From positions 1 to 64,000 of IMG/VR virus record IMGVR_UViG_2619619029_000002: a DNA stretch of 64,000 nucleotides. One strand, written 5' to 3'. Both the position numbers and the translations under genes were made by a program. Below are positions 1-64,000 of the stretch, piece by piece. Within the stretch, counting starts at the first letter, position 1. The number at the start of each line of letters is the position of its first letter. Source of the DNA: a virus (taxonomy: Duplodnaviria; Caudoviricetes). The notes under the pieces are model-generated. The model was not told the DNA's origin and did no database searches. It saw only the letters and a program-made list of their open reading frames with translations.

Positions 1-1386
1 CTATAAAAAAATGAAGGCCTTGGGCTTGCGGCGCGGCGGCTCTGAGTCGTAACGCATTGGATTCATTGAGACCTCCATGGTGGTTGCGTGTGTGCTGCGT
101 GAGTTGGCGGCACCCCGTGTGCTCGCCGCGTGCTCAACTGCGGGAATGGAAACCAGACGAAGGGCGCTGACTCGGCTGGCCTGATGCTCGACATCACGGC
201 CTACGTAGTACGTGGCAGTGACGGCTGGAGTGGAGTGTCCGGCGAGTTGCTGGGCAACGGCGATGTCGCCACCCGAGTCCCGAATCAGGTGGGTGATGAA
301 CGTCTTGCGAAGCGTGTGGAAGGTGGTGCCTTCCGGCATCTCCACTCCAGCGCGCTTGGCGATGTTGCGCAGCAGTCTGGCCGTGTGCCAGGCCTCGTGC
401 CGCATCCCTCCCTTGCGAGGTGCCGGGAAGACGTACTCCGACGTCGCGGTGCGGCGGGCGGCTGCAATCTCCGGCAGCAGCGCCGGATGCAGTGGCACCA
501 CGCGCGCCTTGAAGCTCTTCGTCGTCGCACGGCCCCAACTGCGCTGGTAGTGGACGGTGCCAGTCGGCCCCTCATCGAAATGAAAGTCGCTCCATCTCAG
601 CGCGCCGAACTCACCACGGCGGCCACCTGTGAGCACCGCCAGAAGAATGAGCAGCCGGAACTGCCCGGCCGCCTCAAGCACTCTCTCCACCTGCTCGCGG
701 GACAGGAACAGGACATCCTTCTTGGCGACCTCTGGCCGGGGCACGGCCTTCCACGGGTTTTCGCGCGCGACGCGCAGTCGGTTGACGCCGTACTCCCAAA
801 TGAGGCGCCCGCGGATGTGCAGCTGCCGCACCGTTGCCGCCGCCTGCCCTGCCGTGCGCGCCTTCGCGAGCAGCGCTTCGCAGTCCGCCGGCGTAACGTC
901 GGACGTGGGCTTCCGGCCGAAGTGTGGGTCAAACCAGTTCTTCATCTGCGACTTCATCGGGTCCTGACTGGACAGGTGCGCGTGGGCCTCAAGGTACTGC
1001 GAGTGGAGCTTCGTGCAGGGGATGATGTTGAACGCCGCAGGCTCCAGCCCAGCGCGCCGCTTCTCCCCCAAGAGGTGAAGCTCCATTGCCCGCTTCGTCG
1101 CGGCCTCTTCCAGAGCCTCGCCGCACGGCTCGCGAATGAGGGCGCCGGCCGCGTCCTTGTAGCGCACGTACCAGGTACCGAAGTCTGGCGCCTTGCGATA
1201 GAGGCGCTTGCCGGCCGCAAGCACGGCCTTTCCAGCCTTGTTCGGCCGGAAGTAGGCGCCGGGCTTCACTGCGTTCCCCCACTCGACCGCGACGCCACCC
1301 AGGCGCGAACCTTGCTCGGGTCGAAACGCACATTCCGGCCAAGGCGAATGAAGGGGAGTCCGCTGTTCATTCGCACCTGACGCCAC
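1..1386 (-). CDS. int: Tyrosine recombinase/integrase
   Basis: Catalytic motifs in order: GGRRGE (R), TTKS (K), FHTLR (HxxR), LAGHS (H), ATYY (Y). Stop TAG at 1-3. The true start may be downstream of 1386. Confidence 0.95.
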   Translation of the reverse strand: MASGANEQRTPLHSPWPECAFRPEQGSRLGGVAVEWGNAVKPGAYFRPNKAGKAVLAAGKRLYRKAPDFGTWYVRYKDAAGALIREPCGEALEEAATKRAMELHLLGEKRRAGLEPAAFNIIPCTKLHSQYLEAHAHLSSQDPMKSQMKNWFDPHFGRKPTSDVTPADCEALLAKARTAGQAAATVRQLHIRGRLIWEYGVNRLRVARENPWKAVPRPEVAKKDVLFLSREQVERVLEAAGQFRLLILLAVLTGGRRGEFGALRWSDFHFDEGPTGTVHYQRSWGRATTKSFKARVVPLHPALLPEIAAARRTATSEYVFPAPRKGGMRHEAWHTARLLRNIAKRAGVEMPEGTTFHTLRKTFITHLIRDSGGDIAVAQQLAGHSTPAVTATYYVGRDVEHQASRVSALRLVSIPAVEHAASTRGAANSRSTHATTMEVSMNPMRYDSEPPRRKPKAFIFL

Positions 1387-1517
1387 ACCCAGTGGGGAGA
1401 CACCTTGAGGTAGGCGGCCGTCTCAACAGCCGTCCAAAGGCCCCCCTCCGGCACCACAGTGAGGGTCGGCGCTCTCAGCCCCACCCCATCTCCGCTACCG
1501 CTGTCGCAGTTGCCCAT
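1266..1517 (-). CDS. Excisionase / HTH_17 (AlpA-like) DNA-binding protein
   Basis: LWTAVETAAYLKVSPHWVWRQV...LPFIRLGRNVRFDPSKVRAWV is a MerR-like excisionase pattern, and the gene lies directly upstream of int. Confidence 0.85.
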   Translation of the reverse strand: MGNCDSGSGDGVGLRAPTLTVVPEGGLWTAVETAAYLKVSPHWVWRQVRMNSGLPFIRLGRNVRFDPSKVRAWVASRSSGGTQ

Positions 1518-2156
1518 CACTGGTTTTCCACCCCTGAACATCCTATCAGATACCTCGACGTACTGACGTCCACCGCCGGGCCGTGAGTGAGCAGATGCAC
1601 GGCCGCTGCCAATGTCGAGATGGCGACTGCACCTGTCCTCGCCCGAGCGCCGCTATTCGCCATCTCCATGAAACACAAGGTGCGCCTCAATCCACCGCAG
1701 CCTATTTCACGCGACACACACGCACTGCGACCGCCACGCCTCTCGACAAATACACGGAACCGGCATCTCTCCTGAGCAGCAGAACTTCACCCTGAGACAC
1801 ACCCCAACCACGCACTGTCTAATACTGTCAGCGACAGGCAATCCGGTGTCTGGGATTGGTGTCGCAAACGTGGACGGCCACGGGCGGTACACGCCGTGCC
1901 CTGCGTCTCGGCTCGTTGCTGTCGGGAGCTGGGCGGGCACGGCGCACCTCGAAAACAGCACGCCGACGGCGACGGTCAGGAGCACCGTCGGGTGCCGGAG
2001 CAAAAGCCGTCCAGCGCACTGGTGCGGCCCCTGCTCTCGAATCTGTGGGATGCTCGCTGACTGACCGTGTAACGCTCAGCGAGGTTGATGCTGCGGCCAA
2101 GGTGCCCCCTGGGGAGGGGGTTTGTCAAGTCTTGCTGGGCTGACAGCGACTCCCGC

Positions 2157-2342
2157 TCAGTCGCCGTCGGTGTGCTGCCCGTGTCGCTCCTGGTGCTGCG
2201 GACACTCCCACGCGGCACCGCAATCACAGGCGACGCGCACGGACGAAGCGCAGCAGGTGCCCGCGTCGCGCCTGGCTGCGGTGAGCCGAGGCGGCGGCCG
2301 ACGCGGAGCACGGCGCGGGCGAGCTGCGACAGCGGGCGTCAC
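2157..2342 (-). CDS. Small Cys/His-rich hypothetical protein
   Basis: GTGA overlap with the upstream gene's stop; C-terminal CCASSVRVACDCGAAWECPQH. Confidence 0.4.
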   Translation of the reverse strand: MTPAVAARPRRAPRRPPPRLTAARRDAGTCCASSVRVACDCGAAWECPQHQERHGQHTDGD

Positions 2343-3061
2343 CGTCCGCGCTCCCGGCCAATGCTCATGGGCACCGGACGCTCACCTTTGATGGGCAGGT
2401 AGCAGTTGCCCTGGTGCTCGACGGAGCGCTCCGGGCAGTTAGGTGCCTTGGCATCAAGCTTCGCCCAGCAACCACCGCGGATGGCGACATATCCCTTCGG
2501 ACAGGGCGGGGTGTCCTGCCCTTCGAGCGGCCCGTCAGGCATCACGATGCGCTTGCGCATCGTCCATGGCTCTGGCGTCGAGCTGCCATGGAGGATGTCA
2601 GTGTAGGCCACGTTCGCAGGTGTCGCAGGGACGTCCCAGGTGAACTCGCTCCGTGGCGGCTCCTGCACCCGAACGTGGACCGTGGCCCCGGGCCACACCA
2701 GCAGGAGCAGCCCGGCAGCGACCGCAAGCGCTGGCGACCACCGATGGCGCCCGGCCCGCGTCCGAACCGGGATGCTGCTTACTGGTGGACACACGCGCGA
2801 CAGGTGCTCACGCACGGCCTGCCCGTGTCCGACGTGTTCCACGAGCTCGGCGGCGCCCTCGAGCGCCCCCAGCACTGCCTCAGTGACGCGGCCCCGGGGA
2901 GGCGGCTCCCCTTGCACCTGGATCGCAACACCTCCGGGGGTGGGTAAGGCCGTGACGAGCACCTGCACGGGCTGCAGTTGCAGGTGCGGCGTCTCGCCTG
3001 TTGCCGCCTGAAGCAGCGCGGGCTGTCCCTCGTCACCGCGCGAGAGGTAGACGCGCCCCAT
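2339..3061 (-). CDS. Single-pass membrane protein with a C-terminal Cys-rich domain like the extracytoplasmic tail of myxobacterial Ser/Thr kinases
   Basis: TM segment LAVAAGLLLLVWPGA, then PLEGQDTPPC...IRGGCWAKLDAKAPNC...EHQGNCYLP. Start uncertain. Confidence 0.65.
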   Translation of the reverse strand: MGRVYLSRGDEGQPALLQAATGETPHLQLQPVQVLVTALPTPGGVAIQVQGEPPPRGRVTEAVLGALEGAAELVEHVGHGQAVREHLSRVCPPVSSIPVRTRAGRHRWSPALAVAAGLLLLVWPGATVHVRVQEPPRSEFTWDVPATPANVAYTDILHGSSTPEPWTMRKRIVMPDGPLEGQDTPPCPKGYVAIRGGCWAKLDAKAPNCPERSVEHQGNCYLPIKGERPVPMSIGRERGR

Positions 3062-3114
3062 GCGCTCCGGTAGCCCGCGCACTCTTGGCCCGCGGTACGG
3101 GCCCTTCGCGGCGC

Positions 3115-3519
3115 TCACTTCGAGCCGCCCTTCTTCGCGGCGGACTTCTTCTTGGCCGTCTTCTTGGCGCGCTCTGCCTCCTTCGCGCGCTCCATCTCCG
3201 CCAGCATGGCGTCGGTGACCTCGCCTTCGAGCGCCTCCCACATCTTGATGCCCTGGGCGTGAAAATCCCTGCTCACGTCGGTCTTCGTGACCGGCTTCCG
3301 AGTGATGGGGGACTTGATGCCACGCTTCGCCAGCACATCGGCGATGTACTCAAGCTTCCGCCAGTTCCTCGCGGTGTCGAGCATCAACTGCCGCTCGAGC
3401 TCCTCCAGCGGGTCCGGCTTGTCCATCAGTCCCATCGGGACGATCTCCTTGCGTCGGGTGGCTGCCGCCACAGGCATGACTCCCCTCCTTATGTGGGCGG
3501 CTGCGTCCATGGCAACCAC
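3115..3519 (-). CDS. Putative immunity repressor / DNA-binding protein
   Basis: First gene left of the divergent promoters; helix-turn-helix-like segment KLEYIADVLAKRG...VTKTDVSRDF; Lys-rich tail. Confidence 0.45.
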   Translation of the reverse strand: MVAMDAAAHIRRGVMPVAAATRRKEIVPMGLMDKPDPLEELERQLMLDTARNWRKLEYIADVLAKRGIKSPITRKPVTKTDVSRDFHAQGIKMWEALEGEVTDAMLAEMERAKEAERAKKTAKKKSAAKKGGSK

Positions 3520-3535
3520 CTCGTGAGCCCCTCAC

Positions 3536-3597
3536 ATAGTACCCACGGATATATTTTCCGCAAACCACTTGCAGATATATATCCGAGGCGCTACCTT
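3536..3597. promoter_or_regulatory. Back-to-back sigma70-type promoters with an inverted-repeat operator (lysis/lysogeny switch)
   Basis: Rightward: TTGCAG (3569-3574)-17 bp-TACCTT (3592-3597). Leftward: TTGCGG (3563-3558)-16 bp-TACTAT (3541-3536). Inverted repeat cggatatat (3546-3554)/atatatccg (3577-3585). Confidence 0.7.
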
Positions 3598-3711
3598 GAG
3601 TTTCGTTGGAACGGCGGACGGACGGGGCTCCCGGGAGGGAGAGGGGCGGGACGGTGCGCGAGCTGGGTGGCCAGCGAGGACGCCGAGGCACGCAGGACAC
3701 AGGGGGCAGCG

Positions 3712-3852
3712 ATGACGGACGAAAAGACGGAGAAGATGGTGGAGGACGCGCTGGAGCGGTGGCGTAACCCGCCCCCGCTCACCGAGGACAAGAAGCGGCA
3801 GGCGCGGGCGGCCGAGGAACTGCTGGAGCTCATCGGCGACGACGAAGACTGA
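3712..3852 (+). CDS. Small acidic hypothetical protein, first gene of the rightward operon
   Basis: MTDEKTEKMVEDALERWRNPPPL...; high GC3; purine-rich upstream sequence. Confidence 0.55.
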   Translation: MTDEKTEKMVEDALERWRNPPPLTEDKKRQARAAEELLELIGDDED

Positions 3853-3935
3853 GTGGCCCGGCCCTGCGCACACCGCGGGGCCCGCCTGCCGGAGCGCATC
3901 CGGCCTCTCACCCCAATCCCTTGCAGGAGGCGCCC

Positions 3936-4448
3936 ATGGCGCTGCTGGCGGAGCTTTGCCTTGTAGTCGACAGCCGAGAGGACCCGGGCCCCTGGGCACG
4001 GCGCGCGCTGCTGGTGCTCGAGTCCCGCGCCACGGCGGCCGGAGTGCGCACCTGGATGGTGGAGCGCGCCGTGTACGGCACCCTCCTCCTCGGCGCCACG
4101 GTGGCCCAGCATCACGCCACGCTGGGCGCGGCCCCGCTGCCGCAGGCGCTGGCCCAAGTGGCCGGGCTGACGGTGTCCCTCGTGGCGCTGCTGATGGGCG
4201 CCGAACTGGACTCGATTGCGGCCCGGGAACGCGAGCAGGCCGAGGCGGAGGGCCGCGAGCCGGTCCTCGTGGAGTGCTCGCCGCGCGCCGCGCAGCTCCG
4301 CGCCCTCCTGCCCTGGCTGGGACTCGCCGGCCTGGCGCTGGCCTTCGGTTGGCTCGGCGCGCTCGGTTTCTGTTGGCGCCTCGCATACCCCGCGTGGCGC
4401 CGCTGGTACCGGGTGCGCCGTCCGCTGGGCCTTGGGGCGGCGCCGTGA
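3936..4448 (+). CDS. Hypothetical membrane protein
   Basis: AGGAGG RBS; three hydrophobic segments. Confidence 0.65.
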   Translation: MALLAELCLVVDSREDPGPWARRALLVLESRATAAGVRTWMVERAVYGTLLLGATVAQHHATLGAAPLPQALAQVAGLTVSLVALLMGAELDSIAAREREQAEAEGREPVLVECSPRAAQLRALLPWLGLAGLALAFGWLGALGFCWRLAYPAWRRWYRVRRPLGLGAAP

Positions 4449-4822
4449 GCGGCGACCTCACGGACGTGGCCCGCCGTCTGCGCGGGCTGGAGCCCTGGTG
4501 GCGTCCGTCCGAGTCGGGCCGCATCCGCCAGTGCCTGGAGGAGGCCGACGCCCTCCCCGAGCGCCAAGCCCAGGCCCGCGAGGCACAGCGCGCGGCGCAG
4601 GACGAGCTCGCGAAGCTCCGCCCCGACGGCACGCCCGCCACGCAGGCGCGCTGGCGCGAATTGCAGGGCACGCTGACGGCACAGGCCCGGGTGCTGCGCG
4701 AGCTGGACACCGAGGAAAGCGCGCTGCTCGCGGCCCTGAGCGTGGAGCTGTGGTGGGCACGGACGACCGCGTGGAACGAGGGCGTGGCACGTATCAACGC
4801 GATGGAGGCCACGCAGCATTGA
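4445..4822 (+). CDS. Hypothetical coiled-coil protein
   Basis: GTGA overlap with the previous stop; high GC3. Confidence 0.65.
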   Translation: MSGDLTDVARRLRGLEPWWRPSESGRIRQCLEEADALPERQAQAREAQRAAQDELAKLRPDGTPATQARWRELQGTLTAQARVLRELDTEESALLAALSVELWWARTTAWNEGVARINAMEATQH

Positions 4823-4847
4823 GAGTCAGACTCCCCGGGTACTGTGT

Positions 4848-5069
4848 TTGTGTATCAACCTCGGGGATTCAGTGCGATTCGACGAGCGATGCCACGCATA
4901 CACCGAGGACCCCGAGCGCGCGTGGGTGCTGTGCGAGTTGCGGTACGGGCACGAAGGCAAGCACCGCGCCGGTGACATCGAGTGGGACGACGAGGCCAAC
5001 GAAGTAGAGGCCGAGTTGAGAGAGCTACTGCGCCGGGCCGAGCAGGCCGCTGGCGAGGAATACGAGTGA
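4848..5069 (+). CDS. Hypothetical protein
   Basis: Fills the gap between operon genes; C..YGHEGKH motif; high GC3. Confidence 0.5.
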   Translation: MCINLGDSVRFDERCHAYTEDPERAWVLCELRYGHEGKHRAGDIEWDDEANEVEAELRELLRRAEQAAGEEYE

Positions 5070-5082
5070 GAGGGTTTGACCA

Positions 5083-6300
5083 ATGACGTCAGCAACGGCA
5101 GGACTCGTTTATCACCCCCCGGCGGAGCCTCAGCGGAAGCTGAGTCTCGTGCGGAAGCTTGCAGAGGTGATGGGGTCGGTCGGGCACGTCCCGAAGTCCG
5201 GGCGTAACAACTTCCACAAATACGACTACGCCACGGAGGCGGACATCGTCGCGGCTGTTCGCACGGGGATGGCGGACCGCGCCCTCATGCTCATCCCCAC
5301 CGTCGTGGACACGAAGTGGTCCCCTCCGGATCGTCAGAAGGACCGCCTCGTCACGCTGACCGTCCGCTTCACGCTGCATGACGGAGAGAGTGGGGAGGCG
5401 CTGTCCTTCGAGGTGTTGGGCGAGGGCCAGGACCCGGGCGACAAGGCGACGTACAAGGCCCTCACGGGCGCGACGAAGTACGCCCTGCTCAAGCTATTCT
5501 TGATTCCCACGGGAGACGACCCAGAGCAGGACGACGCGAACCCGCGCGGCGGGCAGCAGAGCCAGCAGCGGACCGGCCAGCAGGGGCAACAACGTGGCGC
5601 GCAACAGAGCCAGTCGCGCAACCGGCAGCAGCCCGAGCAAGGCCCCCAGGGGAAACAGCGAGGCGGCCAACAGAGCCAGCCACGGAACGGCCAGCAGCCC
5701 CAGCAGCCCCCCCAGGAGAAGCAGGGTTCCGCGCAACAGGGCAAGCCGAACCAGGTGGCGGAGCAGGGCGAGCGCCGCACCACCTCCCCTGCCTCTCGCG
5801 ACTCACGCCCGCCCGAACAAGCGAGCCGCACTGAGCCCCCCGCCGGGACCGCGCCCACGGATGCCATCGGCTTTGGCAAACACAAGGCAGTGCGGCGCAC
5901 GGAGGCCGCTACCGAAGTCCTCGTCGAGGCAGCGGCAGAGGGCGAGGCCATGCTCAAGCGGCAGCCCAACATCTTCAATGCTCCGGCGCTGAGGACCTCG
6001 CTCGACGCCATTCATGACGAGTTGGTGCTCCGTAATAAGGCGCCGGTTGGGACGAGCGCACCACAGAGGGCCACAGCGGCGAAGTGCGGCTTTGGCCCCT
6101 GGAAGAATCAACCCATCTCGTCGATGACGGACGGCGAACTGAACGCCGCAGTGGACATGGCCAACGAGAAGCTGCTGGAGGAGCCCAAGGCGCAGTGGGC
6201 GCCGGCGATGGAAGCCAACCGAGACCTGCTGCTCGCGGAGATTTCCCGGCGCGGAATGCTCGCGGCCCAAAACGGACGCGAGCCGGGCTCTGACGGCTGA
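5083..6300 (+). CDS. erf: ERF-family single-strand annealing protein with a Gln-rich linker and duplicated C-terminal module
   Basis: N-terminal KSGRNNFHKYDYATEADI...GEGQDPGDKATYKALTGATKYALLKLFLIPTGDDPE is the ERF signature. Confidence 0.9.
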   Translation: MTSATAGLVYHPPAEPQRKLSLVRKLAEVMGSVGHVPKSGRNNFHKYDYATEADIVAAVRTGMADRALMLIPTVVDTKWSPPDRQKDRLVTLTVRFTLHDGESGEALSFEVLGEGQDPGDKATYKALTGATKYALLKLFLIPTGDDPEQDDANPRGGQQSQQRTGQQGQQRGAQQSQSRNRQQPEQGPQGKQRGGQQSQPRNGQQPQQPPQEKQGSAQQGKPNQVAEQGERRTTSPASRDSRPPEQASRTEPPAGTAPTDAIGFGKHKAVRRTEAATEVLVEAAAEGEAMLKRQPNIFNAPALRTSLDAIHDELVLRNKAPVGTSAPQRATAAKCGFGPWKNQPISSMTDGELNAAVDMANEKLLEEPKAQWAPAMEANRDLLLAEISRRGMLAAQNGREPGSDG

Positions 6301-6586
6301 GCATCACCACGCGGACGGAGCTGCGGCCCCAGCTCTCCGCGCAGCCGCCTCCCATCAGGCGGCACCCCGCGCCCACACGGGCGGGGCCTTCTCGTGGTGG
6401 CGGGCGGGCCAGTCGCTTCTCGGCGCTGGGCCGATCTACCCCGCCCGCCATCACACCCGCCGCGGATTGGCCGCGGCGGTGCAGTCCTCACGGCGTGACG
6501 CAGACGCCACGCGGTGCTCGGCCGGGGTTCAGCCCCCCTACCCGGCCGGGCGCCGCACCTTTTCCATGCAGCACCAGGAGGCAGCC

Positions 6587-6925
6587 ATGTCGCAACCGAC
6601 CATGACGCGCGAGAAGTTGGCCAAGCACAAGGTGCCCATCTACACGCTGGCGGCGCCAGTAGCTGGGTGGGAAGTCGGCCCGGGTGGAATGGTGGGCCCG
6701 GAGGTGACGATTCCCGTGGGCGCCCAGATGGTGTCCGTCACCCGGGAGACGTGTCACCTGTTGCTGGCGCGCTACGGCGACGACCAGAGCGTCGCCGACG
6801 TCATCTTTCCCGACGGCCGACACGAGTCCGTTTTTTACCGGCTGTCGGATGCGGCCACCGCCCTGCCTGAGTCCGTTCAGCACGTGGCGTGGTGCGCGGA
6901 GACGCAGACCTACGAGCCCGCCTGA
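6587..6925 (+). CDS. Hypothetical protein
   Basis: AGGAGG RBS, ATG start, high GC3. Confidence 0.65.
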   Translation: MSQPTMTREKLAKHKVPIYTLAAPVAGWEVGPGGMVGPEVTIPVGAQMVSVTRETCHLLLARYGDDQSVADVIFPDGRHESVFYRLSDAATALPESVQHVAWCAETQTYEPA

Positions 6926-7024
6926 GAGTCCCCGCCCGGGAGTCCCCTCCTGGGCCGCGTGACGGGCACGACACGCCCGTCCCAAGCCGCACCCCACGCA
7001 ACAATCACAACCACGGAGCAACCA

Positions 7025-7504
7025 ATGCGACTCCACATCGCAACGCTACTCGTCTGTCTGCTAGGCCCCCTTGCTGTCGTCGGCTGCTCGTCGTCCCCAA
7101 GGCTCTGGCGCCCACATGGCTTCGCCAGTCCGCCGGGCGTCCCCTCGGATGTGTGGGACGTGTGCGCCAATTCGATGTTGAGCGACACGAGCCGAATCAT
7201 CACCGGCCCCTCGCACGAGGTGGACTTTCAATCCATGAAGCCGTTCGAGCAGGACTGCGTGCGCGCGGAGTACCTGCGCTCGTGCCTCGCCGAGGCATAC
7301 CAGTTGGAGCGCGCGCAGGGCCCCAGGCTGCGCCCCAACGCCGTGAGTTGGAGCGCGGACTGGAAGGACACCTTGGATGACGCCGTTGACAAGTACTGCG
7401 ACGACGAAGGCGGCGGCACGCCCGGCGCCCGCGGCCTGGTCCGAGCCCTCAACGAGAAGGCCGAGGGAAGCGGTCGCCGCTGCATCCCCTGCACCGTCCA
7501 CTGA
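7025..7504 (+). CDS. Lipoprotein
   Basis: Signal MRLHIATLLVCLLGPLAVVG|C (lipobox); GGAG RBS; Cys-rich mature region. Confidence 0.75.
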   Translation: MRLHIATLLVCLLGPLAVVGCSSSPRLWRPHGFASPPGVPSDVWDVCANSMLSDTSRIITGPSHEVDFQSMKPFEQDCVRAEYLRSCLAEAYQLERAQGPRLRPNAVSWSADWKDTLDDAVDKYCDDEGGGTPGARGLVRALNEKAEGSGRRCIPCTVH

Positions 7505-7661
7505 CGCGCCGCTCTGACTCCACTGCTCGGGCGGGTGACGCCCCGAGCACCGCCGCGGAGCAGCAGCGCACTCCCCTCGACCTGCCGGCGCACCTCCGGC
7601 CCGCGGCCTCGGCTCACGCCGACGCAGCAGTCCCTCGCAGTCCCAGGAGCACCCCACACGT

Positions 7662-9362
7662 ATGTTCCATCGACTCGTTGCACTTCTCGCCGTAGCTCTC
7701 GCCAGCGCTCCCGCGTTGGCCCAGCAGTCCACGTTGTATGAGGGCGGCAAGGTCTTCACCGCCCGCGATGATCGGCCCTTCGTCGAGGCTTTCGTGGTGC
7801 GCGGCGGCAAGGTGGCCGCCACCGGGAGCACGGGCGACCTCCGACTGCTGTTCCCCCACGCGCGCAGGGTGGACCTGAAAGGGATGACTGTCGTCCCGAC
7901 GCTCAACGACTCCCACGCCCACGTCGCGAAGCTGACGGACGAGCGGTTCATCGTGGGTCCGCATCCATCCACCTGGGCGCCCGACGGCGGACCGACCGTC
8001 CAGGAGTGGGTGGTCTACATCTCGGAGCGCGCGGCGCAGAGCCCCGCCGGAACGCCCATCGTCGGGTACTACGGGAGGCGACTCTACGAGGACCTGAACG
8101 CCATGGGCGTGACGGCCCGTGACTTCCTGGACAGCATCACGACGCAACACCCCGTGGTCCTGCTGGAGTGGAGCGGGCACGCCAGCGCGTCCAACTCCGC
8201 GGCGCTCGATGCTGCGGACATCCGTGACTTCCAGCCCGACCCCTTTGGCGGGTGGGGTGGGCGCGATGACACCGGGCGCTTGACGGGCGTCCTCCAGGAG
8301 TACGCCATTCTCCCGCTGGTCCGGTACCTGAGCCGGATGGTTCCGGATGCGCACTACGTCTCGCAATATGGCGGCTGGGTCGCTGGGGCTGAGTCCGTGG
8401 GCGTGGGCGAGACGCACGATTACATTTTCGTGGATGAGGGCGAGCGCTTCGCGCCGGTCATCCAGCAGCTCCCGAGGCCGGATGCCATCGTCCCGCACTG
8501 CATCATCACGCGGGCTGGGCAGCAGTGTGCGCCAGGTCCGGACGGCATCATCCGCAGGAAGGTCTTCAGCGACGGGACGCAGGTGGCGTGCAGCGCCTAC
8601 GTCACCGCAGCCTACCTTCGCCCGGAGTGGTGCCCCACCGGCTTCGATGTGAACGCAGGCTACGGCATCAAGAACCTGACCGACGCCCAGATGGACTGGG
8701 CCATCGACGACACTCTTCAGCGCGGCGGCATGCTCTCCGTGCACGCCATTGGCGATGCCGGCATCGAGCACATCCTCTCGCGGCTGGAGGCGCGGCCGGG
8801 CGTGAACTGGAAGGGCAAGGTCTCCATCGAGCACTTCAACGTCACGGGTGAAAGCCACGTGAAGCGCGCGAAGCGGCTCAAGGTGTCCATTAGCGGCATG
8901 GGCACCCACCAGTTCCTCATCCCCAGCATGATGGTTGAGCAGCACCCGGGCCACCTGCACACGCACGCGCTGAAGCTCCGTTCCCTACTGACGCCGGAAC
9001 TGGACGACGACGGGGTGACGGTGCTGGAGCCGCTGACGCTCGCTCTCGGCTCGGACGCCTTCGGACCCCATGCCCCGTCCCCGTGGCTGGACGCGATGTT
9101 CCTGGTGACGGCGCCCTTCAACCCCACCGAAGCCCTGTCGATGGAGCAGGTGGTGCGGGCCTACACCCGTGGCACCGCGGAGGCGCGGCTCCGCGCGGAC
9201 GTTGGTGTGCTGGCTGCCGGGAAGCGAGCCAACTTCGCGGTCCTCTCCCAGGACGTCTTCGCCGTGACGCCGGACAAGCTTCCGAAGACCGGCTCGGTTC
9301 TCACGGTGATTGACGGCGCCGTGCGGTGGAACACGGGCGTGCTGGACCTGTCCGTCCCCTGA
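7662..9362 (+). CDS. Secreted amidohydrolase 3 (YtcJ-like) metallo-hydrolase
   Basis: Sec signal (…APALA|QQ); DLKGMTVVPTLNDSHAH (HxH), SVHAIGD, SIEH, ALGSD, and C-terminal G.LAAGKRANFAVL. Confidence 0.9.
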   Translation: MFHRLVALLAVALASAPALAQQSTLYEGGKVFTARDDRPFVEAFVVRGGKVAATGSTGDLRLLFPHARRVDLKGMTVVPTLNDSHAHVAKLTDERFIVGPHPSTWAPDGGPTVQEWVVYISERAAQSPAGTPIVGYYGRRLYEDLNAMGVTARDFLDSITTQHPVVLLEWSGHASASNSAALDAADIRDFQPDPFGGWGGRDDTGRLTGVLQEYAILPLVRYLSRMVPDAHYVSQYGGWVAGAESVGVGETHDYIFVDEGERFAPVIQQLPRPDAIVPHCIITRAGQQCAPGPDGIIRRKVFSDGTQVACSAYVTAAYLRPEWCPTGFDVNAGYGIKNLTDAQMDWAIDDTLQRGGMLSVHAIGDAGIEHILSRLEARPGVNWKGKVSIEHFNVTGESHVKRAKRLKVSISGMGTHQFLIPSMMVEQHPGHLHTHALKLRSLLTPELDDDGVTVLEPLTLALGSDAFGPHAPSPWLDAMFLVTAPFNPTEALSMEQVVRAYTRGTAEARLRADVGVLAAGKRANFAVLSQDVFAVTPDKLPKTGSVLTVIDGAVRWNTGVLDLSVP

Positions 9363-9430
9363 GCCCTCCCCCTCGCTGTGACGTGAGCGCGGGAGGTGCT
9401 GCCCAGGCCGCCCGCGCTGTCTCCCCAACC
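9361..9430 (+). repeat. Intergenic direct repeat, copy 1
   Basis: gagccctccccct at 9361 plus an exact 26-mer ggtgctgcccaggccgcccgcgctgt at 9395-9420, then ccccaacc. Confidence 0.9.
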
Positions 9431-9451
9431 AACGAACGCACGAGTCCACCA

Positions 9452-9679
9452 ATGGAATACGTCGAAGTGAAAGCACCGTTCGTCGGAGCGCGCTTCACCT
9501 TCTCTGGCCCATGGGAGGAGCACGAGCAGCACAAGGGCAAGAGCGGCGTCATTCTCGAAGTGCTCCAGAACACCGAACTGGACGACCCGGAGGACCAGTA
9601 CCGCGTGCGGCTCGACGACGGAGTGGAACTCGTCGCGTGGGCCGAGGAACTGGGTGGCTTCTACGAGCCCTCCCCCTGA
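9452..9679 (+). CDS. Small SH3-like hypothetical protein
   Basis: High GC3; G.VLEV…YRVRLDDGVELVAWAEEL beta-barrel pattern; lies between the two repeats. Confidence 0.65.
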   Translation: MEYVEVKAPFVGARFTFSGPWEEHEQHKGKSGVILEVLQNTELDDPEDQYRVRLDDGVELVAWAEELGGFYEPSP

Positions 9680-9730
9680 TTCGCGCGCGGCCGGTGCTGC
9701 CCAGGCCGCCCGCGCTGTTTCCCCCAACCC
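9665..9730 (+). repeat. Intergenic direct repeat, copy 2
   Basis: gagccctccccct at 9665 plus the same 26-mer at 9693-9718, then ccccaacc. Confidence 0.9.
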
Positions 9731-9750
9731 GTAATCCTGGAGTGCTGACG

Positions 9751-10092
9751 ATGCGCTGGATGCTGTTGTTGACGATGTGTGTGGTGGCCGGGTGCACAAG
9801 CCCGAAGCCCAGCAGATTCTCTGCGGCCCAGAACCGTAGGGCGCAGGCCTCGATGGACTGCGTCGACGCGGCCGAGGCGCAGGTGGCTGGCGGCGACTAC
9901 GCCGGCTGGTCCGCCGGTGAGACGACGTGCCTCCAGCGACTGGTGGCGTCCGACTGCGCCAGCAGGGCGTGGGCGCAGGACGGGGACGCCCAGTCCTCTG
10001 AGGCAGCCGCGCGCTACCAGTCCCGCGTCCTCGAGGACTGCGGCGCCGACCTCACCGAGCGAGTCCGCGCCGCATTCGAGTCCGGACTCTGA
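9751..10092 (+). CDS. Lipoprotein
   Basis: MRWMLLLTMCVVAG|C lipobox; GGAG RBS. Confidence 0.75.
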   Translation: MRWMLLLTMCVVAGCTSPKPSRFSAAQNRRAQASMDCVDAAEAQVAGGDYAGWSAGETTCLQRLVASDCASRAWAQDGDAQSSEAAARYQSRVLEDCGADLTERVRAAFESGL

Positions 10093-10099
10093 TCTTCAC

Positions 10100-10129
10100 G
10101 GGGCTGGGTGACTCACCGCGCCCAGCCCC
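10100..10129 (+). terminator. GC-rich hairpin (possible terminator or processing site)
   Basis: ggggctggg (10100-10108) pairs with cccagcccc (10121-10129); no clear U-tract. Confidence 0.4.
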
Positions 10130-10162
10130 TGCTGTCCTCTCGCTGTACCCGAGGTGCCTGCG

Positions 10163-12820
10163 ATGACGACGTGCAAGACGATGGAGAGCGCGGTTGCAGA
10201 ACTGCGCAGGATGGCGACGCTGGAAACCTTGTGGACGGATGGCCAGTGGCGGGACGCCGTGGGGGCGCTGCTCGCGGCACTGTCCGCCCAGCAGCCCCCG
10301 CCCACGCCCGAGGAGGCGGCACGGGATGTGGCGAGCGTCATGGCTGCCGTAGAGGAGGCGCCCTTTGATGACGCGCGGCCCGCCTACAAGACCGACGCCG
10401 AAGACGCCCTCTCCCGCCTCGCCGCCCAGGCCGCGCGGGTGCCGGGGCTGGAGGAGCAGGCGCAGGCCGACAGGTACGCGATTCACGGAGCGCTGATGTG
10501 GTCCGGAGCGTGGCCCCTTGGCGTTGAGAAGCTGAAGCCCACCCGTCACGTCTCCGCCCTGTTGGAACGCCTGACGCAGGCCGAGTCCGAGCGCGATGCG
10601 GTCCGAGAGGAGTTGAAGCGGGAGAAGTCCCTCCGGAAGACGTGGGCAGACAACGTCCGGCAGGTGGAACTCGTGCTCGGCTTCGACCGGCCAGACGGCA
10701 TGACGCTGAAGGATGCCAAGGACCACATGGCCGGGGTGTCCACCCTCCGCGAGCGCGTGGCCACGCTGGAGCAACGCACCTTCGCCGCCGAGGGTGAAGT
10801 GCTCGAAGCTCGGAAAGAGCGTGACGCTGCTGTCCGCCGTGGGGATGAAGCCGCCGCCCACTGGAATAGCCTCGCGGATGGCTGGCAGGAGACGGCCGGA
10901 AAGGAGCTGGCGCGCGCCGACACCGCCGAGGCCCGCGTGCGGGAACTGCTGGACCTGCTGCGCAAGCACGCGCGGCGAGTCCGGTGTCCGGACTGTGAAG
11001 GCATCGGCTCGCGGACGTGCAGCACCTGCGAGGGGGACAAGGAGTGCTTGCCCCCAGAGGTGACGGCCGCTCTCGCCTCCCACCCCGCGCCCACCACCGG
11101 GGCGAAGTGCTCGCATTGCGGTGGCAAGGGATACGACGTGGACACGGACGAAGAGGGCGGAACCCAGAACGAGACGCACTTCCCGTGCTCGCGCTGCAAG
11201 GGCAAGGGACTGGAGCCCTCCCCCACCCCGCCGCCCGGGCTGCTGGAGGCGGTGCTCGCTGCGGTGAACGCCGAGCGCTCCGGATGGGACATCGGAGGCG
11301 ACCGAAGCGAGGCCGTGCATACGGCCTGCACCAACCTGGAGAACCGCATCCGTGTCGCCTTCGACGCCGCGAAGGGCGGGGAGGTGCCGAGCATCATCGT
11401 GGAGGGCGCCCAGCGTCCCAATGACGACCGAGCGCCCACGTACATTCGTGCCGAGTTCCGCGAGTGTCCGGCGTGTGCGGCAAAGCCCGGCAGCCCGGCC
11501 CTGTGCCCGGAGTGCCTGGAGCGCCGCGAACTGTTCGCGTGTCGCGAGGGCGCCGCGAAGTACCGCGCGGCGGTGGAGCGGGCCCGTGATGTTGCAACAC
11601 TCGCGAAGGTGTCTTTCGAGGCGTGGCGCGAACACCGGCGCCCTCCCAGCAAGTTGACCGAGGATCAAGCACAGGCAAGCGCAGTGGCGCGGCATGTCCT
11701 CGGCCTCGACTCCTCCACCCCCAGCGAGACGCTGGACAAGGCCAGGGTGGTGGAGGTGCTGCGCAAGTGGCTGCCTCCCACTCACGCTGTCTTCGAGGAC
11801 CTCGGACTCGACACGCCACCGACCAGGCCGGGAGTCGGGGAGCCCCCCTCCCGTGACGACGTGCTCAACGCCTTCGCCGTGGAGGCGGACCCGGCCGGCG
11901 CGCTGGAGCGCTACCAGCGCGAGCACCCTGCCCTTGCCGAGGACCTGGCGGCGCTGTTCCGCGAGGTGCTCCAGCCTCTGGTGGAGCAGGAGGGCCCGCT
12001 GGCCGCCGAGGACGAGGCGCTCATCGACAAGGTGTGGACGCAGCACGCCGCCATCAAGCCGAAGCCCACGGTGGACCTGTGGCCCACGCTGACGGCCTTC
12101 TCGGCGGAGATGCGCCGCCTGCTGGACCACCACCGCCCGCGCAAGGGTGGCCGCGAGGGCTGGGTGCGCGACATGCCCGCCGCCCTCCTCCGCCGCGTCC
12201 AAGAGGAAGCCGACGAGGTGGAACTGGGCCTTGCCGCGCGTGTCTCACCGGAAGTGCTGCTCGCCCGGTGCGCCGACGTGGCCAACATGGCGATGATGAC
12301 GGCCGACGCCTACGCCCACCAACGCGCGCGGATGACGCCCGTGCCCGCGGTACCGCTCATCGAAGGCCCGGTTGACGAGCCTTCCGCGACGCCCGATCTG
12401 CACGCCGAGCACTGCACGCCGGACGAGTGCAAGTACGGCGAGGGCCGGGCGTGCACCATGTGGCATGACCCGGCGCTGGAGGGGAAGCCTCCGCAGCGAG
12501 TGGTGTGGGAGGACAAGGACGTGCGGGTTCTCGCCAACGGGACGTTGCTGATTTTCGGACCGCATGGCTGGGGCCAGCCCCTCACGAAGACGATGCGCCT
12601 CCAGCGCCTCGCCCGCGCATTGGCCAAGGCGAAGTTCGACGCTCGTCTCGCTCGCGCCAGCCTCGCGAGCAGCGAGGAGGCACTCCGCCAGAAGGACAAG
12701 GCGGTTGCCGAGGACACGCGGGAGCGGGTGGCACGCATGGTGGAAAACGTCGGGCTCAAGAACCTGGCCTCTGTCATCCGCGCCGCCCCCCTGCGCGGGA
12801 AGGCGGTGCGCCGTGGGTAA
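10163..12820 (+). CDS. Large mosaic phage protein: coiled coil, CxxCxGxG Zn fingers and a MazG-like module
   Basis: CPDCEGIG/CSTCEGD and CSHCGGKG/CSRCKGKG; EEADEV…CADVANMAMMTAD near the C-terminus. Confidence 0.75.
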   Translation: MTTCKTMESAVAELRRMATLETLWTDGQWRDAVGALLAALSAQQPPPTPEEAARDVASVMAAVEEAPFDDARPAYKTDAEDALSRLAAQAARVPGLEEQAQADRYAIHGALMWSGAWPLGVEKLKPTRHVSALLERLTQAESERDAVREELKREKSLRKTWADNVRQVELVLGFDRPDGMTLKDAKDHMAGVSTLRERVATLEQRTFAAEGEVLEARKERDAAVRRGDEAAAHWNSLADGWQETAGKELARADTAEARVRELLDLLRKHARRVRCPDCEGIGSRTCSTCEGDKECLPPEVTAALASHPAPTTGAKCSHCGGKGYDVDTDEEGGTQNETHFPCSRCKGKGLEPSPTPPPGLLEAVLAAVNAERSGWDIGGDRSEAVHTACTNLENRIRVAFDAAKGGEVPSIIVEGAQRPNDDRAPTYIRAEFRECPACAAKPGSPALCPECLERRELFACREGAAKYRAAVERARDVATLAKVSFEAWREHRRPPSKLTEDQAQASAVARHVLGLDSSTPSETLDKARVVEVLRKWLPPTHAVFEDLGLDTPPTRPGVGEPPSRDDVLNAFAVEADPAGALERYQREHPALAEDLAALFREVLQPLVEQEGPLAAEDEALIDKVWTQHAAIKPKPTVDLWPTLTAFSAEMRRLLDHHRPRKGGREGWVRDMPAALLRRVQEEADEVELGLAARVSPEVLLARCADVANMAMMTADAYAHQRARMTPVPAVPLIEGPVDEPSATPDLHAEHCTPDECKYGEGRACTMWHDPALEGKPPQRVVWEDKDVRVLANGTLLIFGPHGWGQPLTKTMRLQRLARALAKAKFDARLARASLASSEEALRQKDKAVAEDTRERVARMVENVGLKNLASVIRAAPLRGKAVRRG

Positions 12821-13292
12821 GCGCACGTTCGCCGCCGGCACGACGGTGGCCGTTTCCAAGACGGAGGCCGAAATCAAGGACCTGCTCCGCAGTCGCGGGG
12901 CCACGCGCACCGCCTTCGCCGAGGAAGAGGGCCGCGCGGTGGTGCTCTTCGACCTGCAGGACAGGCGCGTGAAGTTCACCATGCCCCTGCCCCTCCCCGT
13001 CCACCGCAGCTTCACCCACGACAAGCGCGGGAAGCAGCGGACCCAGGCCGCCGCCACCCGCGCATGGCAGCAGGCCTGCCGCGAGAAGTGGCGGGCCCTC
13101 CTCCTCACCATGAAGGCCAAGTTCGTCAGCGTGGACAACCAGGTCGAGACGTTCGAGGAGGCCTTCCTCGCGCACATCGTCACGCCTAGTGGGAAGACGG
13201 TGGGGCAGCACGCCTTGCCCGCCGTTGCCGAGGCGTACCGCACGGGCACCATGCCCCCGCTTCTGCCATCCGGAGAGGTGCACCGTGGCTGA
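12813..13292 (+). CDS. Conserved phage hypothetical protein
   Basis: T.V.VSKT.AEI…WRALLL.MKAKF..V…ETFEEAFLAHIV pattern seen in many temperate phages; overlaps the upstream stop. Confidence 0.8.
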   Translation: MGKRTFAAGTTVAVSKTEAEIKDLLRSRGATRTAFAEEEGRAVVLFDLQDRRVKFTMPLPLPVHRSFTHDKRGKQRTQAAATRAWQQACREKWRALLLTMKAKFVSVDNQVETFEEAFLAHIVTPSGKTVGQHALPAVAEAYRTGTMPPLLPSGEVHRG

Positions 13293-13860
13293 GCCGACCG
13301 TCTACCAATACCGGCTGCGCACCCCGAAGGGGCGTTGGATCGCAGACGTCGTCATGCTCAGCGACGGCTACTTCTCTGCCGTCTCCAACTGCGGCGGCTA
13401 TGCCTACCGGTGGGGAAGCCCGGGCAAGGAGTTCCGCGCCTTCGTCGCCGACCTGGAAGATGACGCGGACTACCTGTGCAGCAAGCTGGGCCGGGCCACA
13501 TGGTGGGATGGCGCCGCCACACTCAAGGGCATCCGCGAATACATCCTTGAGTCTCGGCGCAAGAGCGGCTGGACGAAGGCGCGGGCCGCCCAGGAATGGC
13601 AGACGCTGGCCGATGCCCTCTCCCCCTACAGCGACAGCAGTCCGAGCGAGCACGACGAGATGGACGTCCACCAGTTCCACGACTGGTACGGCGAGACGAA
13701 AATCGACGATGGCTACGAGTTCGCGACGTACGACTACGAGCCGCAGCTCCGCGCGTTCTGCCGCGAGGTGATGCCAGTCCTGGCCGCTGCCATCCGCGAG
13801 CAGCTCAAGGCCGAGGCCGCAGCAGCCCCTGCGACGGGAAGCGAGGTGGCCCATGGGTGA
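13285..13860 (+). CDS. Hypothetical phage protein
   Basis: GGAGAGG RBS; overlaps its neighbours; high GC3; DYLCSKLG motif. Confidence 0.75.
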   Translation: MAEPTVYQYRLRTPKGRWIADVVMLSDGYFSAVSNCGGYAYRWGSPGKEFRAFVADLEDDADYLCSKLGRATWWDGAATLKGIREYILESRRKSGWTKARAAQEWQTLADALSPYSDSSPSEHDEMDVHQFHDWYGETKIDDGYEFATYDYEPQLRAFCREVMPVLAAAIREQLKAEAAAAPATGSEVAHG

Positions 13861-14674
13861 GAGCACTTCCCCGTTCACCATCAAGAGCGCAGCGCCCAGA
13901 AAGACGCGCATCCGCGACCTCGTCAACGTCTACAGCAAGGCGTCATGCCGGGTGTGGCTCACGCTGGACCGTCGCACGTTGGAGTTGGTGGAGGCCGATT
14001 CGCTGGGCAAGCCGATGGACGTGGGCACCCCTCCTGAGTGGCTGACCTACGAGTTGGAGCAGGACGGCTGGGACAACCTGGTGGACTACCCCTATCGCGA
14101 GGCGGAGCGCGTCGGGTGGGCACTGGCGTGCGGCATCGCGCCTGGCCAACCCTTCCTCGTCGAGGTGGACCCGCCTGTGCACAGCACGCACTGGACGGAC
14201 TGTGGCTACGAGTACGACACGGACTACAGCTCCGAGCTCGTCCGCGTGACGCCGCTGCCACCGGAGGACGTGGCCCGGCGCTGGGAGGTGTGGCTGTGGT
14301 GGGCGGCGCTGGACTGCGACGCGCGCGAGCGCGCCGCCGCAGCCCAGAAGGCGACGACGGAGGCACAGCGCGCGCTCGCACTCGCGGACCCGTCCGCGCT
14401 CTTCATCACCTCTGACGTCTACTTCGGCCCCCGCGATTCCATCGACTACATGCCGAGCGGCCTTCGCATCTACCTCAACAGCGCCCACCTTGGCCGGGGT
14501 GGCGGCGTGCTCGTGTCCGGCGAGGACGACAGGGGCGACCCGGGCAAGGCATGGGCCATGTTGCTGGAGCGCGCGGCCACGGTGCTGCCCAGCGTGCGGC
14601 CCGACTATCTCCGTGCGCTGCCGTGGCACCGGCCGCATATCAACCGGGAGGAGGTGCGCAGTGGACTGGACTGA
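13853..14674 (+). CDS. Hypothetical protein
   Basis: GAGG RBS; coupled to its neighbours; high GC3. Confidence 0.7.
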   Translation: MGESTSPFTIKSAAPRKTRIRDLVNVYSKASCRVWLTLDRRTLELVEADSLGKPMDVGTPPEWLTYELEQDGWDNLVDYPYREAERVGWALACGIAPGQPFLVEVDPPVHSTHWTDCGYEYDTDYSSELVRVTPLPPEDVARRWEVWLWWAALDCDARERAAAAQKATTEAQRALALADPSALFITSDVYFGPRDSIDYMPSGLRIYLNSAHLGRGGGVLVSGEDDRGDPGKAWAMLLERAATVLPSVRPDYLRALPWHRPHINREEVRSGLD

Positions 14675-15035
14675 TGAGTCGCACCGAAGCCCCTGCGCGA
14701 AGTGTCCGTACCGCAAGGACGCGCCCCTTCGCCTGTGGCACCGGGACCACTTCCGGAAGCTGCTGCGCGACGATGAGAACGAGGTCGGCGGCCCGCTCTA
14801 CGGTTGCCACAACGACGGCAAACGCCCCCGGGAGGAGGTGCGCCCCTGCGTCGGCTGGCTGCTGGACCAGCGCCGCCGGGGCACGCCTTCGATTCAACTC
14901 CGGCTCGCGCTCGTTCGGAACAAGGTGGCGCAGGACATGTATTCGCGAATCAGCAACGCGGGGCTCCGGCTGTACACATCCATCCAGGCGATGTGCCGTG
15001 CCAACGGAGTGCGACGCAACGGAGGTGCCAGGTGA
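14661..15035 (+). CDS. DUF6283-like Cys-rich protein
   Basis: PCAKCPYRKD…YGCH…CVGWL pattern; GGAGG RBS. Confidence 0.7.
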   Translation: MDWTDESHRSPCAKCPYRKDAPLRLWHRDHFRKLLRDDENEVGGPLYGCHNDGKRPREEVRPCVGWLLDQRRRGTPSIQLRLALVRNKVAQDMYSRISNAGLRLYTSIQAMCRANGVRRNGGAR

Positions 15036-15253
15036 GCGCGCGCCCCATTGAGGTGACGGTGCTATCCCCCGCGGGCGAGCCCCTCGGCACGTGGACGGGT
15101 ACGCCCACCAACGCCCTCTGGCGGGCCACGCGCCAGACGCCGCGACTCACCGTGTCTGGTGCCACGCGCCCGTGTGAGCGACACGGCGAGGGCTGGGCGT
15201 TGCGCCTGCAAGAGGGAGAGCGCCCGCCCAAGAACAACGGGAGGGCCCGCTGA
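15032..15253 (+). CDS. Hypothetical protein
   Basis: GTGA overlap; GGAGG RBS. Confidence 0.55.
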   Translation: MSARPIEVTVLSPAGEPLGTWTGTPTNALWRATRQTPRLTVSGATRPCERHGEGWALRLQEGERPPKNNGRAR

Positions 15254-16329
15254 TGAGCGCCCCCCTCGGAGGCTCGTACCGGTACACGCGTGAGGGGCGC
15301 GGCGTGTTCCACTTTCCCCTCGCGCGGCCGTGGACATGGGCGCTCACCCATCACGGCATGTGGTCGGTGTTCGTGGCGGACGTCGAGCCCGCACGCCAAG
15401 GAGTCCCTGCCCGGCGCCACCCGCTGCACCCGCCCGCCGAGCTCATGGGTTGCTGGCTGGCCATCTACGCGACGCAGGAGTACGACGCCGAAGCGGTCCG
15501 CTGGCTGCGCGAAGCCCATGGCTTGGAGGTGCCCGCCGGTGACGTGCTGCCGGCCGACAGCTACGTGGCCGTGGCCCGGCTCGCCGAGGTGTCCACGGTG
15601 GGCAATGACTACCGGGCATTCGGCCGCGACCCGTGGTGGGCGCCGCGCAACGCCCCGTTCTGTCGGGGCACCATCGCTTGGTGGCTGGAGGAGATTCAGT
15701 ACGTGGAGCCGCTGCCGTCCGCGCCCGCGAAGCGCCTGGCGCCGGTGGACCCGGGGCTGGTGCCGGAGTTGCGCGAGCGGATGCGCTTGGCTCGGGACAA
15801 GCTGTGGCGCCCGGAGGTGTACGCAGTGCCGGCATCCCTTCCCACCCTCCCGGCACCGCCGCCGCGAGCCATCATCGACGACAGGCCGGTACCGCCCATG
15901 CTCGCCGTACCGGAGCAGCTCGGCCTGTTCGGCGAGGCGCCCCAGCGCGAGGAGTCCACCACCAGCACGCCCCTCATGCAGGAAGCCCCACCGGCAGAAT
16001 CCCTGCCCGAGGCAGCCGTGCACGTGGACGTGTTGGACACCCTGCACCAACTCCAGCCGCCCTGCCGCACGCCGCCCGCGGTGCTGATGGAGGGTGCCAG
16101 GCGCGTCAGGGCGCTGCTCGCGGACGGCAAGCCGCACGAGTGGCGCGAGCTGTGGGCGGTGGCCACCATCGACCCGGCACGAGGCAGCCTCGCCTATCGG
16201 GTGACAGAGGCGCTCGCCGTGCACGGCCCGCTGCTCCCCTGGAGGGTGCGCACCACCGGCACCTGCAAGGGCGACGGCTATGCGTGGTTCACGCTCGCGG
16301 AGGACGTCTCGTGCTCCGCCACACCCTGA
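15253..16329 (+). CDS. ASCH/PUA-like domain protein with C-terminal extension
   Basis: RPWTWAL…G.WLAIYA…VAVARL…DPWW…AWWLEEI…P is the ASCH pattern. Confidence 0.65.
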   Translation: MSAPLGGSYRYTREGRGVFHFPLARPWTWALTHHGMWSVFVADVEPARQGVPARRHPLHPPAELMGCWLAIYATQEYDAEAVRWLREAHGLEVPAGDVLPADSYVAVARLAEVSTVGNDYRAFGRDPWWAPRNAPFCRGTIAWWLEEIQYVEPLPSAPAKRLAPVDPGLVPELRERMRLARDKLWRPEVYAVPASLPTLPAPPPRAIIDDRPVPPMLAVPEQLGLFGEAPQREESTTSTPLMQEAPPAESLPEAAVHVDVLDTLHQLQPPCRTPPAVLMEGARRVRALLADGKPHEWRELWAVATIDPARGSLAYRVTEALAVHGPLLPWRVRTTGTCKGDGYAWFTLAEDVSCSATP

Positions 16330-16742
16330 CGCACGCGCTTGAGTCTCTACGCCACCGGGTGGCGGCGGGCTCGCCCAGCCTGACGGCGGCGCTCCGCTAC
16401 GTGCAGCTGTCGGACAGGGCCCGCGTCGAGTTGGACAAACTGCTCGACGCCACTCGCTTTGAGGTGCCGTGCGAGCAACTCGCGTCCCCCTTCGCCGGCC
16501 GCGAGGGCCAGGTGCCCACGCGCGCGCTCGTGAACTGGGTGGAGGCGAAGAAGGCCGTCTCCCACTGCGAGGGCCCACGCTCCGCTGGAGGACTCGGGCT
16601 CAGGGGCTGGGAGGACGTGGGCGGACTGACGCGCCTGGAGGCGGTGGGCCTGCTGACGATGGCCCTGGAGCGGCTGGAGCGCACGCCCGAGGTGGGCGTG
16701 GGGCCGCTGTTCCCGGGGCTGAACGGTCCGGGGCTCCGTTGA
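16311..16742 (+). CDS. Hypothetical protein
   Basis: GGAGGA RBS before a GTG; high GC3. Confidence 0.55.
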   Translation: MLRHTLTHALESLRHRVAAGSPSLTAALRYVQLSDRARVELDKLLDATRFEVPCEQLASPFAGREGQVPTRALVNWVEAKKAVSHCEGPRSAGGLGLRGWEDVGGLTRLEAVGLLTMALERLERTPEVGVGPLFPGLNGPGLR

Positions 16743-16884
16743 GCGCTACGTTTTGTGCACCTCGCGAACACCCTGAGTGACGCAACCCTAATCGAACATG
16801 GGGCGGCCGAATCCTTGCCACAATCCCTTTCATAAATTACCGCAGACTGCACGCCCTATGCCATGGCGAGCACCGGATCTCGCG

Positions 16885-16913
16885 TTGACACACTGTATCT
16901 GCCCCCATAGTTT
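16885..16913 (+). promoter_or_regulatory. sigma70-type promoter upstream of the antirepressor
   Basis: TTGACA (16885-16890)-17 bp-TAGTTT (16908-16913) in an AT-rich gap. Confidence 0.65.
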
Positions 16914-17057
16914 GTGGCTGGTTGATAACAGACCTACCCGCAATCGACGCAAGTGATTGTGGCAATCCCAGCCATCCGACAGCGTGTCGCCGTCTCAAGT
17001 CCACCCCGCGTCCGGTATCCGGTCGCGACCCACATTCTCGCCCCAGGAGAGTTGCGC

Positions 17058-17867
17058 ATGTCGTCGTGCAAGCCGAGCAGTCTCACCATCAACGACGTGG
17101 TCGTGAATCAGGACTCCAACGGGCGCTATTGCCTCAACGACCTGCACCGGGCTGCGGTAGCCAGCGGCATCAACGCCCGGACGAAAGAACCGGGGAAGTT
17201 CCTTTCAAGCCCCCAGATTGTGGCCCTCGTCCATGAATTGACCGCCACGCTGGGCGATACCCAGATTCTGGGTATCGCACCTGTTGAGAGCATCCGCGGC
17301 GGTCCGAATCAGGGGACGTACGTCTGCCGAACCCTCGTCTTCCGGTACGCGGCGTGGGTGTCCGCAGCCTTTGAGTTGAAGGTCTACAAGGTCTTCGAGG
17401 ATTACGTGGACGGGCGGCTCGTGCCCACAACCCCCTCCTTCCCTGTCCCAAAGTCCCTCGCCGAAGCGCTCCGGCTCGCCGCCGACCTTGCCGACAAGGT
17501 GGAGGCGAAGGACCGGCAACTCGTCGCCCAGAAGCCTGCGGTGGAGTTCCTGGACCGCTTCGTGGAGGCGAAGTCCACCAAGGGGTTGCGCGAGGTGGCG
17601 AAGGTGCTCGGGCTCAAGGAGAAGGACTTCGTGGCCCGTCTCGTCGACGACGGCGTGATGTTCCGCCAGTCCGGGCGCCTGCTGCCCTCGGCGGAGTACC
17701 AGCACCGTGGCTACTTCGAAGTGAAGACGGGCGAAACCAGGGGCTACGTCTACGCTCAGGTACGCTTCACTCCCGCGGGCATCGCGTGGGCCGCGAAGCG
17801 CTACGCCATCCCCGCCGAGCCCGGAAGTCCCTCTTCGGCACACCGCTTGCCGATGGCCCCCTCCTGA
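17058..17867 (+). CDS. Phage antirepressor, KilA-N + KilAC/ANT domains
   Basis: GRYCLNDLHRAA…GTY…YAAWVS..F.LKV (KilA-N); P.SLAEALRLAADL…QKPAVEFLDRFV…YFEVK…FTPAGIAW (ANT). Confidence 0.92.
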   Translation: MSSCKPSSLTINDVVVNQDSNGRYCLNDLHRAAVASGINARTKEPGKFLSSPQIVALVHELTATLGDTQILGIAPVESIRGGPNQGTYVCRTLVFRYAAWVSAAFELKVYKVFEDYVDGRLVPTTPSFPVPKSLAEALRLAADLADKVEAKDRQLVAQKPAVEFLDRFVEAKSTKGLREVAKVLGLKEKDFVARLVDDGVMFRQSGRLLPSAEYQHRGYFEVKTGETRGYVYAQVRFTPAGIAWAAKRYAIPAEPGSPSSAHRLPMAPS

Positions 17868-17882
17868 GTGCGCCCGCAGCGG

Positions 17883-18248
17883 CTACCCGTCCACCACCAG
17901 CCAATCGCCGCGGCAGGTGGAGCACTCGCGCCTGGTGAGTCCTGGCACGGCCACCACTGTGGTGATGCGCGCCTCATAGGGCGAGCACTTCCCGCAGCCC
18001 TCCGCCATGGCGCGCACCGGAAGCGTGTGCTCGTGCGGAGGGAGGCGCAGCATCTTGAGCCACTCCTCCACCCAAGCCGCGCTCACCTTGAGGTCCAGCG
18101 TGTGCTCCGGGCCCTCCACCACCAAGTTGTGCTGGAGCGCCAGCCAGTACAGCCGGAACAGGTCGGTGACGCCCTTGAGCGCCGGTCCTCGGGCTGCGGC
18201 CTCGCGGCCCAACTGCTCCAGGTGCCGTTTCAGCTCCTCGCGTGTCAC
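17883..18248 (-). CDS. Hypothetical protein with C-terminal Zn ribbon
   Basis: CGKC…CSTC; high GC3 on the minus strand. Confidence 0.55.
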   Translation of the reverse strand: MTREELKRHLEQLGREAAARGPALKGVTDLFRLYWLALQHNLVVEGPEHTLDLKVSAAWVEEWLKMLRLPPHEHTLPVRAMAEGCGKCSPYEARITTVVAVPGLTRRECSTCRGDWLVVDG

Positions 18249-18320
18249 GGGCGGAGAGTGCCACGGCCCGGCAGGTGGCGCGAGCAGACGGCCATGTCCA
18301 CCTTCTCGGCAGGAGGCCCC

Positions 18321-18533
18321 ATGCCCTGCTCCCGCCTGCCCGTCGTCCGCCAGCACCTCACCGCCGCGGCCGTGTCCCTCTTCGCGGAGGCCGTCCAGGC
18401 TGACGGAGTGCCACCTGCCCGCATCCAGCGCGTTGCCCTCCTGGTGGATGAGGCCCTGGCCGAGCTCGATGCGCCAACGGCCCCGGCGGACGTGCGCGGA
18501 CCGGTGCCCGAGGACTGGACAGGTGCGCATTGA
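18321..18533 (+). CDS. Hypothetical protein
   Basis: AGGAGG RBS. Confidence 0.5.
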   Translation: MPCSRLPVVRQHLTAAAVSLFAEAVQADGVPPARIQRVALLVDEALAELDAPTAPADVRGPVPEDWTGAH

Positions 18534-18571
18534 CGCGCGGAATAGCGCACATGGTATGCCTCACCGCTGCC

Positions 18572-19234
18572 ATGACTATTCCCTCACTGCTAAAGCTCCC
18601 CGTCCGCATCCTGCCTACGGGACTCTGCGCGCTGACATTCCTGGCGCCAGCCGCCTGCGGTTCCTCAGACCCCGCTGATGACAGGCCCGGTTCGACCCGG
18701 GGCACAATTTATGGGGATTACAACGACGAGTGGAGAGAACACTTTCCCCCTTCTTCCTCCGTCAATCTCGAAGGGCAATACGTTCCACCGGACGTACATC
18801 TTCTCCGATTCTGCGGCCACGCTGTAGGAACCCCCGAAAATATACCGGGGACCTCTGATTCGCTTTGCTACACCGTGCACCTCGAAAAGACTGTTTTGGG
18901 CACCGGCCCAACAACCTTGTCCATCGACGGACACATCGAGGTCTCTGTTGCAGGAAACGACAACCAGCCGCCGCCCACCTTCGTCCCCCGTGGGAGTCAT
19001 TCGGCGAGTGTGAGGCGTGCCTGGGTCAAATCCAGCTGCGACGGTGAACACTATTTCGACAACCCCGTACGGCAGGAAGTGACTGGGACGTTGGAGCTCA
19101 GCGTGAACACGGCAAAGCGGGTGTCGGGCAGATTCAAGATTGAAACGTCCGGGCGAGCCGCAGGCCCATGTCCGACAAACAGAACCCGTGCCGACCTTAC
19201 GTTTGACAACTCCATACAGCCCTCCTTCGACTGA
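18572..19234 (+). CDS. Lipoprotein moron (lower GC)
   Basis: …LTFLAPAA|CGSS lipobox; codon usage differs from flanking genes. Confidence 0.7.
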   Translation: MTIPSLLKLPVRILPTGLCALTFLAPAACGSSDPADDRPGSTRGTIYGDYNDEWREHFPPSSSVNLEGQYVPPDVHLLRFCGHAVGTPENIPGTSDSLCYTVHLEKTVLGTGPTTLSIDGHIEVSVAGNDNQPPPTFVPRGSHSASVRRAWVKSSCDGEHYFDNPVRQEVTGTLELSVNTAKRVSGRFKIETSGRAAGPCPTNRTRADLTFDNSIQPSFD

Positions 19235-19365
19235 GTTGCCACTCAATGAGCGTGCACGGAAGAGCGAAGCCTGCCATTCCATGCACGGGCAGAACGCCAT
19301 GCGAGCCGCTCGGTCTTCATAACGGTCGGCGAGGTAACAACCGCCGCGCCTCGCGTCCTACTGGC

Positions 19366-19578
19366 GTGAGCACTACCACCTACCGCTGCCCAGGCTGCGG
19401 CGCCCAACTCGAGCGCCGTGGCACCCTCCTCCTCTGCGTCAACGACGGAGCGCACCCGCAGGACCGCAGCACCCGCGCCTACCACGCTGGCCGCCACGGG
19501 CGCCTCGTCCCGGCGTCCCAGGCAGCTGCGCCCGCTTGGCGCGCCGCCGTCGCCCGGCTGACGGGTGAGCCCGAGTAG
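19366..19578 (+). CDS. Small Zn-ribbon hypothetical protein
   Basis: YRCPGCG…LLC…H. Confidence 0.5.
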   Translation: MSTTTYRCPGCGAQLERRGTLLLCVNDGAHPQDRSTRAYHAGRHGRLVPASQAAAPAWRAAVARLTGEPE

Positions 19579-19623
19579 GTGCGGATGCCCTCACCCTGGG
19601 GAGGTATGTCACCCGCGCGGAGT

Positions 19624-19665
19624 TAGCGATACTGCTATTGACGCCAGTAACGATATCGCTATATT
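19624..19665 (+). promoter_or_regulatory. sigma70-type promoter overlapped by an inverted repeat
   Basis: TTGACG (19638-19643)-16 bp-TATATT; tagcgata (19624-19631)/tatcgcta (19654-19661). Confidence 0.65.
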
Positions 19666-19712
19666 TCTTCCCACGACGGCGGCGTGACGCCGCGTCGAAA
19701 GCGGGGGGCGCC

Positions 19713-20354
19713 ATGGCGGAACGAATCGTAGAGGCCAACTACCCGGGGTTCTGCTCGGCGTGCCGGACGAAGTACCCCGCCGGCACGCAGGTGAAGAAGG
19801 GCCCCTCGGGCAAGTGGGACCACGCCGAGTGTCCCGCGCCAGCCTCCTCGGCCCAGGACAGCACGGCCCGTGCGGCCCGGCACGACGCCCTCTACAACGA
19901 GGGCCACGCCGGCGGGGGGTACAACCCGCACCAGCGCGCCGACAACGAGGTCCGCGCGGACGAGTTGGAGAGGGACGGTCGTGTCGTCGCAGCCGGTGGT
20001 GGCCACCGTGTGACGGTGCTGGGCCTTCGTGCGGATTGCCTCACCGGCTCCGCGGCCCAGGTGCAGTGGGGACGGGAGGTGCGGGCGAACGAGGTGCGCG
20101 GAGTCCTCAACAGCCTCGCCGAAAGGGCCCGTGGCCGTGCGCTGCCGGAGGCTGACGTGCTGGGGCTCGCAGGGGCGCTTCAGGCGGTGCTGGCGCTGCC
20201 GGAGACGCAGGCCGCCCAGTGGTGGATTGACCGCCGTCCGCAGCGAGGAGACGCCCTGGGGGCCGCGCTGCGCGACCAGGTCCGGCAGGTGTTCAATCCT
20301 GCCGCCGCGCCGCCGGAACACCTGCGTTGCACCATCGAGCCGCTCGGGCTCTAG
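19713..20354 (+). CDS. Hypothetical phage protein
   Basis: N-terminal YPGFCSAC…H..C Zn site; LTGSAAQVQWG.EVR…WWIDRR motif. Confidence 0.7.
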   Translation: MAERIVEANYPGFCSACRTKYPAGTQVKKGPSGKWDHAECPAPASSAQDSTARAARHDALYNEGHAGGGYNPHQRADNEVRADELERDGRVVAAGGGHRVTVLGLRADCLTGSAAQVQWGREVRANEVRGVLNSLAERARGRALPEADVLGLAGALQAVLALPETQAAQWWIDRRPQRGDALGAALRDQVRQVFNPAAAPPEHLRCTIEPLGL

Positions 20355-20355
20355 G

Positions 20356-20625
20356 ATGGCGCGCGTGAGCGACACACCTACCAAGCGCAGCCGCACCACG
20401 AGAGGCACCATTGTCCGGCAACTGCCCGCCCGACTCACAGCGCGAGCTGACAGCGCCGTCCAGTTCCTCGCCGCGAAGCTGGGCGAGGAACCCAGGCACC
20501 CCGCCCTGGAAGCGTTGCTCGACGGGGAGGAGTACGCCGCCTCGGCGTCGGGAGCGCTGAACCTGGGGGTCGAGGTGGTGGCTAAAGCACTGGGGTGGAC
20601 ACCGCCGACCGAAAACGACACGTGA
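20356..20625 (+). CDS. Hypothetical protein
   Basis: Starts directly after the previous stop; high GC3. Confidence 0.55.
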   Translation: MARVSDTPTKRSRTTRGTIVRQLPARLTARADSAVQFLAAKLGEEPRHPALEALLDGEEYAASASGALNLGVEVVAKALGWTPPTENDT

Positions 20626-20661
20626 CTGGGCTCGCCAATCGCGGGCCCGAGTGGAGGCAAG

Positions 20662-20976
20662 ATGACGACGATGCAGTGGATGGCCGTGGCGGACAACGTG
20701 AAGCACGAATTCCAGGCGGCGGGCCTGTTGGCCGCGCTCTCCCACGCCGAGGGATGGCTGGGCGAAGCAGCCAACCGGACCACCATCGAGGTATGGCCGC
20801 TCCACGACTGGGACGCGATGCAAGAACCCGAGGACCCGTACCGGTCGCCGGTCGCCAAGGTCGTTCGGGGCGCCGGGGAGAACTGGTGGCTCTCCAGTCA
20901 CGAGGAGCCGCTGAAGCTCGTCGGCCAGCCGGCACTCACCGAGCTTGGCTCCGCCTACGCGTACGATTTGAGCTGA
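20662..20976 (+). CDS. Hypothetical protein
   Basis: GGAGG RBS; high GC3. Confidence 0.65.
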   Translation: MTTMQWMAVADNVKHEFQAAGLLAALSHAEGWLGEAANRTTIEVWPLHDWDAMQEPEDPYRSPVAKVVRGAGENWWLSSHEEPLKLVGQPALTELGSAYAYDLS

Positions 20977-21007
20977 TGCGCTGGACGCCGCCCAAGGACT
21001 ACGACCA

Positions 21008-21850
21008 GTGATTGGCCTTGCCGAGCTTGTAGCCGAAGCCCTGTCCGCGCTGCGCGTTGCGCCCGCCGAGTTGGACCTAGTGCCCTTTCGCCAGCGCGCC
21101 CTCCTCACCGCCCAGGCGACGTGGGACGAGGGGGCTCCGATGAGGGCGCCTCCCCTCGTCAACGTGGCCGGACTGGCGCTGGCGGGAGGCGCAGGCCTCG
21201 TCGCCCATCAGGTGCGGCCGGCCGCGGCACAGCATGTGGCCGCGACGGACCTGCACTCCCTGCCCGACTCCCCGCCCGAGTTCCTCCGCCGGCCGTGGCT
21301 GCTGGAGGTGCGGCGGCCCTCGGCAGGCGAGCGCCTTTTCGGCTCCACTTTCGCCCTTGGCGGGTACCAGCTTGAGGGCACCACGTACCTGCTTGGCCTG
21401 ACGGCGGCGGGCGCGGCCAACGTCGCCCCGTGGCGCCCGCAGTGGACGGGCGGCGACCTGGCCGAGGGCACTCGCCAGGACCGCTCACCGCTCATCGAGG
21501 ACGTGGGCGAGCACCAGCAGTGGGCTCGCGACGCAGCCCGGTTTGCCGTCGTCTACGCCCTCCTCTGCGAGTCCGAGGGCTCGCCGTTGCGCGTGGACGA
21601 GGCGCGCAAGAGGGACGCCGTGGGCGGACTCCCGGTGCGCAACGTCTACCTGGACGGCGCGCTCGGCGCCTCCCCTGGCACCACCTCGCCGTCCGCGTCG
21701 GCAGCAGAGCAGGGCCTCGACGCCGAGCTGCGACCCGTGCGCGGCCACCTCAAACGCCAGCGACACGGGCCTGGGCTTGCGCTGTCGAAGTGGATTTACG
21801 TCTCCGGCTACTCCGCGTGGCGCTGGGTGCTACCAGGAGGCACGTTGTGA
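21008..21850 (+). CDS. Hypothetical phage protein with C-terminal VRGH..RQ..GPG motif
   Basis: RPVRGHLKRQRHGPGLALSKWIYV resembles a common phage C-terminal motif. Confidence 0.7.
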   Translation: MIGLAELVAEALSALRVAPAELDLVPFRQRALLTAQATWDEGAPMRAPPLVNVAGLALAGGAGLVAHQVRPAAAQHVAATDLHSLPDSPPEFLRRPWLLEVRRPSAGERLFGSTFALGGYQLEGTTYLLGLTAAGAANVAPWRPQWTGGDLAEGTRQDRSPLIEDVGEHQQWARDAARFAVVYALLCESEGSPLRVDEARKRDAVGGLPVRNVYLDGALGASPGTTSPSASAAEQGLDAELRPVRGHLKRQRHGPGLALSKWIYVSGYSAWRWVLPGGTL

Positions 21851-22278
21851 GGTGGCGCGTCTCCCGGGGCGACGCCGTCCTCTACGAGGGTGGCAGTTGC
21901 GTGGAGGCCCACGCGCGCCTCGAGGGCAACGCCGAATTGCTCGTCCTCCTCCCCGGAGAGGATACTTGGCGTGCGGTGGACTCCTTCCTCTGGCTGGTGC
22001 TGGTGGAGGGCCCAGGCCTCCACCGGGAGCCTACGCTGGAGGAGGTGACGGCGCTGCTGCCCCAGGCCGGGTGGCGCGTGGAGACGCCCGACGGCCCGCG
22101 CGTCCTCCGCGTCGAGCCGCAGCCCCTCCGCGAGGGGTGGCGCCTCCGCGTCTCCTGCGACGCCGGCACCGACTGGCAGCATTTCGGGCCACTCCGCTCC
22201 ACCCGCCGCGAGGCTGAGTCCGACAGGCGCGCGTGGCTGGCCCAGGCGTGGCTGGCCGAGGTGGAGCCGCGGCACTGA
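21847..22278 (+). CDS. Hypothetical protein
   Basis: GTGA overlap; GGAGG RBS. Confidence 0.6.
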   Translation: MRWRVSRGDAVLYEGGSCVEAHARLEGNAELLVLLPGEDTWRAVDSFLWLVLVEGPGLHREPTLEEVTALLPQAGWRVETPDGPRVLRVEPQPLREGWRLRVSCDAGTDWQHFGPLRSTRREAESDRRAWLAQAWLAEVEPRH

Positions 22279-22370
22279 GGCGCTGTGGGACTGCGGTGGC
22301 ATCACCTTGCGGCCCCCCACGGACTGGCGTGACGCCCCCGCTGGTACGCCTCCTGCTCTGCACGGCGGGC

Positions 22371-22655
22371 ATGACCAGGAAACAGCGGGAGGCGCTCGCG
22401 CAGCGCCTGGGAGCGGCGGAGCGGGAGCTGCAGGCAGCAATGGCCGGGCTGGACGGGAGTCCGAAGGCAAGGACGCGATACGCCCACGCACGCGCGGAAC
22501 ACCAAGCAGCCGCCGCGCTGACCCTCCAGGAACTACAAGGCCCGGCGCCTCGATGGTTGCGCCGGGCCCGTGCAGTCACTCAACGGACTCAGGCTGCATC
22601 GCGTTCGCCCTCTCGCGAGGCCTGCTCCAGTCGGCGTGCCGCTACCTCGCAGTAG
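22371..22655 (+). CDS. Hypothetical helical protein
   Basis: ATG start, coiled-coil-like; the 3' end overlaps the methylase end. Confidence 0.45.
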   Translation: MTRKQREALAQRLGAAERELQAAMAGLDGSPKARTRYAHARAEHQAAAALTLQELQGPAPRWLRRARAVTQRTQAASRSPSREACSSRRAATSQ

Positions 22656-23299
22656 CGTTCCTCGAGATCGACGCCCACGGCGCGGCGTCCGAGTTGCTGC
22701 GCAGCGACGAGGGTGGCACCGGTGCCGGCGAACGGGTCCAGCACCAGGCCGCCCTCGGGGCACGCGCGGGACACCAGGAAGGCCATCAATTCGACGGGCT
22801 TCTCGGTGGGGTGCGTCCGCCTATTCGGGGTGACGGGCGCGAAGGCCGGCAAGACTGCGCCGTGTCGCTTCCCCATCAGCGGGCGGCGCTTCGCCCCGCA
22901 GGCGTGAAGCACCACCTCGTAGTCGGGCGCGAAGCTTCCCGTGCAGTCACCGGTACCGCCACGGTTTTTCCACCAGATGAGCGCGCCCTTTGATTTCAGG
23001 TGCGGCGCCATCGCGTCGTGGAAATCCGGCCATGAGGCCCAGTGGCAGAAGACGAATGCATGCGCATCGTCGGCCAGCATGGGCGTCGCCGCGGTGAGAG
23101 CCTGGCGGAACACCCGCATCCCCTGGCGTGCGCCGTCAGCGCGGATGTTCGCTGCACCCTTTGTCTTGGGCTGCCATGCCATTCCGTAGGGCGGGTCGGT
23201 GAGGAGCAGGTCCGCGGACTGAGACGGGAGGTCCAGGAGCTGCTCCCGGCAATCGGCGTGGTACAGCTTGACGGTGTCGTTCTCGTAGTAGGGCTTCAC
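22589..23299 (-). CDS. DNA N6-adenine/N4-cytosine methyltransferase (beta class), orphan
   Basis: LLLTDPPYG, HPTEKPVELM and VLDPFAGTGAT motifs. Likely start GTG (MKPYYEND); the ORF extends to 23398. Confidence 0.93.
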   Translation of the reverse strand: MKPYYENDTVKLYHADCREQLLDLPSQSADLLLTDPPYGMAWQPKTKGAANIRADGARQGMRVFRQALTAATPMLADDAHAFVFCHWASWPDFHDAMAPHLKSKGALIWWKNRGGTGDCTGSFAPDYEVVLHACGAKRRPLMGKRHGAVLPAFAPVTPNRRTHPTEKPVELMAFLVSRACPEGGLVLDPFAGTGATLVAAQQLGRRAVGVDLEERYCEVAARRLEQASREGERDAA

Positions 23300-23418
23300 G
23301 TTGTCGTGCTCGTTGCGCTGAGGGTAGGACTGCAACTTCAAGCGCAATGCACGTGCGGTGCCGCTCGTCAGTCGGTCTGACGCTTCGCTATCCTCCATGG
23401 CCTCACTAACCCAGGGGG

Positions 23419-23649
23419 ATGTCCATGTCTGAGGAGCAAGACGAGAAGGAGCGGTTGCTCAAAGAGTACCGAGAGGCCCGTGCGGAGCTGGCGGCTGACC
23501 TGCAGGTGTTCACGGCCCTTGACGCGCTCTCAAACTCCAATCGCGCAGGCCTCGCAGGCTCTGCTCGGGACCTCGCGAAGAGTCGGCTTGAAAAGAGCCG
23601 AGGGAGGTATGAGCAGGCGGTCGGCGTACTTGACCAAAAGCGACTCTAG
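23419..23649 (+). CDS. Small hypothetical moron
   Basis: GGGGG RBS; helical; opposite strand to its neighbours. Confidence 0.5.
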   Translation: MSMSEEQDEKERLLKEYREARAELAADLQVFTALDALSNSNRAGLAGSARDLAKSRLEKSRGRYEQAVGVLDQKRL

Positions 23650-23657
23650 AGAGTGCC

Positions 23658-23693
23658 AGACGGCCCGCCCCGGTGCATTGGAGCGGGCCGTCT
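23658..23693. terminator. Hairpin terminator between convergent genes
   Basis: agacggcccgc (23658-23668) pairs with gcgggccgtct (23683-23693), followed by ttcc. Confidence 0.7.
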
Positions 23694-23697
23694 TTCC

Positions 23698-23910
23698 TCA
23701 CCAGCCGAACGTGTAGCGGGCGCCGATGCCAGCCATCCGCTCGCGGGCGTTGGCCTCAGCAAACCCGAACAGGCCCAGGTTCGGCGTAAGCCTCGCGCCC
23801 AGCTCGCCGCGCGCGTAGGCGCCGGAGAGGCGGGACACGCCGGCCTGGGCCTCCAGGTAGCCGGTACGGACGGGGACGTGAGACAACACCCCGTCCAGCC
23901 CCGCGGCCAC
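23698..23910 (-). CDS. Small beta-rich protein after the holin-like gene (lysis accessory?)
   Basis: Strong GC3 in this frame; alternating pattern ending in ARYTFGW; no clear RBS or start. Confidence 0.55.
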   Translation of the reverse strand: MAAGLDGVLSHVPVRTGYLEAQAGVSRLSGAYARGELGARLTPNLGLFGFAEANARERMAGIGARYTFGW

Positions 23911-23927
23911 GGCTCGCCGCGGGGCAT

Positions 23928-24437
23928 CTAGGGGCCCGGCGCCACGACCTCCACGTTCAGCTTGCTCGAAGCAATGAGCGCCGCGGCGGCGGCGTTCGCC
24001 CGCGTCTTCTCCTCCGCCTTCTGCGCGCCGTGCATGGCGGAGAACTCCAACTTCGCGAGCGCCTGCTCGTGCGGTTTCAGCGGGCGCCAACCGTTGGCCT
24101 TCAGCCAGTCATCGGCCAGCTTCAGTCCCTTCGCCGCCTTGTCCGCGAAGTTCTCCTTCGGGTCCTCCGCCGCGACGTCCTCAACGATGTTGTACGCATG
24201 GTGGAAGGCCAGGGCGATGCGGCGCTTGCGCGTGGCCGTCAGCCAGGTGCCGGCGCCGAAGAGTCCGACCGCTCCGACGAGGACGCCCAGCGCGGTGCCG
24301 ATGGCGGTGGGGGTGAGCAGCGAGTCGAGGATGGAGACGGACGTGCCCGGCTCCGCGGTGGTGGCCAGGGCAACGGCGGGCCCGGAAAGCACCATCGCCA
24401 CCGAGGCGACGGCGAGCAGCTTCAGCTTCGTTTTCAT
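23928..24437 (-). CDS. Holin-like membrane protein
   Basis: N-terminal signal, TM helix AIGTALGVLVGAVGLFGAGTWL, then a basic/amphipathic tail; AGGAG RBS; next to the endolysin. Confidence 0.6.
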   Translation of the reverse strand: MKTKLKLLAVASVAMVLSGPAVALATTAEPGTSVSILDSLLTPTAIGTALGVLVGAVGLFGAGTWLTATRKRRIALAFHHAYNIVEDVAAEDPKENFADKAAKGLKLADDWLKANGWRPLKPHEQALAKLEFSAMHGAQKAEEKTRANAAAAALIASSKLNVEVVAPGP

Positions 24438-24504
24438 GCGAGTACTCCTGGGACTGCGGGGATGCCCGGCACCGAGACGCCGGGCGGAACGAGTGCGCTG
24501 ACGC

Positions 24505-25029
24505 TCAGGCGCCAGACGCAGCGGGTGTGGGCGCGGAGCCAGCGAAGCGCTCGCGCCGCGAGAGGACGTTGCTGGCGTAGTCCCGGCCGGTGGTGACGCC
24601 GTCCACGGCGGCCAGGCGCTGCGCGTCCGTGGCGTCCGGAGGCAGACGCGCCAGCGCGGAGCGCACCCGGCCCAGGCCCGCGTTGTAGGCGGCAAGAGCA
24701 CCAGCCTCCCATCCATCCATGGAGTCGATGAGGCGGCGCAGGAGGCGGCAGCCGTACATCACGTTGACGGCCGGGTCCTGCCACAGCGGCCGGCCCAGGT
24801 CGTCCACGGCGCCGGCGAAGCTCTTGTGGGCGCGGTCGTCAATCTGCATCAGCCCGCGCCCGTGGCCGTGGTCCCCAGTGCCGCTGGGCCCCTTGGGCGT
24901 GAGCGCGTCGCCGCCCAGGGACTCCCTGTCCATGACGGCGAACACCAGCAGCGGGTCCAGGTCGTACAGCGCGGCGATGGGCTCCACGGTGGGGAGCCAA
25001 CGCGAGAGGCGAGAGGGAAGCTGGGGCAT
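24505..25029 (-). CDS. Endolysin, SLT lytic transglycosylase
   Basis: VMDRES (catalytic Glu), GRGLMQI and AYNAG motifs. Confidence 0.92.
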   Translation of the reverse strand: MPQLPSRLSRWLPTVEPIAALYDLDPLLVFAVMDRESLGGDALTPKGPSGTGDHGHGRGLMQIDDRAHKSFAGAVDDLGRPLWQDPAVNVMYGCRLLRRLIDSMDGWEAGALAAYNAGLGRVRSALARLPPDATDAQRLAAVDGVTTGRDYASNVLSRRERFAGSAPTPAASGA

Positions 25030-25069
25030 GGGGACTCCAGGGGGAAGAGGACGTCAGGGGCTCAGTGGG

Positions 25070-25402
25070 TCAGGATGCAGAGTCCTGCGCGGACGACGAT
25101 TGCTGCGCCGCGCGGACGGCGCGAGCCTTCGCGAGCCACAGCTCTCCCTGCGCACCGCGCTCCCAGACGCCATCCGCCGTCAGCGGCTCGCCGGTGAGGT
25201 CGGCGCACGTGCGCATGTAATCGAAGGCGCGCTCGTAACCGAACGGATGGATGGAGTGGCGGAGGAGAATCCCGAGCGACTCGGGGTTGCCTCCGTTCTT
25301 CTCGAGCATCTCTTCCGCCTCGGCCCGGAACTGCTCAACGGTCACCGGCGTCGTGTCGGGCACGTAGTCGTCAACATCATGCTCGTCTGCGGGCTGGGAC
25401 AT
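25070..25402 (-). CDS. Hypothetical protein
   Basis: AGGAG RBS; high GC3. Confidence 0.6.
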   Translation of the reverse strand: MSQPADEHDVDDYVPDTTPVTVEQFRAEAEEMLEKNGGNPESLGILLRHSIHPFGYERAFDYMRTCADLTGEPLTADGVWERGAQGELWLAKARAVRAAQQSSSAQDSAS

Positions 25403-25491
25403 GCGGTGCTCCTGGGGGGCTGCGAGTGAAAGGGAAGCGCGGTGCGCCACCACCGCGAACGTCGCGGCGAGCGCGCGCGGAGGTCGAAGGC

Positions 25492-25941
25492 TCACGGCTT
25501 GGACCTCGCCGCCTTCTGCGGATCCACGAGGTTGGCCGCGTGCTGGATACGGAGCGCGTTGTTGCGCTCGCCCATCAGCGTGTGCGAATCGTGGGCTGCG
25601 CGGGCGAGTTGCGGACGGGCCTCGGCCTGCCACGTCTCCAGTGCCTTGAGGCGCAGGTCCACCAGCCGCAGTGCGGACTCGTGCTCGCCCACCCGGCGCA
25701 GATCCGCCTTGATGTCCTTCACGTCTGCGGCAACGGCCCCCATTTGCTGGACGAGGATGGGCACCTGACCGGCGTCCAGCCGCTCCTGCTCCAACGCCTT
25801 GAGCCGCTGCTCATGTACGGGCACCTGCTCGACGGCCGCCTCGTGCTTGGCATGCCGGCGGGAAAGCAGCGCATTGAGCAACGGCGCAGCGATGTTGCTG
25901 GCCGCGAACATGGCGAATGCGGCCTCGGGGGTAAGCTCCAT
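25492..25941 (-). CDS. N-terminal membrane anchor + coiled coil (lysis-region protein)
   Basis: Hydrophobic N-terminus, heptad-rich body. Confidence 0.65.
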   Translation of the reverse strand: MELTPEAAFAMFAASNIAAPLLNALLSRRHAKHEAAVEQVPVHEQRLKALEQERLDAGQVPILVQQMGAVAADVKDIKADLRRVGEHESALRLVDLRLKALETWQAEARPQLARAAHDSHTLMGERNNALRIQHAANLVDPQKAARSKP

Positions 25942-26051
25942 GAAGCCGCATCGTCACGGGATGCGAGGACGCCGTCCGGTGAGCCCGGAGAATCGGCGGA
26001 ACGCCGCTCTATCCGGTCTCGGCGTCGCGAACTGCGCTGCGGTGGCATTCG

Positions 26052-26630
26052 TCAGCGGAACGCCGACGAGTCTCCCCACTCCGTCACAGGGACGAAGCGC
26101 AGCCCTTCCGGCAGCGGCGACAGGGCGAGTACCCGCTCGACCACCGTCCGGTGAAATACGTGGACCACGGACTCGGCGAGGCGAAAGACCAGGCGCTCTT
26201 CGAGAGGAGTCTCGCCAAGCACCGCTTCATCCAGGAAGAGCTTGTCGAGGCTCAGCAGAGTCAATCCGCTCCGGGAGGTCTCAAAAATGGAGCGATTCCG
26301 GTCCATGCAGCGAATCGACCGCCACATGTGAACCAGCCAGTAGCGCAGCACAAAGTCCCCGACCTGAACGTCTGCGGGGACGAGCTGGACGCCGTGGAGG
26401 TCGACAGCCTCCAACGCCTCCTTCACCCTGGTGGAGACGACTGGCGCTGGCAGACTGTGGTGGTCCACCATGACCGGCCTGGGCGGAATGGGCTCCCCTA
26501 GCTTGAGCCTCACCGGCTCGTGGACCACAACGGGCGCGGGCTTGAGAAAGGGGAGGTACTCCTGGTCCCACGTCAGCAGCGGGTGCTGCTGGGACCGAGC
26601 GCGCATGAGGACGCAGTAGTCGTCTTGCAT
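26052..26630 (-). CDS. Imm11/DUF1629-like immunity protein
   Basis: D…LPAPVVS.RVKEALEA…GVQLVP…YWLVH…I.CMD..RS pattern; 3 bp downstream of the AHH gene. Confidence 0.8.
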   Translation of the reverse strand: MQDDYCVLMRARSQQHPLLTWDQEYLPFLKPAPVVVHEPVRLKLGEPIPPRPVMVDHHSLPAPVVSTRVKEALEAVDLHGVQLVPADVQVGDFVLRYWLVHMWRSIRCMDRNRSIFETSRSGLTLLSLDKLFLDEAVLGETPLEERLVFRLAESVVHVFHRTVVERVLALSPLPEGLRFVPVTEWGDSSAFR

Positions 26631-26633
26631 GGC

Positions 26634-27416
26634 CTACTCCCCCACCTGGAGAGGACGCCGCGCCAGCGCGGCACCGGTGTCACCATGACGTGTTCCATGC
26701 TTTCGGCCGCGCGGACACGCGCGTCGCGGCTTGTCCTGGATGCTCTCAACTCCAGCACAGCCGCTCCCCCCAGGTTGGTAGTCCAGCCCATCGGTCGTGA
26801 GCGTCCATTGGCCAGCAGCCACCTTCCGAAGAATCAATTGGCTCACATCGTCCAACTCAGCCGTCAGCCCGGCGGGGTTGGGGCAGAAGGCGCCACCAGC
26901 AGCCACCTGCGCAACGTGCGCAAGCAACCGCTTGACCGCTTCCGGATAGGCCAAGTCCATGTCGAAGGCCCACCCACCCGAGTGGGGACCGATGTGGATG
27001 GGGACATGGAGCTCGCACGCCACAGTCATGACCATGGGCAGCATGACGCCATTCTCGCGCCGGTTGATGTCGTAGCCGAAGTCACGGCAGAAGCGTGCCC
27101 ACTGTTCGTCATCCGCCATGGCCTCCGAGCAGATGAGGTGGTGAGCCGCGATGGACCAGCGCCCTGTATACCAGGGGTGCTCCTTCGATTTGCGGCCCGC
27201 GAGGATGTTCCCACGTAACTCGGTGGGGTTCCCCAGGTGGTCGCCCCATCGCCTTGCGAGCGTGTGCCACGGCCCCCCGCAGTACTCGCAAGGTGGCAAG
27301 TCCAAATGCTGCGGCCATTCCTTGGGCTCGGAACCGAACGGCCGAAGAGGTACGCAACGAGAGATGGCGGGCATGCCCGGAAGCACACACCCAGCGCGCC
27401 GACTATTGAATGGCAC
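26634..27416 (-). CDS. AHH-family HNH/EndoVII nuclease toxin
   Basis: IAAHHLI…GYDINRRENGVMLP…H.G.H. Start uncertain (ATG at 27374 is possible). Confidence 0.85.
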   Translation of the reverse strand: MPFNSRRAGCVLPGMPAISRCVPLRPFGSEPKEWPQHLDLPPCEYCGGPWHTLARRWGDHLGNPTELRGNILAGRKSKEHPWYTGRWSIAAHHLICSEAMADDEQWARFCRDFGYDINRRENGVMLPMVMTVACELHVPIHIGPHSGGWAFDMDLAYPEAVKRLLAHVAQVAAGGAFCPNPAGLTAELDDVSQLILRKVAAGQWTLTTDGLDYQPGGSGCAGVESIQDKPRRACPRGRKHGTRHGDTGAALARRPLQVGE

Positions 27417-27459
27417 GCGAGCGCAGGCGAACGCGCACTTTCCTACAGGACACCGCAGC

Positions 27460-27870
27460 TCACGTACCGGCGCCGATGCTCTCGCGCTGCCTCACCGCGC
27501 GGAGGAACTGCAAGAGAGGAGTCGGCGCCCCCAGCACCTCGAGGATTTCCTCCCGAGTGGCGAAGCCGCGCAGGTGGATGCCGTTGAGGCACCCGTCGCA
27601 GATGAAGTCAGCGTCCGTGGCGAGCCCCCACGCCGCGCGTGTCGCCGGCGGCACCATGGACACGTCCGCCATCATGTCCGCCTGCTGCCGCCGCCCGCAT
27701 GGGCATGGCCGCAATGGGTTCTCCGGCTCCTCCACCTCCGTGGGCCGCAGAATCTCACCGGCTGGCCCGCGCGCTGGCTCGCCCGTCATGGCGCGGATAG
27801 ACGCGGGCGCCGAGCGGGTACGCCGAGCGTCGAGGTGGTCCTTCAGCGTCTTCAGCTTCCACAGTGTCAT
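27460..27870 (-). CDS. Hypothetical tail-associated protein
   Basis: ATGA overlap with the tail fibre stop; CPC…CDGC. Confidence 0.65.
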   Translation of the reverse strand: MTLWKLKTLKDHLDARRTRSAPASIRAMTGEPARGPAGEILRPTEVEEPENPLRPCPCGRRQQADMMADVSMVPPATRAAWGLATDADFICDGCLNGIHLRGFATREEILEVLGAPTPLLQFLRAVRQRESIGAGT

Positions 27871-29771
27871 GCGTCCAGGGCCTCCCAATAGAGCATGTCG
27901 CCCACGTCCGGCGTCTTCGAGGCGTATTGGTCCGTCGAGGTGCTGTAGGTGACGCCCGCCCCAGCATCCACGCTGGAGTGCCAGACGTGCGCGGTGGGAT
28001 GGTTACTTCCCGGCGGCACGGACACGGACTTGATGCGCAGGCGCAGCCGGTCCGCTGCGCCCAGGCCCGGAGCCGCCGCCGTCAGTACCTCGCCGATGTG
28101 CGTGTTCACGGACTGCACCCAGTTGACGGTGTTGTTGTTGGAGTTGGCCCACAGGGTGGTTGTCGCGCGTTCCACCCAGGACTGCCCCACGTCCAGGCTG
28201 TCCAGCGCCACGACGATGCTTCCCTGGGCGGAGCCCGGCTCCCAGCTCCCGCCCGCCCCCATCTCGCCTGTGCGCGGGGGCGTCAGCAGGTAGATGGTGG
28301 CAGTGAAACGGAGCGCGTACTGGTCGTTCGTCGCCGGGGCGTTGCTGAGCACCACCTCCACCGTGGAGCCGATGCCGGTGGCGAGGTTGGCCGAGCTGGC
28401 GGGGTTGTTCGTCCGGGCCGTGACGATGCCGCCGCGCTGGCGCAGCCGAGCGCGCAGCGTGAAGCCACTGCCCCCATTCATGATTGCCTGGGTGTCATCG
28501 TACGTCGGCAGCGCCGCGTTGTAGGTCCCCGTCTCGCTGCCGCTGCCCGTCGCCCCCCACTTCGCCCGCGGCTCGTGCGTCAGGCCGCCGCGCAACAACA
28601 CCATGGGCGTGTTTTGAAACGGGGGGTTGAAGGCCACATAGGCCCCGTGCGCGGCGAGCTGCGCTTGGCGCCCCTTGGCGATGGTACGCGGCGCCCCACT
28701 CCCATCGGAGATGCCCACGTTGTAGCTGATGCTCCCGTCCGGGTTGAGAGCCGTGTACACGCGCGGGGTTGCGGACTCATCGAAGACGTCCACCACTGCG
28801 GAGTCGAAATCCGTCACGCCGTTGCCCGCGTCCAGGTTGGCGATGAGCACCAGGGACACGTACCGCGTGGCCTGGTGCATGGGCCGGGGGTTGCGCGGGT
28901 CCTGCGAGGGCCAGTTCTCCGTGACGTTGGCGGACAGCCCCTTCACCCAGCCCGCGAATTCGCTGTACCCGGTGGACGCCGGCAGCACCGCCCCGGAGAT
29001 GCAGTAGTAGTGCTGGCTGCCCAAGTCATTGAGGCCGGCCGCGTTCACCATGGTGACGCCGTCCGCCGCCCACCCGACGAGGCCGCAGTACACCGCCTTC
29101 CCGCCGGACGTGGGCTCCTGAAACTGCCGCACGCGGCAGCGCAGGCGGTACAGCTTCGACGGGTCGTACGGCAGCTTCACCGTGGAGTAAATCCACACCG
29201 CGTTGGTGCACCGCAGGGCGTTGCCACCGGAATAGCCCTGGCCGGAAACGAGGGACGCTGCCGGCGGCGGCAGGAGGGGGTTGCGCTCCCAGTTGCCCAA
29301 GTCGAAGGGCGAGCGCTCGAAGGACTCGGTGAATGCGCCCACGGCATTCCGGGAGGCCTCCTGTGCGGCCGCAGCGGGGACATTCTTCAAGTTCGCGGTG
29401 GCCAACTTCACCATGTCGGGGTCCGCCACCACCGCGCCCCCGAGGACGCGCCAGTCGCTCTGCGTGCCGTTGGAGTACAGGGCCTGGACGGCGCACTTCA
29501 CCTCCACCGTGGAGGCCAGGCGCAGCGACACCACCGCGCGGCGCTCAGAGGGGCCCACGCGCACCGGCTCCAGGAGGTAGGTGTCCGTATTGTTGGGGTC
29601 GTCCCCCTCGTAGACGGCCACGCTGAAGCCCAGCAGGAGGTGCGCGGGCAGCGTCTCCACGTGCTCCCAGCGAATGTCAAAGTGCCGCGGCCGAAGCACG
29701 CGCGGGTTCGGCTCGCCCGGCGTGACGTCCACGTCGATGCCGCCCTGCAACTCTTTTTCGCGTGAGCGCAT
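27867..29771 (-). CDS. Tail fibre / receptor-binding protein (FN3-like + carbohydrate-binding-like domains)
   Basis: Beta-rich, follows gpJ; YDPSKLYRLRCRVRQ…VSLVLIAN CBM-like segment. Confidence 0.7.
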   Translation of the reverse strand: MRSREKELQGGIDVDVTPGEPNPRVLRPRHFDIRWEHVETLPAHLLLGFSVAVYEGDDPNNTDTYLLEPVRVGPSERRAVVSLRLASTVEVKCAVQALYSNGTQSDWRVLGGAVVADPDMVKLATANLKNVPAAAAQEASRNAVGAFTESFERSPFDLGNWERNPLLPPPAASLVSGQGYSGGNALRCTNAVWIYSTVKLPYDPSKLYRLRCRVRQFQEPTSGGKAVYCGLVGWAADGVTMVNAAGLNDLGSQHYYCISGAVLPASTGYSEFAGWVKGLSANVTENWPSQDPRNPRPMHQATRYVSLVLIANLDAGNGVTDFDSAVVDVFDESATPRVYTALNPDGSISYNVGISDGSGAPRTIAKGRQAQLAAHGAYVAFNPPFQNTPMVLLRGGLTHEPRAKWGATGSGSETGTYNAALPTYDDTQAIMNGGSGFTLRARLRQRGGIVTARTNNPASSANLATGIGSTVEVVLSNAPATNDQYALRFTATIYLLTPPRTGEMGAGGSWEPGSAQGSIVVALDSLDVGQSWVERATTTLWANSNNNTVNWVQSVNTHIGEVLTAAAPGLGAADRLRLRIKSVSVPPGSNHPTAHVWHSSVDAGAGVTYSTSTDQYASKTPDVGDMLYWEALDA

Positions 29772-29780
29772 GCTTTGTCT

Positions 29781-32297
29781 CTACGGTGGAGGGGTGGAGG
29801 AAACCGTCATGGTGACGGACGCGGGGGTGGTGGGCGCCGCGCGCACGGTGACGGTGGTGTCGTTGGTGGAGTAGTTGCCCGTGGTGTCGATGGCCTTTAC
29901 CCGCACCACGTGGTCTGCAGGCCCAGGCACGGGCCACTCGTGCGCGGTGGCGCGTACCTTGGAGATGAAGGTGGCCGAGGCCCAATCCGCCCCGCCGTAG
30001 CGCAACTCGTAGGTGTCGCGGTCCAGGTCCGGAATCTCGCTCCACCGCAGCGTGGCCGTGTTGCCGTTGAGGGTGTAGCCGAGTCCCTGCACGTCCGAGG
30101 GCGGCGCCAGCTTGCCTTGCACGTTGAGCGAGGCCTCGGCGTAGGCGGTAACGAAGCCGTTGAGGACAGCCGCCACCTGTACGGAGTACGCGCCCGGGTT
30201 GATGTCGCGTAGCTCCCAGAAGTGCGTCTGCACCCCCGTCACCGTCGTCCAATTACCCCCGTCCACGCGCCAGCGCACCACGTACTCGGTGGCGCTGGGG
30301 CGCTGCGCCCAGCGGGCGTTGAGGGACACCTTCACCCCGCCATTCGTCGTCTTGTAGAGGCTCTCCCCCAGCACGAGGTCCGCGGGTGGCGCCGAGGAAG
30401 GCAGCACGGAGGTGGGCACCGGCTGCAACTTCACGCCGAGCTCCACCTCGTCGTACTTCCCCGGGTGGTGGCGCAGCGCCGTGACTTCGTAGAGGTGCGG
30501 CTCGACTTCGGCCACGCTGAGAATCCGCCACGTCGTGGGCGCCAAGTCGGACGCCGCGAGCACCCAGACGGCATTCCGGGCGGGCGCCACGGGGAACGGC
30601 GTGGCGACGGTGAGGGCCCGGTACGGCGCCGGCGCCGCGGGCGCCAGCTCGCGCTCCACCGCCGTCCCGTCCGGCATCACCACAGAGAGGGAGTACGTCT
30701 TCCCCGCCTCCAGGGTGACGTCCGCGTCCAGCTCTACCTGGGTGGCAGTGGCGGCCACCACGCGGCCGCCCCAGCGGCGCCCGGCCCGGTACGGGTCCTG
30801 AAGCTTCACCACCGCGCCGGGGTTGCGCAGGGCGCCCTCGAGTCCCGTCCGGAACACCACCGTCTCCGTCTCCAGCCTTTCGGTGAAGAGGAGCCACCGG
30901 CCCACCCGCTGCGCCTGGCCGCGCGAGGTGCACCCCAGCGCCACCACCTCGGTGGGGTTGTAGCCGTACTCGAGCAGGCCTTCCTCGTCCGTCACGTACT
31001 CCTTCGCCGACTTGTAGTGGTTGGCCGGGTCGTTCCACGTCACCAACGCGACGGTGTGCCGCGCGCGCCGGCCGCTGCTGGAGTACGTGAAGAGTCCGTC
31101 CACCACGTTGGCCGGGGTGAAGAGGTACTCGGCGTCCCGGGGTGCGTCCTGGGCCACGTACACCGCCCCGCTGGCCCAGTACGTCAGGCTGCGGAAGACG
31201 GAGGCGAGGTTGTTCACCACCTGGTACGCGTCCGCCTGCGACTGGAGGTAGAGGTTGCAGCGGAAGCGCGGCTCCTGGCCGCCCTTCCCGTCCGGCACCA
31301 ACTCGTCGCAGTAGCGGCCGATGGTGTACAGCCCCCACTTGTCGACGTGGGACTCGTTGAGGAAGCGCCCCAAGCCGTAGCGCTTCGTCGTCAGCAAGTC
31401 GTAGAAGCACCACGCAGGGTTGTCCGTCCACTCCACCTTGAAGGTGCCGTCCCAGGTGCCCGAGTACTCCCGCGTCAGCGGGTTGTAGTTGCTGGGCACC
31501 CGCACCTTCAGCCCCCGAATCCGGTACGAGCGCGTGGGCACCGTCTGAAACTGGTGCGCGGACACCTGGAGGGCGACCAGCGCGCTGTTGGGGTAGCTGA
31601 GCTTCTCGTCGATGAGGGTGGCGTAGGACTTCCACAGCGTCTTGTCCTGCAGGTTGGCCTGCGTGCTGTCCGCGGTGAGGCGCCGCACGCGGATGTCCCA
31701 CGGCGCGCTGCCGGTGAGCTCCACGCGGTACGTCCGCTCGTAGGGGCTGGTGCACTTGCCGGCGATGACTCCCGCCCCCTCGAGGTCCTGCTCAACGTAG
31801 CCGCCGCCGTTGCTCTGCACGTCGATGGCGATGTGCACCAAGGACGGCATCAGGTCGCCGGTGAGCGCACTCTGGAAGGTGAGCTGCGGCACCTGCACGG
31901 TGATGCGCACCGCGTCCACGTTGGCGTCGCTGACGGTGCGGACGACGGGCGCGTTGCGCTTCACCTCGGTGTTGACGGAGAACTCCGCCTCCGCCGACGG
32001 AAAGCCGGGGATGTACTCCTGCCCCTGCGTCCCCTGCACGTCGTAGAGGGTGACGTCACGGAAGTTGTAGGTGTCGTTGGGATTCTGGACGACGACGCCG
32101 TCCAGGTAGACGGACTTCAGCTTGTCCACGAGCCCGACGATTTCCCCCTCGCAAAGCAAGTCCAGCACGCGGGCGTAGTTGGTGGACTTCAGCGTGTCCG
32201 GGAGCTCCACGGGCGTGCGCTGCGCGCCGCCACCGCCCTTGCCCCCATTCGCCCCGCCGTAGCCGATGAGGGGGGCCAGCTCAGATTTCGACTTCAT
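29781..32297 (-). CDS. Central tail fibre / host specificity protein J (lambda gpJ-like)
   Basis: LDLLCEGEIVGL, YPNSAL, WTDNPAWCFYDLLT.KRYGLG, EPRF.CN and FTPANVVDG.F.YS motifs. Confidence 0.95.
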   Translation of the reverse strand: MKSKSELAPLIGYGGANGGKGGGGAQRTPVELPDTLKSTNYARVLDLLCEGEIVGLVDKLKSVYLDGVVVQNPNDTYNFRDVTLYDVQGTQGQEYIPGFPSAEAEFSVNTEVKRNAPVVRTVSDANVDAVRITVQVPQLTFQSALTGDLMPSLVHIAIDVQSNGGGYVEQDLEGAGVIAGKCTSPYERTYRVELTGSAPWDIRVRRLTADSTQANLQDKTLWKSYATLIDEKLSYPNSALVALQVSAHQFQTVPTRSYRIRGLKVRVPSNYNPLTREYSGTWDGTFKVEWTDNPAWCFYDLLTTKRYGLGRFLNESHVDKWGLYTIGRYCDELVPDGKGGQEPRFRCNLYLQSQADAYQVVNNLASVFRSLTYWASGAVYVAQDAPRDAEYLFTPANVVDGLFTYSSSGRRARHTVALVTWNDPANHYKSAKEYVTDEEGLLEYGYNPTEVVALGCTSRGQAQRVGRWLLFTERLETETVVFRTGLEGALRNPGAVVKLQDPYRAGRRWGGRVVAATATQVELDADVTLEAGKTYSLSVVMPDGTAVERELAPAAPAPYRALTVATPFPVAPARNAVWVLAASDLAPTTWRILSVAEVEPHLYEVTALRHHPGKYDEVELGVKLQPVPTSVLPSSAPPADLVLGESLYKTTNGGVKVSLNARWAQRPSATEYVVRWRVDGGNWTTVTGVQTHFWELRDINPGAYSVQVAAVLNGFVTAYAEASLNVQGKLAPPSDVQGLGYTLNGNTATLRWSEIPDLDRDTYELRYGGADWASATFISKVRATAHEWPVPGPADHVVRVKAIDTTGNYSTNDTTVTVRAAPTTPASVTMTVSSTPPP

Positions 32298-33354
32298 GCG
32301 GTGCCTCCGGGTCTGCGCGCTTGGCGTTGTGCGAGAGGAAGCTCAGCGTCTGGTACGTGTGCGCGCCGTCCACGGTGATGCGCACCACGGGCCCGCGTCC
32401 GCACGCCGCCACCTCCCGCACCACGCCGGGCTGGGCACCCAGCAGCAGCGCGCCGGGCACCAGGTGCCGCAACTCCACCCAGTCCGCCTCGGTGCGCACG
32501 CGGTGGTTGTACGTGCCCACGAAGGCGCGCCCGTCCTCCAGCTCCAACCGCCAGCACTCCGCCTCCAAGAGGGCCACGTCCGTGACGGGGTACGCGCCCC
32601 ACCGCAGCGTCGTCTCCTGCTGGGTGAGGACGCGCATGCCCACCTCCACCTCGCCGGCGGGCACCTCCCGCCCGTCGGCCAGGAGAATGGGCACCCACGG
32701 CGCCGGGCACCCGCCGCCCGAGGGCCCCTGCCCGCCCGGCCCCGTCTGCCCGCTGCCGTACTTCCCGCCGAAGCCGCCGCCCTCGCTCCACTCGGTGACG
32801 ATGCCTGCGGAGATGACGCAGGAGCCCACCTCCAGCTCGCCGTAGCAGATGGGCACCGGGTGGCCCTGGGCCAGCGTGTTGACGGGCCCGTTGAAGGCGT
32901 AGTTGGGCTTGTTCTTCGGCTCCTCGTCTGGCGCCGCGGGCACAGGCGGGGCGAAGAGCATCTGCGAGACGCCGCCCACCACCAGGGAGGCGCCCATGGT
33001 GATGAGGGGCGTGCCGGCGCCGAAGCCGTAGGCCGAGAGGGCCGCGCCGCCCGCGATGAGGACGGCGCCCAGCACCACCTGGAAGACGCCCTGCTTCGCC
33101 CCGGCCAGCGCCGGCATGACGGTAATGACGGGCGCGTCGGCGGGGCGCGTCAGCTCGTCCTGGCCCACGTCGCGCTTGCCGACAAAGACGTGGAAGCCCG
33201 GCTCGCTGTGCGTCACCAGGTAGCGCGCGAAGCCCTCGCACACCGCAGAGAGAGCGCGCACGGCCTCCGCGGGCGAGGGCACGCTCAAGTCCAACCGCCA
33301 GACGCGGCCGAAGCGCCGGCCCAGCGGACCTCCGAGTACCACCGTCGTCAGCAT
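32281..33354 (-). CDS. Tail assembly protein I (lambda gpI-like) fused to a C-terminal Hint domain
   Basis: G.LGRRFGR…SPAEAVRAL, P.LAGAK.G.FQVVLGAVLI and Y.FNGPVNT.AQG.PVP..YG motifs, then a Hint domain. Confidence 0.93.
   Translation of the reverse strand: MLTTVVLGGPLGRRFGRVWRLDLSVPSPAEAVRALSAVCEGFARYLVTHSEPGFHVFVGKRDVGQDELTRPADAPVITVMPALAGAKQGVFQVVLGAVLIAGGAALSAYGFGAGTPLITMGASLVVGGVSQMLFAPPVPAAPDEEPKNKPNYAFNGPVNTLAQGHPVPICYGELEVGSCVISAGIVTEWSEGGGFGGKYGSGQTGPGGQGPSGGGCPAPWVPILLADGREVPAGEVEVGMRVLTQQETTLRWGAYPVTDVALLEAECWRLELEDGRAFVGTYNHRVRTEADWVELRHLVPGALLLGAQPGVVREVAACGRGPVVRITVDGAHTYQTLSFLSHNAKRADPEAPHEVEI
32326..32709 (-). other. Intein-like Hint (BIL-type) domain within gpI
   Basis: Starts at Cys216 (CPAPWVPILLADG); block B TYNH; block F VVRITVDGAHTY; ends at LSHN (Asn343); the +1 residue is Ala. 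Confidence 0.88.
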
Positions 33355-34079
33355 AGGGCGCGGTGTCGGACTACTTTCCGGGTGATTCGCTCCCAGAAGC
33401 CCGAGTACGTCTCCCTTCCAGAGAGGCGATTCTGGAGGTGGTGGAGGACGACGTCCGCCCCCAAGTAGACGCCCGCGTGGTTGGGCACCGGGGCGCGCAA
33501 TTGCATGAGGAGGACGTCATGCTCGCGCAGCGCCTGGCCGGTGACGTCCACGAAGCCCGCCTGGGCGTACCCCTCCAGGTAGAGGTTGCCGCCCTTGTCC
33601 CACCAGCCGTTCGGCCGGTGGAAGTCGGGCAGCTCAAGGCCCAGCCGCTCCTGGAAGTAGTCGCGGATGAGGGAGAAACAGTCCAGGACGCCGTGGCTGA
33701 AGGGGCGGCCCACCAGCGGCGGCCGGTACCCGGTGGGGTGCCACACCCGCCAGTGGCCCACGGGCACGTTGACGATGAGCCAGGGCAGGCCCCAGCGCTC
33801 CATGCTGACGCGGTCCGCCTCGCTCGGCTCCGGGGCGGCGTTGGGGTGAGAGTGCACCACCGCCACCACCTCCCCTTCCTCCTCCGCTCGTGCGTAGTCC
33901 TCCGGGTGGAGGATGAAGTGGGCTTGCCCCTCGGCCTGGTTACGGCAGGGCACGTACCGCTGCTCCCCGGCGACGGACACCACGAGGCCGCAGGACTCGC
34001 GGGGGAACTCGGTTCGCGCATGGCGCAGCGCTGCTTCGACGACAGCGCCTGAGAGGGAAAGCACGGCTAGAGCGCTCAT
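33348..34079 (-). CDS. Tail tip protein K (JAB/MPN + NlpC/P60)
   Basis: PRESCGL, VHSHP…SEADR, GRPF.HGVLDCF and NHAGVYLG…LHH motifs. Confidence 0.95.
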   Translation of the reverse strand: MSALAVLSLSGAVVEAALRHARTEFPRESCGLVVSVAGEQRYVPCRNQAEGQAHFILHPEDYARAEEEGEVVAVVHSHPNAAPEPSEADRVSMERWGLPWLIVNVPVGHWRVWHPTGYRPPLVGRPFSHGVLDCFSLIRDYFQERLGLELPDFHRPNGWWDKGGNLYLEGYAQAGFVDVTGQALREHDVLLMQLRAPVPNHAGVYLGADVVLHHLQNRLSGRETYSGFWERITRKVVRHRALC

Positions 34080-34135
34080 CCTCCCATGCTGTTTTCCGGC
34101 GGAGGACGCCTTCCGCGTCGGAGCGCAGAAACCAC

Positions 34136-35479
34136 TCAGCTACTCCTTGTTTTCTGCAACGACTCGATTCCTTTCCGGTCAAAACGAATAGACCCACCAG
34201 TCGGCAGAGGGAGCGACACTTCTGCAGACGCCCCAAGAATGGCGGAGGCCAAGCGCTCCGAAGCATCAAGCGGCTCCTCTGATGCCGTATCTGAGCCAAA
34301 GAGCCCTGAACTGAGCCGATCAATCAGAATCGTCGGCGGTTCTGTCCCCTTCTCGGTCTTCCACTCCAGCGCTGTTTCCACTAGCCAACTCGCGCGGTCG
34401 AGATCCAAGCCGAGCCGCTTCAGACGGAACTCCTCAGAGGCATGCTGCTCAAGCCAGCGATTATTCCACTTAATATAAAACACAAGAGCGCTCACAAACC
34501 CCGCCGTCAGCGCAGCCTGCTTCACACCCCAAAACACCCATGCAGCAACAGATATTGGAACACCAGTAACAATCAAGTACACATTCACAACCGATGACAC
34601 GACGGTCAAAACCAGGAGACTACCCGCAAGCCACAAGCTCGCATTCTTGACTGGATTCCTAAGCTCTTTCGTCCCCTCGGTCAGACTGAATTTCTCAGCA
34701 CTGGCCTGCAGCTCCCTTTTCTGGTCCTTCCGAATCTCACGGCGAACGTGGCGAGTGTCGCGGTCATCAATCTCTGCCATCCTTCGCGTGATTTCCTTTT
34801 CTCGCGCTTCCAGGCTGGCCTCGCGCTCCTGAAGCATCGACGCAATTCGATTTCGTTCAACCACATTTGCAACATCAAGTTCATGCCGACGAGCAACATA
34901 CTCTTCTTCAAGCCGTGCGCGCGTCGCAGCAATTCCATCTGCAAGCTTCGCCGCCATCGAGCGCCCAAGCTCTTCCACCTTAAGCAACTCAACTTCACGG
35001 CGCTCCAAGAATTGCTTAGTCTCCCCCAAGCGCCCAAGTTGGCCAACAATGCCATCTCGGGCATCAAGGGCGCGCACTGCCCTCTTAAATGCAGCAACAA
35101 ACGAAACCACTGCGGCAACCACAGCCGGGGACTCCCCAATGTGATTAAACTCGCTCAGACTAACGGTCACGTTATCCAATGCAGTGCCGGCTGCTCGTTG
35201 GATTTGCACCGAAAACTGGCGGTTCCCGTACGCCATGCCGACAGCAAGACTCGTAATTGCCATCGACTCGCTCGGGAGCGAATCCAGAATCAGACGACAT
35301 GTCTTCACAGACTCATCACGCGCTGACAAAGCGGGCCCTATATCCAGCGTCGCGTCGACACTGATGATTCTGAATCCAGACTTCACCACATCAGCTTCCG
35401 AAAATACTCCAAGAATCGCCGACAACAGCCCTTGGTCTGTCTGTCGCACCGCTTGGAACGAGAAGTTTGACCACCCCAT
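34136..35479 (-). CDS. Low-GC moron: coiled-coil + 2-TM membrane protein of unknown function
   Basis: Atypical codon usage; long heptad region; two TM helices, then EEFRLKRLGLDLDRASWLVE. Confidence 0.8.
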   Translation of the reverse strand: MGWSNFSFQAVRQTDQGLLSAILGVFSEADVVKSGFRIISVDATLDIGPALSARDESVKTCRLILDSLPSESMAITSLAVGMAYGNRQFSVQIQRAAGTALDNVTVSLSEFNHIGESPAVVAAVVSFVAAFKRAVRALDARDGIVGQLGRLGETKQFLERREVELLKVEELGRSMAAKLADGIAATRARLEEEYVARRHELDVANVVERNRIASMLQEREASLEAREKEITRRMAEIDDRDTRHVRREIRKDQKRELQASAEKFSLTEGTKELRNPVKNASLWLAGSLLVLTVVSSVVNVYLIVTGVPISVAAWVFWGVKQAALTAGFVSALVFYIKWNNRWLEQHASEEFRLKRLGLDLDRASWLVETALEWKTEKGTEPPTILIDRLSSGLFGSDTASEEPLDASERLASAILGASAEVSLPLPTGGSIRFDRKGIESLQKTRSS

Positions 35480-35527
35480 TAGACAACCCCCTTGTCGAGT
35501 CAACTAGCCAGCCGAGCCGACACTATC

Positions 35528-36223
35528 TCATCGGAGAAGGCCGACGCCGGGAAAGCCTCCGAAGGGAAGCACGGAGGTTTCCCCGTAGCGCAGCTTGCAG
35601 CTCCCCAGGCGCTTCCCGCACCGGTCCTCCTCTGGTGACGTCGTCGGGCTGTCGTCCACCTTCGCCACGGGCGGGCCCACGTAGCCGCAGCCCTCCTTCC
35701 GGTACTCCCACCCGCACATCTGCGTGATGACGCGCAGCGGGATGCGGATGCCGTCCAGGTCGCACCGCGCCGCGAGCGCGAACTCGATGAAGTGCTTCGA
35801 CTCGGACGTCTTCTGGTCCACCACGAACTCGTCATCGGGGAATGCCTCCACCGGGCTGGCGGTGGGGTTGACGCCGCCAGGGAAGTTCACCGCGTCGAGG
35901 TAGCGCACGAAGGTGCGCTTGCGGAGGACGCGCGCGCCCAGCAAGTCGTTGAAGTCCCGGGCCAGCGCGCCAATGGTGCCCGCCACGTTGGCCATGGTGA
36001 GCGTGGGCCGCGGTAGTCGCCCCGTGCCCGACTTCTCGAAGCCCCGCGCCTCCACGGGCCAAGGCTGGTACTCCGCGCCCTGCCACACCACCGGCCCACC
36101 CAGCCCGTTGGTGCCCGCGTGGAAGTAGCTGATGCCTCCGCCAGCCAGTGACGTGGCGTCCAGGACGAAGAGCTCCACGAGGGCGCCCGGCTCCAGCTTC
36201 TGAATGTCCTCGGCGATGCTCAC
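35528..36223 (-). CDS. Minor tail protein L (lambda gpL-like)
   Basis: VELFVLD, YQPWPVEA.GFE…RP.LT.AN, C.WEYR..GCGY.G…D.CGKRL.SCK.R…FGGFPG (Fe-S cysteines). Confidence 0.95.
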   Translation of the reverse strand: MSIAEDIQKLEPGALVELFVLDATSLAGGGISYFHAGTNGLGGPVVWQGAEYQPWPVEARGFEKSGTGRLPRPTLTMANVAGTIGALARDFNDLLGARVLRKRTFVRYLDAVNFPGGVNPTASPVEAFPDDEFVVDQKTSESKHFIEFALAARCDLDGIRIPLRVITQMCGWEYRKEGCGYVGPPVAKVDDSPTTSPEEDRCGKRLGSCKLRYGETSVLPFGGFPGVGLLR

Positions 36224-36810
36224 CCTGCTTCCTCCTGGAACTCGGCGGAGACGTCGTAGGCGTTGAAGCCCTTCAGCGTGCTCGTCCACCGCTCGCAGAC
36301 GACGCGCAGCACTTGGGCGCCGGCCGCGGTGAAGGTGAGCTGGGCGCCTGCGGGCGGCGCTGCCGAGAAGGTGACGAGCCCGGAAGGGGCGAGGGAGTAG
36401 TCGGACCCCTCCGCCAGCAGCACCCCGGCGCGGTACACGAGCGGCGCAGCCTCCCAGCCCACGGCGGGCACCAGCTCGTCCACCGTCGCGTCCGGAGCCA
36501 AGGGGCGCTGCAAGAGGAACTGCGTCCTGGCCCCGTCCCCGATGCCGAACGCCTGGCCAGTGACGCCCCAGGCGCTGTCCGGTGCCACGAACTCGAAGGC
36601 GGCCACTCCGCGGTGCGCGCGGAGGAAGGCGTCCACCGCGTCTGCCTCTTCCTTTCGGCGGGCAGTGAACTGGAGGGACCAGCGCTGGAGGAGGCCCCGG
36701 GCACCGTCCTCCGAGCGCTGGGAGTAGCCGTCGCCGAACTGGGCCTTGCGCACGCGCGGCTGGCTCTCAAGCTGGGCGCCCCAACTCGGCGTGAAGGGGA
36801 AGCGTTCCAT
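36220..36810 (-). CDS. Distal tail protein M (lambda gpM-like) with a DUF2460-like insertion
   Basis: P.VRKAQFGDGYSQR..DG…FL.AH.GV.AF, with inserted FGIGDGARTQF…G.VTFSAAPPAGA.LT. Confidence 0.88.
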   Translation of the reverse strand: MERFPFTPSWGAQLESQPRVRKAQFGDGYSQRSEDGARGLLQRWSLQFTARRKEEADAVDAFLRAHRGVAAFEFVAPDSAWGVTGQAFGIGDGARTQFLLQRPLAPDATVDELVPAVGWEAAPLVYRAGVLLAEGSDYSLAPSGLVTFSAAPPAGAQLTFTAAGAQVLRVVCERWTSTLKGFNAYDVSAEFQEEAG

Positions 36811-37117
36811 GGCGCCATGTTCGCGGCATGGGTGGACCGCGTCCCGCGCCAAACCCGAGGCGTATGTCGTCGCGGCAGTCCAGCAGTCTAAACGTGTCTA
36901 CCAAAGTGCGTCATCCCCCTGCAGAGGTACATTCTTCTCTGCCGCATGCCGCTAGGCTTCTACTCCCGATGACGGCGGCATCGCGCCTCCTCATCCCAGG
37001 AAGCACACTCGATGGAGTCCGGGGTAGTTAGTGACTCACCTCTAGCTGCTTGCTTTTGCGCTCCAGTAGATCGCACTCTCCGCCGCAATTTCAGGCCCAC
37101 ATCAGAGGAAGCCAAGG

Positions 37118-38020
37118 ATGGCGAAGTCTCGTCGGATGACGGTTCATTTCTATCGCGTGAACATGCCCCAAGGGCACGAGTTCCAGACCCTCCTTAACAC
37201 CGTGTTCGGATTCTCAGCCGCCGAGAGATCTATCGAAGTCGGTGGGGTCCCCTATCGTTTGGAGTCCCTCACGATGGACAGCAGATACTGCGAAGGAGAA
37301 ATGGTTCGACTGCGCGAAGACTACCACCCCGGCAAGTACCGCATGGATGCACAAGGGGCGACCGACCTTGGATTGGCGGAAGATGAGCTCATTGGTGAAG
37401 AAACGGCTTTCATCTATGACACCAGCCTGAACATTTTGGGACTTCAAAAGGTTCATGGCGGCGTTGCGGCCGGTGCCTTTGCTGGCTACTTCCGCCGGTT
37501 CATCCCGACCGCAGCAGACGCATTTGGACTGGAGGTCGTGCTGAGTGCGGACCCGGTTCGCCAGATGACACAGTTGCGCGAAGTGAAAACGTTCGAGGTA
37601 GAAGTCGCAGCTGTGCCAACGGACGTGTTTCACGGGATGGACACGATGAAGGCCCTCGCGAGAACGCAGGCTGAGTCAGGCGCTACCCGCGTTACCCTGT
37701 CACTGGGGATGGGGAGAACGCGTGGAGGCGCCATCGAACGCAATTTTGTGGACGGCCTTCTCAGTAATCTCCTGCGGGTCTTTGCCGAGGAAGAACATGG
37801 GAAGAACGCCATCAAGAAGCTCAAGGTAGGCGGCCCTACTGGAGAAGACCTTGAGGTGCCGATTATCGACCTGCTTTCCCATCGGCTGGTCCACTACCAA
37901 CGGTATGAATGGGATGACAGATACGTCCCTTATACTATGCGGCGCCCCCTAGTTAAGTGGGCGTACGAGGCTAGGGAGAACGAACTCCGAACCGCATATG
38001 GCCCCAGGGCAAATTTATGA
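37118..38020 (+). CDS. DUF6731-like soluble protein (moron)
   Basis: V.FYRV…G.MVRLR…IGEETAFIYD…LQK..GG pattern; lower GC; opposite strand to the tail genes. Confidence 0.7.
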   Translation: MAKSRRMTVHFYRVNMPQGHEFQTLLNTVFGFSAAERSIEVGGVPYRLESLTMDSRYCEGEMVRLREDYHPGKYRMDAQGATDLGLAEDELIGEETAFIYDTSLNILGLQKVHGGVAAGAFAGYFRRFIPTAADAFGLEVVLSADPVRQMTQLREVKTFEVEVAAVPTDVFHGMDTMKALARTQAESGATRVTLSLGMGRTRGGAIERNFVDGLLSNLLRVFAEEEHGKNAIKKLKVGGPTGEDLEVPIIDLLSHRLVHYQRYEWDDRYVPYTMRRPLVKWAYEARENELRTAYGPRANL

Positions 38021-38613
38021 CGACTCAGAGTCCTTCAACTTCAACACTATCCAGGAAGAAGAAGGTCGCCATCATCTGGGAACGGGTGTACCCCAGCACT
38101 GTTGGAGTGATTGTGACTGCTGCGGCTGCGGGCGCTCGCTGGAAGTTTCCCGAGTGGAAGCTTCCCAGCGACCTGGGGCAACTTTTCTCGTCCACCCTGG
38201 ACCTTGGAGCCATCGCTATCGGATTCTTGGCGACCGCCAAGGCTGTCTTGCTCTCGATCCAAGGGAGCCCTGCCGTTACGAAGATGCGAGGAACCGGCCT
38301 GTATGAAGGACTACTCAGATTCATTCTGAGAGCTATTCAAGCAACCTTCACTCTGGCGGCGTATAGCCTCGTAGCTATTTTCCTTGAGAAGGCTTTCGAT
38401 CATTCGACGCTAAAATGGCAACTTGTCGTGCTCATATGGATTTTCTTGGTCGTTACAGCAGGACTCGCTTGCTACCGCGTTATTGACGTCTTCTTCACGA
38501 TCCTCAGCCCTCGCGACATTTCGACACTTGCTCCTAAGGAGCAGAGTAGTTCTGCTACACCTCTCACTATCCTTCCTCCTTCGCGGAAGGAACCGATGCA
38601 AGGTGATAACTGA
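38017..38613 (+). CDS. Four-TM membrane protein coupled to the DUF6731-like gene
   Basis: ATGA overlap; LFSSTLDLGAIAIGFLATAKAVLLSI plus three further TM helices. Confidence 0.8.
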   Translation: MTTQSPSTSTLSRKKKVAIIWERVYPSTVGVIVTAAAAGARWKFPEWKLPSDLGQLFSSTLDLGAIAIGFLATAKAVLLSIQGSPAVTKMRGTGLYEGLLRFILRAIQATFTLAAYSLVAIFLEKAFDHSTLKWQLVVLIWIFLVVTAGLACYRVIDVFFTILSPRDISTLAPKEQSSSATPLTILPPSRKEPMQGDN

Positions 38614-38753
38614 AACGCCCCTCCGTACTCGCTGCGGTGAGCCCCCTGAGCCATCCCCTCATTTGAAGATTCCCCTTGGAGAACGCATGGGCAGCCGAGC
38701 GAGCAAGCTCAGAGGGGAAATCGAGAATGAGGGGATGCTTCAGGTGATCCCCC

Positions 38754-38915
38754 TCACCGCTTCCGGTTGACGAATCCTCCGGGCCGCATCTCCTCCAGCA
38801 TGACCCGGCGGACAGCTCCACCCAGGTGCTGCCCAGGCGCCGCGACTCCTCCGTCGTGCCAAGCGTCTGGACGTCCGCGCTCACCGAGCCGTCCTGGTGC
38901 ACGTTGAGGGGCGGC
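38754..38915 (-). repeat. Degenerate duplicate of the tape measure gene 3' end
   Basis: Near-identical to 42484-42673 (…cccaggtgct(g)gcccaggcgccgcgactcctccgtcgtgcca…), including the stop region, with small deletions. Confidence 0.92.
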
Positions 38916-38931
38916 ACGGAGCCAGCGTCCC

Positions 38932-39387
38932 CTACTCCCCCAACCAGAAAGAGCGACCGCCGCTCTTCAGCGCTCGAGCGAGGAACTCCTCGAATGACGG
39001 TGCAATCGGGTCCACCTTCGGGAATGTCTCATGGAAGGCGTCGAACAGAGGGTACCTTGGGGACTTCGGCTCCACGTCGACGACGACGTAGTTGGTGTCC
39101 TGCATGTCGACCAGGGCATACAGCGACGGTGAGCCGTAGGCGTCTTCGTCGCGGCCGAAGATTGCGACGCGCGCACGTCGAATCTCCGCCAGCGGGAGAA
39201 TCCGATAGTCCGCGTCAGGGACAGGCTCGAAGAGCGCCGCTCCATCGCAGTGGAGGTAGAAGGCTCGCAAGTCAGCATCAAGCTTCCAGCCCACGCGAGC
39301 CTCGAATGCCGCGATTTGGGCAGGCGTCGCGGGAGCGTTGGGGAAGTGGTGTCGCGAGACTTCGGCGAGCAGGGAGTCGATGGGCAT
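38932..39387 (-). CDS. SMI1/KNR4 (SUKH) immunity protein
   Basis: PATPAQIAAFEARVGWKLDADLRAFYLHCDG…IAPSFEEFL. Confidence 0.9.
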   Translation of the reverse strand: MPIDSLLAEVSRHHFPNAPATPAQIAAFEARVGWKLDADLRAFYLHCDGAALFEPVPDADYRILPLAEIRRARVAIFGRDEDAYGSPSLYALVDMQDTNYVVVDVEPKSPRYPLFDAFHETFPKVDPIAPSFEEFLARALKSGGRSFWLGE

Positions 39388-39394
39388 GGCCGCC

Positions 39395-40036
39395 TCAGTC
39401 CACGTAGGGCCGCTCCGGCCCCACGGCTCGCCACTTGCCAGCAGCGTCGTAACAAGCCGGGTAGGCGCTGTTGATGACGTGATGCACGCCGGGCGGCACA
39501 GGAATCACATTGTCGGGAGCCAAGGGAGCGCCCCCATGCGCCAAGTCGAAGATGTGGTGGCCAGGCCAATGCGCCGTCTCCGTCTTCGGCCAGTCCCCGA
39601 ACTCCGAGCTCCACTGCCTGCGGAACGTCTTCCGCGCGTCCTCCCACGTCTCGCGTCGATGCTTGAGGTCCGACACCTTGGGGTAGTCGCAGCAGCAGTG
39701 GGTGACGGCCAAGCGCCCGCCCGCAGCGGCCGGAAGCGCCATGAAGCGCCCCTGCCAGTCGCCCTTGATGTCCGCGAGCCAGATGCAGCCGAGCAGCGGG
39801 ACGTGCCCCTCGGCCACGCACCGCCGCTCACAGCGCGCCATGAGCGCGGCACTGCACAGCCAGGGTCCGTAGTAGATGGTCGTCTGCACCGTCCCACCTG
39901 CCGGGCTCGGGATGCTCGGGCCCACCCACTTCGCCGAGGGCTTCGCGCCCACGGCGCTGACGGTGGCCGAGCCGCAGCCGCCAAGGGCGAGCAGCAGGGA
40001 CACTCTCACGAAGTGCTGGCAGCGCCATGGCTTCAC
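39395..40036 (-). CDS. Lipoprotein with a C-terminal HNH-like nuclease (SitA-like toxin)
   Basis: Lipobox LALGG|C; WPGHHIFDLAHGG…DNVIP…H; directly upstream of SUKH. Confidence 0.8.
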   Translation of the reverse strand: MKPWRCQHFVRVSLLLALGGCGSATVSAVGAKPSAKWVGPSIPSPAGGTVQTTIYYGPWLCSAALMARCERRCVAEGHVPLLGCIWLADIKGDWQGRFMALPAAAGGRLAVTHCCCDYPKVSDLKHRRETWEDARKTFRRQWSSEFGDWPKTETAHWPGHHIFDLAHGGAPLAPDNVIPVPPGVHHVINSAYPACYDAAGKWRAVGPERPYVD

Positions 40037-40323
40037 GCAAAACGTGATAGCGCAGACAAAGCAGACGCATAAGTCACCGACTCCACGGCTGCCGTGGTGG
40101 GTAGGGACCAGTGGCAGACGCTGTCCCTACAGCGCCCGGCCGCGGCATCGGACGCGGGGTGCGGTCCATGTCCGCCCTGCTCGCCACGACTACACCTACT
40201 GCACGTGCATTCAGGCACACCCGGAATGTCAGGCCCGCATGTCAGAAGGGCCGATGGCGCCACAACCCAGGCGGTCGCCGCAGGACTCGCCAGGAGTGGA
40301 GCCTTTCCTTGGAGGGGACACGC

Positions 40324-41157
40324 ATGCCGCACTGCAGGCCCAACGCACTTCAGCCATTCATGTTCGACAACACCCCGGTCCGGACCGTCATCGGGCCGGA
40401 CGGAGAGCCGTGGCTGATGGCCACCGACGTCTGCGCGATCCTTGGTCTTTCCAACCCGCGCGACGCAGTGGGCCGCCTTGACGACGATGAAAAGGCGACC
40501 GTCGGTAATGCCGACGGTCAGCCTGGACGCGGGGCACAGACGTTCAACATCATCAGCGAGTCCGGTGTCTGGGCGCTCACGATGCGGAGCCGAAAGCCCG
40601 AGGCGAAGCGCTTCCGGAAGTGGGTGACGAAGGAGGTCATCCCGTCCATCCGGAAGACGGGGGCCTACAACCCTTCCATGGCGACGGTCCGCCAAGCCGT
40701 AGCGGAGCGTTTCCTCCGCGTCGGCCTGGCGCCCTGGATGAAGCGCTTCCCGGACGCATTCTACGAGGAGATTTTCCGACTGCGAGGCTGGCCGTGGCAG
40801 GGGCCAGGCACTCCACGCCCGGGTGTCATTGCCTACTACACCAACGACCTCATCTACGAGAGGCTGGCGCCAGACCTTCTGCGGATGCTCCGCGAGCGCA
40901 ATCCGGTGGATGCCCACACCAAGAAGCGTCCCTCGAAGCACCACCAACACCTGAGCGATGACGTCGGCCATCCGGGCTTGGAACGGCACCTGTACTCCGT
41001 CATCTGCATCATGCGTAGTTCGTCCACATGGGATGACTTCATGATTCAGATGGACCGCATCCACCCGCGTTGGGGGAACAGCCTCCTTCTTCCTCTCATG
41101 AACGAACTGCTGCTGCCGCAGCCCCAATCGCCCGCCCCCGCGGTCTTTCCATCCTGA
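40324..41157 (+). CDS. BRO-N + P63C domain antirepressor-like protein
   Basis: EPWLMATDVC.ILG..NPRDA…ISESG.W.L..RSRKPEAKRF.KWV..EV.PSIRKTG; W.KRFPDAFY.EIFRL.GW (P63C). Confidence 0.9.
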   Translation: MPHCRPNALQPFMFDNTPVRTVIGPDGEPWLMATDVCAILGLSNPRDAVGRLDDDEKATVGNADGQPGRGAQTFNIISESGVWALTMRSRKPEAKRFRKWVTKEVIPSIRKTGAYNPSMATVRQAVAERFLRVGLAPWMKRFPDAFYEEIFRLRGWPWQGPGTPRPGVIAYYTNDLIYERLAPDLLRMLRERNPVDAHTKKRPSKHHQHLSDDVGHPGLERHLYSVICIMRSSSTWDDFMIQMDRIHPRWGNSLLLPLMNELLLPQPQSPAPAVFPS

Positions 41158-41231
41158 GAAATTCTGGCATGGTGGCTCCAGTCCCCCGACAAGGAGCCAC
41201 CGTGGCTAGCAATTCCAGGCAGCGGCACAGA

Positions 41232-41738
41232 ATGGACTTCCTTTGGCGCGTTCGCGAGGCGCTGGCACTGCCCTACTCACTCGTGGTGCGAGGCGGGGTC
41301 CTCGTGTGGCGCCGTGACTCGTACATCAGCACCATGCAGTTCACCGACTACGGTGGGCCAAAAGAAATCGACCGGGTCGACGCAAACGGGACGTGCTTCT
41401 CGCCATCAAGGCAGATGCTCCGGCGCCTGGGGTTCGACTCGCGGGTCTCCTATGTCTCTAGAGACCCTCTACAGCGACGCCTTCAACTCACAGCCACAGT
41501 CGAGGAGTTTCCCGCCCTCGCTCCGTGGCTCGCAGACGAGCTCGGCGCCCGGCTCAGCGGCCTGAACCTCCCTCCATGCCCTGTTCCGCTCAGCGGCATC
41601 AGGGGAGACCACAACATCTGGACCAACTCAGCCAGGGCTGACTATGCCGCATGGGCGAAAGAGGAACAGCTCAAGCGCGACCAGCAGCGCCAACGCCGCC
41701 AGACGGCCTTGATGCACTTTGCCCCCGCGACGCATTGA
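41232..41738 (+). CDS. Hypothetical protein
   Basis: Open frame downstream of the BRO gene; start uncertain. Confidence 0.5.
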   Translation: MDFLWRVREALALPYSLVVRGGVLVWRRDSYISTMQFTDYGGPKEIDRVDANGTCFSPSRQMLRRLGFDSRVSYVSRDPLQRRLQLTATVEEFPALAPWLADELGARLSGLNLPPCPVPLSGIRGDHNIWTNSARADYAAWAKEEQLKRDQQRQRRQTALMHFAPATH

Positions 41739-41744
41739 GCCCAC

Positions 41745-41769
41745 TCACCTCGGCCGGTTGACGAAGTCG
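41745..41769 (-). repeat. 25-bp remnant of the tape measure gene 3' end
   Basis: tcacctcggccggttgacgaagtcg versus tcacctccgccggttgacgaagtcg at 42484-42508 (1 mismatch). Confidence 0.85.
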
Positions 41770-41884
41770 CACCCCAAGCCAGCCGCATAGGGAATCGGCC
41801 CGCCCCAGAACCTCGGGCGGGCCGCCGCACGAGAACAGCCTCCGACTCAAGAACTTGAATCGGTCTCGCGCCTCTCAAAACCAC

Positions 41885-42295
41885 TCACAAAGAAACCGAA
41901 ATAGGCAGCGTATCTCCCCCATCAGGGGACGTGCCGCGCGATTCCCATACGCCCGGGATATAACCAGAGCGGTCTTCGACCGTGCATGACGACACACCGT
42001 AACATGTTTTGCCATTCGACGACCACAGCGGGCCTGCTGGGAAAGCCAACCTGGCTTGCAAATTAATAACAGGCTGAACCGAATCACACACAACGGTAGC
42101 TGTTGCCCCCACGCTAATGGGACCAGAGGGGCCGGAAATAACATACGGAGGGGTAACGCTCGTTGAGCACCCCGGAACGACCGACTGCTCCTGCGCCACA
42201 TGGCCTTCACCCATCTCCTCAGGCATGTCCGGCCCGCAACCAGCAGCAACAAGCATCGCACTTGCACTCAAAATCAGAACCACTGGCCTCTTCAT
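41885..42295 (-). CDS. Lipoprotein moron (lower GC)
   Basis: MKRPVVLILSASAMLVAAG|C lipobox; AGGAGA RBS. Confidence 0.75.
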   Translation of the reverse strand: MKRPVVLILSASAMLVAAGCGPDMPEEMGEGHVAQEQSVVPGCSTSVTPPYVISGPSGPISVGATATVVCDSVQPVINLQARLAFPAGPLWSSNGKTCYGVSSCTVEDRSGYIPGVWESRGTSPDGGDTLPISVSL

Positions 42296-42483
42296 GGAGT
42301 CTCTCCTTGGTGATCGGGTTGAGGCGTCCAGCATAGACAGCTTACCTGGGGATACCAAAGGCAATGCGATGTCGGAGCAATCGTTGCGAAATGACCGCCA
42401 ATTGCCGAGCATCTTCAGCTTGACATTCTAAGCGCCGCGCATGCTCCCATCCGCTAATGAGAAGCTAGAGCGGCTCTCACTCT

Positions 42484-45400
42484 TCACCTCCGCCGGTTGA
42501 CGAAGTCGTAGACGAAGCCTCCGGGCCGCATTTCCTCCAGCATTACCCGGCGGACAGCCCCACCCAGGTGCTGGCCCAGGCGCCGCGACTCCTCCGTCGT
42601 GCCAGGCGCTTGGACGTCCGCACTCACCGAGCCGTCCTGATGCACGTGCACGTTCACGTTGATGGGCGGCACGGCGCCGGCCGGGAACGTGTCGGTGCTC
42701 GCCGGCGCGCTCGGCACCACCAGCTTCGCCGCGCCGTCCGCATAGGGCGCGCCGCTCTTCATCACGGCGGGCGCGGACATGTCGAACGCGGACTTGCCCG
42801 CCGCGACGCCTGCTCCTGCAGTGGCTCCTCCCGCGCTGAAGCTCGCCCCCGTTATGCCGCCCAGGAGGGCCGTGGTGCCGATGTCCACCAGGGCCACGAA
42901 TGCCTTGTGGGCCAGGAGCCGCGACAGGTCCTTGAGCATTCCGTCAATCATGCCGCGCCAGGTGAACTGCGTGGAGGTGGCGAAGGTGGTGATGGCGTCT
43001 TCCATGTGCTGGGCAGCGAAGCCCACTGCGTCCTGGGCAATGGAGAAACCGTCGCTCATCTGCCGGTGCAGGCGCACCAGTTCCTTCTGGTACGTCTCCA
43101 TGCTGATGCGCTCGTCCTGCAACAGCTTGTTCAGCATCTCGACGCGCTTCCGCACCTCCTCCAGTGGGTTGAGCTGCTTCTGGAGCAGCTCCAGGTCCTT
43201 CACCAGTTGAGCCTCCTCCTTCCCCTCCTTCGTCCAGAGGGAGCGGGCCTTCGCGAGCTTTGCTCCATACTCCTCCGCCTTAATGGTGCCCGCAGCCAAG
43301 CCGGCGTTCAGTGCCTCCACGGCCTTGGCCATTCGGTCCGCGTCAGCGTCCCCGAGTTGCTGATTCAGTTGCTCAAGGGCGCGCGCGTGCTCCTCCGCCT
43401 TTTTCTTGGCTTCCTCGTCGGCCTTCTTCTTCGCCTCAAACGCTGCAATTTTCTCAAGTGCAGCGTCTGCTACTAGCCGCTGCGCGTAGTTCAGAGATTT
43501 GTACTCAGCCGTGAGCTTCTCGGCCCCCTCTCGCGCGAGCCCCAGCGTAGCCGCCTCTTCCTCGAGCTTTGCCAGATACCTCGCGGCGGACTTCGCCAGT
43601 TCCGCCCTGGCCTTTTCCTCGTTCTGGAGGCGCTCCGCCTCCTGTTCACGGGCACGCGCCGTGGCGGCAGCCGCGTCAGCCTCACGCTGGTGGGCGCCGG
43701 GGTCATAGGCCACAGCCTCCCTAACGCGCGCGAGTGCCTTCTCCAACTCCGCCGAGTCCTGAGTAGCCGACTGCAAGTCCTTGCGAAGTTCCTTGACGCT
43801 TTTGGGCAGGTATCGCGGTTCGAAGTCCTTCACGATCTTGTCGGCGCGAGGGTCCTCGTCATCAACCAGGACGCGATTCAGCACGCGGGTCCGGAATTCC
43901 GCCTCCTCGGCTTGGAGCCGCTCCTTGATGCTCTTCACACGAGCCTGGTTGAGCTCCGTTTCATGCTTGGCCACCTTCTCGAAGACGGCCAGCGCCTGCT
44001 CCGCCGTCTTGACCTCATCGGTCATCATGGTCTGGTAGTCGCCACCAAGCGCCGCCAGTTCCTTCCGTGCGATGGACAGCACCTGAGCAGCCTTCGCTGC
44101 ATCTGTCGTCGCGCGGGTCTGTTGGAGCAGGTCGGACACAATCGAGGCGCTCTTCCCGACGCTGGTAGCAGCAGCTGTTCCAAGTTCTCGGGCCTTCACA
44201 GCGGCATCCTCTGCCCTGGAGATGTAGGCGGAGATTCCCGCCGTCAGGAGGCCAATCGCGGTGATGGCGACGCCGATGGGCCCACCGAGCGCGGCCATAG
44301 CCCCCTGGAGCACGCGACCGGCCCCCGCAGCTCCGTACATCGCTTGCGCGGCGCGCACCTGCGCCAGCGCGTTGTCATTCGCGGCAATCGCGGCCTGGGC
44401 ATGCGCGGCCCGCATGAAGGGCGCCGTCTGCTGGAGGGACGACTGGCGAGCCTCAAGCTGGACGGCCGCGTTCCGCAATGCAGCCCGGGAGCTCTCGTTG
44501 ACTGCCTTGACGTAGCCCGCTTCTGCGAGCGCCGCATTCGTTGTCGCCTGCCGGCTCTGGACCAGTGCCGATGCCTTCGCGGCGGCGCTCTTCACCCATT
44601 CAGCCGCCCATGCGCCGCCTCTGGCTGCCAGGAGAATCCCCACGGCCTGGGCCGTCGCGCCAGCTGAACTCGACAGCGTGGTGAAGTTGCTGGAGAGCAT
44701 CTCGATGCCGGGCATCAACTGCGCCAGGAGCCCCTGCCCCACCGCGATTTCGAGGTCGTCGAACTTCGCTTTCAGTTGGTCCAGGGCGAACTGAGGCGTC
44801 TGGGCCATCTTGCTGAAGGCGACCTCGGTGCGTCCTGCTGCCGACTCCATGTTCTTCAACGACGTGGCGAAGTCGCCAGCGCTGGACCCGGTCAGCGTCA
44901 TTGCGGGAAGCAGCGCCTCCACACCACCTACAAGCTTGGCCAGCAACTCCGTGCTACCACCCGTTTGGACCTTGAGGTGGTCCAGGAACCCTGCGAGCCC
45001 CCGCGCCTTCAGCCCTGCCGTGTTGAATTCGATGCCGAGGGCACGCGCCAGGTCCCGGGCCTCGTTCGACGGCTTGGCAACCTGGGCAAGGATGGCTCGC
45101 ATCCCTTCCATCGCCGTCTCCGTCTTGATGCCGGCCTTCGTGAGTGCAGCGGTCGCGGCAAGCAACTCCTGGAGCGACACGCCCGTCTGCGAGGCGATGG
45201 GCGCCAGCTTGCCGATGTGCCTCGCAATCTGCTCAATGGACGTCTTGCCATCCGCAGCGGAGACGAACATCGCATCGGAGGCCTCCGTGGCGTCCCGGAG
45301 TTGAGAGCCGTAGCTGGCCATGATGGATGTGAGTCCGTCAGCAGCAACCCCCACCTCCGTGACGCCACCAATGGCCAGCTTGTTTGAGACGCGAAGCAAC

Positions 45401-46194
45401 TCCGTTGCCTGAGAAGCATCGCTCGCACCGGCGCTCATGACTTCGTAGAGCGCCTTCACCTGCTCCGTAGGGGCTCGTCCAAACTCCACCCCCAATTCGC
45501 GGGCGCGGTCGGCGAGGGCCCCCATCATGTTGACCTGGTCGCCCTCCAGCAGGGTGCTCACCTGGGCCATGGCCGTATCGAAGGCAAGCGCCTCTGATGC
45601 GGCACTCGTGAGCGAGGCGATTACCGTGGCGATGACAGCGGCAAGCCCGAGGAACGACTTCACTAGGCCGCCGAGCTCCTGCGAGAGCCGATTGACCGGT
45701 TTCTCGACTCCTTCAACTGAGCGTTTGACGTCCTGCACAGACGTCGCGGCTTGGGTGGACTCGACCTGCATCCGTGAGAGATTGGTGCTGGCCTTCCCCA
45801 ACTCCCCCATAAAGCGGCTTACAGCAGAGGTGTCCGCGAAGGACGCGTGGAGTTTGACCGCGGCGGCATCCAGTGCCCCGATCCGCGTCTTGAAGCCGTC
45901 CAGACCAGAGGCGTCCTTCAACGCGCCCTGGAACGCGGTCGCTGCGGCCCCCATCGCCTCCATGTCCTTGATGGAGGTCCTCATTCGGGCCAGCGCCTGG
46001 TTCGTTTCGTTCGCCTCCTTGACCATCCGCGCCAAGCTCTTCGAGTACTGCTCGGTCGCGGTCTCGGTTTTCTTGGTGGCCGTCTCCGTCTTCTCGGCCG
46101 CCGCGCTAAATTTCGTCAGCTCGACGGATCCCGCCTTCGCGTCGGACGTGTCGATACGGACTGAAAGCGTTGCGAGGTCCGTCCCACCAGACAT
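42484..46194 (-). CDS. Tail tape measure protein (TP901-like core)
   Basis: 1236 aa, Ala-rich helical; FDTAMAQVST, E.V.ALY…SAG, D.MF…DGKTSIEQ.A..IG motifs. Confidence 0.95.
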   Translation of the reverse strand: MSGGTDLATLSVRIDTSDAKAGSVELTKFSAAAEKTETATKKTETATEQYSKSLARMVKEANETNQALARMRTSIKDMEAMGAAATAFQGALKDASGLDGFKTRIGALDAAAVKLHASFADTSAVSRFMGELGKASTNLSRMQVESTQAATSVQDVKRSVEGVEKPVNRLSQELGGLVKSFLGLAAVIATVIASLTSAASEALAFDTAMAQVSTLLEGDQVNMMGALADRARELGVEFGRAPTEQVKALYEVMSAGASDASQATELLRVSNKLAIGGVTEVGVAADGLTSIMASYGSQLRDATEASDAMFVSAADGKTSIEQIARHIGKLAPIASQTGVSLQELLAATAALTKAGIKTETAMEGMRAILAQVAKPSNEARDLARALGIEFNTAGLKARGLAGFLDHLKVQTGGSTELLAKLVGGVEALLPAMTLTGSSAGDFATSLKNMESAAGRTEVAFSKMAQTPQFALDQLKAKFDDLEIAVGQGLLAQLMPGIEMLSSNFTTLSSSAGATAQAVGILLAARGGAWAAEWVKSAAAKASALVQSRQATTNAALAEAGYVKAVNESSRAALRNAAVQLEARQSSLQQTAPFMRAAHAQAAIAANDNALAQVRAAQAMYGAAGAGRVLQGAMAALGGPIGVAITAIGLLTAGISAYISRAEDAAVKARELGTAAATSVGKSASIVSDLLQQTRATTDAAKAAQVLSIARKELAALGGDYQTMMTDEVKTAEQALAVFEKVAKHETELNQARVKSIKERLQAEEAEFRTRVLNRVLVDDEDPRADKIVKDFEPRYLPKSVKELRKDLQSATQDSAELEKALARVREAVAYDPGAHQREADAAAATARAREQEAERLQNEEKARAELAKSAARYLAKLEEEAATLGLAREGAEKLTAEYKSLNYAQRLVADAALEKIAAFEAKKKADEEAKKKAEEHARALEQLNQQLGDADADRMAKAVEALNAGLAAGTIKAEEYGAKLAKARSLWTKEGKEEAQLVKDLELLQKQLNPLEEVRKRVEMLNKLLQDERISMETYQKELVRLHRQMSDGFSIAQDAVGFAAQHMEDAITTFATSTQFTWRGMIDGMLKDLSRLLAHKAFVALVDIGTTALLGGITGASFSAGGATAGAGVAAGKSAFDMSAPAVMKSGAPYADGAAKLVVPSAPASTDTFPAGAVPPINVNVHVHQDGSVSADVQAPGTTEESRRLGQHLGGAVRRVMLEEMRPGGFVYDFVNRRR

Positions 46195-46299
46195 AGGGGT
46201 TCCTCTTCACCACCACGTGGTGGCGTAGTACGGCGCTGTAACAGCCTGAACTAACGAGTAGTGGCAGGTCATGGCCTAGATGTGCTGGCCTGCGGGGCC

Positions 46300-47037
46300 A
46301 TGCGTATGCTGCTCGCCATGATGGCCACCGTCGCAAGTACGACCTCCCTCGGCGCTGACTACCGCCCCCTGGCGGCGCTTGCAGGAGTAGAGGGAGTTGC
46401 GGTCTACGTCAGCCTTCCAAGTGCCTTCGCCGAGAAGGGTGAAGCGTCGTTGATGTGGAAGGAGCGCACCGAGAAGCTTCTCGAATCGCGTGACGTCCCG
46501 CTCGTGCACCCCCGTGAGGGAGTTGACGATCCACCTGTTCTCAACGTTGTCGTTAATGCTGAACCCACCCTCGACGACACCGTGGTGTCGCTTAATCTCT
46601 CGCTGACCCGGCTCATCCCACTCAAGAGCGCAGGCGCCACAGTTCGCATGGAGGCGTGGCGGCAGCATCTGTTGTTTCGCGTGCCAACGGCGAGGTCTGG
46701 CGAAGCAACGTGGGAAACAACCAGTCTATGGGTCCATAAATTTATCACCGACCTCCACGAAGCTCGGAAATTGGCTGATACATTCGACCCGAAACGCACC
46801 TCACGCGAAGGAAGGGCTGTGAGTGACAGTAAAGTGAAAGCCAAGCCAGCGACAGCCCAGAACCAACCGGAGAGCACTGATGAGCCTCCTATCAAGTACA
46901 AGAAGGCGTTTCTAAATGGATGTTCCACGGCAATAGGGATCACTTGCTGCTCCTACCTTGGAGAGAGCTGTGCGTACACGCTGTGCCAGGACAAGCCGAG
47001 ACAGGATTGGCGCCAGCAAAGCTGGTCCTGCATGTAG
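46300..47037 (+). CDS. Secreted hypothetical moron with a Cys-rich C-terminus (lower GC)
   Basis: N-terminal signal-like segment; antisense to the tail operon. Confidence 0.7.
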   Translation: MRMLLAMMATVASTTSLGADYRPLAALAGVEGVAVYVSLPSAFAEKGEASLMWKERTEKLLESRDVPLVHPREGVDDPPVLNVVVNAEPTLDDTVVSLNLSLTRLIPLKSAGATVRMEAWRQHLLFRVPTARSGEATWETTSLWVHKFITDLHEARKLADTFDPKRTSREGRAVSDSKVKAKPATAQNQPESTDEPPIKYKKAFLNGCSTAIGITCCSYLGESCAYTLCQDKPRQDWRQQSWSCM

Positions 47038-47066
47038 CCTTCGACGTACCACCCGTTCGGCCTCCC

Positions 47067-47435
47067 TCACTTCTTCGGCTTCGGGGTCATCTCCAGGCGG
47101 AACGCATCATCGAGTTGCCGGAGAAGGCCCACCTCGACAGACGTGGGCTGTGCCCCGGTGAGGCGCGCCCACGCCTCAATGTCCTGGTAGCTGATGGGCG
47201 CCAGAGAGAAGGCCCCGGGCGCCCGCGAGTTACTCAACTCGCAGAACCACTCCCAGACGTGGGCGAGTGCTTCAGGTAGCTCGTGCTCCCCCACCAGCTC
47301 GGCCGGCACCTCGCCGGTGGACTTGGCCACCTGCTCCAGGTGCGCCCGGAGCGACACCCCGGACGCGTCTTGTTGGCTCAGTCGGAACTGGTGCTGGGCG
47401 AAGCCGAGGAGCTGCTCGGCGACTTCCCGAAAAAA
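47067..47435 (-). CDS. Tail assembly chaperone GT (-1 frameshift extension)
   Basis: WEWFCELSNSR…PISY.DI.AW..LTG…E..LL..LD; entered through the slippery site. Confidence 0.85.
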   Translation of the reverse strand, partial: FFREVAEQLLGFAQHQFRLSQQDASGVSLRAHLEQVAKSTGEVPAELVGEHELPEALAHVWEWFCELSNSRAPGAFSLAPISYQDIEAWARLTGAQPTSVEVGLLRQLDDAFRLEMTPKPKK

Positions 47436-47833
47436 CTGGCGGCGTCCGTGACAGCCTCGTCCACCTGACGGCGCAGCCAGCGGTGCTCCTCGTACACCCT
47501 GCGCGCGTTGTCCTTGGTGAAGGGCAGCGGCTGGCCGTTCTCCATGAAGCCCTCCCACGAGGCCGTGCAGCGCACCAGCAGCTCCAGCCCGTCCGCGTCG
47601 GTGCCCTCCGCGGTGATTTTCGTATTGCGGCCGGAGTGCTGCAGCTTGTGGAGGCGGCGGTTGCGCAGCGCCCGGTCCGCCTCGCGGTAGGTGGGCGAGT
47701 CCACGCCGTGCACCACCACCTTCATGCCCGTCGCGTCGCCGGAGACGGGGTGGAGAATCTCCACGGTGGTGGTGTCGCTGCGCTGGAGGCTGCCGAGGTC
47801 GAGTGCGAGGGAAGTAAGGGACATCGTGCTCAT
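47378..47833 (-). CDS. Tail assembly chaperone G
   Basis: Between tail tube and TMP; carries the slippery site near its end. Confidence 0.85.
   Translation of the reverse strand: MSTMSLTSLALDLGSLQRSDTTTVEILHPVSGDATGMKVVVHGVDSPTYREADRALRNRRLHKLQHSGRNTKITAEGTDADGLELLVRCTASWEGFMENGQPLPFTKDNARRVYEEHRWLRRQVDEAVTDAASFFGKSPSSSSASPSTSSD
47429..47435 (-). promoter_or_regulatory. Programmed -1 frameshift slippery heptamer T TTT TTC
   Basis: AGT TTT TTC GGG AAG in the G frame; the -1 frame continues FREVAEQLL. Confidence 0.85.
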
Positions 47834-47881
47834 GGCGGTGCTGCTCCTTCTGGGAAGCGGGTGGAGGCGCGGGAGCGCCGG

Positions 47882-49021
47882 TTACGGGTTGCTGCGCTGG
47901 TAGAGGATGGTGGCGCCGGACGTCGCATCCAGCAGCGCGGTGAAGGGCATGCTGACGGTGACGGGGCCCGAGTTCGGGTTGTCGACGTCGCCGCCCGTGT
48001 ACTTGATGCGTGGCAGGTAAATGCGGTGGAAGTCCGTCCCGTTGACGTCCTCCAGGAGCAGCTCCAGGCTGGACTCCTCCTCGTTGATGAAGCGGTTCAG
48101 GAGGACGGCATCCTTGAAGTAGGCGGAGATGCTGCCGGTGACGACGAAGGCGCCCTCGTGAACCTCCTGGGGGCTCTTGTGGCCGACGACGCCCTGGACG
48201 CTGCGCCCGTTGGCGATTTCCAGCTCCACGGCCGTCACGTTGGCCACCCGTTGCCCGCCCTCGTACAGCGCCCCGGTGAAGGCGTCGAAGGGGCTGCCGG
48301 TGCCAGCCGGAGTCAGCGTCACCGCGTGGGTGGCCGTGGCCTGCACCATGTCCTTGCCGAGGAAGGACATGCTGCACGTGACGATTTCGCCGGGCGTCAC
48401 GGAGAGAGACAGGCTGTCCACCGCACAGCCCCGGTACAGCATGAACTGGCTGATGTCGGTGAAGGCCCGCTCCAGCCCGAAGCTGACAAGCTCGGTGCCG
48501 TTGGCCAGGCGCTGGCCCACCAGGGCCACGGTGCGCCCCGCCGCGGCCACATCCACGGTGAGGGCCCTGTCCACCTCCAGGCGCAGCGCGGACACGGCCA
48601 CCACCTTCGCCCGGCCGTTGTTCCCCGCCTCGGCGAAGCCGGAGGCCATCACCATGTCCCCCGGGAGGAAGCCATCCTCGAGGAAGCTGCCCGAGTCACG
48701 GACGAAGGCGTCCGCTTCCGCCTCCAGCGAGGCCGCGCCCGTCGTCACCGCGCGCCATGTGCCGCTGAGGGCGGCGGCCAGGAGGACGTCGAAGGTGCCG
48801 CGGGAGAGCTCGAAGGAGAAGTCGCCGCCCACGCTGCGCATGCCGTGGCGCAAGTCCGCCGTCTGCCTGTCGTCCCGAACCTCGTTGGACTGGTACGTCT
48901 CCTTCGCGAGGTTGAGGCTGGTGTCGGTGAAGCGGAGCACCGAGTAAGCCGTGCTGGGCACGCCGTACTCAGTCTCCGGTGCGAAGCGCAGCGCGGTCCG
49001 CTGCCCAGAAGCTGAAGCCAT
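47882..49021 (-). CDS. Major tail tube protein
   Basis: ETEYGV…SNEVRDDRQ…GGDFSFELS…FGLER.FTD…YRGC.VDSLSLSV…FINE…LPRIKYT. Confidence 0.9.
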   Translation of the reverse strand: MASASGQRTALRFAPETEYGVPSTAYSVLRFTDTSLNLAKETYQSNEVRDDRQTADLRHGMRSVGGDFSFELSRGTFDVLLAAALSGTWRAVTTGAASLEAEADAFVRDSGSFLEDGFLPGDMVMASGFAEAGNNGRAKVVAVSALRLEVDRALTVDVAAAGRTVALVGQRLANGTELVSFGLERAFTDISQFMLYRGCAVDSLSLSVTPGEIVTCSMSFLGKDMVQATATHAVTLTPAGTGSPFDAFTGALYEGGQRVANVTAVELEIANGRSVQGVVGHKSPQEVHEGAFVVTGSISAYFKDAVLLNRFINEEESSLELLLEDVNGTDFHRIYLPRIKYTGGDVDNPNSGPVTVSMPFTALLDATSGATILYQRSNP

Positions 49022-49053
49022 GTCTCTTCTCCTGCCGCCCACACACGGGCAGC

Positions 49054-49479
49054 TCAGTCCAACGAGTGCACCAACCAGGAAATGCTGACGGGCGTGGCCC
49101 ACCACGGCTCGTCACGCAGCGCGGGGCCCACAGAGGCGGAGTGGATGCTCACCACCGTGTCGTTGCGCCCCAACCGCGTCCCCCGCTTGAAGGCGTCACA
49201 CAGCGCCTGGGCCACGGTGAGGCTCGCCGCCGTGCCCTCGCCAATGGGGTGAAAGAGCAGCACCTGGAAGACTCCCGGGCGCCGCGTGTGCGAGTCCACC
49301 CCGACGCCGGCGGGTGACGTCCGCGCGGGGAGGCAGTCCAGCCGGGCCCAGGGCACGCCCGGCGTGGGGGTGAAGACGACGTTGGAGTAGGCGAGGTTGG
49401 CCTCGCCCAGCAGCGGCGCCAGCACCTCGCGCGCGCGCAGCTCCAGCGCCTGGGGGATGTCGAGGAGGGGCGGACTCAC
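49054..49479 (-). CDS. Tail terminator-like protein
   Basis: AYSNV.FTP…W.R…G.FQV..F.P.G.G pattern; position in the operon. Confidence 0.8.
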   Translation of the reverse strand: MSPPLLDIPQALELRAREVLAPLLGEANLAYSNVVFTPTPGVPWARLDCLPARTSPAGVGVDSHTRRPGVFQVLLFHPIGEGTAASLTVAQALCDAFKRGTRLGRNDTVVSIHSASVGPALRDEPWWATPVSISWLVHSLD

Positions 49480-49940
49480 AGCGTGCCGTCCCCCTTCCCT
49501 GCCTCTTGCTTCGCCTCGCCCACGGCCTCCCCGAGAATCTCAGGCAGGTTGGCCAGGGTGACGCGCACCATTCCGCTGGGCGCCTGCTGGCTGTGGCCGA
49601 ATTCCAGCCGGCGCGCGTACGGCAGGTTGTTGGCGACGTACACCGTGTCGCCCAGCTTCGCGGCGTCCAGCGCCTCCTTCGCCGCGGTAATGGTGGCGCC
49701 CCCGTCCTTGTCCGTGGCTTCCAGAGTGCCGTCGGGCCGAGCGCCCACGCCCGCGCGCCAGTTGCCCCGGAAGTGCCCGGTGTCCACGGGCGAGGCGGTG
49801 ACGACGTTGGCCAGGATGCCCAGCGCCGTCTTCCGCACCACCTCGTTGGCGCGCTCCTCCGTCACCTTCACGAAGGACTGCACCTGCCGCGTGAAGCTGG
49901 CACCACGCCGTACGCGCGCGTCCGTCTTCTTCAGCGTCAT
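49476..49940 (-). CDS. HK97 gp10-like tail completion protein
   Basis: SPVDTGHFRGNW…NNLPYA.RLEFGHSQQAP.GMVR. Confidence 0.9.
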   Translation of the reverse strand: MTLKKTDARVRRGASFTRQVQSFVKVTEERANEVVRKTALGILANVVTASPVDTGHFRGNWRAGVGARPDGTLEATDKDGGATITAAKEALDAAKLGDTVYVANNLPYARRLEFGHSQQAPSGMVRVTLANLPEILGEAVGEAKQEAGKGDGTL

Positions 49941-50311
49941 GCGGCCACCCGAAGTACGTAGAGGACGGGAGTGCCCTGCAACTGCACCGGCGGGTCCGTC
50001 CGAAGCACCCGCCAGGTGCACCCTTCCAGCGGACCCACTTCGTCACCAGGGCCCGGCGTCACCGGCAGCCCGGCCGCGGCCACCAGCAGCTTGCGCCTGC
50101 CCACCTTCACCGTGCCGGCGGGCACCAACTCCTGGTACCCGTTGTCGGCCTGCACCAGCACCTGCACCGCGTGCGTGGTGACGGTTGCCGGCGCCGTGGA
50201 GAGGGCCGGGTCGTACGCCCCCGTCGTCCGCCGCGTGAGGGTGGCGCCCTGCCCGAAGCGCTTCAGCAGCTCGAGAGCCTTTCGGGCCAGTCTGTCCGCC
50301 TGGGCGCTCAT
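49937..50311 (-). CDS. Head closure/stopper protein
   Basis: FG…TL.R.T.G.YDP…GD…WRV; position in the operon. Confidence 0.75.
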   Translation of the reverse strand: MSAQADRLARKALELLKRFGQGATLTRRTTGAYDPALSTAPATVTTHAVQVLVQADNGYQELVPAGTVKVGRRKLLVAAAGLPVTPGPGDEVGPLEGCTWRVLRTDPPVQLQGTPVLYVLRVAA

Positions 50312-50802
50312 CCTCGGAGAAGCCCCACGGTGCCGATGCCGCCCACGCGGGCGCCACGCAGGAAGGGCCGCACCAGCGTGGCCACCTGCTCCGGAATCGG
50401 CACGTGCCGCTCCGGAGACGTCTCCAGCGGCCCCACCTTCACCCCCTCGTCCACCACGGGTCCGAGGCCGGCCGTCCAGTCCTCCCCCATGAGGCGGAAG
50501 GCGAACTCCGCCGTCGCCCCGCGCACGCGCAGCGGCACCGCGGTGGCTGGCAGCGTCACCCCGTCCAGCACCACGCCGCGCCGGGGCCAGGCCAGGGACT
50601 GTTCCGCCTCGGCCCGGCTGCCCACGTAGCCGAAGTGGGTGTCCAGCAGGCTGGTGGCCCACATGAGGTGGCGCTCCTTCGCCTCCTGCGTGGCGGACTC
50701 CCACGCGGCGTTGTGGCCGCGCGCGGAGTGGTAGGCGTCCGCCTCCACCACCGTGCAGTACGAGTTCGCGGCCGGGCCGCTGGGGGTAGCGTCGAAGGGC
50801 AT
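50308..50802 (-). CDS. Head-tail adaptor (DnaT-like family)
   Basis: ANSY.TV.EADAY..AR…Q.LAWPR.GV…P..V..A..E.A. Confidence 0.85.
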   Translation of the reverse strand: MPFDATPSGPAANSYCTVVEADAYHSARGHNAAWESATQEAKERHLMWATSLLDTHFGYVGSRAEAEQSLAWPRRGVVLDGVTLPATAVPLRVRGATAEFAFRLMGEDWTAGLGPVVDEGVKVGPLETSPERHVPIPEQVATLVRPFLRGARVGGIGTVGLLRG

Positions 50803-50826
50803 GGGGCTGTCTCCAGGGACTGCCGG

Positions 50827-51291
50827 CTACTCCGCCTTCGCCTTGGCCCTGCCCTTCGGAACGGGCGACTCCTCAGCGGGGGCAGGCACAGGCGCCGGAG
50901 GCGACGTGGGGGCCGGGGTCACAACCGTCGCGTCGCGCAGCTGCGCCTGCGCGGTGCGCAGCTCGGCCTTCACCCGCTCCAGCTCCGACATGCCCTCGTC
51001 GAGGGCATGCCGCAGCTCGCGGACCTGGCCGTCCGCCTCCGGCTGCGTGGTGCCCACCCCGGGGAGCGCGGCACTGGCGCCGCCCCACCGCGCCCACTCA
51101 TAGGCGTCCTTCGCCTTCCGCCCCTCGACGCTGCCCTCCGGGTACGCGCTGTAGTACCGCGAGAGGAGTCGCTGCGCGGGCCCGCTGCTGCGCGCCGGCA
51201 GCACCAGCGCGCCGCCCTTGAAGGTGAAACCCCCGAGGGTGATGTCCTTGCCCTCGTTGGGGCCCACCAGAACCATACGAATGCCGTCCAT
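50827..51291 (-). CDS. Hypothetical head-associated protein
   Basis: AGGAG RBS; follows the capsid gene. Confidence 0.7.
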   Translation of the reverse strand: MDGIRMVLVGPNEGKDITLGGFTFKGGALVLPARSSGPAQRLLSRYYSAYPEGSVEGRKAKDAYEWARWGGASAALPGVGTTQPEADGQVRELRHALDEGMSELERVKAELRTAQAQLRDATVVTPAPTSPPAPVPAPAEESPVPKGRAKAKAE

Positions 51292-51317
51292 GCTTGCTCC
51301 TGCTGTGGAAAGAGGGA

Positions 51318-51342
51318 GCGGAGAGGCATGGCGCCTCTCCGC
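51318..51342 (-). terminator. Hairpin terminator downstream of the capsid gene
   Basis: gcggagaggc pairs with gcctctccgc, followed by a pyrimidine run on the minus strand. Confidence 0.65.
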
Positions 51343-51361
51343 GAAACGTGAGGGGCGCGGC

Positions 51362-52297
51362 TCAGGGGGCCAGCGGAGCGGTGCGGATGCCCTTCACCGT
51401 GGCGAGCGCGTAGTCGTTGAAGACGGCCGTCCCGCAGTACCAGACGACACGGGTGATTCGCTCATCCTTCTCCTGGTGCTCGCCCACCTCCTTGATGTGG
51501 ATGCCCGCCGACGCGCCCGGCGCCGTCAGTCCGGCGATGCCCACGCTGCGGCTTCCATCGTCGAAGCAGCCCGCGATGATGCTGGTGCAGTCCGTCGCCG
51601 TCCCCTCCGTCTGGTTGGTGGGGATGTAGTCATTCACGAAGATGGGGATGCCGCGGTACGCAGGCACCGTCTTCCCGCTCGGCAGGGTGATGACCTCGGA
51701 GATGCTCGCGCCGCCCAGCTTGCGCAGGTACGCGTAGTGCCGGTTCAGCATCACCTCCGCCATGGTGATGAAGTCCACCTCGCCGTCCTTGGCCTTCACC
51801 TTGGAGATGAGCTCGTCCAGGAAAGCGACGTCGTAGAGGGCACCATTCGTCCCAGCCACCAGCGTCTGCCCGGCGGCCACCTGCGCCAGCAGTCCGGGGA
51901 ACTCGTTGCTGAGCCCCGTGCCGTTGATGAACATGCTCCGGAACTTGCGCCCGGCAGACTTGGCCTTGGAGACAATCTGGTAGCCCTCCTGGTCATTGAC
52001 GTTGGAGCGCGTGGCCTGGATGAGTCCGTCCACCTCGGCGTCGCCGATGATGCGCGTCAGCGTCGCGGTGTCCTGCTCGACGGTGGCCGGGTTCTTCGCG
52101 GTGATGGTGCCGCCGACGCCCAGCACCTCAACGTCGCCCATCACCGACTCGCGGTTGAAGGTGAAGGAGTTGCCCTCCAACTCATCGAAGGGCAGCCGCT
52201 CGAAGAGGCGGTCCGTGGTGACGATGGTTTCGATGACGCCGGAGACAAGCTCGTCGCGGGACAGCTTCGCGGATTCAGCCAGGGTGATTGAAGCCAT
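51362..52297 (-). CDS. Major capsid protein
   Basis: GAGGAGGAG RBS; LPF..L.GN…NRE…G…VD…A…F…FINGTG…EF.GL; follows the scaffold gene. Confidence 0.9.
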   Translation of the reverse strand: MASITLAESAKLSRDELVSGVIETIVTTDRLFERLPFDELEGNSFTFNRESVMGDVEVLGVGGTITAKNPATVEQDTATLTRIIGDAEVDGLIQATRSNVNDQEGYQIVSKAKSAGRKFRSMFINGTGLSNEFPGLLAQVAAGQTLVAGTNGALYDVAFLDELISKVKAKDGEVDFITMAEVMLNRHYAYLRKLGGASISEVITLPSGKTVPAYRGIPIFVNDYIPTNQTEGTATDCTSIIAGCFDDGSRSVGIAGLTAPGASAGIHIKEVGEHQEKDERITRVVWYCGTAVFNDYALATVKGIRTAPLAP

Positions 52298-52464
52298 GGG
52301 GTGTCGCTCCTCCTCGGTGAGAGGGAGACTGAGAGGGATTGCAGACGCGCCAAGGGCGGGAGGCGACTCGGGCCCTGGAGCGCACGTGTAGTGTGGAGTC
52401 GAGAGAGGACAGCGGCCGAGCATCCCGCTCGGATTGCCTCCGGCCGCGTCCCGCGCACCGAGGG

Positions 52465-53223
52465 CTAGTCCTGCTTACGCCGAGCTGCCAGGGCCGCCGC
52501 GATGCGCTGCGGAGCGCTGAGCTGCTCGGTACCGCCGGGCTTCCCGCCCGTTTTGCCCCCCGTAGGCGTCCCGCCACCGGAGGAACCCGAAGCCTCGAAG
52601 GCCCGAGCGAAGTTGGTGTCCTTCTTGAGCTCCGTGACGAACTCCCGAATCGTCATGAAGCCGCCCTTGCCGTTGCCGCGAGGATCCCCCTCTGCGTCAA
52701 CAACCCGAGCCAAGAAGTTGCCACCTTCCTCAATCACTTTCACATGCTTCTGGACGTGAGGCAAGAGGAGCACTGCACTCCCTTTCAGCTCGGCGATAGC
52801 AGCCGTCGCCTCCGCCTCCACCAGGTGCTTGTGGAGGCTGCCCCGCATGCGCTCGACGACGGTGTCACGCTCCTTGAGCGCGTTCGCGTGCCCCGCCTCG
52901 AGGTCGGCCTTCAGCTTCTCGAAGTTGGCCGCGCCGTCCTTCCCCTCCTGCGCCTTGGCGAGTGCAGCCTTCAGCTCTCCGAGTGACTTCTCCACCTCCT
53001 CGGGGGCCTTGCCCAGCTTCGTCCAGGCCTTCTGCGCCTCCGCGAGCACCTTGTTGTTCTTCCGCTCCTTCTCCAGGGCGGTGTTCAGCCCCGTGGTGTC
53101 CATGCGCTTCGCCACGTCGGAGTCGAGGGCGAACTTCCCGCTCTCCCCCTTCGCGTACAGCCCGCGGTACTTCTCGGGGACGATGTTCAGCTCATCCAGT
53201 TCCGGCTGCCACTCGAATTCCAT
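52465..53223 (-). CDS. Capsid scaffolding protein
   Basis: VPE.YRGLY…GL..ALEKER coiled coil; Gly-rich C-terminal tail. Confidence 0.85.
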   Translation of the reverse strand: MEFEWQPELDELNIVPEKYRGLYAKGESGKFALDSDVAKRMDTTGLNTALEKERKNNKVLAEAQKAWTKLGKAPEEVEKSLGELKAALAKAQEGKDGAANFEKLKADLEAGHANALKERDTVVERMRGSLHKHLVEAEATAAIAELKGSAVLLLPHVQKHVKVIEEGGNFLARVVDAEGDPRGNGKGGFMTIREFVTELKKDTNFARAFEASGSSGGGTPTGGKTGGKPGGTEQLSAPQRIAAALAARRKQD

Positions 53224-53253
53224 GTCGCTTCCCTTCTCGGCCCAGTGGGCCGG

Positions 53254-54471
53254 TTACAACTTCGCCTTCTTGAAAGCCTCGGACTCCGCCTCGCGGAGCG
53301 CCTCCAGCGTCAACGTCCTGCCGCTCGCGTCGGTGAAGCGGTCCACGCTCAGCCCGCCGTTGCGGAAGAGCTGCCCGCGCGTGGGGCCCAGCACCTCGTC
53401 CTGGAAGCTGGCCGACTGACGGCGCAGCCAGTCCTCGTAGGACAGCCCCTTGGGCACCTGGCCGATGTTCTCCCGCGCCCACTTCTCGCGGATGCGGGCG
53501 ATGGCGGCGCGCCGCTCCTTCTCGGACATGTCCGACCAGGCCGCGCCCGCCTTCGCCTTCGCCTCAGCGCGGAAGTCGATTTCCCGCTGGCGCCGGGTGC
53601 GCGCGTCGGTGACGGCCGGCCTGTCGCCCACCAGCTTCACCCCGTTGATGACGGGCACGGTCGTGGTGCGACACCCCGGGTGGAACGGTGGGCGCTTCCC
53701 CTCCCTCACCGGGAACACCTTCCCATCGAGGGCCATACAACCCAGCGTGGTGCGGCCGTCGAGCGTTGCCACCAGCCGCACCTCTTCGATGATGTCCTCG
53801 TTGGCCCGGTACACCTCTTCCCGGGCCTGGGTGGAGGCGTGGTTGAGGGAGGTGCGCACCAGCGTCTCCGCGCTGCGCCGGGACATCTCCACCACGCCGT
53901 CCGTGTACGAGGCACCGCGGGTGCCCACCACGCTCCGGACAATCTCCTGCGTCGTCTGCCCCTCGACGATGCCCACCTGCACGGCCCGGGAGATGCGCTC
54001 CAGGTCGGCAGGCTGAAGCGCCTCCACCCAGTGCTCGAAGACGGCGCCGCTGAAGGGGCGCTCGAAGACGGCCGCGCGCAGCACCTCCGCGGACGGAGCC
54101 ACCACGCCCAACTCGACGATGAGCGTCTCCTGGAGGACGGCTGCCTGCCACTGCGCCTCATAGGCCGCGAAGACGGACAGCTCCTCCCGGAGGAAGCCGG
54201 CCGCCGCGGCGTATGCCTCGGCGCGCACGCCGCCCACCACCTTCAGCAGCTCCTGCAGGCGTTCGGTGGTTTCCGGCCCGGCGTCGAAGCCACCCGCCGC
54301 AACGATGCGCTCCACGCGGACGGCGAGTTGCTCTTCGAGCTTCTCTTCCGTGGCGTTGAGCAGTTCCACCACCCGGCGGACGGTGCCCGCCTTGTAGCGC
54401 TCCACCTGCACGGAGTGCGCGATGGTTTGTTCGAGGATTTCCTCGTTGGCCGTGCGGCGGGTGGTGGCCAC
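53254..54471 (-). CDS. Minor capsid / SPP1 gp7-like head morphogenesis protein
   Basis: LVRTSLNH…ATLDGRTT..C..LDG…PPFHPGCR; TY..WL..Q…VLG..R..LFR.GGL. Confidence 0.9.
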   Translation of the reverse strand: MATTRRTANEEILEQTIAHSVQVERYKAGTVRRVVELLNATEEKLEEQLAVRVERIVAAGGFDAGPETTERLQELLKVVGGVRAEAYAAAAGFLREELSVFAAYEAQWQAAVLQETLIVELGVVAPSAEVLRAAVFERPFSGAVFEHWVEALQPADLERISRAVQVGIVEGQTTQEIVRSVVGTRGASYTDGVVEMSRRSAETLVRTSLNHASTQAREEVYRANEDIIEEVRLVATLDGRTTLGCMALDGKVFPVREGKRPPFHPGCRTTTVPVINGVKLVGDRPAVTDARTRRQREIDFRAEAKAKAGAAWSDMSEKERRAAIARIREKWARENIGQVPKGLSYEDWLRRQSASFQDEVLGPTRGQLFRNGGLSVDRFTDASGRTLTLEALREAESEAFKKAKL

Positions 54472-54834
54472 CTATGCCCCTCCCCGCTCGCGGCGGCGCA
54501 CTTCGTCCACCAGGTGGTGCACCGCGCGCAGCGCCAGCTCGGCGCCCCGGACTCGCCAGGACTTGGGCTTCGGCTCCTCCGCCTGGCCCGTCACGTCCAC
54601 GCTGGCCACACGCGCCCCGTCCGAGAGGGCCTTCTCGATGACGGTGTCCCGCTGCTCGCGGATGGCCGCCCAGATGTCCCGGCCCAGGGGCTCGGCCAGG
54701 GTGATGGAGGTGCGCGCGAAGCGTCCGCCATCCGGCTCTTCGCCGTAGCGGAAGTTCTCGTCCAAGACGAGGACGACGCGCCCCTCTGCGTTGCGGTGCA
54801 CCTCCCAGCTCCTGTCGAGGCGGACGGGCGTCAC
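54472..54834 (-). CDS. Hypothetical protein
   Basis: GTGA overlap with the portal stop; high GC3. Confidence 0.65.
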   Translation of the reverse strand: MTPVRLDRSWEVHRNAEGRVVLVLDENFRYGEEPDGGRFARTSITLAEPLGRDIWAAIREQRDTVIEKALSDGARVASVDVTGQAEEPKPKSWRVRGAELALRAVHHLVDEVRRRERGGA

Positions 54835-56309
54835 GCGGCACCTCCTGAAGCGGGAGCGGCGGCTGGCGCGCGCCCACCGCCCAGCGCCGAGGGGGCGGGC
54901 CGGAAGGTGCCCAGGGCCGGGCCCTCGGACATCAGCCGGTCAGCGTCCAGGGCCGCATCAAAGTCCGGCGCAAGGACGCCCCGGCGCTTGAGCTCGGCGA
55001 GGAAGGCCTCGCGCGAAATGTCGCCCTTCGCTCGCGCCTTGAAGAGGACGTCCAGGTCCTGCTTGTCCTGCTCCGTCAGCCCGAAGTCGGTGTGCACCTG
55101 CACCTTCAGCGAGGCGTCATCCACCTGGAGTTGCATCCACCGCGCCGCGAAGTGGAGGCCCAACTCGAGGGCGTCCCCGAAGCTCTCCGCCATGGCCTGA
55201 AGCTCGCTCTGGCTCTTCGCCTCGTTGATGGACTTCTCGGTGGCCGTGGCCGTGCCGGAGCGCTTGACGAGCAACTCGATGCCGAGCGCCGCCATCTCGT
55301 CCTTCAGGTCCTCCAGGTCCTGCCGGCCCGCGGAGATGGCGGCCCCGCCGTGCTCGACGTAGTAGAATTTCCCCTGCGGATTCTCCGTGGTGAGCAGCGC
55401 ATGCGGGCTGACGGTGAGCTTGCCGCCGTCCTCGCTCTGGCCTTCGCCGCCCGCCTCCTCGCGGACGCCAGACGCCGCGAGCATCGGGAAGCGCGCCACG
55501 GTGAGGACGTTTCGCTGGTCGCTGGCAGACTGCCAGTGCTCCACGTTCTTGAAGGCCAGGTCCAGCAGCGGCGGCCGGGCCTGCATGAGCGCCTTGCGCT
55601 CGCCGGCGTACCAGGTGACGAGGGGAATGAAGCCCAACTGGTTTTCCCCGCTCTCCACCTTCTTCCAGCCACCGTTGCCGACGCGCTCGTGGACCTCCCA
55701 CTGCGTGGGCTCCAGAACGCGGATGCGCTCCACCACCACCTCGGCGTAGCCCGCCATCCGCACCTCAGTCTCCCGGAAGCGCACGTGGGTGAGGCGCTCC
55801 ACCCCGTCCACCACTTCGGAGTACGCGGCAATGAGGGCTTCGGCGGGGATGTGGACGAAGTAGGGACGGGCGCCCACGCGCTGCTCGTCTTCCAGCGTCT
55901 TCACCTTCTCCGGGTCCACCACGGGGAAGTCGACGAGGAAGTGGGTGAAGGCCTTCGCCAAGCCGTCCGCGAAGACGGGGCGGGCCCACGCCGTGAGGTC
56001 ATGGCCCTGCCGGTCCACGTCATCCACCAGGGCCTGCAGTTCTTCTGGCGCAGCGTCGCCCAGCCGCACGGGCTTCGCGAAGGGCTTGGCGGCAAGGCTC
56101 CCCAGCACCTTGGTGAAGTAGTTGAAGAGGAAGGTGCGGTTGAGTCGCGCCCGGTACGCTTTCAGCGTCTCACGGGGGTGGCGGGGCAGGTGCCGCTCCC
56201 CTGCCTCGCGCATGGCCCGAGTGCCCCCCATCAAGTCGAGCACCAGCTGCCAGTCCGGCAGCATCCCCTTGTACGCGCTGCTCTGCGCGTTCACGTCGCT
56301 CTTCGCCAC
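54831..56309 (-). CDS. Portal protein (DUF4055-like)
   Basis: GGT.AMREAGE..LP…Y..RL.R..L.N…PPLLDLA..NV.H.Q…TATE. Confidence 0.92.
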   Translation of the reverse strand: MAKSDVNAQSSAYKGMLPDWQLVLDLMGGTRAMREAGERHLPRHPRETLKAYRARLNRTFLFNYFTKVLGSLAAKPFAKPVRLGDAAPEELQALVDDVDRQGHDLTAWARPVFADGLAKAFTHFLVDFPVVDPEKVKTLEDEQRVGARPYFVHIPAEALIAAYSEVVDGVERLTHVRFRETEVRMAGYAEVVVERIRVLEPTQWEVHERVGNGGWKKVESGENQLGFIPLVTWYAGERKALMQARPPLLDLAFKNVEHWQSASDQRNVLTVARFPMLAASGVREEAGGEGQSEDGGKLTVSPHALLTTENPQGKFYYVEHGGAAISAGRQDLEDLKDEMAALGIELLVKRSGTATATEKSINEAKSQSELQAMAESFGDALELGLHFAARWMQLQVDDASLKVQVHTDFGLTEQDKQDLDVLFKARAKGDISREAFLAELKRRGVLAPDFDAALDADRLMSEGPALGTFRPAPSALGGGRAPAAAPASGGAA

Positions 56310-56310
56310 G

Positions 56311-56523
56311 TCAGGCCCTCCCCTCTTCCGCGTTGCCCTGGCGCCGCAGGTGGACGTAGGCCCAGGTGTCCGAGGCCAAGCGCGTCAGTCGGCGACGGTG
56401 CGGGTCCTCCAGGTGCGCGGAGAAGCGCACCACCACCCAGACGGAATCGCGCCGGGCCACCCGAGGCAGGCCTCGGCCGCGCAGGCGCCGGCCAGTCCCT
56501 GGGCGATGACGGGCGGCCTTCAC
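56311..56523 (-). CDS. Small basic hypothetical protein
   Basis: GTGA overlap with the JAB stop; ends 1 bp before the portal start. Confidence 0.4.
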   Translation of the reverse strand: MKAARHRPGTGRRLRGRGLPRVARRDSVWVVVRFSAHLEDPHRRRLTRLASDTWAYVHLRRQGNAEEGRA

Positions 56524-57020
56524 TGGCCACCTCCCGTCATGCGCAGCGGGGCGTCCTCGCCTCGAACCATGGTGAAGAGGGCCACCTCAACGGACTCCAT
56601 GCCCGGCGGTCCCGCCAGCAGCAGCTCCAGCACCGCGGGCATGTCCGGCGTCAGCGTCTCGCGAATGGAGGCGAGGTCCATGGCGGACAGCACGGGACGG
56701 CCGCCCGGGTGCGTGTGCCAGTCGCCCAGGTAGCGCAGGCGCGGCCACACGCGGTGCACCAGCCGGTTGTCGCGGGCCCTGTCCGCCTCGAAGGTGTAGC
56801 GGGCAAGGCGCACATTCCGCCCCGGGCCCGTCACCGCGACGACGTGGGCCTCGCCGTCCACCACGTGCCCCAGCAGCATGCCGCCCGTCTCCATCGGCGC
56901 GGCGGCGCGCGCCAGGCGGGCCGCCTTCGCCAGGGCGGACTGGGACAGCCAAGCCCGGTACCCGTCCGCCACGTACAGAGCGGCTGCACTCCCCGTGGGC
57001 TTCGCGCACGCGGCCGGCAT
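56520..57020 (-). CDS. Stand-alone JAB/MPN (Mov34) metalloprotease
   Basis: ETGGMLLG, VTGPG and YLGDWHTHP….S..D motifs; TGATG coupling to the terL stop. Confidence 0.9.
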   Translation of the reverse strand: MPAACAKPTGSAAALYVADGYRAWLSQSALAKAARLARAAAPMETGGMLLGHVVDGEAHVVAVTGPGRNVRLARYTFEADRARDNRLVHRVWPRLRYLGDWHTHPGGRPVLSAMDLASIRETLTPDMPAVLELLLAGPPGMESVEVALFTMVRGEDAPLRMTGGGQ

Positions 57021-58294
57021 CAGTAGTAGCTCCCCACCCGCATGGTGCTGGAGGGGGCGGACGCCACCGCCATGCCGCCGGCGACCGCGTCCAGCCCGTC
57101 GTCGTGGACGCCTGGGTTCGGAGCGGCGACGGCTTCTTCCACCCACCAGTTGTTCCATGCACCGCGCAGCAGGTGGACATTGCCCGCCTGGGCCTGGGAG
57201 CTGACCGGCCCCCACATCTCCACCTTGCTTCCCGTCTTCCGGTGCCCACGGACGGTGAAGCCGAAAAGGACGCGCGCGGTGTAGTTGTAGGTCGTGTTCT
57301 TCCCGCTGCTGCCGCCCTCCTCCTCAAGCCAAATCGGGACGGCCCGCCCATCCTCCTCAGCCGTTGCGCGGATGAAGGCTTCCACCTCGCGGGGCGTGCC
57401 GCGGATGCGGCGCACGTCGCGTATCCACAACTCGTGCGCGCCGCCCTCCAGCTTCCGCACCGCCACCTTGGCGCCTGCCGTCCAGTCCGGGTCGTTCTTG
57501 GGCTTGCCCCTCGCCCCCACACGCTCCTCGGTGGCGGCCAGGTCCCAGTAGCGCAGCCACCGCAGTCCGGCCGGCACTTCATCCACGAAGTGGAACCACT
57601 CGCGGCGGAACAGCTTGCCTGCCGGGCGGACGTTCCAGTCGCCATGGCGGAGTTGCATCCGCAGGACAGGGTCTGCGATGGCGGCGAGGCTTTTCTCGTA
57701 CTCCGCCTTGTTGAGGCTGGGGTTGTCCTCCAGCTTCGAGGGCACGAAGGCAACCTCGCTGCTGGGCGGGACGTCGATGAACTTCGCCTTCACCCATTCA
57801 TGGCCAATGCCGCCTGGGTTGGCACTCCCTCGCATGCGCAGCGGCACATCCATGGACTCCGGCTTGCGCAGGCGCCCATGAAGGTAGTCGTACATGGGCT
57901 GGGTGAACTGCGTCGCCTCGTCGAAGCCGATGAACTGGTACGCCGCGCCCTGGTAGTTGTAGACGTCGTCCGCGTGCTGAAGGTACGCGAACTTCAGCAC
58001 GCTCCCCGCGGGGAAGCTCCACTGGTGAAGCTCCTTGTCCCAGTGGGCATCCGTCCCCATCAACCACGCCTTGCTGCGGGGAATCAGCGCGTCAGGCTGG
58101 TTCAGGTCCTGGTACGTGCGCCGAAAGAGGACGGCGGCGTACCCCGGCACATCGACGTACTGAAGCGCCGCCATGAGGAGCGCATCGGACTTGCCGCCGC
58201 CTGCGGCCCCACCGAAGAGCACCTCGCGCACCGCGCCCAGCAGGAGGAATGCCGCCTGGGTGGCGTGCGGCCGGTGCGGCACGTACTTAGTCAT
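57020..58294 (-). CDS. terL: Terminase large subunit
   Basis: LFGGAAGGGKS (Walker A), IGFDEATQF (Walker B), ANPGG.GH.WVK, WDLAAT, HDD.LDA. Likely start ATG 58294; the ORF extends to 58408. Confidence 0.96.
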   Translation of the reverse strand: MTKYVPHRPHATQAAFLLLGAVREVLFGGAAGGGKSDALLMAALQYVDVPGYAAVLFRRTYQDLNQPDALIPRSKAWLMGTDAHWDKELHQWSFPAGSVLKFAYLQHADDVYNYQGAAYQFIGFDEATQFTQPMYDYLHGRLRKPESMDVPLRMRGSANPGGIGHEWVKAKFIDVPPSSEVAFVPSKLEDNPSLNKAEYEKSLAAIADPVLRMQLRHGDWNVRPAGKLFRREWFHFVDEVPAGLRWLRYWDLAATEERVGARGKPKNDPDWTAGAKVAVRKLEGGAHELWIRDVRRIRGTPREVEAFIRATAEEDGRAVPIWLEEEGGSSGKNTTYNYTARVLFGFTVRGHRKTGSKVEMWGPVSSQAQAGNVHLLRGAWNNWWVEEAVAAPNPGVHDDGLDAVAGGMAVASAPSSTMRVGSYY

Positions 58295-58889
58295 GCGCGG
58301 CTCCATCAGCCGCGCGAGCTGGCTCTGTGCTTCCGGGGGCAGGGAGCGCACCCATTCGGGCGAGAATCCCTGCGATGGCTGCAATCCGCTCGGGGTCGGG
58401 CTCGACATGCTTCACCTCGGCCTTCACGTCGGCCTTCACCTCCGCCTGGACGGGACCGCCGCCCTTGCCGGCCATCTCCACCCGCTCAAGGAAGTCCCCC
58501 TGGCTCTTGCCCAGGAGTTCCGACGCCTTGAGGCGAGCCAACGTCGCCTCGTCTTCGTCCCCCATCACCTCAGTCCAGAATGCCTGTCGCTGCTCCCGCG
58601 TGGCGATTCGGGGGCCGACCTGCTTCCCTTCGCGCGCGTCGATGAGTTTGCGAATGTGAGGATTTCTGAGGAGCCCCCGGGCAGTCTGCGCCAGGACGTT
58701 GTCACTGCCTGAGTACCCGGCTTGGCGCGCGGCCTCCGTGCCGTTGCCGTCGTACAACTCGGCGAACCGGCGCTGCTTCGCCGTCAGCGCCCGCGAGGAC
58801 TCAGCGGGGGCCTTCGGGCCAGGGCTGGATCTGGACTGCCTGCGACGCTTGCTTGCCACGAGGAGGAGTCTCCCGGGCAGCGTGGACAC
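58287..58889 (-). CDS. terS: Terminase small subunit
   Basis: LTAKQRRFAELY..NGTEAARQAGYS…LL.NP.I…RLKASELLGK. Confidence 0.92.
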   Translation of the reverse strand: MSTLPGRLLLVASKRRRQSRSSPGPKAPAESSRALTAKQRRFAELYDGNGTEAARQAGYSGSDNVLAQTARGLLRNPHIRKLIDAREGKQVGPRIATREQRQAFWTEVMGDEDEATLARLKASELLGKSQGDFLERVEMAGKGGGPVQAEVKADVKAEVKHVEPDPERIAAIAGILARMGALPAPGSTEPARAADGAAHD

Positions 58890-58966
58890 CGTCCGCTGGC
58901 CAGAAACTCACCCACCTGCCTGAAGGAGGTATCTTCCCGCGTTCCTCTTGAAGAAGGAGTACACGG

Positions 58967-59251
58967 ATGTTCGTCGACAAGACTGGTGCGCACACGGCCC
59001 CGACGTTGAGCCTCAAGCGCAAGACGCTCGTGTTCGACCAGCGGGTGAATAAGCAGGTCGCGTGGCTCGACGGGGTTGTCGTCCCTCCAATCGGTTCAAA
59101 AATCGAGCTGGCCGAACCGAACGTCACGGGATTCGTGACGGGCATCCGCCTGATGCTGGGTCAACCAGGCGGAGACACACACTCGGAGATTCCATCGAAC
59201 GTGTGCATCGATGTCGAAATCCCCGAGGAGTGGTGGAAACACAACTCCTAG
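58967..59251 (+). CDS. Small hypothetical moron (lower GC)
   Basis: AAGGAG RBS; antisense to its neighbours. Confidence 0.65.
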   Translation: MFVDKTGAHTAPTLSLKRKTLVFDQRVNKQVAWLDGVVVPPIGSKIELAEPNVTGFVTGIRLMLGQPGGDTHSEIPSNVCIDVEIPEEWWKHNS

Positions 59252-59511
59252 TTGCCGCGTCGCCCGTCGTCGCATCCCCAGAGGTCAAGCTGCGCAGCAG
59301 CAGGCACCTTCCGTCCCAGGGGATGCGGCTTCGGAACATGCGGAACCGGCTGCGCGGGCTCAGCGCCTGCATAGGCCAGGGCGGCCTTGCGCAACCTGTC
59401 TCGCGCCTTCGCGAACTCCTCCTCATCGTCGCTGGCGTCGGCGTAGGCCAGAGCCGCAGCCGTGAGGCGCTCCCAGGGGGACTCGTATGCCGGCGCCAGG
59501 GGCGTGGACAT
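59248..59511 (-). CDS. Hypothetical protein
   Basis: High GC3; may extend in frame to 59625 with a Cys-rich leader. Confidence 0.5.
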   Translation of the reverse strand: MSTPLAPAYESPWERLTAAALAYADASDDEEEFAKARDRLRKAALAYAGAEPAQPVPHVPKPHPLGRKVPAAAQLDLWGCDDGRRGN

Positions 59512-59835
59512 CGACTGGCCCCGCGTCACCCGCTTGAGGTGCGCCCAGCACCGCTTGTGCCGGGGCGCGGCCGCGTTGCGGCAGTCGGCCTCGGAGCACT
59601 GGGCAGGCTGGGAGCAGGAGGGCATCGCGACTCCAGTATCACCCACCCGAGGTATTCTCCACGAGAGGCATACTGGGCCAGGATGCAGTCAGTCGCGACC
59701 CTCGTGAAGCCCGCCTCCAAACCTCCTATCCTGCCGCGCGCGACTACCCACAGTGACAGCAATGGTCCGCTCCGTGCAGCCAAACCACTGACACCCGCAG
59801 TTCAGGACACAAAGCGCATTCAAGAGCACCAAATC

Positions 59836-60735
59836 ATGCCACAGCACACACCCAATCTCGTCGAACTCTCCAGCGCAGAGGCAAAGCTAAAAATCAGACA
59901 ATTCATCGAAGACGAACCACTGTTCAGCCCAATAAAGATTCAAATTAAAGATCCAATAAAATCAAACATAAAAGGCATACATCAATTGATGCCAGAAACA
60001 ATACATCTCTACTGCGCAAGTGGAAATTGCAGCCACCTAGCATCAACCACCTGGGAGGCAGTAAACGCATCGGGCTCCCTGCACGCATACATTTGCGCCA
60101 GCTGCAAAGAAAGCAAGGCACAATACTGGTTTGACGTAAAGCTGATTGAAAAGCAGACAACAGGACTGGTCAATATGTCACCAGTCGAAGTCATCAAGAG
60201 CTTCGAAATATCAAAGCTTGGCCAACGACCTCACTGGGCACCGAAGATTCCAAATCGACTCCTGAAAAACCTCGGCCCGAGTGCGCAACTGTTTCGCCGC
60301 GGCGTAGCATGCCTCCAGGAAGGACTCGGCATAGGAGCCTCCGCTTATTTTCGAAGAGTAATTGAAGAGGAAGTGAAAGCACTTCTGGATCTAATGGAGA
60401 AGGCAGCCAATCTCGACGGCGACCAAGCCGCTCTCGAAAATCTCAAAACAGCAAGAGAGAGCCAAGTAGCTTCCGAGCGACTCAAGATTGCAGTCCAAAA
60501 GGTCCCCATATCGCTTAGACCCGGGAATGCCAATCCACTCGCCGTGCTGTATGGGGCACTCAGCGGAGCCGTTCATCAGGAGCCAGAAGAGGTCGCAATC
60601 GGAACAGCAAAACGGATTCTAAAGACGTTCATATTTCTTTTCGAAGAACTCAAAGAACGAATGGATTCGGCGGAGGCCTATGCAGCTGAAATCCAGCAAA
60701 TCCGCGACGAGACGAAAAAATCAAGCAATCACTAA
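59836..60735 (+). CDS. Low-GC moron: Zn-binding N-domain + DUF4145/HEPN-like helical domain
   Basis: C..GNC…C.SC; FRRGVACL.EGLGIGA.AYFRRVIE…NPL..LY..LS..VH. Confidence 0.75.
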   Translation: MPQHTPNLVELSSAEAKLKIRQFIEDEPLFSPIKIQIKDPIKSNIKGIHQLMPETIHLYCASGNCSHLASTTWEAVNASGSLHAYICASCKESKAQYWFDVKLIEKQTTGLVNMSPVEVIKSFEISKLGQRPHWAPKIPNRLLKNLGPSAQLFRRGVACLQEGLGIGASAYFRRVIEEEVKALLDLMEKAANLDGDQAALENLKTARESQVASERLKIAVQKVPISLRPGNANPLAVLYGALSGAVHQEPEEVAIGTAKRILKTFIFLFEELKERMDSAEAYAAEIQQIRDETKKSSNH

Positions 60736-60855
60736 CCGCATCCCGTTCTCCAGAAGCGTCATTCAGCCAAAGTGAATGACGCTTCGTCGCCTCGGGGCTG
60801 CGCCACGTAGACGACCAGGGACGCTCAACCTGAGCTAGGGCACAGCGCGCCATCG

Positions 60856-61533
60856 CTACCCCTCCGATTCCGCGCATACCTCGGCGGCCCAAGCGTCAAA
60901 GGCAGGCTGGGTTCGCAGCACGATTTGCCGGACAGCTTCGCGTGTGGTGAGCCCGGACTCGGACGCGAGCATCTCCAGCGTCACACCCTCGAAGCGGTAA
61001 CGAAGGAAGAGGGCGACGTCCCTCCGGACACGTGCCCGCTGGGTGCTTGTCGGCCTATCGCTCAGATCCGCGAGGCGGAGACGCATCAGCGCCTCGGCAG
61101 CCCGGGCCATGAGACGTTCGCTGTCCCATGCATCCAGGCCGTCTTCCCCCAGTGTGTGGGTGAACAGGTCCAACCGCGTGGAGTCCGCCTCCTCGTCCTC
61201 CACCGCTGATGACGGCTGGTCGAGGCTCCACTCTCGCGGCGGCACCCACTCACCCGCCGGGAGCGGCACGACACGGGAGCCGCGCCTGTCGTACTTGCCG
61301 AGGAAGCTCCGCACCCACCAGAGGACGTAGGTGCAGAACTTCCCCAACTCCGGATTCCACGTCTGGGCCGCCCTCACCACGGCGAGCCTCGCCTCCTGCA
61401 AAACGTCCTCGTCCTGCCGCCGGAGGTGTCTGGCCCGCGCGAGGTGCCGGTGGGCCAGCATGAGGGCATACCCCTCCCACTGGAGGCACAGCGCCCGCTG
61501 CTCGTCGGTGAGGGGCTTTGCTGCGCACGTCAC
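60856..61533 (-). CDS. Phage-encoded sigma70-family factor
   Basis: DVLQEA.LAV.RAA..WNP..GKF.TY..WWVRS (region 2); TLE.LA…LTREAVRQI (region 4.2). Confidence 0.88.
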   Translation of the reverse strand: MTCAAKPLTDEQRALCLQWEGYALMLAHRHLARARHLRRQDEDVLQEARLAVVRAAQTWNPELGKFCTYVLWWVRSFLGKYDRRGSRVVPLPAGEWVPPREWSLDQPSSAVEDEEADSTRLDLFTHTLGEDGLDAWDSERLMARAAEALMRLRLADLSDRPTSTQRARVRRDVALFLRYRFEGVTLEMLASESGLTTREAVRQIVLRTQPAFDAWAAEVCAESEG

Positions 61534-62024
61534 GAGCCGTCCCCTTCCCTCCCGCCAGGGGTGGCGTCACGGGGCAGCGTCTCCAGCACGCGGCCCACAT
61601 TCGGCGGCACCCATCCAGCCGGCTTCATCACCTTCCCGTCGTCCCGGATCTCCGCCTTGCCTCCCGGAGCCTTGCGGAGGTTGGCTTGGGCCACCTCGTC
61701 GAAGCACTCCCGGGCCGGGGCACCCATGGTGACGAGCGTGCCGAGCGTCAGGTAGAGTGCGTCCGTCGCCTCGTGGGCCATGCGCGTCAGGTCGGGCTCC
61801 ATCCACGGTACCGCTCGCACATCCAGGTCGCTCACATCGGCGATGTCGCATCCCATTGCCGACACCTCGACGCCGCTCGCCGCCGCGTACTCCAACACCT
61901 CCTCGAGCATGAGCCGAACCCTGAGAACCCGCGTCACCGCGTCCGGCATGGTGGGCCTGTCGGGGCACGGCTGGCCCGTCACGCGGTGAAACTCCCTCAC
62001 CTGCTCCTGGTACGTGTCTTTCAC
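61530..62024 (-). CDS. MazG-like NTP pyrophosphohydrolase (DR2231-like)
   Basis: VREFH…R.RLMLEE..E…E..D.LY…G…EV..AN..K…DGKV.KP.GW.PP. Confidence 0.9.
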   Translation of the reverse strand: MKDTYQEQVREFHRVTGQPCPDRPTMPDAVTRVLRVRLMLEEVLEYAAASGVEVSAMGCDIADVSDLDVRAVPWMEPDLTRMAHEATDALYLTLGTLVTMGAPARECFDEVAQANLRKAPGGKAEIRDDGKVMKPAGWVPPNVGRVLETLPRDATPGGREGDGS

Positions 62025-62055
62025 TGGAGAACCCCCTTCAGCTTGAGCCTCGATG

Positions 62056-62502
62056 TTACCCATGGTTGGCCTCGCAGTGGTCGCGGAGCGCCTCGGCGTC
62101 CGCCAGCGCGTTGTGCGGCATCCGGCTGGTGCTCGCCGTGTTGAAGCCCGGCAGGCGCTGAAACTTCATGTCGAAGTCTGGCACAGGCTGCATGCGCCCC
62201 GGACCGGTGATGAGCAACGCCAAGAGGTGCTCGAAGTCCGTCGGCCAGTCGGCCACGATGACCATGTGGCCCACCGCCCGCTCCCGCATGAACGTCGCCA
62301 GCTTCAGCGACGCAAGCTCGCGCGAGACGAAGTCGCTGCCGAGGTGGGGGACGACGTGCGTCTCCACCCATGGGTCGGTCGGCCCCGCCCACTCGACCGC
62401 GACGTAGAACGACTCCAAGGCGGGGTCGGCCGGCACGAGGGCGAGGGACATCAGCTCGCCGCCGAAGCAGGTGTACTCGGCGTCCAGGTAATAGCGCATC
62501 AC
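62056..62502 (-). CDS. DEDDh 3'-5' exonuclease (Rv2179c/RNase AS-like)
   Basis: YYLDAEY…LMSLALV…WV..HVVP.L…DW..D…HNALADA. Confidence 0.88.
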   Translation of the reverse strand: MMRYYLDAEYTCFGGELMSLALVPADPALESFYVAVEWAGPTDPWVETHVVPHLGSDFVSRELASLKLATFMRERAVGHMVIVADWPTDFEHLLALLITGPGRMQPVPDFDMKFQRLPGFNTASTSRMPHNALADAEALRDHCEANHG

Positions 62503-63065
62503 GGTTTCCTCGTGTTGGTGCTTCGATAACTCGCGGAGGTGGCCAGCGCAGCGAGCTCCTTCACCACCTTCGCCTTGGCGGGGCGCCGCGGCTCAACGTC
62601 GACGGCAGCGAGCGTTGCACGGGCTTGCGGCAGGTGATCCTGGGCGGAGCGCTGAAGCGTCGGGAACTCCGGAATCAACTCCAATGCCTCCAAGGTGTGG
62701 ACGTCGCGGGCGGCCTTGGCCAGCGGACCGTCACCCCAGCCCACCTCCACGGTGACGAGCGGCTCGGGCCCCTTGGCCTGGGCGTACAGCCAGCCCACGA
62801 GAGGCGACCTGTCGTCCACGCGCAACCAGGTGGCGACCGCGTCGCGCACCGACTTCAGTGCCCCGCGGAGGTTGTCGTCGTCCAGCGCGCGCGGGGCCAC
62901 TCGAGTCAAGCGGACGAAGAGCAGCGGGCCGGCCTTCCATTCCGGGCACCGGCGCCGCGTCGCAGCCTTCTGTGCGTCGGTGCGCTTGTGCTTGGCCGCC
63001 CAGTGCTCCCGCAGGTTGCTGGTGGACTGCGCTTTGATGGGTACCTCGAAGCGTATGCACGTCAC
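62499..63065 (-). CDS. RusA-like Holliday junction resolvase
   Basis: LTR…LDDDNL.GALKSVRDA…VDD motif. Confidence 0.75.
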   Translation of the reverse strand: MTCIRFEVPIKAQSTSNLREHWAAKHKRTDAQKAATRRRCPEWKAGPLLFVRLTRVAPRALDDDNLRGALKSVRDAVATWLRVDDRSPLVGWLYAQAKGPEPLVTVEVGWGDGPLAKAARDVHTLEALELIPEFPTLQRSAQDHLPQARATLAAVDVEPRRPAKAKVVKELAALATSASYRSTNTRKP

Positions 63066-63553
63066 CGGAGCACCTCCAGCACCACGCGCACCGCCCATTT
63101 CCCCGACGCGCCCCGGTGCCCAGCGATGATTTCCGTCAGCACCTGCGCCTTCCACACCTCGGACGGCAGCCACCCGCCCGCGCTCCCCGCATTGCAGTCG
63201 TACACGTGCAGCTCTCCTCTTTCTCTGTACAGGCCCACCCAGTGCGTGTGCCGGTACTGGGCGCGCTCCGGCGCCGAGTCCCATCTGCCCCGGAGTTGGA
63301 TGAAGGCCACTCCGTGCACGTCCCCCTGGGGCATGCCCTGGATGACGCGGTGCTGGACGCCCTGGGCAGCGAGCGCTGCCGCCATCGAGGTGGGCGTCGT
63401 CCAGGGCTTCGCCGGGAAGCCAGTGAAGGCCCTGCGCACCGCAGCGAGCGGCACGCCCAGCACCGCGGCGAGCGCTGACGGACCGCAATTCGCCTTCCAG
63501 CCGTCGTTCGCGTCCCAGAGGTCCTGCGGCGTGTAGAGCCCAGGGCACGTCAC
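63062..63553 (-). CDS. Peptidase C39-like (papain fold) protein
   Basis: ANCGPSALAAVLG…T.P.SM..AL…HWVG…VYD (Cys/His/Asp in order). Confidence 0.6.
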   Translation of the reverse strand: MTCPGLYTPQDLWDANDGWKANCGPSALAAVLGVPLAAVRRAFTGFPAKPWTTPTSMAAALAAQGVQHRVIQGMPQGDVHGVAFIQLRGRWDSAPERAQYRHTHWVGLYRERGELHVYDCNAGSAGGWLPSEVWKAQVLTEIIAGHRGASGKWAVRVVLEVLR

Positions 63554-63615
63554 TGGAGGCTCCTGTAGAATGCGGTCGTGGGCGCTCCAGCCCACGGGCA
63601 GGGGGGAACACCGCC

Positions 63616-63801
63616 ATGGCCGACAGCAGCGACAGCGCCGAGGGGACTGACTGGACGAAGGTGCTGCTCAAGTGCCCGGAGTGCGGGAAGGAGAAGCTGG
63701 TGGTTCCCGACTTCGGACTCATGACGCTGGGCGGGCATCCGCCATCCCCTCAGTCCAGGTGCAACGTGTGCCGAATCGCCATCGTGACCAGCCACCTCTG
63801 A
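63616..63801 (+). CDS. Small Zn-ribbon protein
   Basis: CPECG…CNVC; high GC3; purine-rich RBS. Confidence 0.55.
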   Translation: MADSSDSAEGTDWTKVLLKCPECGKEKLVVPDFGLMTLGGHPPSPQSRCNVCRIAIVTSHL

Positions 63802-63803
63802 CG

Positions 63804-63999
63804 TCATGGCTTCAGCCCTCCGTCCCGGATGCGCTCGTGCAGCAGGCATGTGCAGGCGCACCGGCCGTTGGTGCGCGAGAAGCGGCAGCCACGCTCGTGG
63901 CGCCCGTACCTGTCCAGAGCCGTGGCCACCTTGAGCAGCCTCGCCTCCAACTCGGCGACGCGCTCACGCGCAAGGCGCAGCGACTCCTCCAGTTCGGGG
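63804..63999 (-). CDS. 3' end of a hypothetical protein running off the window
   Basis: Open frame PELEESLRLARERVAELEARL…CACTC…KP* read from the window edge. Confidence 0.6.
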   Translation of the reverse strand, partial: PELEESLRLARERVAELEARLLKVATALDRYGRHERGCRFSRTNGRCACTCLLHERIRDGGLKP

Positions 64000-64000
64000 T

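Follow-up and report, generated by a model that had tools for sequence, protein, structure and literature searches.

Cryo-EM of the lambda-type tail tip identified gpI as its structural plug, and gpI may insert into the host outer membrane at DNA ejection (PMC10721106, PMC11101478). [quoted passage not shown] BIL domains cut one or both of their junctions without a +1 nucleophile (Amitai 2003 and Dassa 2004, as cited in PMC7765530). The Tetrahymena BIL2 domain joins the epsilon-amine of a Lys to the C-terminus of its N-extein in an isopeptide bond (PMC8616854), and autoproteolytic release is the role proposed for the pretoxin Hint (PMC3482391).

A 64,000-nucleotide stretch of DNA (the window) was analysed, in which the gpI of a myxobacterial prophage carries a Hint domain at its C-terminal end. 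The ORF, its parts and its neighbours have the following positions in the window:

32281..33354, minus strand: whole gpI::Hint ORF (P0001), 357 aa, stop codon at 32281-32283, matched by phrog_32
33100..33354, minus strand: N-terminal ubiquitin-like beta-grasp of gpI, residues 1-85 (Pfam Lambda_tail_I, AF2, PMC1779556)
32950..33099, minus strand: hydrophobic helical hairpin, residues 86-135 (AF2; alignment to 8iyk_I and 25vf_9; PMC11101478)
32785..32949, minus strand: plug and beta-strand region, residues 136-190, where gpI homology ends (alignment to tail assembly proteins)
32710..32784, minus strand: Gly-rich linker, residues 191-215 (25 aa), its last residues Gly-Gly-Gly (translation)
32326..32709, minus strand: Hint domain (BIL-type), residues 216-343, 128 aa (family profile against PDB, AF2, Foldseek, invariant residues)
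32707-32709, 32503-32514 and 32326-32331, minus strand: catalytic codons of the Hint domain, for Cys216, Thr281 to His284 and His342-Asn343, respectively (translation)
32284..32325, minus strand: C-terminal tail, 14 aa, residues 344-357, with Ala344 at +1 and the conserved Lys345 at +2 (codon 32320-32322) (translation)
33348..34079, minus strand: gpK, a JAB and NlpC/P60 peptidase, upstream of gpI (Pfam Prok-JAB E 5e-18, NLPC_P60 E 1e-12)
29781..32297, minus strand: gpJ, the central tail-tip protein, 838 aa, downstream of gpI and without Hint (Pfam FNIII-A_GpJ E 2e-40, Phage-tail_3 E 4e-24)

The architecture is read directly from the translation, and agrees with the original prediction in the Gly-rich stretch, which is exactly the quoted one and occupies residues 192-215, in the 128-aa Hint with Cys1, a TxxH motif (block B, T-Y-N-H, residues 281-284), a block F-like segment (VVRITVDGAHTY) and a terminal His-Asn, and in the 14-aa tail beginning with Ala. 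The domain is only of mini-intein size and lacks an endonuclease, as had been proposed, and this genome contains a single copy of it. The GC3 of the ORF (0.95, compared with 0.94 for gpJ and 0.89 for gpK) bears out the claim that its codon usage is like that of the phage. The 3' end of the ORF overlaps the start of gpJ by 17 nt. The prophage encodes two JAB peptidases.

Residues 2-188 aligned end to end with the solved tail assembly proteins 25vf_9 (E 9e-38) and lambda gpI (8iyk_I, E 3.6e-25, over residues 19-215 of its 223-residue chain), showing that gpI is complete as originally claimed, and were matched by the tail assembly protein family phrog_32 (E 1.6e-54). Pfam Lambda_tail_I (PF06805) matched residues 5-86 with 25.8 bits (cut-off 23.8), and the AF2 model of this region had a pLDDT of about 97 and the secondary structure of a beta-grasp. 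The ubiquitin-like N-terminal domain in the original prediction is thus supported by Pfam, AF2 and PMC1779556, and the gene adjoins the JAB/NlpC gpK. Two AF2 helices (residues 90-108 and 114-134) are the counterpart of H1 and H2 of lambda gpI. Residues 136-190 had a low pLDDT in the monomer AF2 model, which is expected because these strands form only against gpJ (PMC10721106). The beta-grasp, the hydrophobic hairpin, the C-terminal strands and the position of the gene between gpK and gpJ are those of a lambda tail assembly protein I. Homologues of gpI stop 8–12 residues past an ISAGI motif, and the Hint domain is therefore appended to gpI, not inserted into it. In other phages, the C-terminus of gpI carries unrelated extensions of 20–80 residues.

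The Hint domain escaped the simpler searches. No Pfam Hint match was obtained with the whole protein or the C-terminal part alone, even at E<=10, the NCBIfam matches were all weak and concerned the intein portions of other proteins, a single-sequence PDB search with this protein reached only E 0.16, and PHROGs had no family covering the Hint part. A BFVD fold search yielded nothing beyond generic viral inteins and Hint proteins. Because Pfam, NCBIfam and single-sequence searches failed to show the domain, a family profile and fold comparison were needed. Against the PDB, the family profile found inteins and a BIL domain at E values from 4e-14 to 1e-8; its matches included the 8w20 Hint (E 4e-14), the NpuDnaB intein 4o1r (2e-12), the Clostridium BIL domain 2lwy (2.5e-11) and the gp41-1 intein.

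The AF2 model of the domain (pLDDT 91, pTM 0.82) shows the Hint fold. The best Foldseek match was Tetrahymena BIL2 (6y75/6tmm, E 1e-10, TM 0.77–0.80), with further matches to DnaB inteins, 2lwy (TM 0.76–0.84) and Hedgehog (1at0/6tyy, TM 0.72–0.76). There were 66 PDB matches at E<=1e-3, and among the matches listed all were inteins, BIL domains or Hedgehog, with TM 0.6–0.8. The domain has the horseshoe beta-fold and motifs A, B, F and G of the Hint superfamily. Its block-F position holds Arg or Lys. In class-1 inteins this position is usually Asp, and the kinetics or mechanism may therefore differ.

By its motifs, the domain is an A-type-like BIL. It has the Hint motifs, the conserved His-Asn, no +1 nucleophile, and diverse tail-tip and fibre partner proteins across its family, in line with the definition of A-type BIL domains in PMC7765530, which also places them in variable regions of non-conserved proteins. 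In the comparison of the family profile with the PDB, the score for 2lwy lies in the same range as those for the DnaB and gp41-1 inteins and is weaker than that for 8w20.

The search for further gpI-Hint fusions that had been advised returned about 16 homologues of the fused ORF, in Myxococcus, Corallococcus, Pyxidicoccus and metagenomes. An assembly or frameshift artefact is ruled out, as the fused ORF is kept in several species, and the fusion is far beyond chance. The copy in a sister species has 92% identity; comparison with it gave dN/dS values of 0.15 for the Hint part and 0.13 for the whole protein, and the Hint domain is under purifying selection, like the rest of gpI.

The Hint family comprises 587 clusters and is found chiefly where phage tail-tip and fibre proteins end, behind poly-Gly; the association of the family with the tail tip is observed directly, and since it extends over many such proteins, Hint fusion is not peculiar to gpI. 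Among relatives, PT-HINT was matched by 19/57 and Intein_splicing by 5/57. Conservation in the family centres on the catalytic residues. Cys1 is kept in 149/149 copies and His-Asn in 165/165, and in divergent members no columns are invariant other than those of Cys1, the block-B His and His-Asn. Positions -2 to -4 before the domain are mostly Gly, and 20 residues or fewer separate it from the protein end in 105/165 copies. A new signature of the family is a Lys at +1 or +2 after His-Asn (159/165 copies), which is kept even where only 2–5 residues remain to the protein end. The start and end signatures are CPAPW and His-Asn-x-Lys, respectively.

Two independent gpI-Hint groups share the K-I-J gene order. 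A second gpI-Hint group lacks the block-B His. Hints linked to gpI fall in 7–9 scattered places in trees, but a single clade was not rejected by an AU test (p 0.18). A tblastn search of 50,697 GenBank phage records with the Hint gave no match at 1e-5, and at E<=1 the matches were limited to a single unannotated faecal phage (E 2e-4) and to inteins of terminase or UvsX. PADLOC found no match among the low-GC inserted genes. Our literature search found no paper on a gpI-Hint fusion or a phage-tail Hint, in keeping with the original prediction, to whose author no description of this in a lambda-type tail tip was known.

We hypothesize that the Hint domain, which looks catalytically intact, removes itself from gpI through a thioester at Gly215-Cys216, and we give this prediction a probability of roughly 60%. 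Cys216 would attack the carbonyl of Gly215 in an N-S acyl shift assisted by Thr281 and His284, yielding a thioester. Resolution of the thioester would free gpI from the Hint domain, and cyclisation at His342-Asn343 would cut the other junction. The net result would be a self-removing module, with a mature gpI that ends at Gly215 if the thioester were hydrolysed. Alternatively, the short Ala-Lys tail could be re-attached to gpI via its alpha-amine or the conserved Lys345. The occurrence of this chemistry, its timing in tail assembly and the fate of the thioester are inferred.

Plain hydrolysis leaves the conservation of His-Asn and Lys in copies 2–5 residues from the end unexplained. The lack of a direct match between this protein and any Pfam Hint model speaks against self-removal, as does the Arg or Lys at the block-F position. 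Nothing forces removal of the domain, because the lambda strands pair with outer gpJ domains and other phages tolerate C-terminal extensions of gpI.

The thioester could instead be used for ligation. A Lys amine of gpJ, gpL, an adjacent gpI in the trimer or the host envelope would then attack it at Gly215 and cross-link the Gly-Gly-Gly end of gpI covalently, in a conjugation that needs no E1, as with Tetrahymena BIL2; we consider this outcome unlikely. BIL2 is the best structural match, but its Foldseek scores are hardly above those of ordinary inteins. The N-extein ends in Gly-Gly-Gly, as do ubiquitin-like proteins, and the two JAB peptidases of the prophage could act on such bonds; however, the ubiquitin-like domain of gpI lies about 130 residues from the junction, the Hint domain following the structural C-terminal part of gpI, and at this distance the Hint can be linked only indirectly with the ubiquitin-like domain and with the JAB protease. 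The Lys directly after His-Asn, kept as it is across the family, argues for a role of lysine chemistry close to the active site, and is compatible, as a sequence feature, with a Lys amine as the thioester acceptor, but does not prove it. This Lys is in cis, on the Hint's own tail, which suggests self-splicing rather than a target in trans, and the acceptor protein is only hypothetical.

More broadly, the His-Asn-x-Lys family might act as lysine-directed protein ligases or splicers of phage tails, passing the Gly215 thioester to the epsilon-amine of a downstream Lys, which seems to us improbable. If so, a Lys on the same chain would give an isopeptide 'branched splice', and a Lys on gpJ or on an adjacent gpI in the trimer would lock the tail tip covalently. 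Neither an E1 enzyme nor ATP would be needed, and the phage JAB peptidases could edit the bonds.

It is also doubtful that the Hint simply stays on gpI as a retained domain, its catalytic residues being kept for other reasons or becoming active only on host contact. The 25-residue flexible linker before the Hint and the acceptance of unrelated extensions by the gpI C-terminus in other phages would accommodate such a domain, and the absence of the block-B His from a second gpI-Hint group implies that some of these proteins may do without N-terminal cleavage. However, the most conserved columns in more than 150 divergent copies are the catalytic ones, which is the pattern of an active enzyme and not of a scaffold. 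To our knowledge, Hint folds of this size have no ligand-binding feature.

A canonical class 1 intein, a selfish element that would splice out and rejoin two parts of gpI, is most improbable despite Cys1, TxxH, the terminal His-Asn and the profile matches to inteins, being contradicted by the terminal position (gpI is complete before the linker, the 14-aa tail is no part of gpI, and most family copies lie close to the protein end), by the lack of a homing endonuclease and by the missing +1 nucleophile, the residue being Ala344 here, as the original prediction had argued against splicing, and across the family never Cys and Ser or Thr in only 8/165.

Self-removal of the Hint from the exposed end of gpI, if it occurs, would constitute an extra post-translational maturation step in siphophage tail assembly, on which our literature search found no paper. 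Since many gpJ-like, fibre and tape-measure-like proteins from uncultured phages carry Hints of the same family, host-recognition machinery may commonly include such a step. The strict conservation of the His-Asn-x-Lys ending provides a concrete and cheaply testable hypothesis on the chemistry of Hint domains without a +1 nucleophile, and compact Hints acting at C-termini after poly-Gly could serve as tools for protein engineering.

Comparison with known systems places the N-terminal 190 residues as orthologous to lambda gpI (8IYK, 8XCG), with which the M-L-K-I-J gene order is shared. Lambda gpI and almost all of its homologues end about 10 residues after the last strand, without linker or Hint, whereas gpI::Hint has both.

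In Hedgehog Hog (1AT0, 6TYY), a C-terminal Hint likewise frees the N-terminal part via a Gly-Cys thioester. Hog carries a sterol-recognition region but does not end in His-Asn, whereas the protein described here has His-Asn and only a short tail, and thus nothing suggests lipid transfer; Hedgehog-type transfer is ruled out by the lack of a sterol-recognition region, the 14-aa tail and the presence of His-Asn. The Hint of a Streptomyces protein (8W20) is closest by profile, but lacks the Lys after His-Asn that the present family has. In polymorphic toxins, PT-HINT precedes a C-terminal toxin domain, whereas only 14 residues follow the Hint here; with no Pfam match at E<=10 and no domain downstream, a pretoxin Hint (PT-HINT, PF07591) is ruled out.

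The S74 peptidase chaperone domains of phage tailspikes and fibres are self-cleaving C-terminal intramolecular modules with a Ser-Lys dyad and trimer-dependent activity. Their fold and chemistry are unrelated to those of the Hint, and the likeness is a functional analogy only, in that a tail protein sheds its own C-terminal module once it has folded or assembled.

In BIL2 of Tetrahymena thermophila BUBL1 (6Y75/6TMM), the Hint follows a Gly-terminated N-extein, and a Lys amine replaces the +1 Cys, Ser or Thr (PMC8616854). Like the BUBL1 locus, gpI includes a ubiquitin-like domain. In BUBL, this domain directly abuts the BIL and a second ubiquitin-like domain supplies the acceptor Lys, whereas here no ubiquitin-like domain ends in Gly right before the Hint, the beta-grasp being at the far N-terminus (residues 1-85; Hint from 216) with the hairpin and plug between, and Lys is conserved nowhere but at +2 in the 14-aa tail. 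The two Hints share about 20% sequence identity.

A-type BIL domains, such as the Clostridium thermocellum BIL 2LWY, resemble the present domain in being mini Hints with Cys1, TxxH and terminal His-Asn. They also lack a +1 nucleophile and an endonuclease and occur in variable, non-essential regions of surface or secreted proteins (PMC7765530). The present family differs in that Pfam and PHROGs models miss this member, in its own CPAPW start and His-Asn-x-Lys end, and in its phage tail-tip and fibre hosts, where it usually occupies the extreme C-terminus after poly-Gly.

The gpI-Hint gene is part of a siphovirus prophage that looks complete, with genes for terminase, portal, MuF, capsid, tail tube, tape measure, gpM, gpL, gpK, gpI-Hint, gpJ and fibre. 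Its coding region is:

32281-33354, minus strand: gpI-Hint ORF, 357 residues

The ORF overlaps the start of gpJ by 17 nt. Its sequence bears out the features listed in the original prediction: a Gly-rich linker, read as quoted at residues 192-215; Hint Cys1 at Cys216 (codon 32707-32709); a TxxH motif (T-Y-N-H, residues 281-284); a block F-like segment, VVRITVDGAHTY; a terminal His342-Asn343 (32326-32331); and a 14-residue tail opening with Ala344-Lys345. Codon usage had been described as phage-like, and the GC3 of the ORF (0.95) is indeed similar to that of its neighbours.

The gpI part was predicted to be full length, and phmmer aligned residues 2-188, over the whole of their length, with tail assembly proteins of solved structure (25vf_9, E 9e-38; 9l9p_A; and lambda gpI, 8iyk_I, E 3.6e-25, chain residues 19-215 of 223). 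The PHROG 'tail assembly protein' (phrog_32) matches the same residues at E 1.6e-54, and residues 5-86 match Pfam Lambda_tail_I above the cut-off. Hint-less gpI proteins end 8-12 residues past a common ISAGI motif or have unrelated sequence, 20-80 residues long, added at this end; therefore, the linker, Hint and tail were added to a complete gpI, not inserted into it. In the AlphaFold2 model of the full-length protein, a beta-grasp (1-81) and a Hint (216-343) are predicted with confidence; between them are a hydrophobic helical hairpin (90-134) and an unstructured stretch (140-215). The pTM of this model is 0.46, and the domains are thus independent. The lambda counterpart of the unstructured stretch folds solely against gpJ (PMC10721106), and lambda cryo-EM shows gpI to be a virion component (PMC10721106, PMC11101478). 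Iyer et al. described the gpI beta-grasp and proposed that it is cut off by the gpK JAB domain, with no mention of a Hint (PMC1779556).

The C-terminal domain is a Hint domain. A Pfam scan of gpI-Hint did not detect it, and single-sequence searches gave only weak intein matches. An exhaustive search recovered 587 related clusters, 288 of them at E<=1e-10. A profile built from 51 members best matched the 8w20 Hint (E 4e-14) and the NpuDnaB intein (2e-12), followed by the Clostridium thermocellum BIL domain 2lwy (2.5e-11); gp41-1, DnaX and RecA inteins were also matched, and Hedgehog weakly. Among 57 relatives, Pfam identified PT-HINT in 19 and Intein_splicing in 5. The AlphaFold2 model of residues 206-357 (pLDDT 91, pTM 0.82) was closest in the PDB to Tetrahymena BIL2 (6y75/6tmm, E 1e-10, TM 0.77-0.80), with further matches to DnaB inteins, 2lwy and Hedgehog (1at0/6tyy). 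The profile matches, the Pfam matches of the relatives and the structural matches of the model together settle the identity of the domain.

The partner proteins of the 57 relatives are mostly phage host-recognition proteins, including gpJ-type Phage-tail_3 (12) and Rcc01698_C (4). Other partners include Phage_Tail_Tip, PB4 spike, carbohydrate-binding, fn3 and collagen modules, and tape-measure-like C-termini. Poly-Gly nearly always precedes the domain, which has a CPAPW-like start. The feature of the family that stands out most is how the domain ends. Among 165 family copies, which are mutually related cluster representatives found with a motif-bearing query, His-Asn is kept in all 165, and Lys stands at the first or second position after the Asn (+1 or +2) in 159 and at +3 or +4 in the other six. 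Where only 2-8 residues remain before the stop, Lys is kept at +1 or +2 in 71/73 copies; none of the 165 ends before the Lys. The family alignments are independent of Lys.

Unusual Hint arrangements, tandem or upstream, occur in nine database proteins (P0123, P0126, P0139, P0144, P0155, P0172, P0197, P0209 and P0214). Certain relatives have two or three tandem Hints separated by 4-8-residue gaps with one Lys (e.g. ...SHNKLDS then CPTPD...), and in others the Hint precedes a tape-measure-like C-terminus. Further genomes of the same genus and family (L012 8086-11298, minus strand, P0265; also L004, L005, L007 and L009) encode fn3-containing proteins of ~1070-1100 aa, those within the genus being ~1070 aa long, that end in a Hint of the same family (Gly run, CVAPW..., ...AHNLKPRD-stop); gpI was not found in these genomes with this query.

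Full-length gpI-Hint proteins number ~16, from Myxococcus, Corallococcus, Pyxidicoccus and metagenomes. One sister species has a copy that is 92% identical. Comparison with this copy (a single pair with few changes) put the overall dN/dS at 0.13, and the values for the Hint and the beta-grasp at 0.15 and 0.17, respectively. A second, divergent group with a C-terminal Hint on gpI (P0022, P0047, P0059, P0099) keeps Cys1 and HHN-x-K and is without the block-B His. The gene order M-L-K-I-J is common to both groups. Trees intersperse the gpI-linked Hints with those from other proteins, and a single clade was not rejected (AU test, p 0.18). A Hint is absent from most gpI proteins of the database, and the window's genome has one Hint copy only, on gpI.

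Other features of the window were noted as well. The 838-aa gpJ (29781-32297, minus strand) is short for its family and ends at TAG; 9 nt after it, in the same frame and with its own ATG, is a 634-aa fibre-like ORF (27867-29771, minus strand) matching PHROG tail and tail-fibre families. This junction (within 29760-29800) could represent a split central fibre, a nonsense mutation or readthrough. Between gpL and gpK is a 455-aa low-GC ORF (34136-35503, minus strand; GC3 0.56 against ~0.9 around it), which by eye looks coiled-coil-rich with transmembrane segments and had no Pfam or PADLOC match. At this spot, the sister prophage of another species carries a different low-GC gene; the site is therefore a cargo-gene hotspot. 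A low-GC pair at 37118-38613 (plus strand, opposite to the tail genes) encodes a DUF6731 protein (E 1.8e-16) and then a 198-aa ORF without a match; PADLOC found nothing in this pair. The gene immediately upstream of the terminase large subunit encodes a stand-alone Prok-JAB protein (56520-57215, minus strand; E 7e-13), additional to the JAB of gpK. Immunity-type genes within the late region, namely a SUKH/SMI1_KNR4 protein (E 2.5e-18) after a 213-aa ORF without a Pfam match (38932-40036, minus strand) and an Imm11 protein (26052-26630, minus strand; E 3.4e-11), are probably toxin-immunity cargo.

Conservation in the family peaks at the catalytic positions, as it does in an active enzyme. The best-supported reading is that the Hint would act as a self-removing module: an N-S acyl shift at Gly215-Cys216 would form a thioester, its resolution would set gpI free, and cyclisation of Asn343 would cut the second junction. 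Plain hydrolysis does not explain a conserved His-Asn junction and Lys when almost nothing follows. Precedents for their retention are BIL domains, for which splicing via a freed alpha-amine is possible (Dassa 2004, as cited in PMC7765530), and BIL2, which transfers the N-extein to a lysine epsilon-amine (PMC8616854). If Lys345 accepted the transfer in cis and Asn then cyclised, gpI would end in a short branched tail; transfer in trans would cross-link tail-tip proteins. The Hint domain may instead be retained as an external knob, for which there is steric room. The gpJ domain FNIII-A lies on the outer surface.

The chemistry of Hint and BIL domains is known, and phage genes often carry inteins. 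What is new is the kind of host protein, the placement of the domain at the end of tail-tip proteins, and the signature His-Asn-x-Lys. No published description of gpI-Hint or of a tail-tip Hint was found in the literature, no close relative of the domain was found in GenBank phages, and no PHROGs family covers it.

A canonical intein was rejected, since +1 is Ala, the domain is terminal and, as originally predicted, no endonuclease is present. None of the 165 copies has Cys at +1 and only 8 have Ser or Thr there; 105 of the copies lie <=20 residues from the end of their protein. Pretoxin Hints have a toxin domain downstream and Hedgehog proteins a sterol-recognition region, whereas gpI-Hint has neither, and both classes were rejected. 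A-type BILs are defined by Hint motifs, a conserved His-Asn, the lack of a +1 nucleophile and residence in variable, non-conserved proteins (PMC7765530), all four of which are shared by the gpI-Hint domain. Judged on these features, the domain is A-type-BIL-like by the published definition. Sequence scores do not set it apart from inteins.
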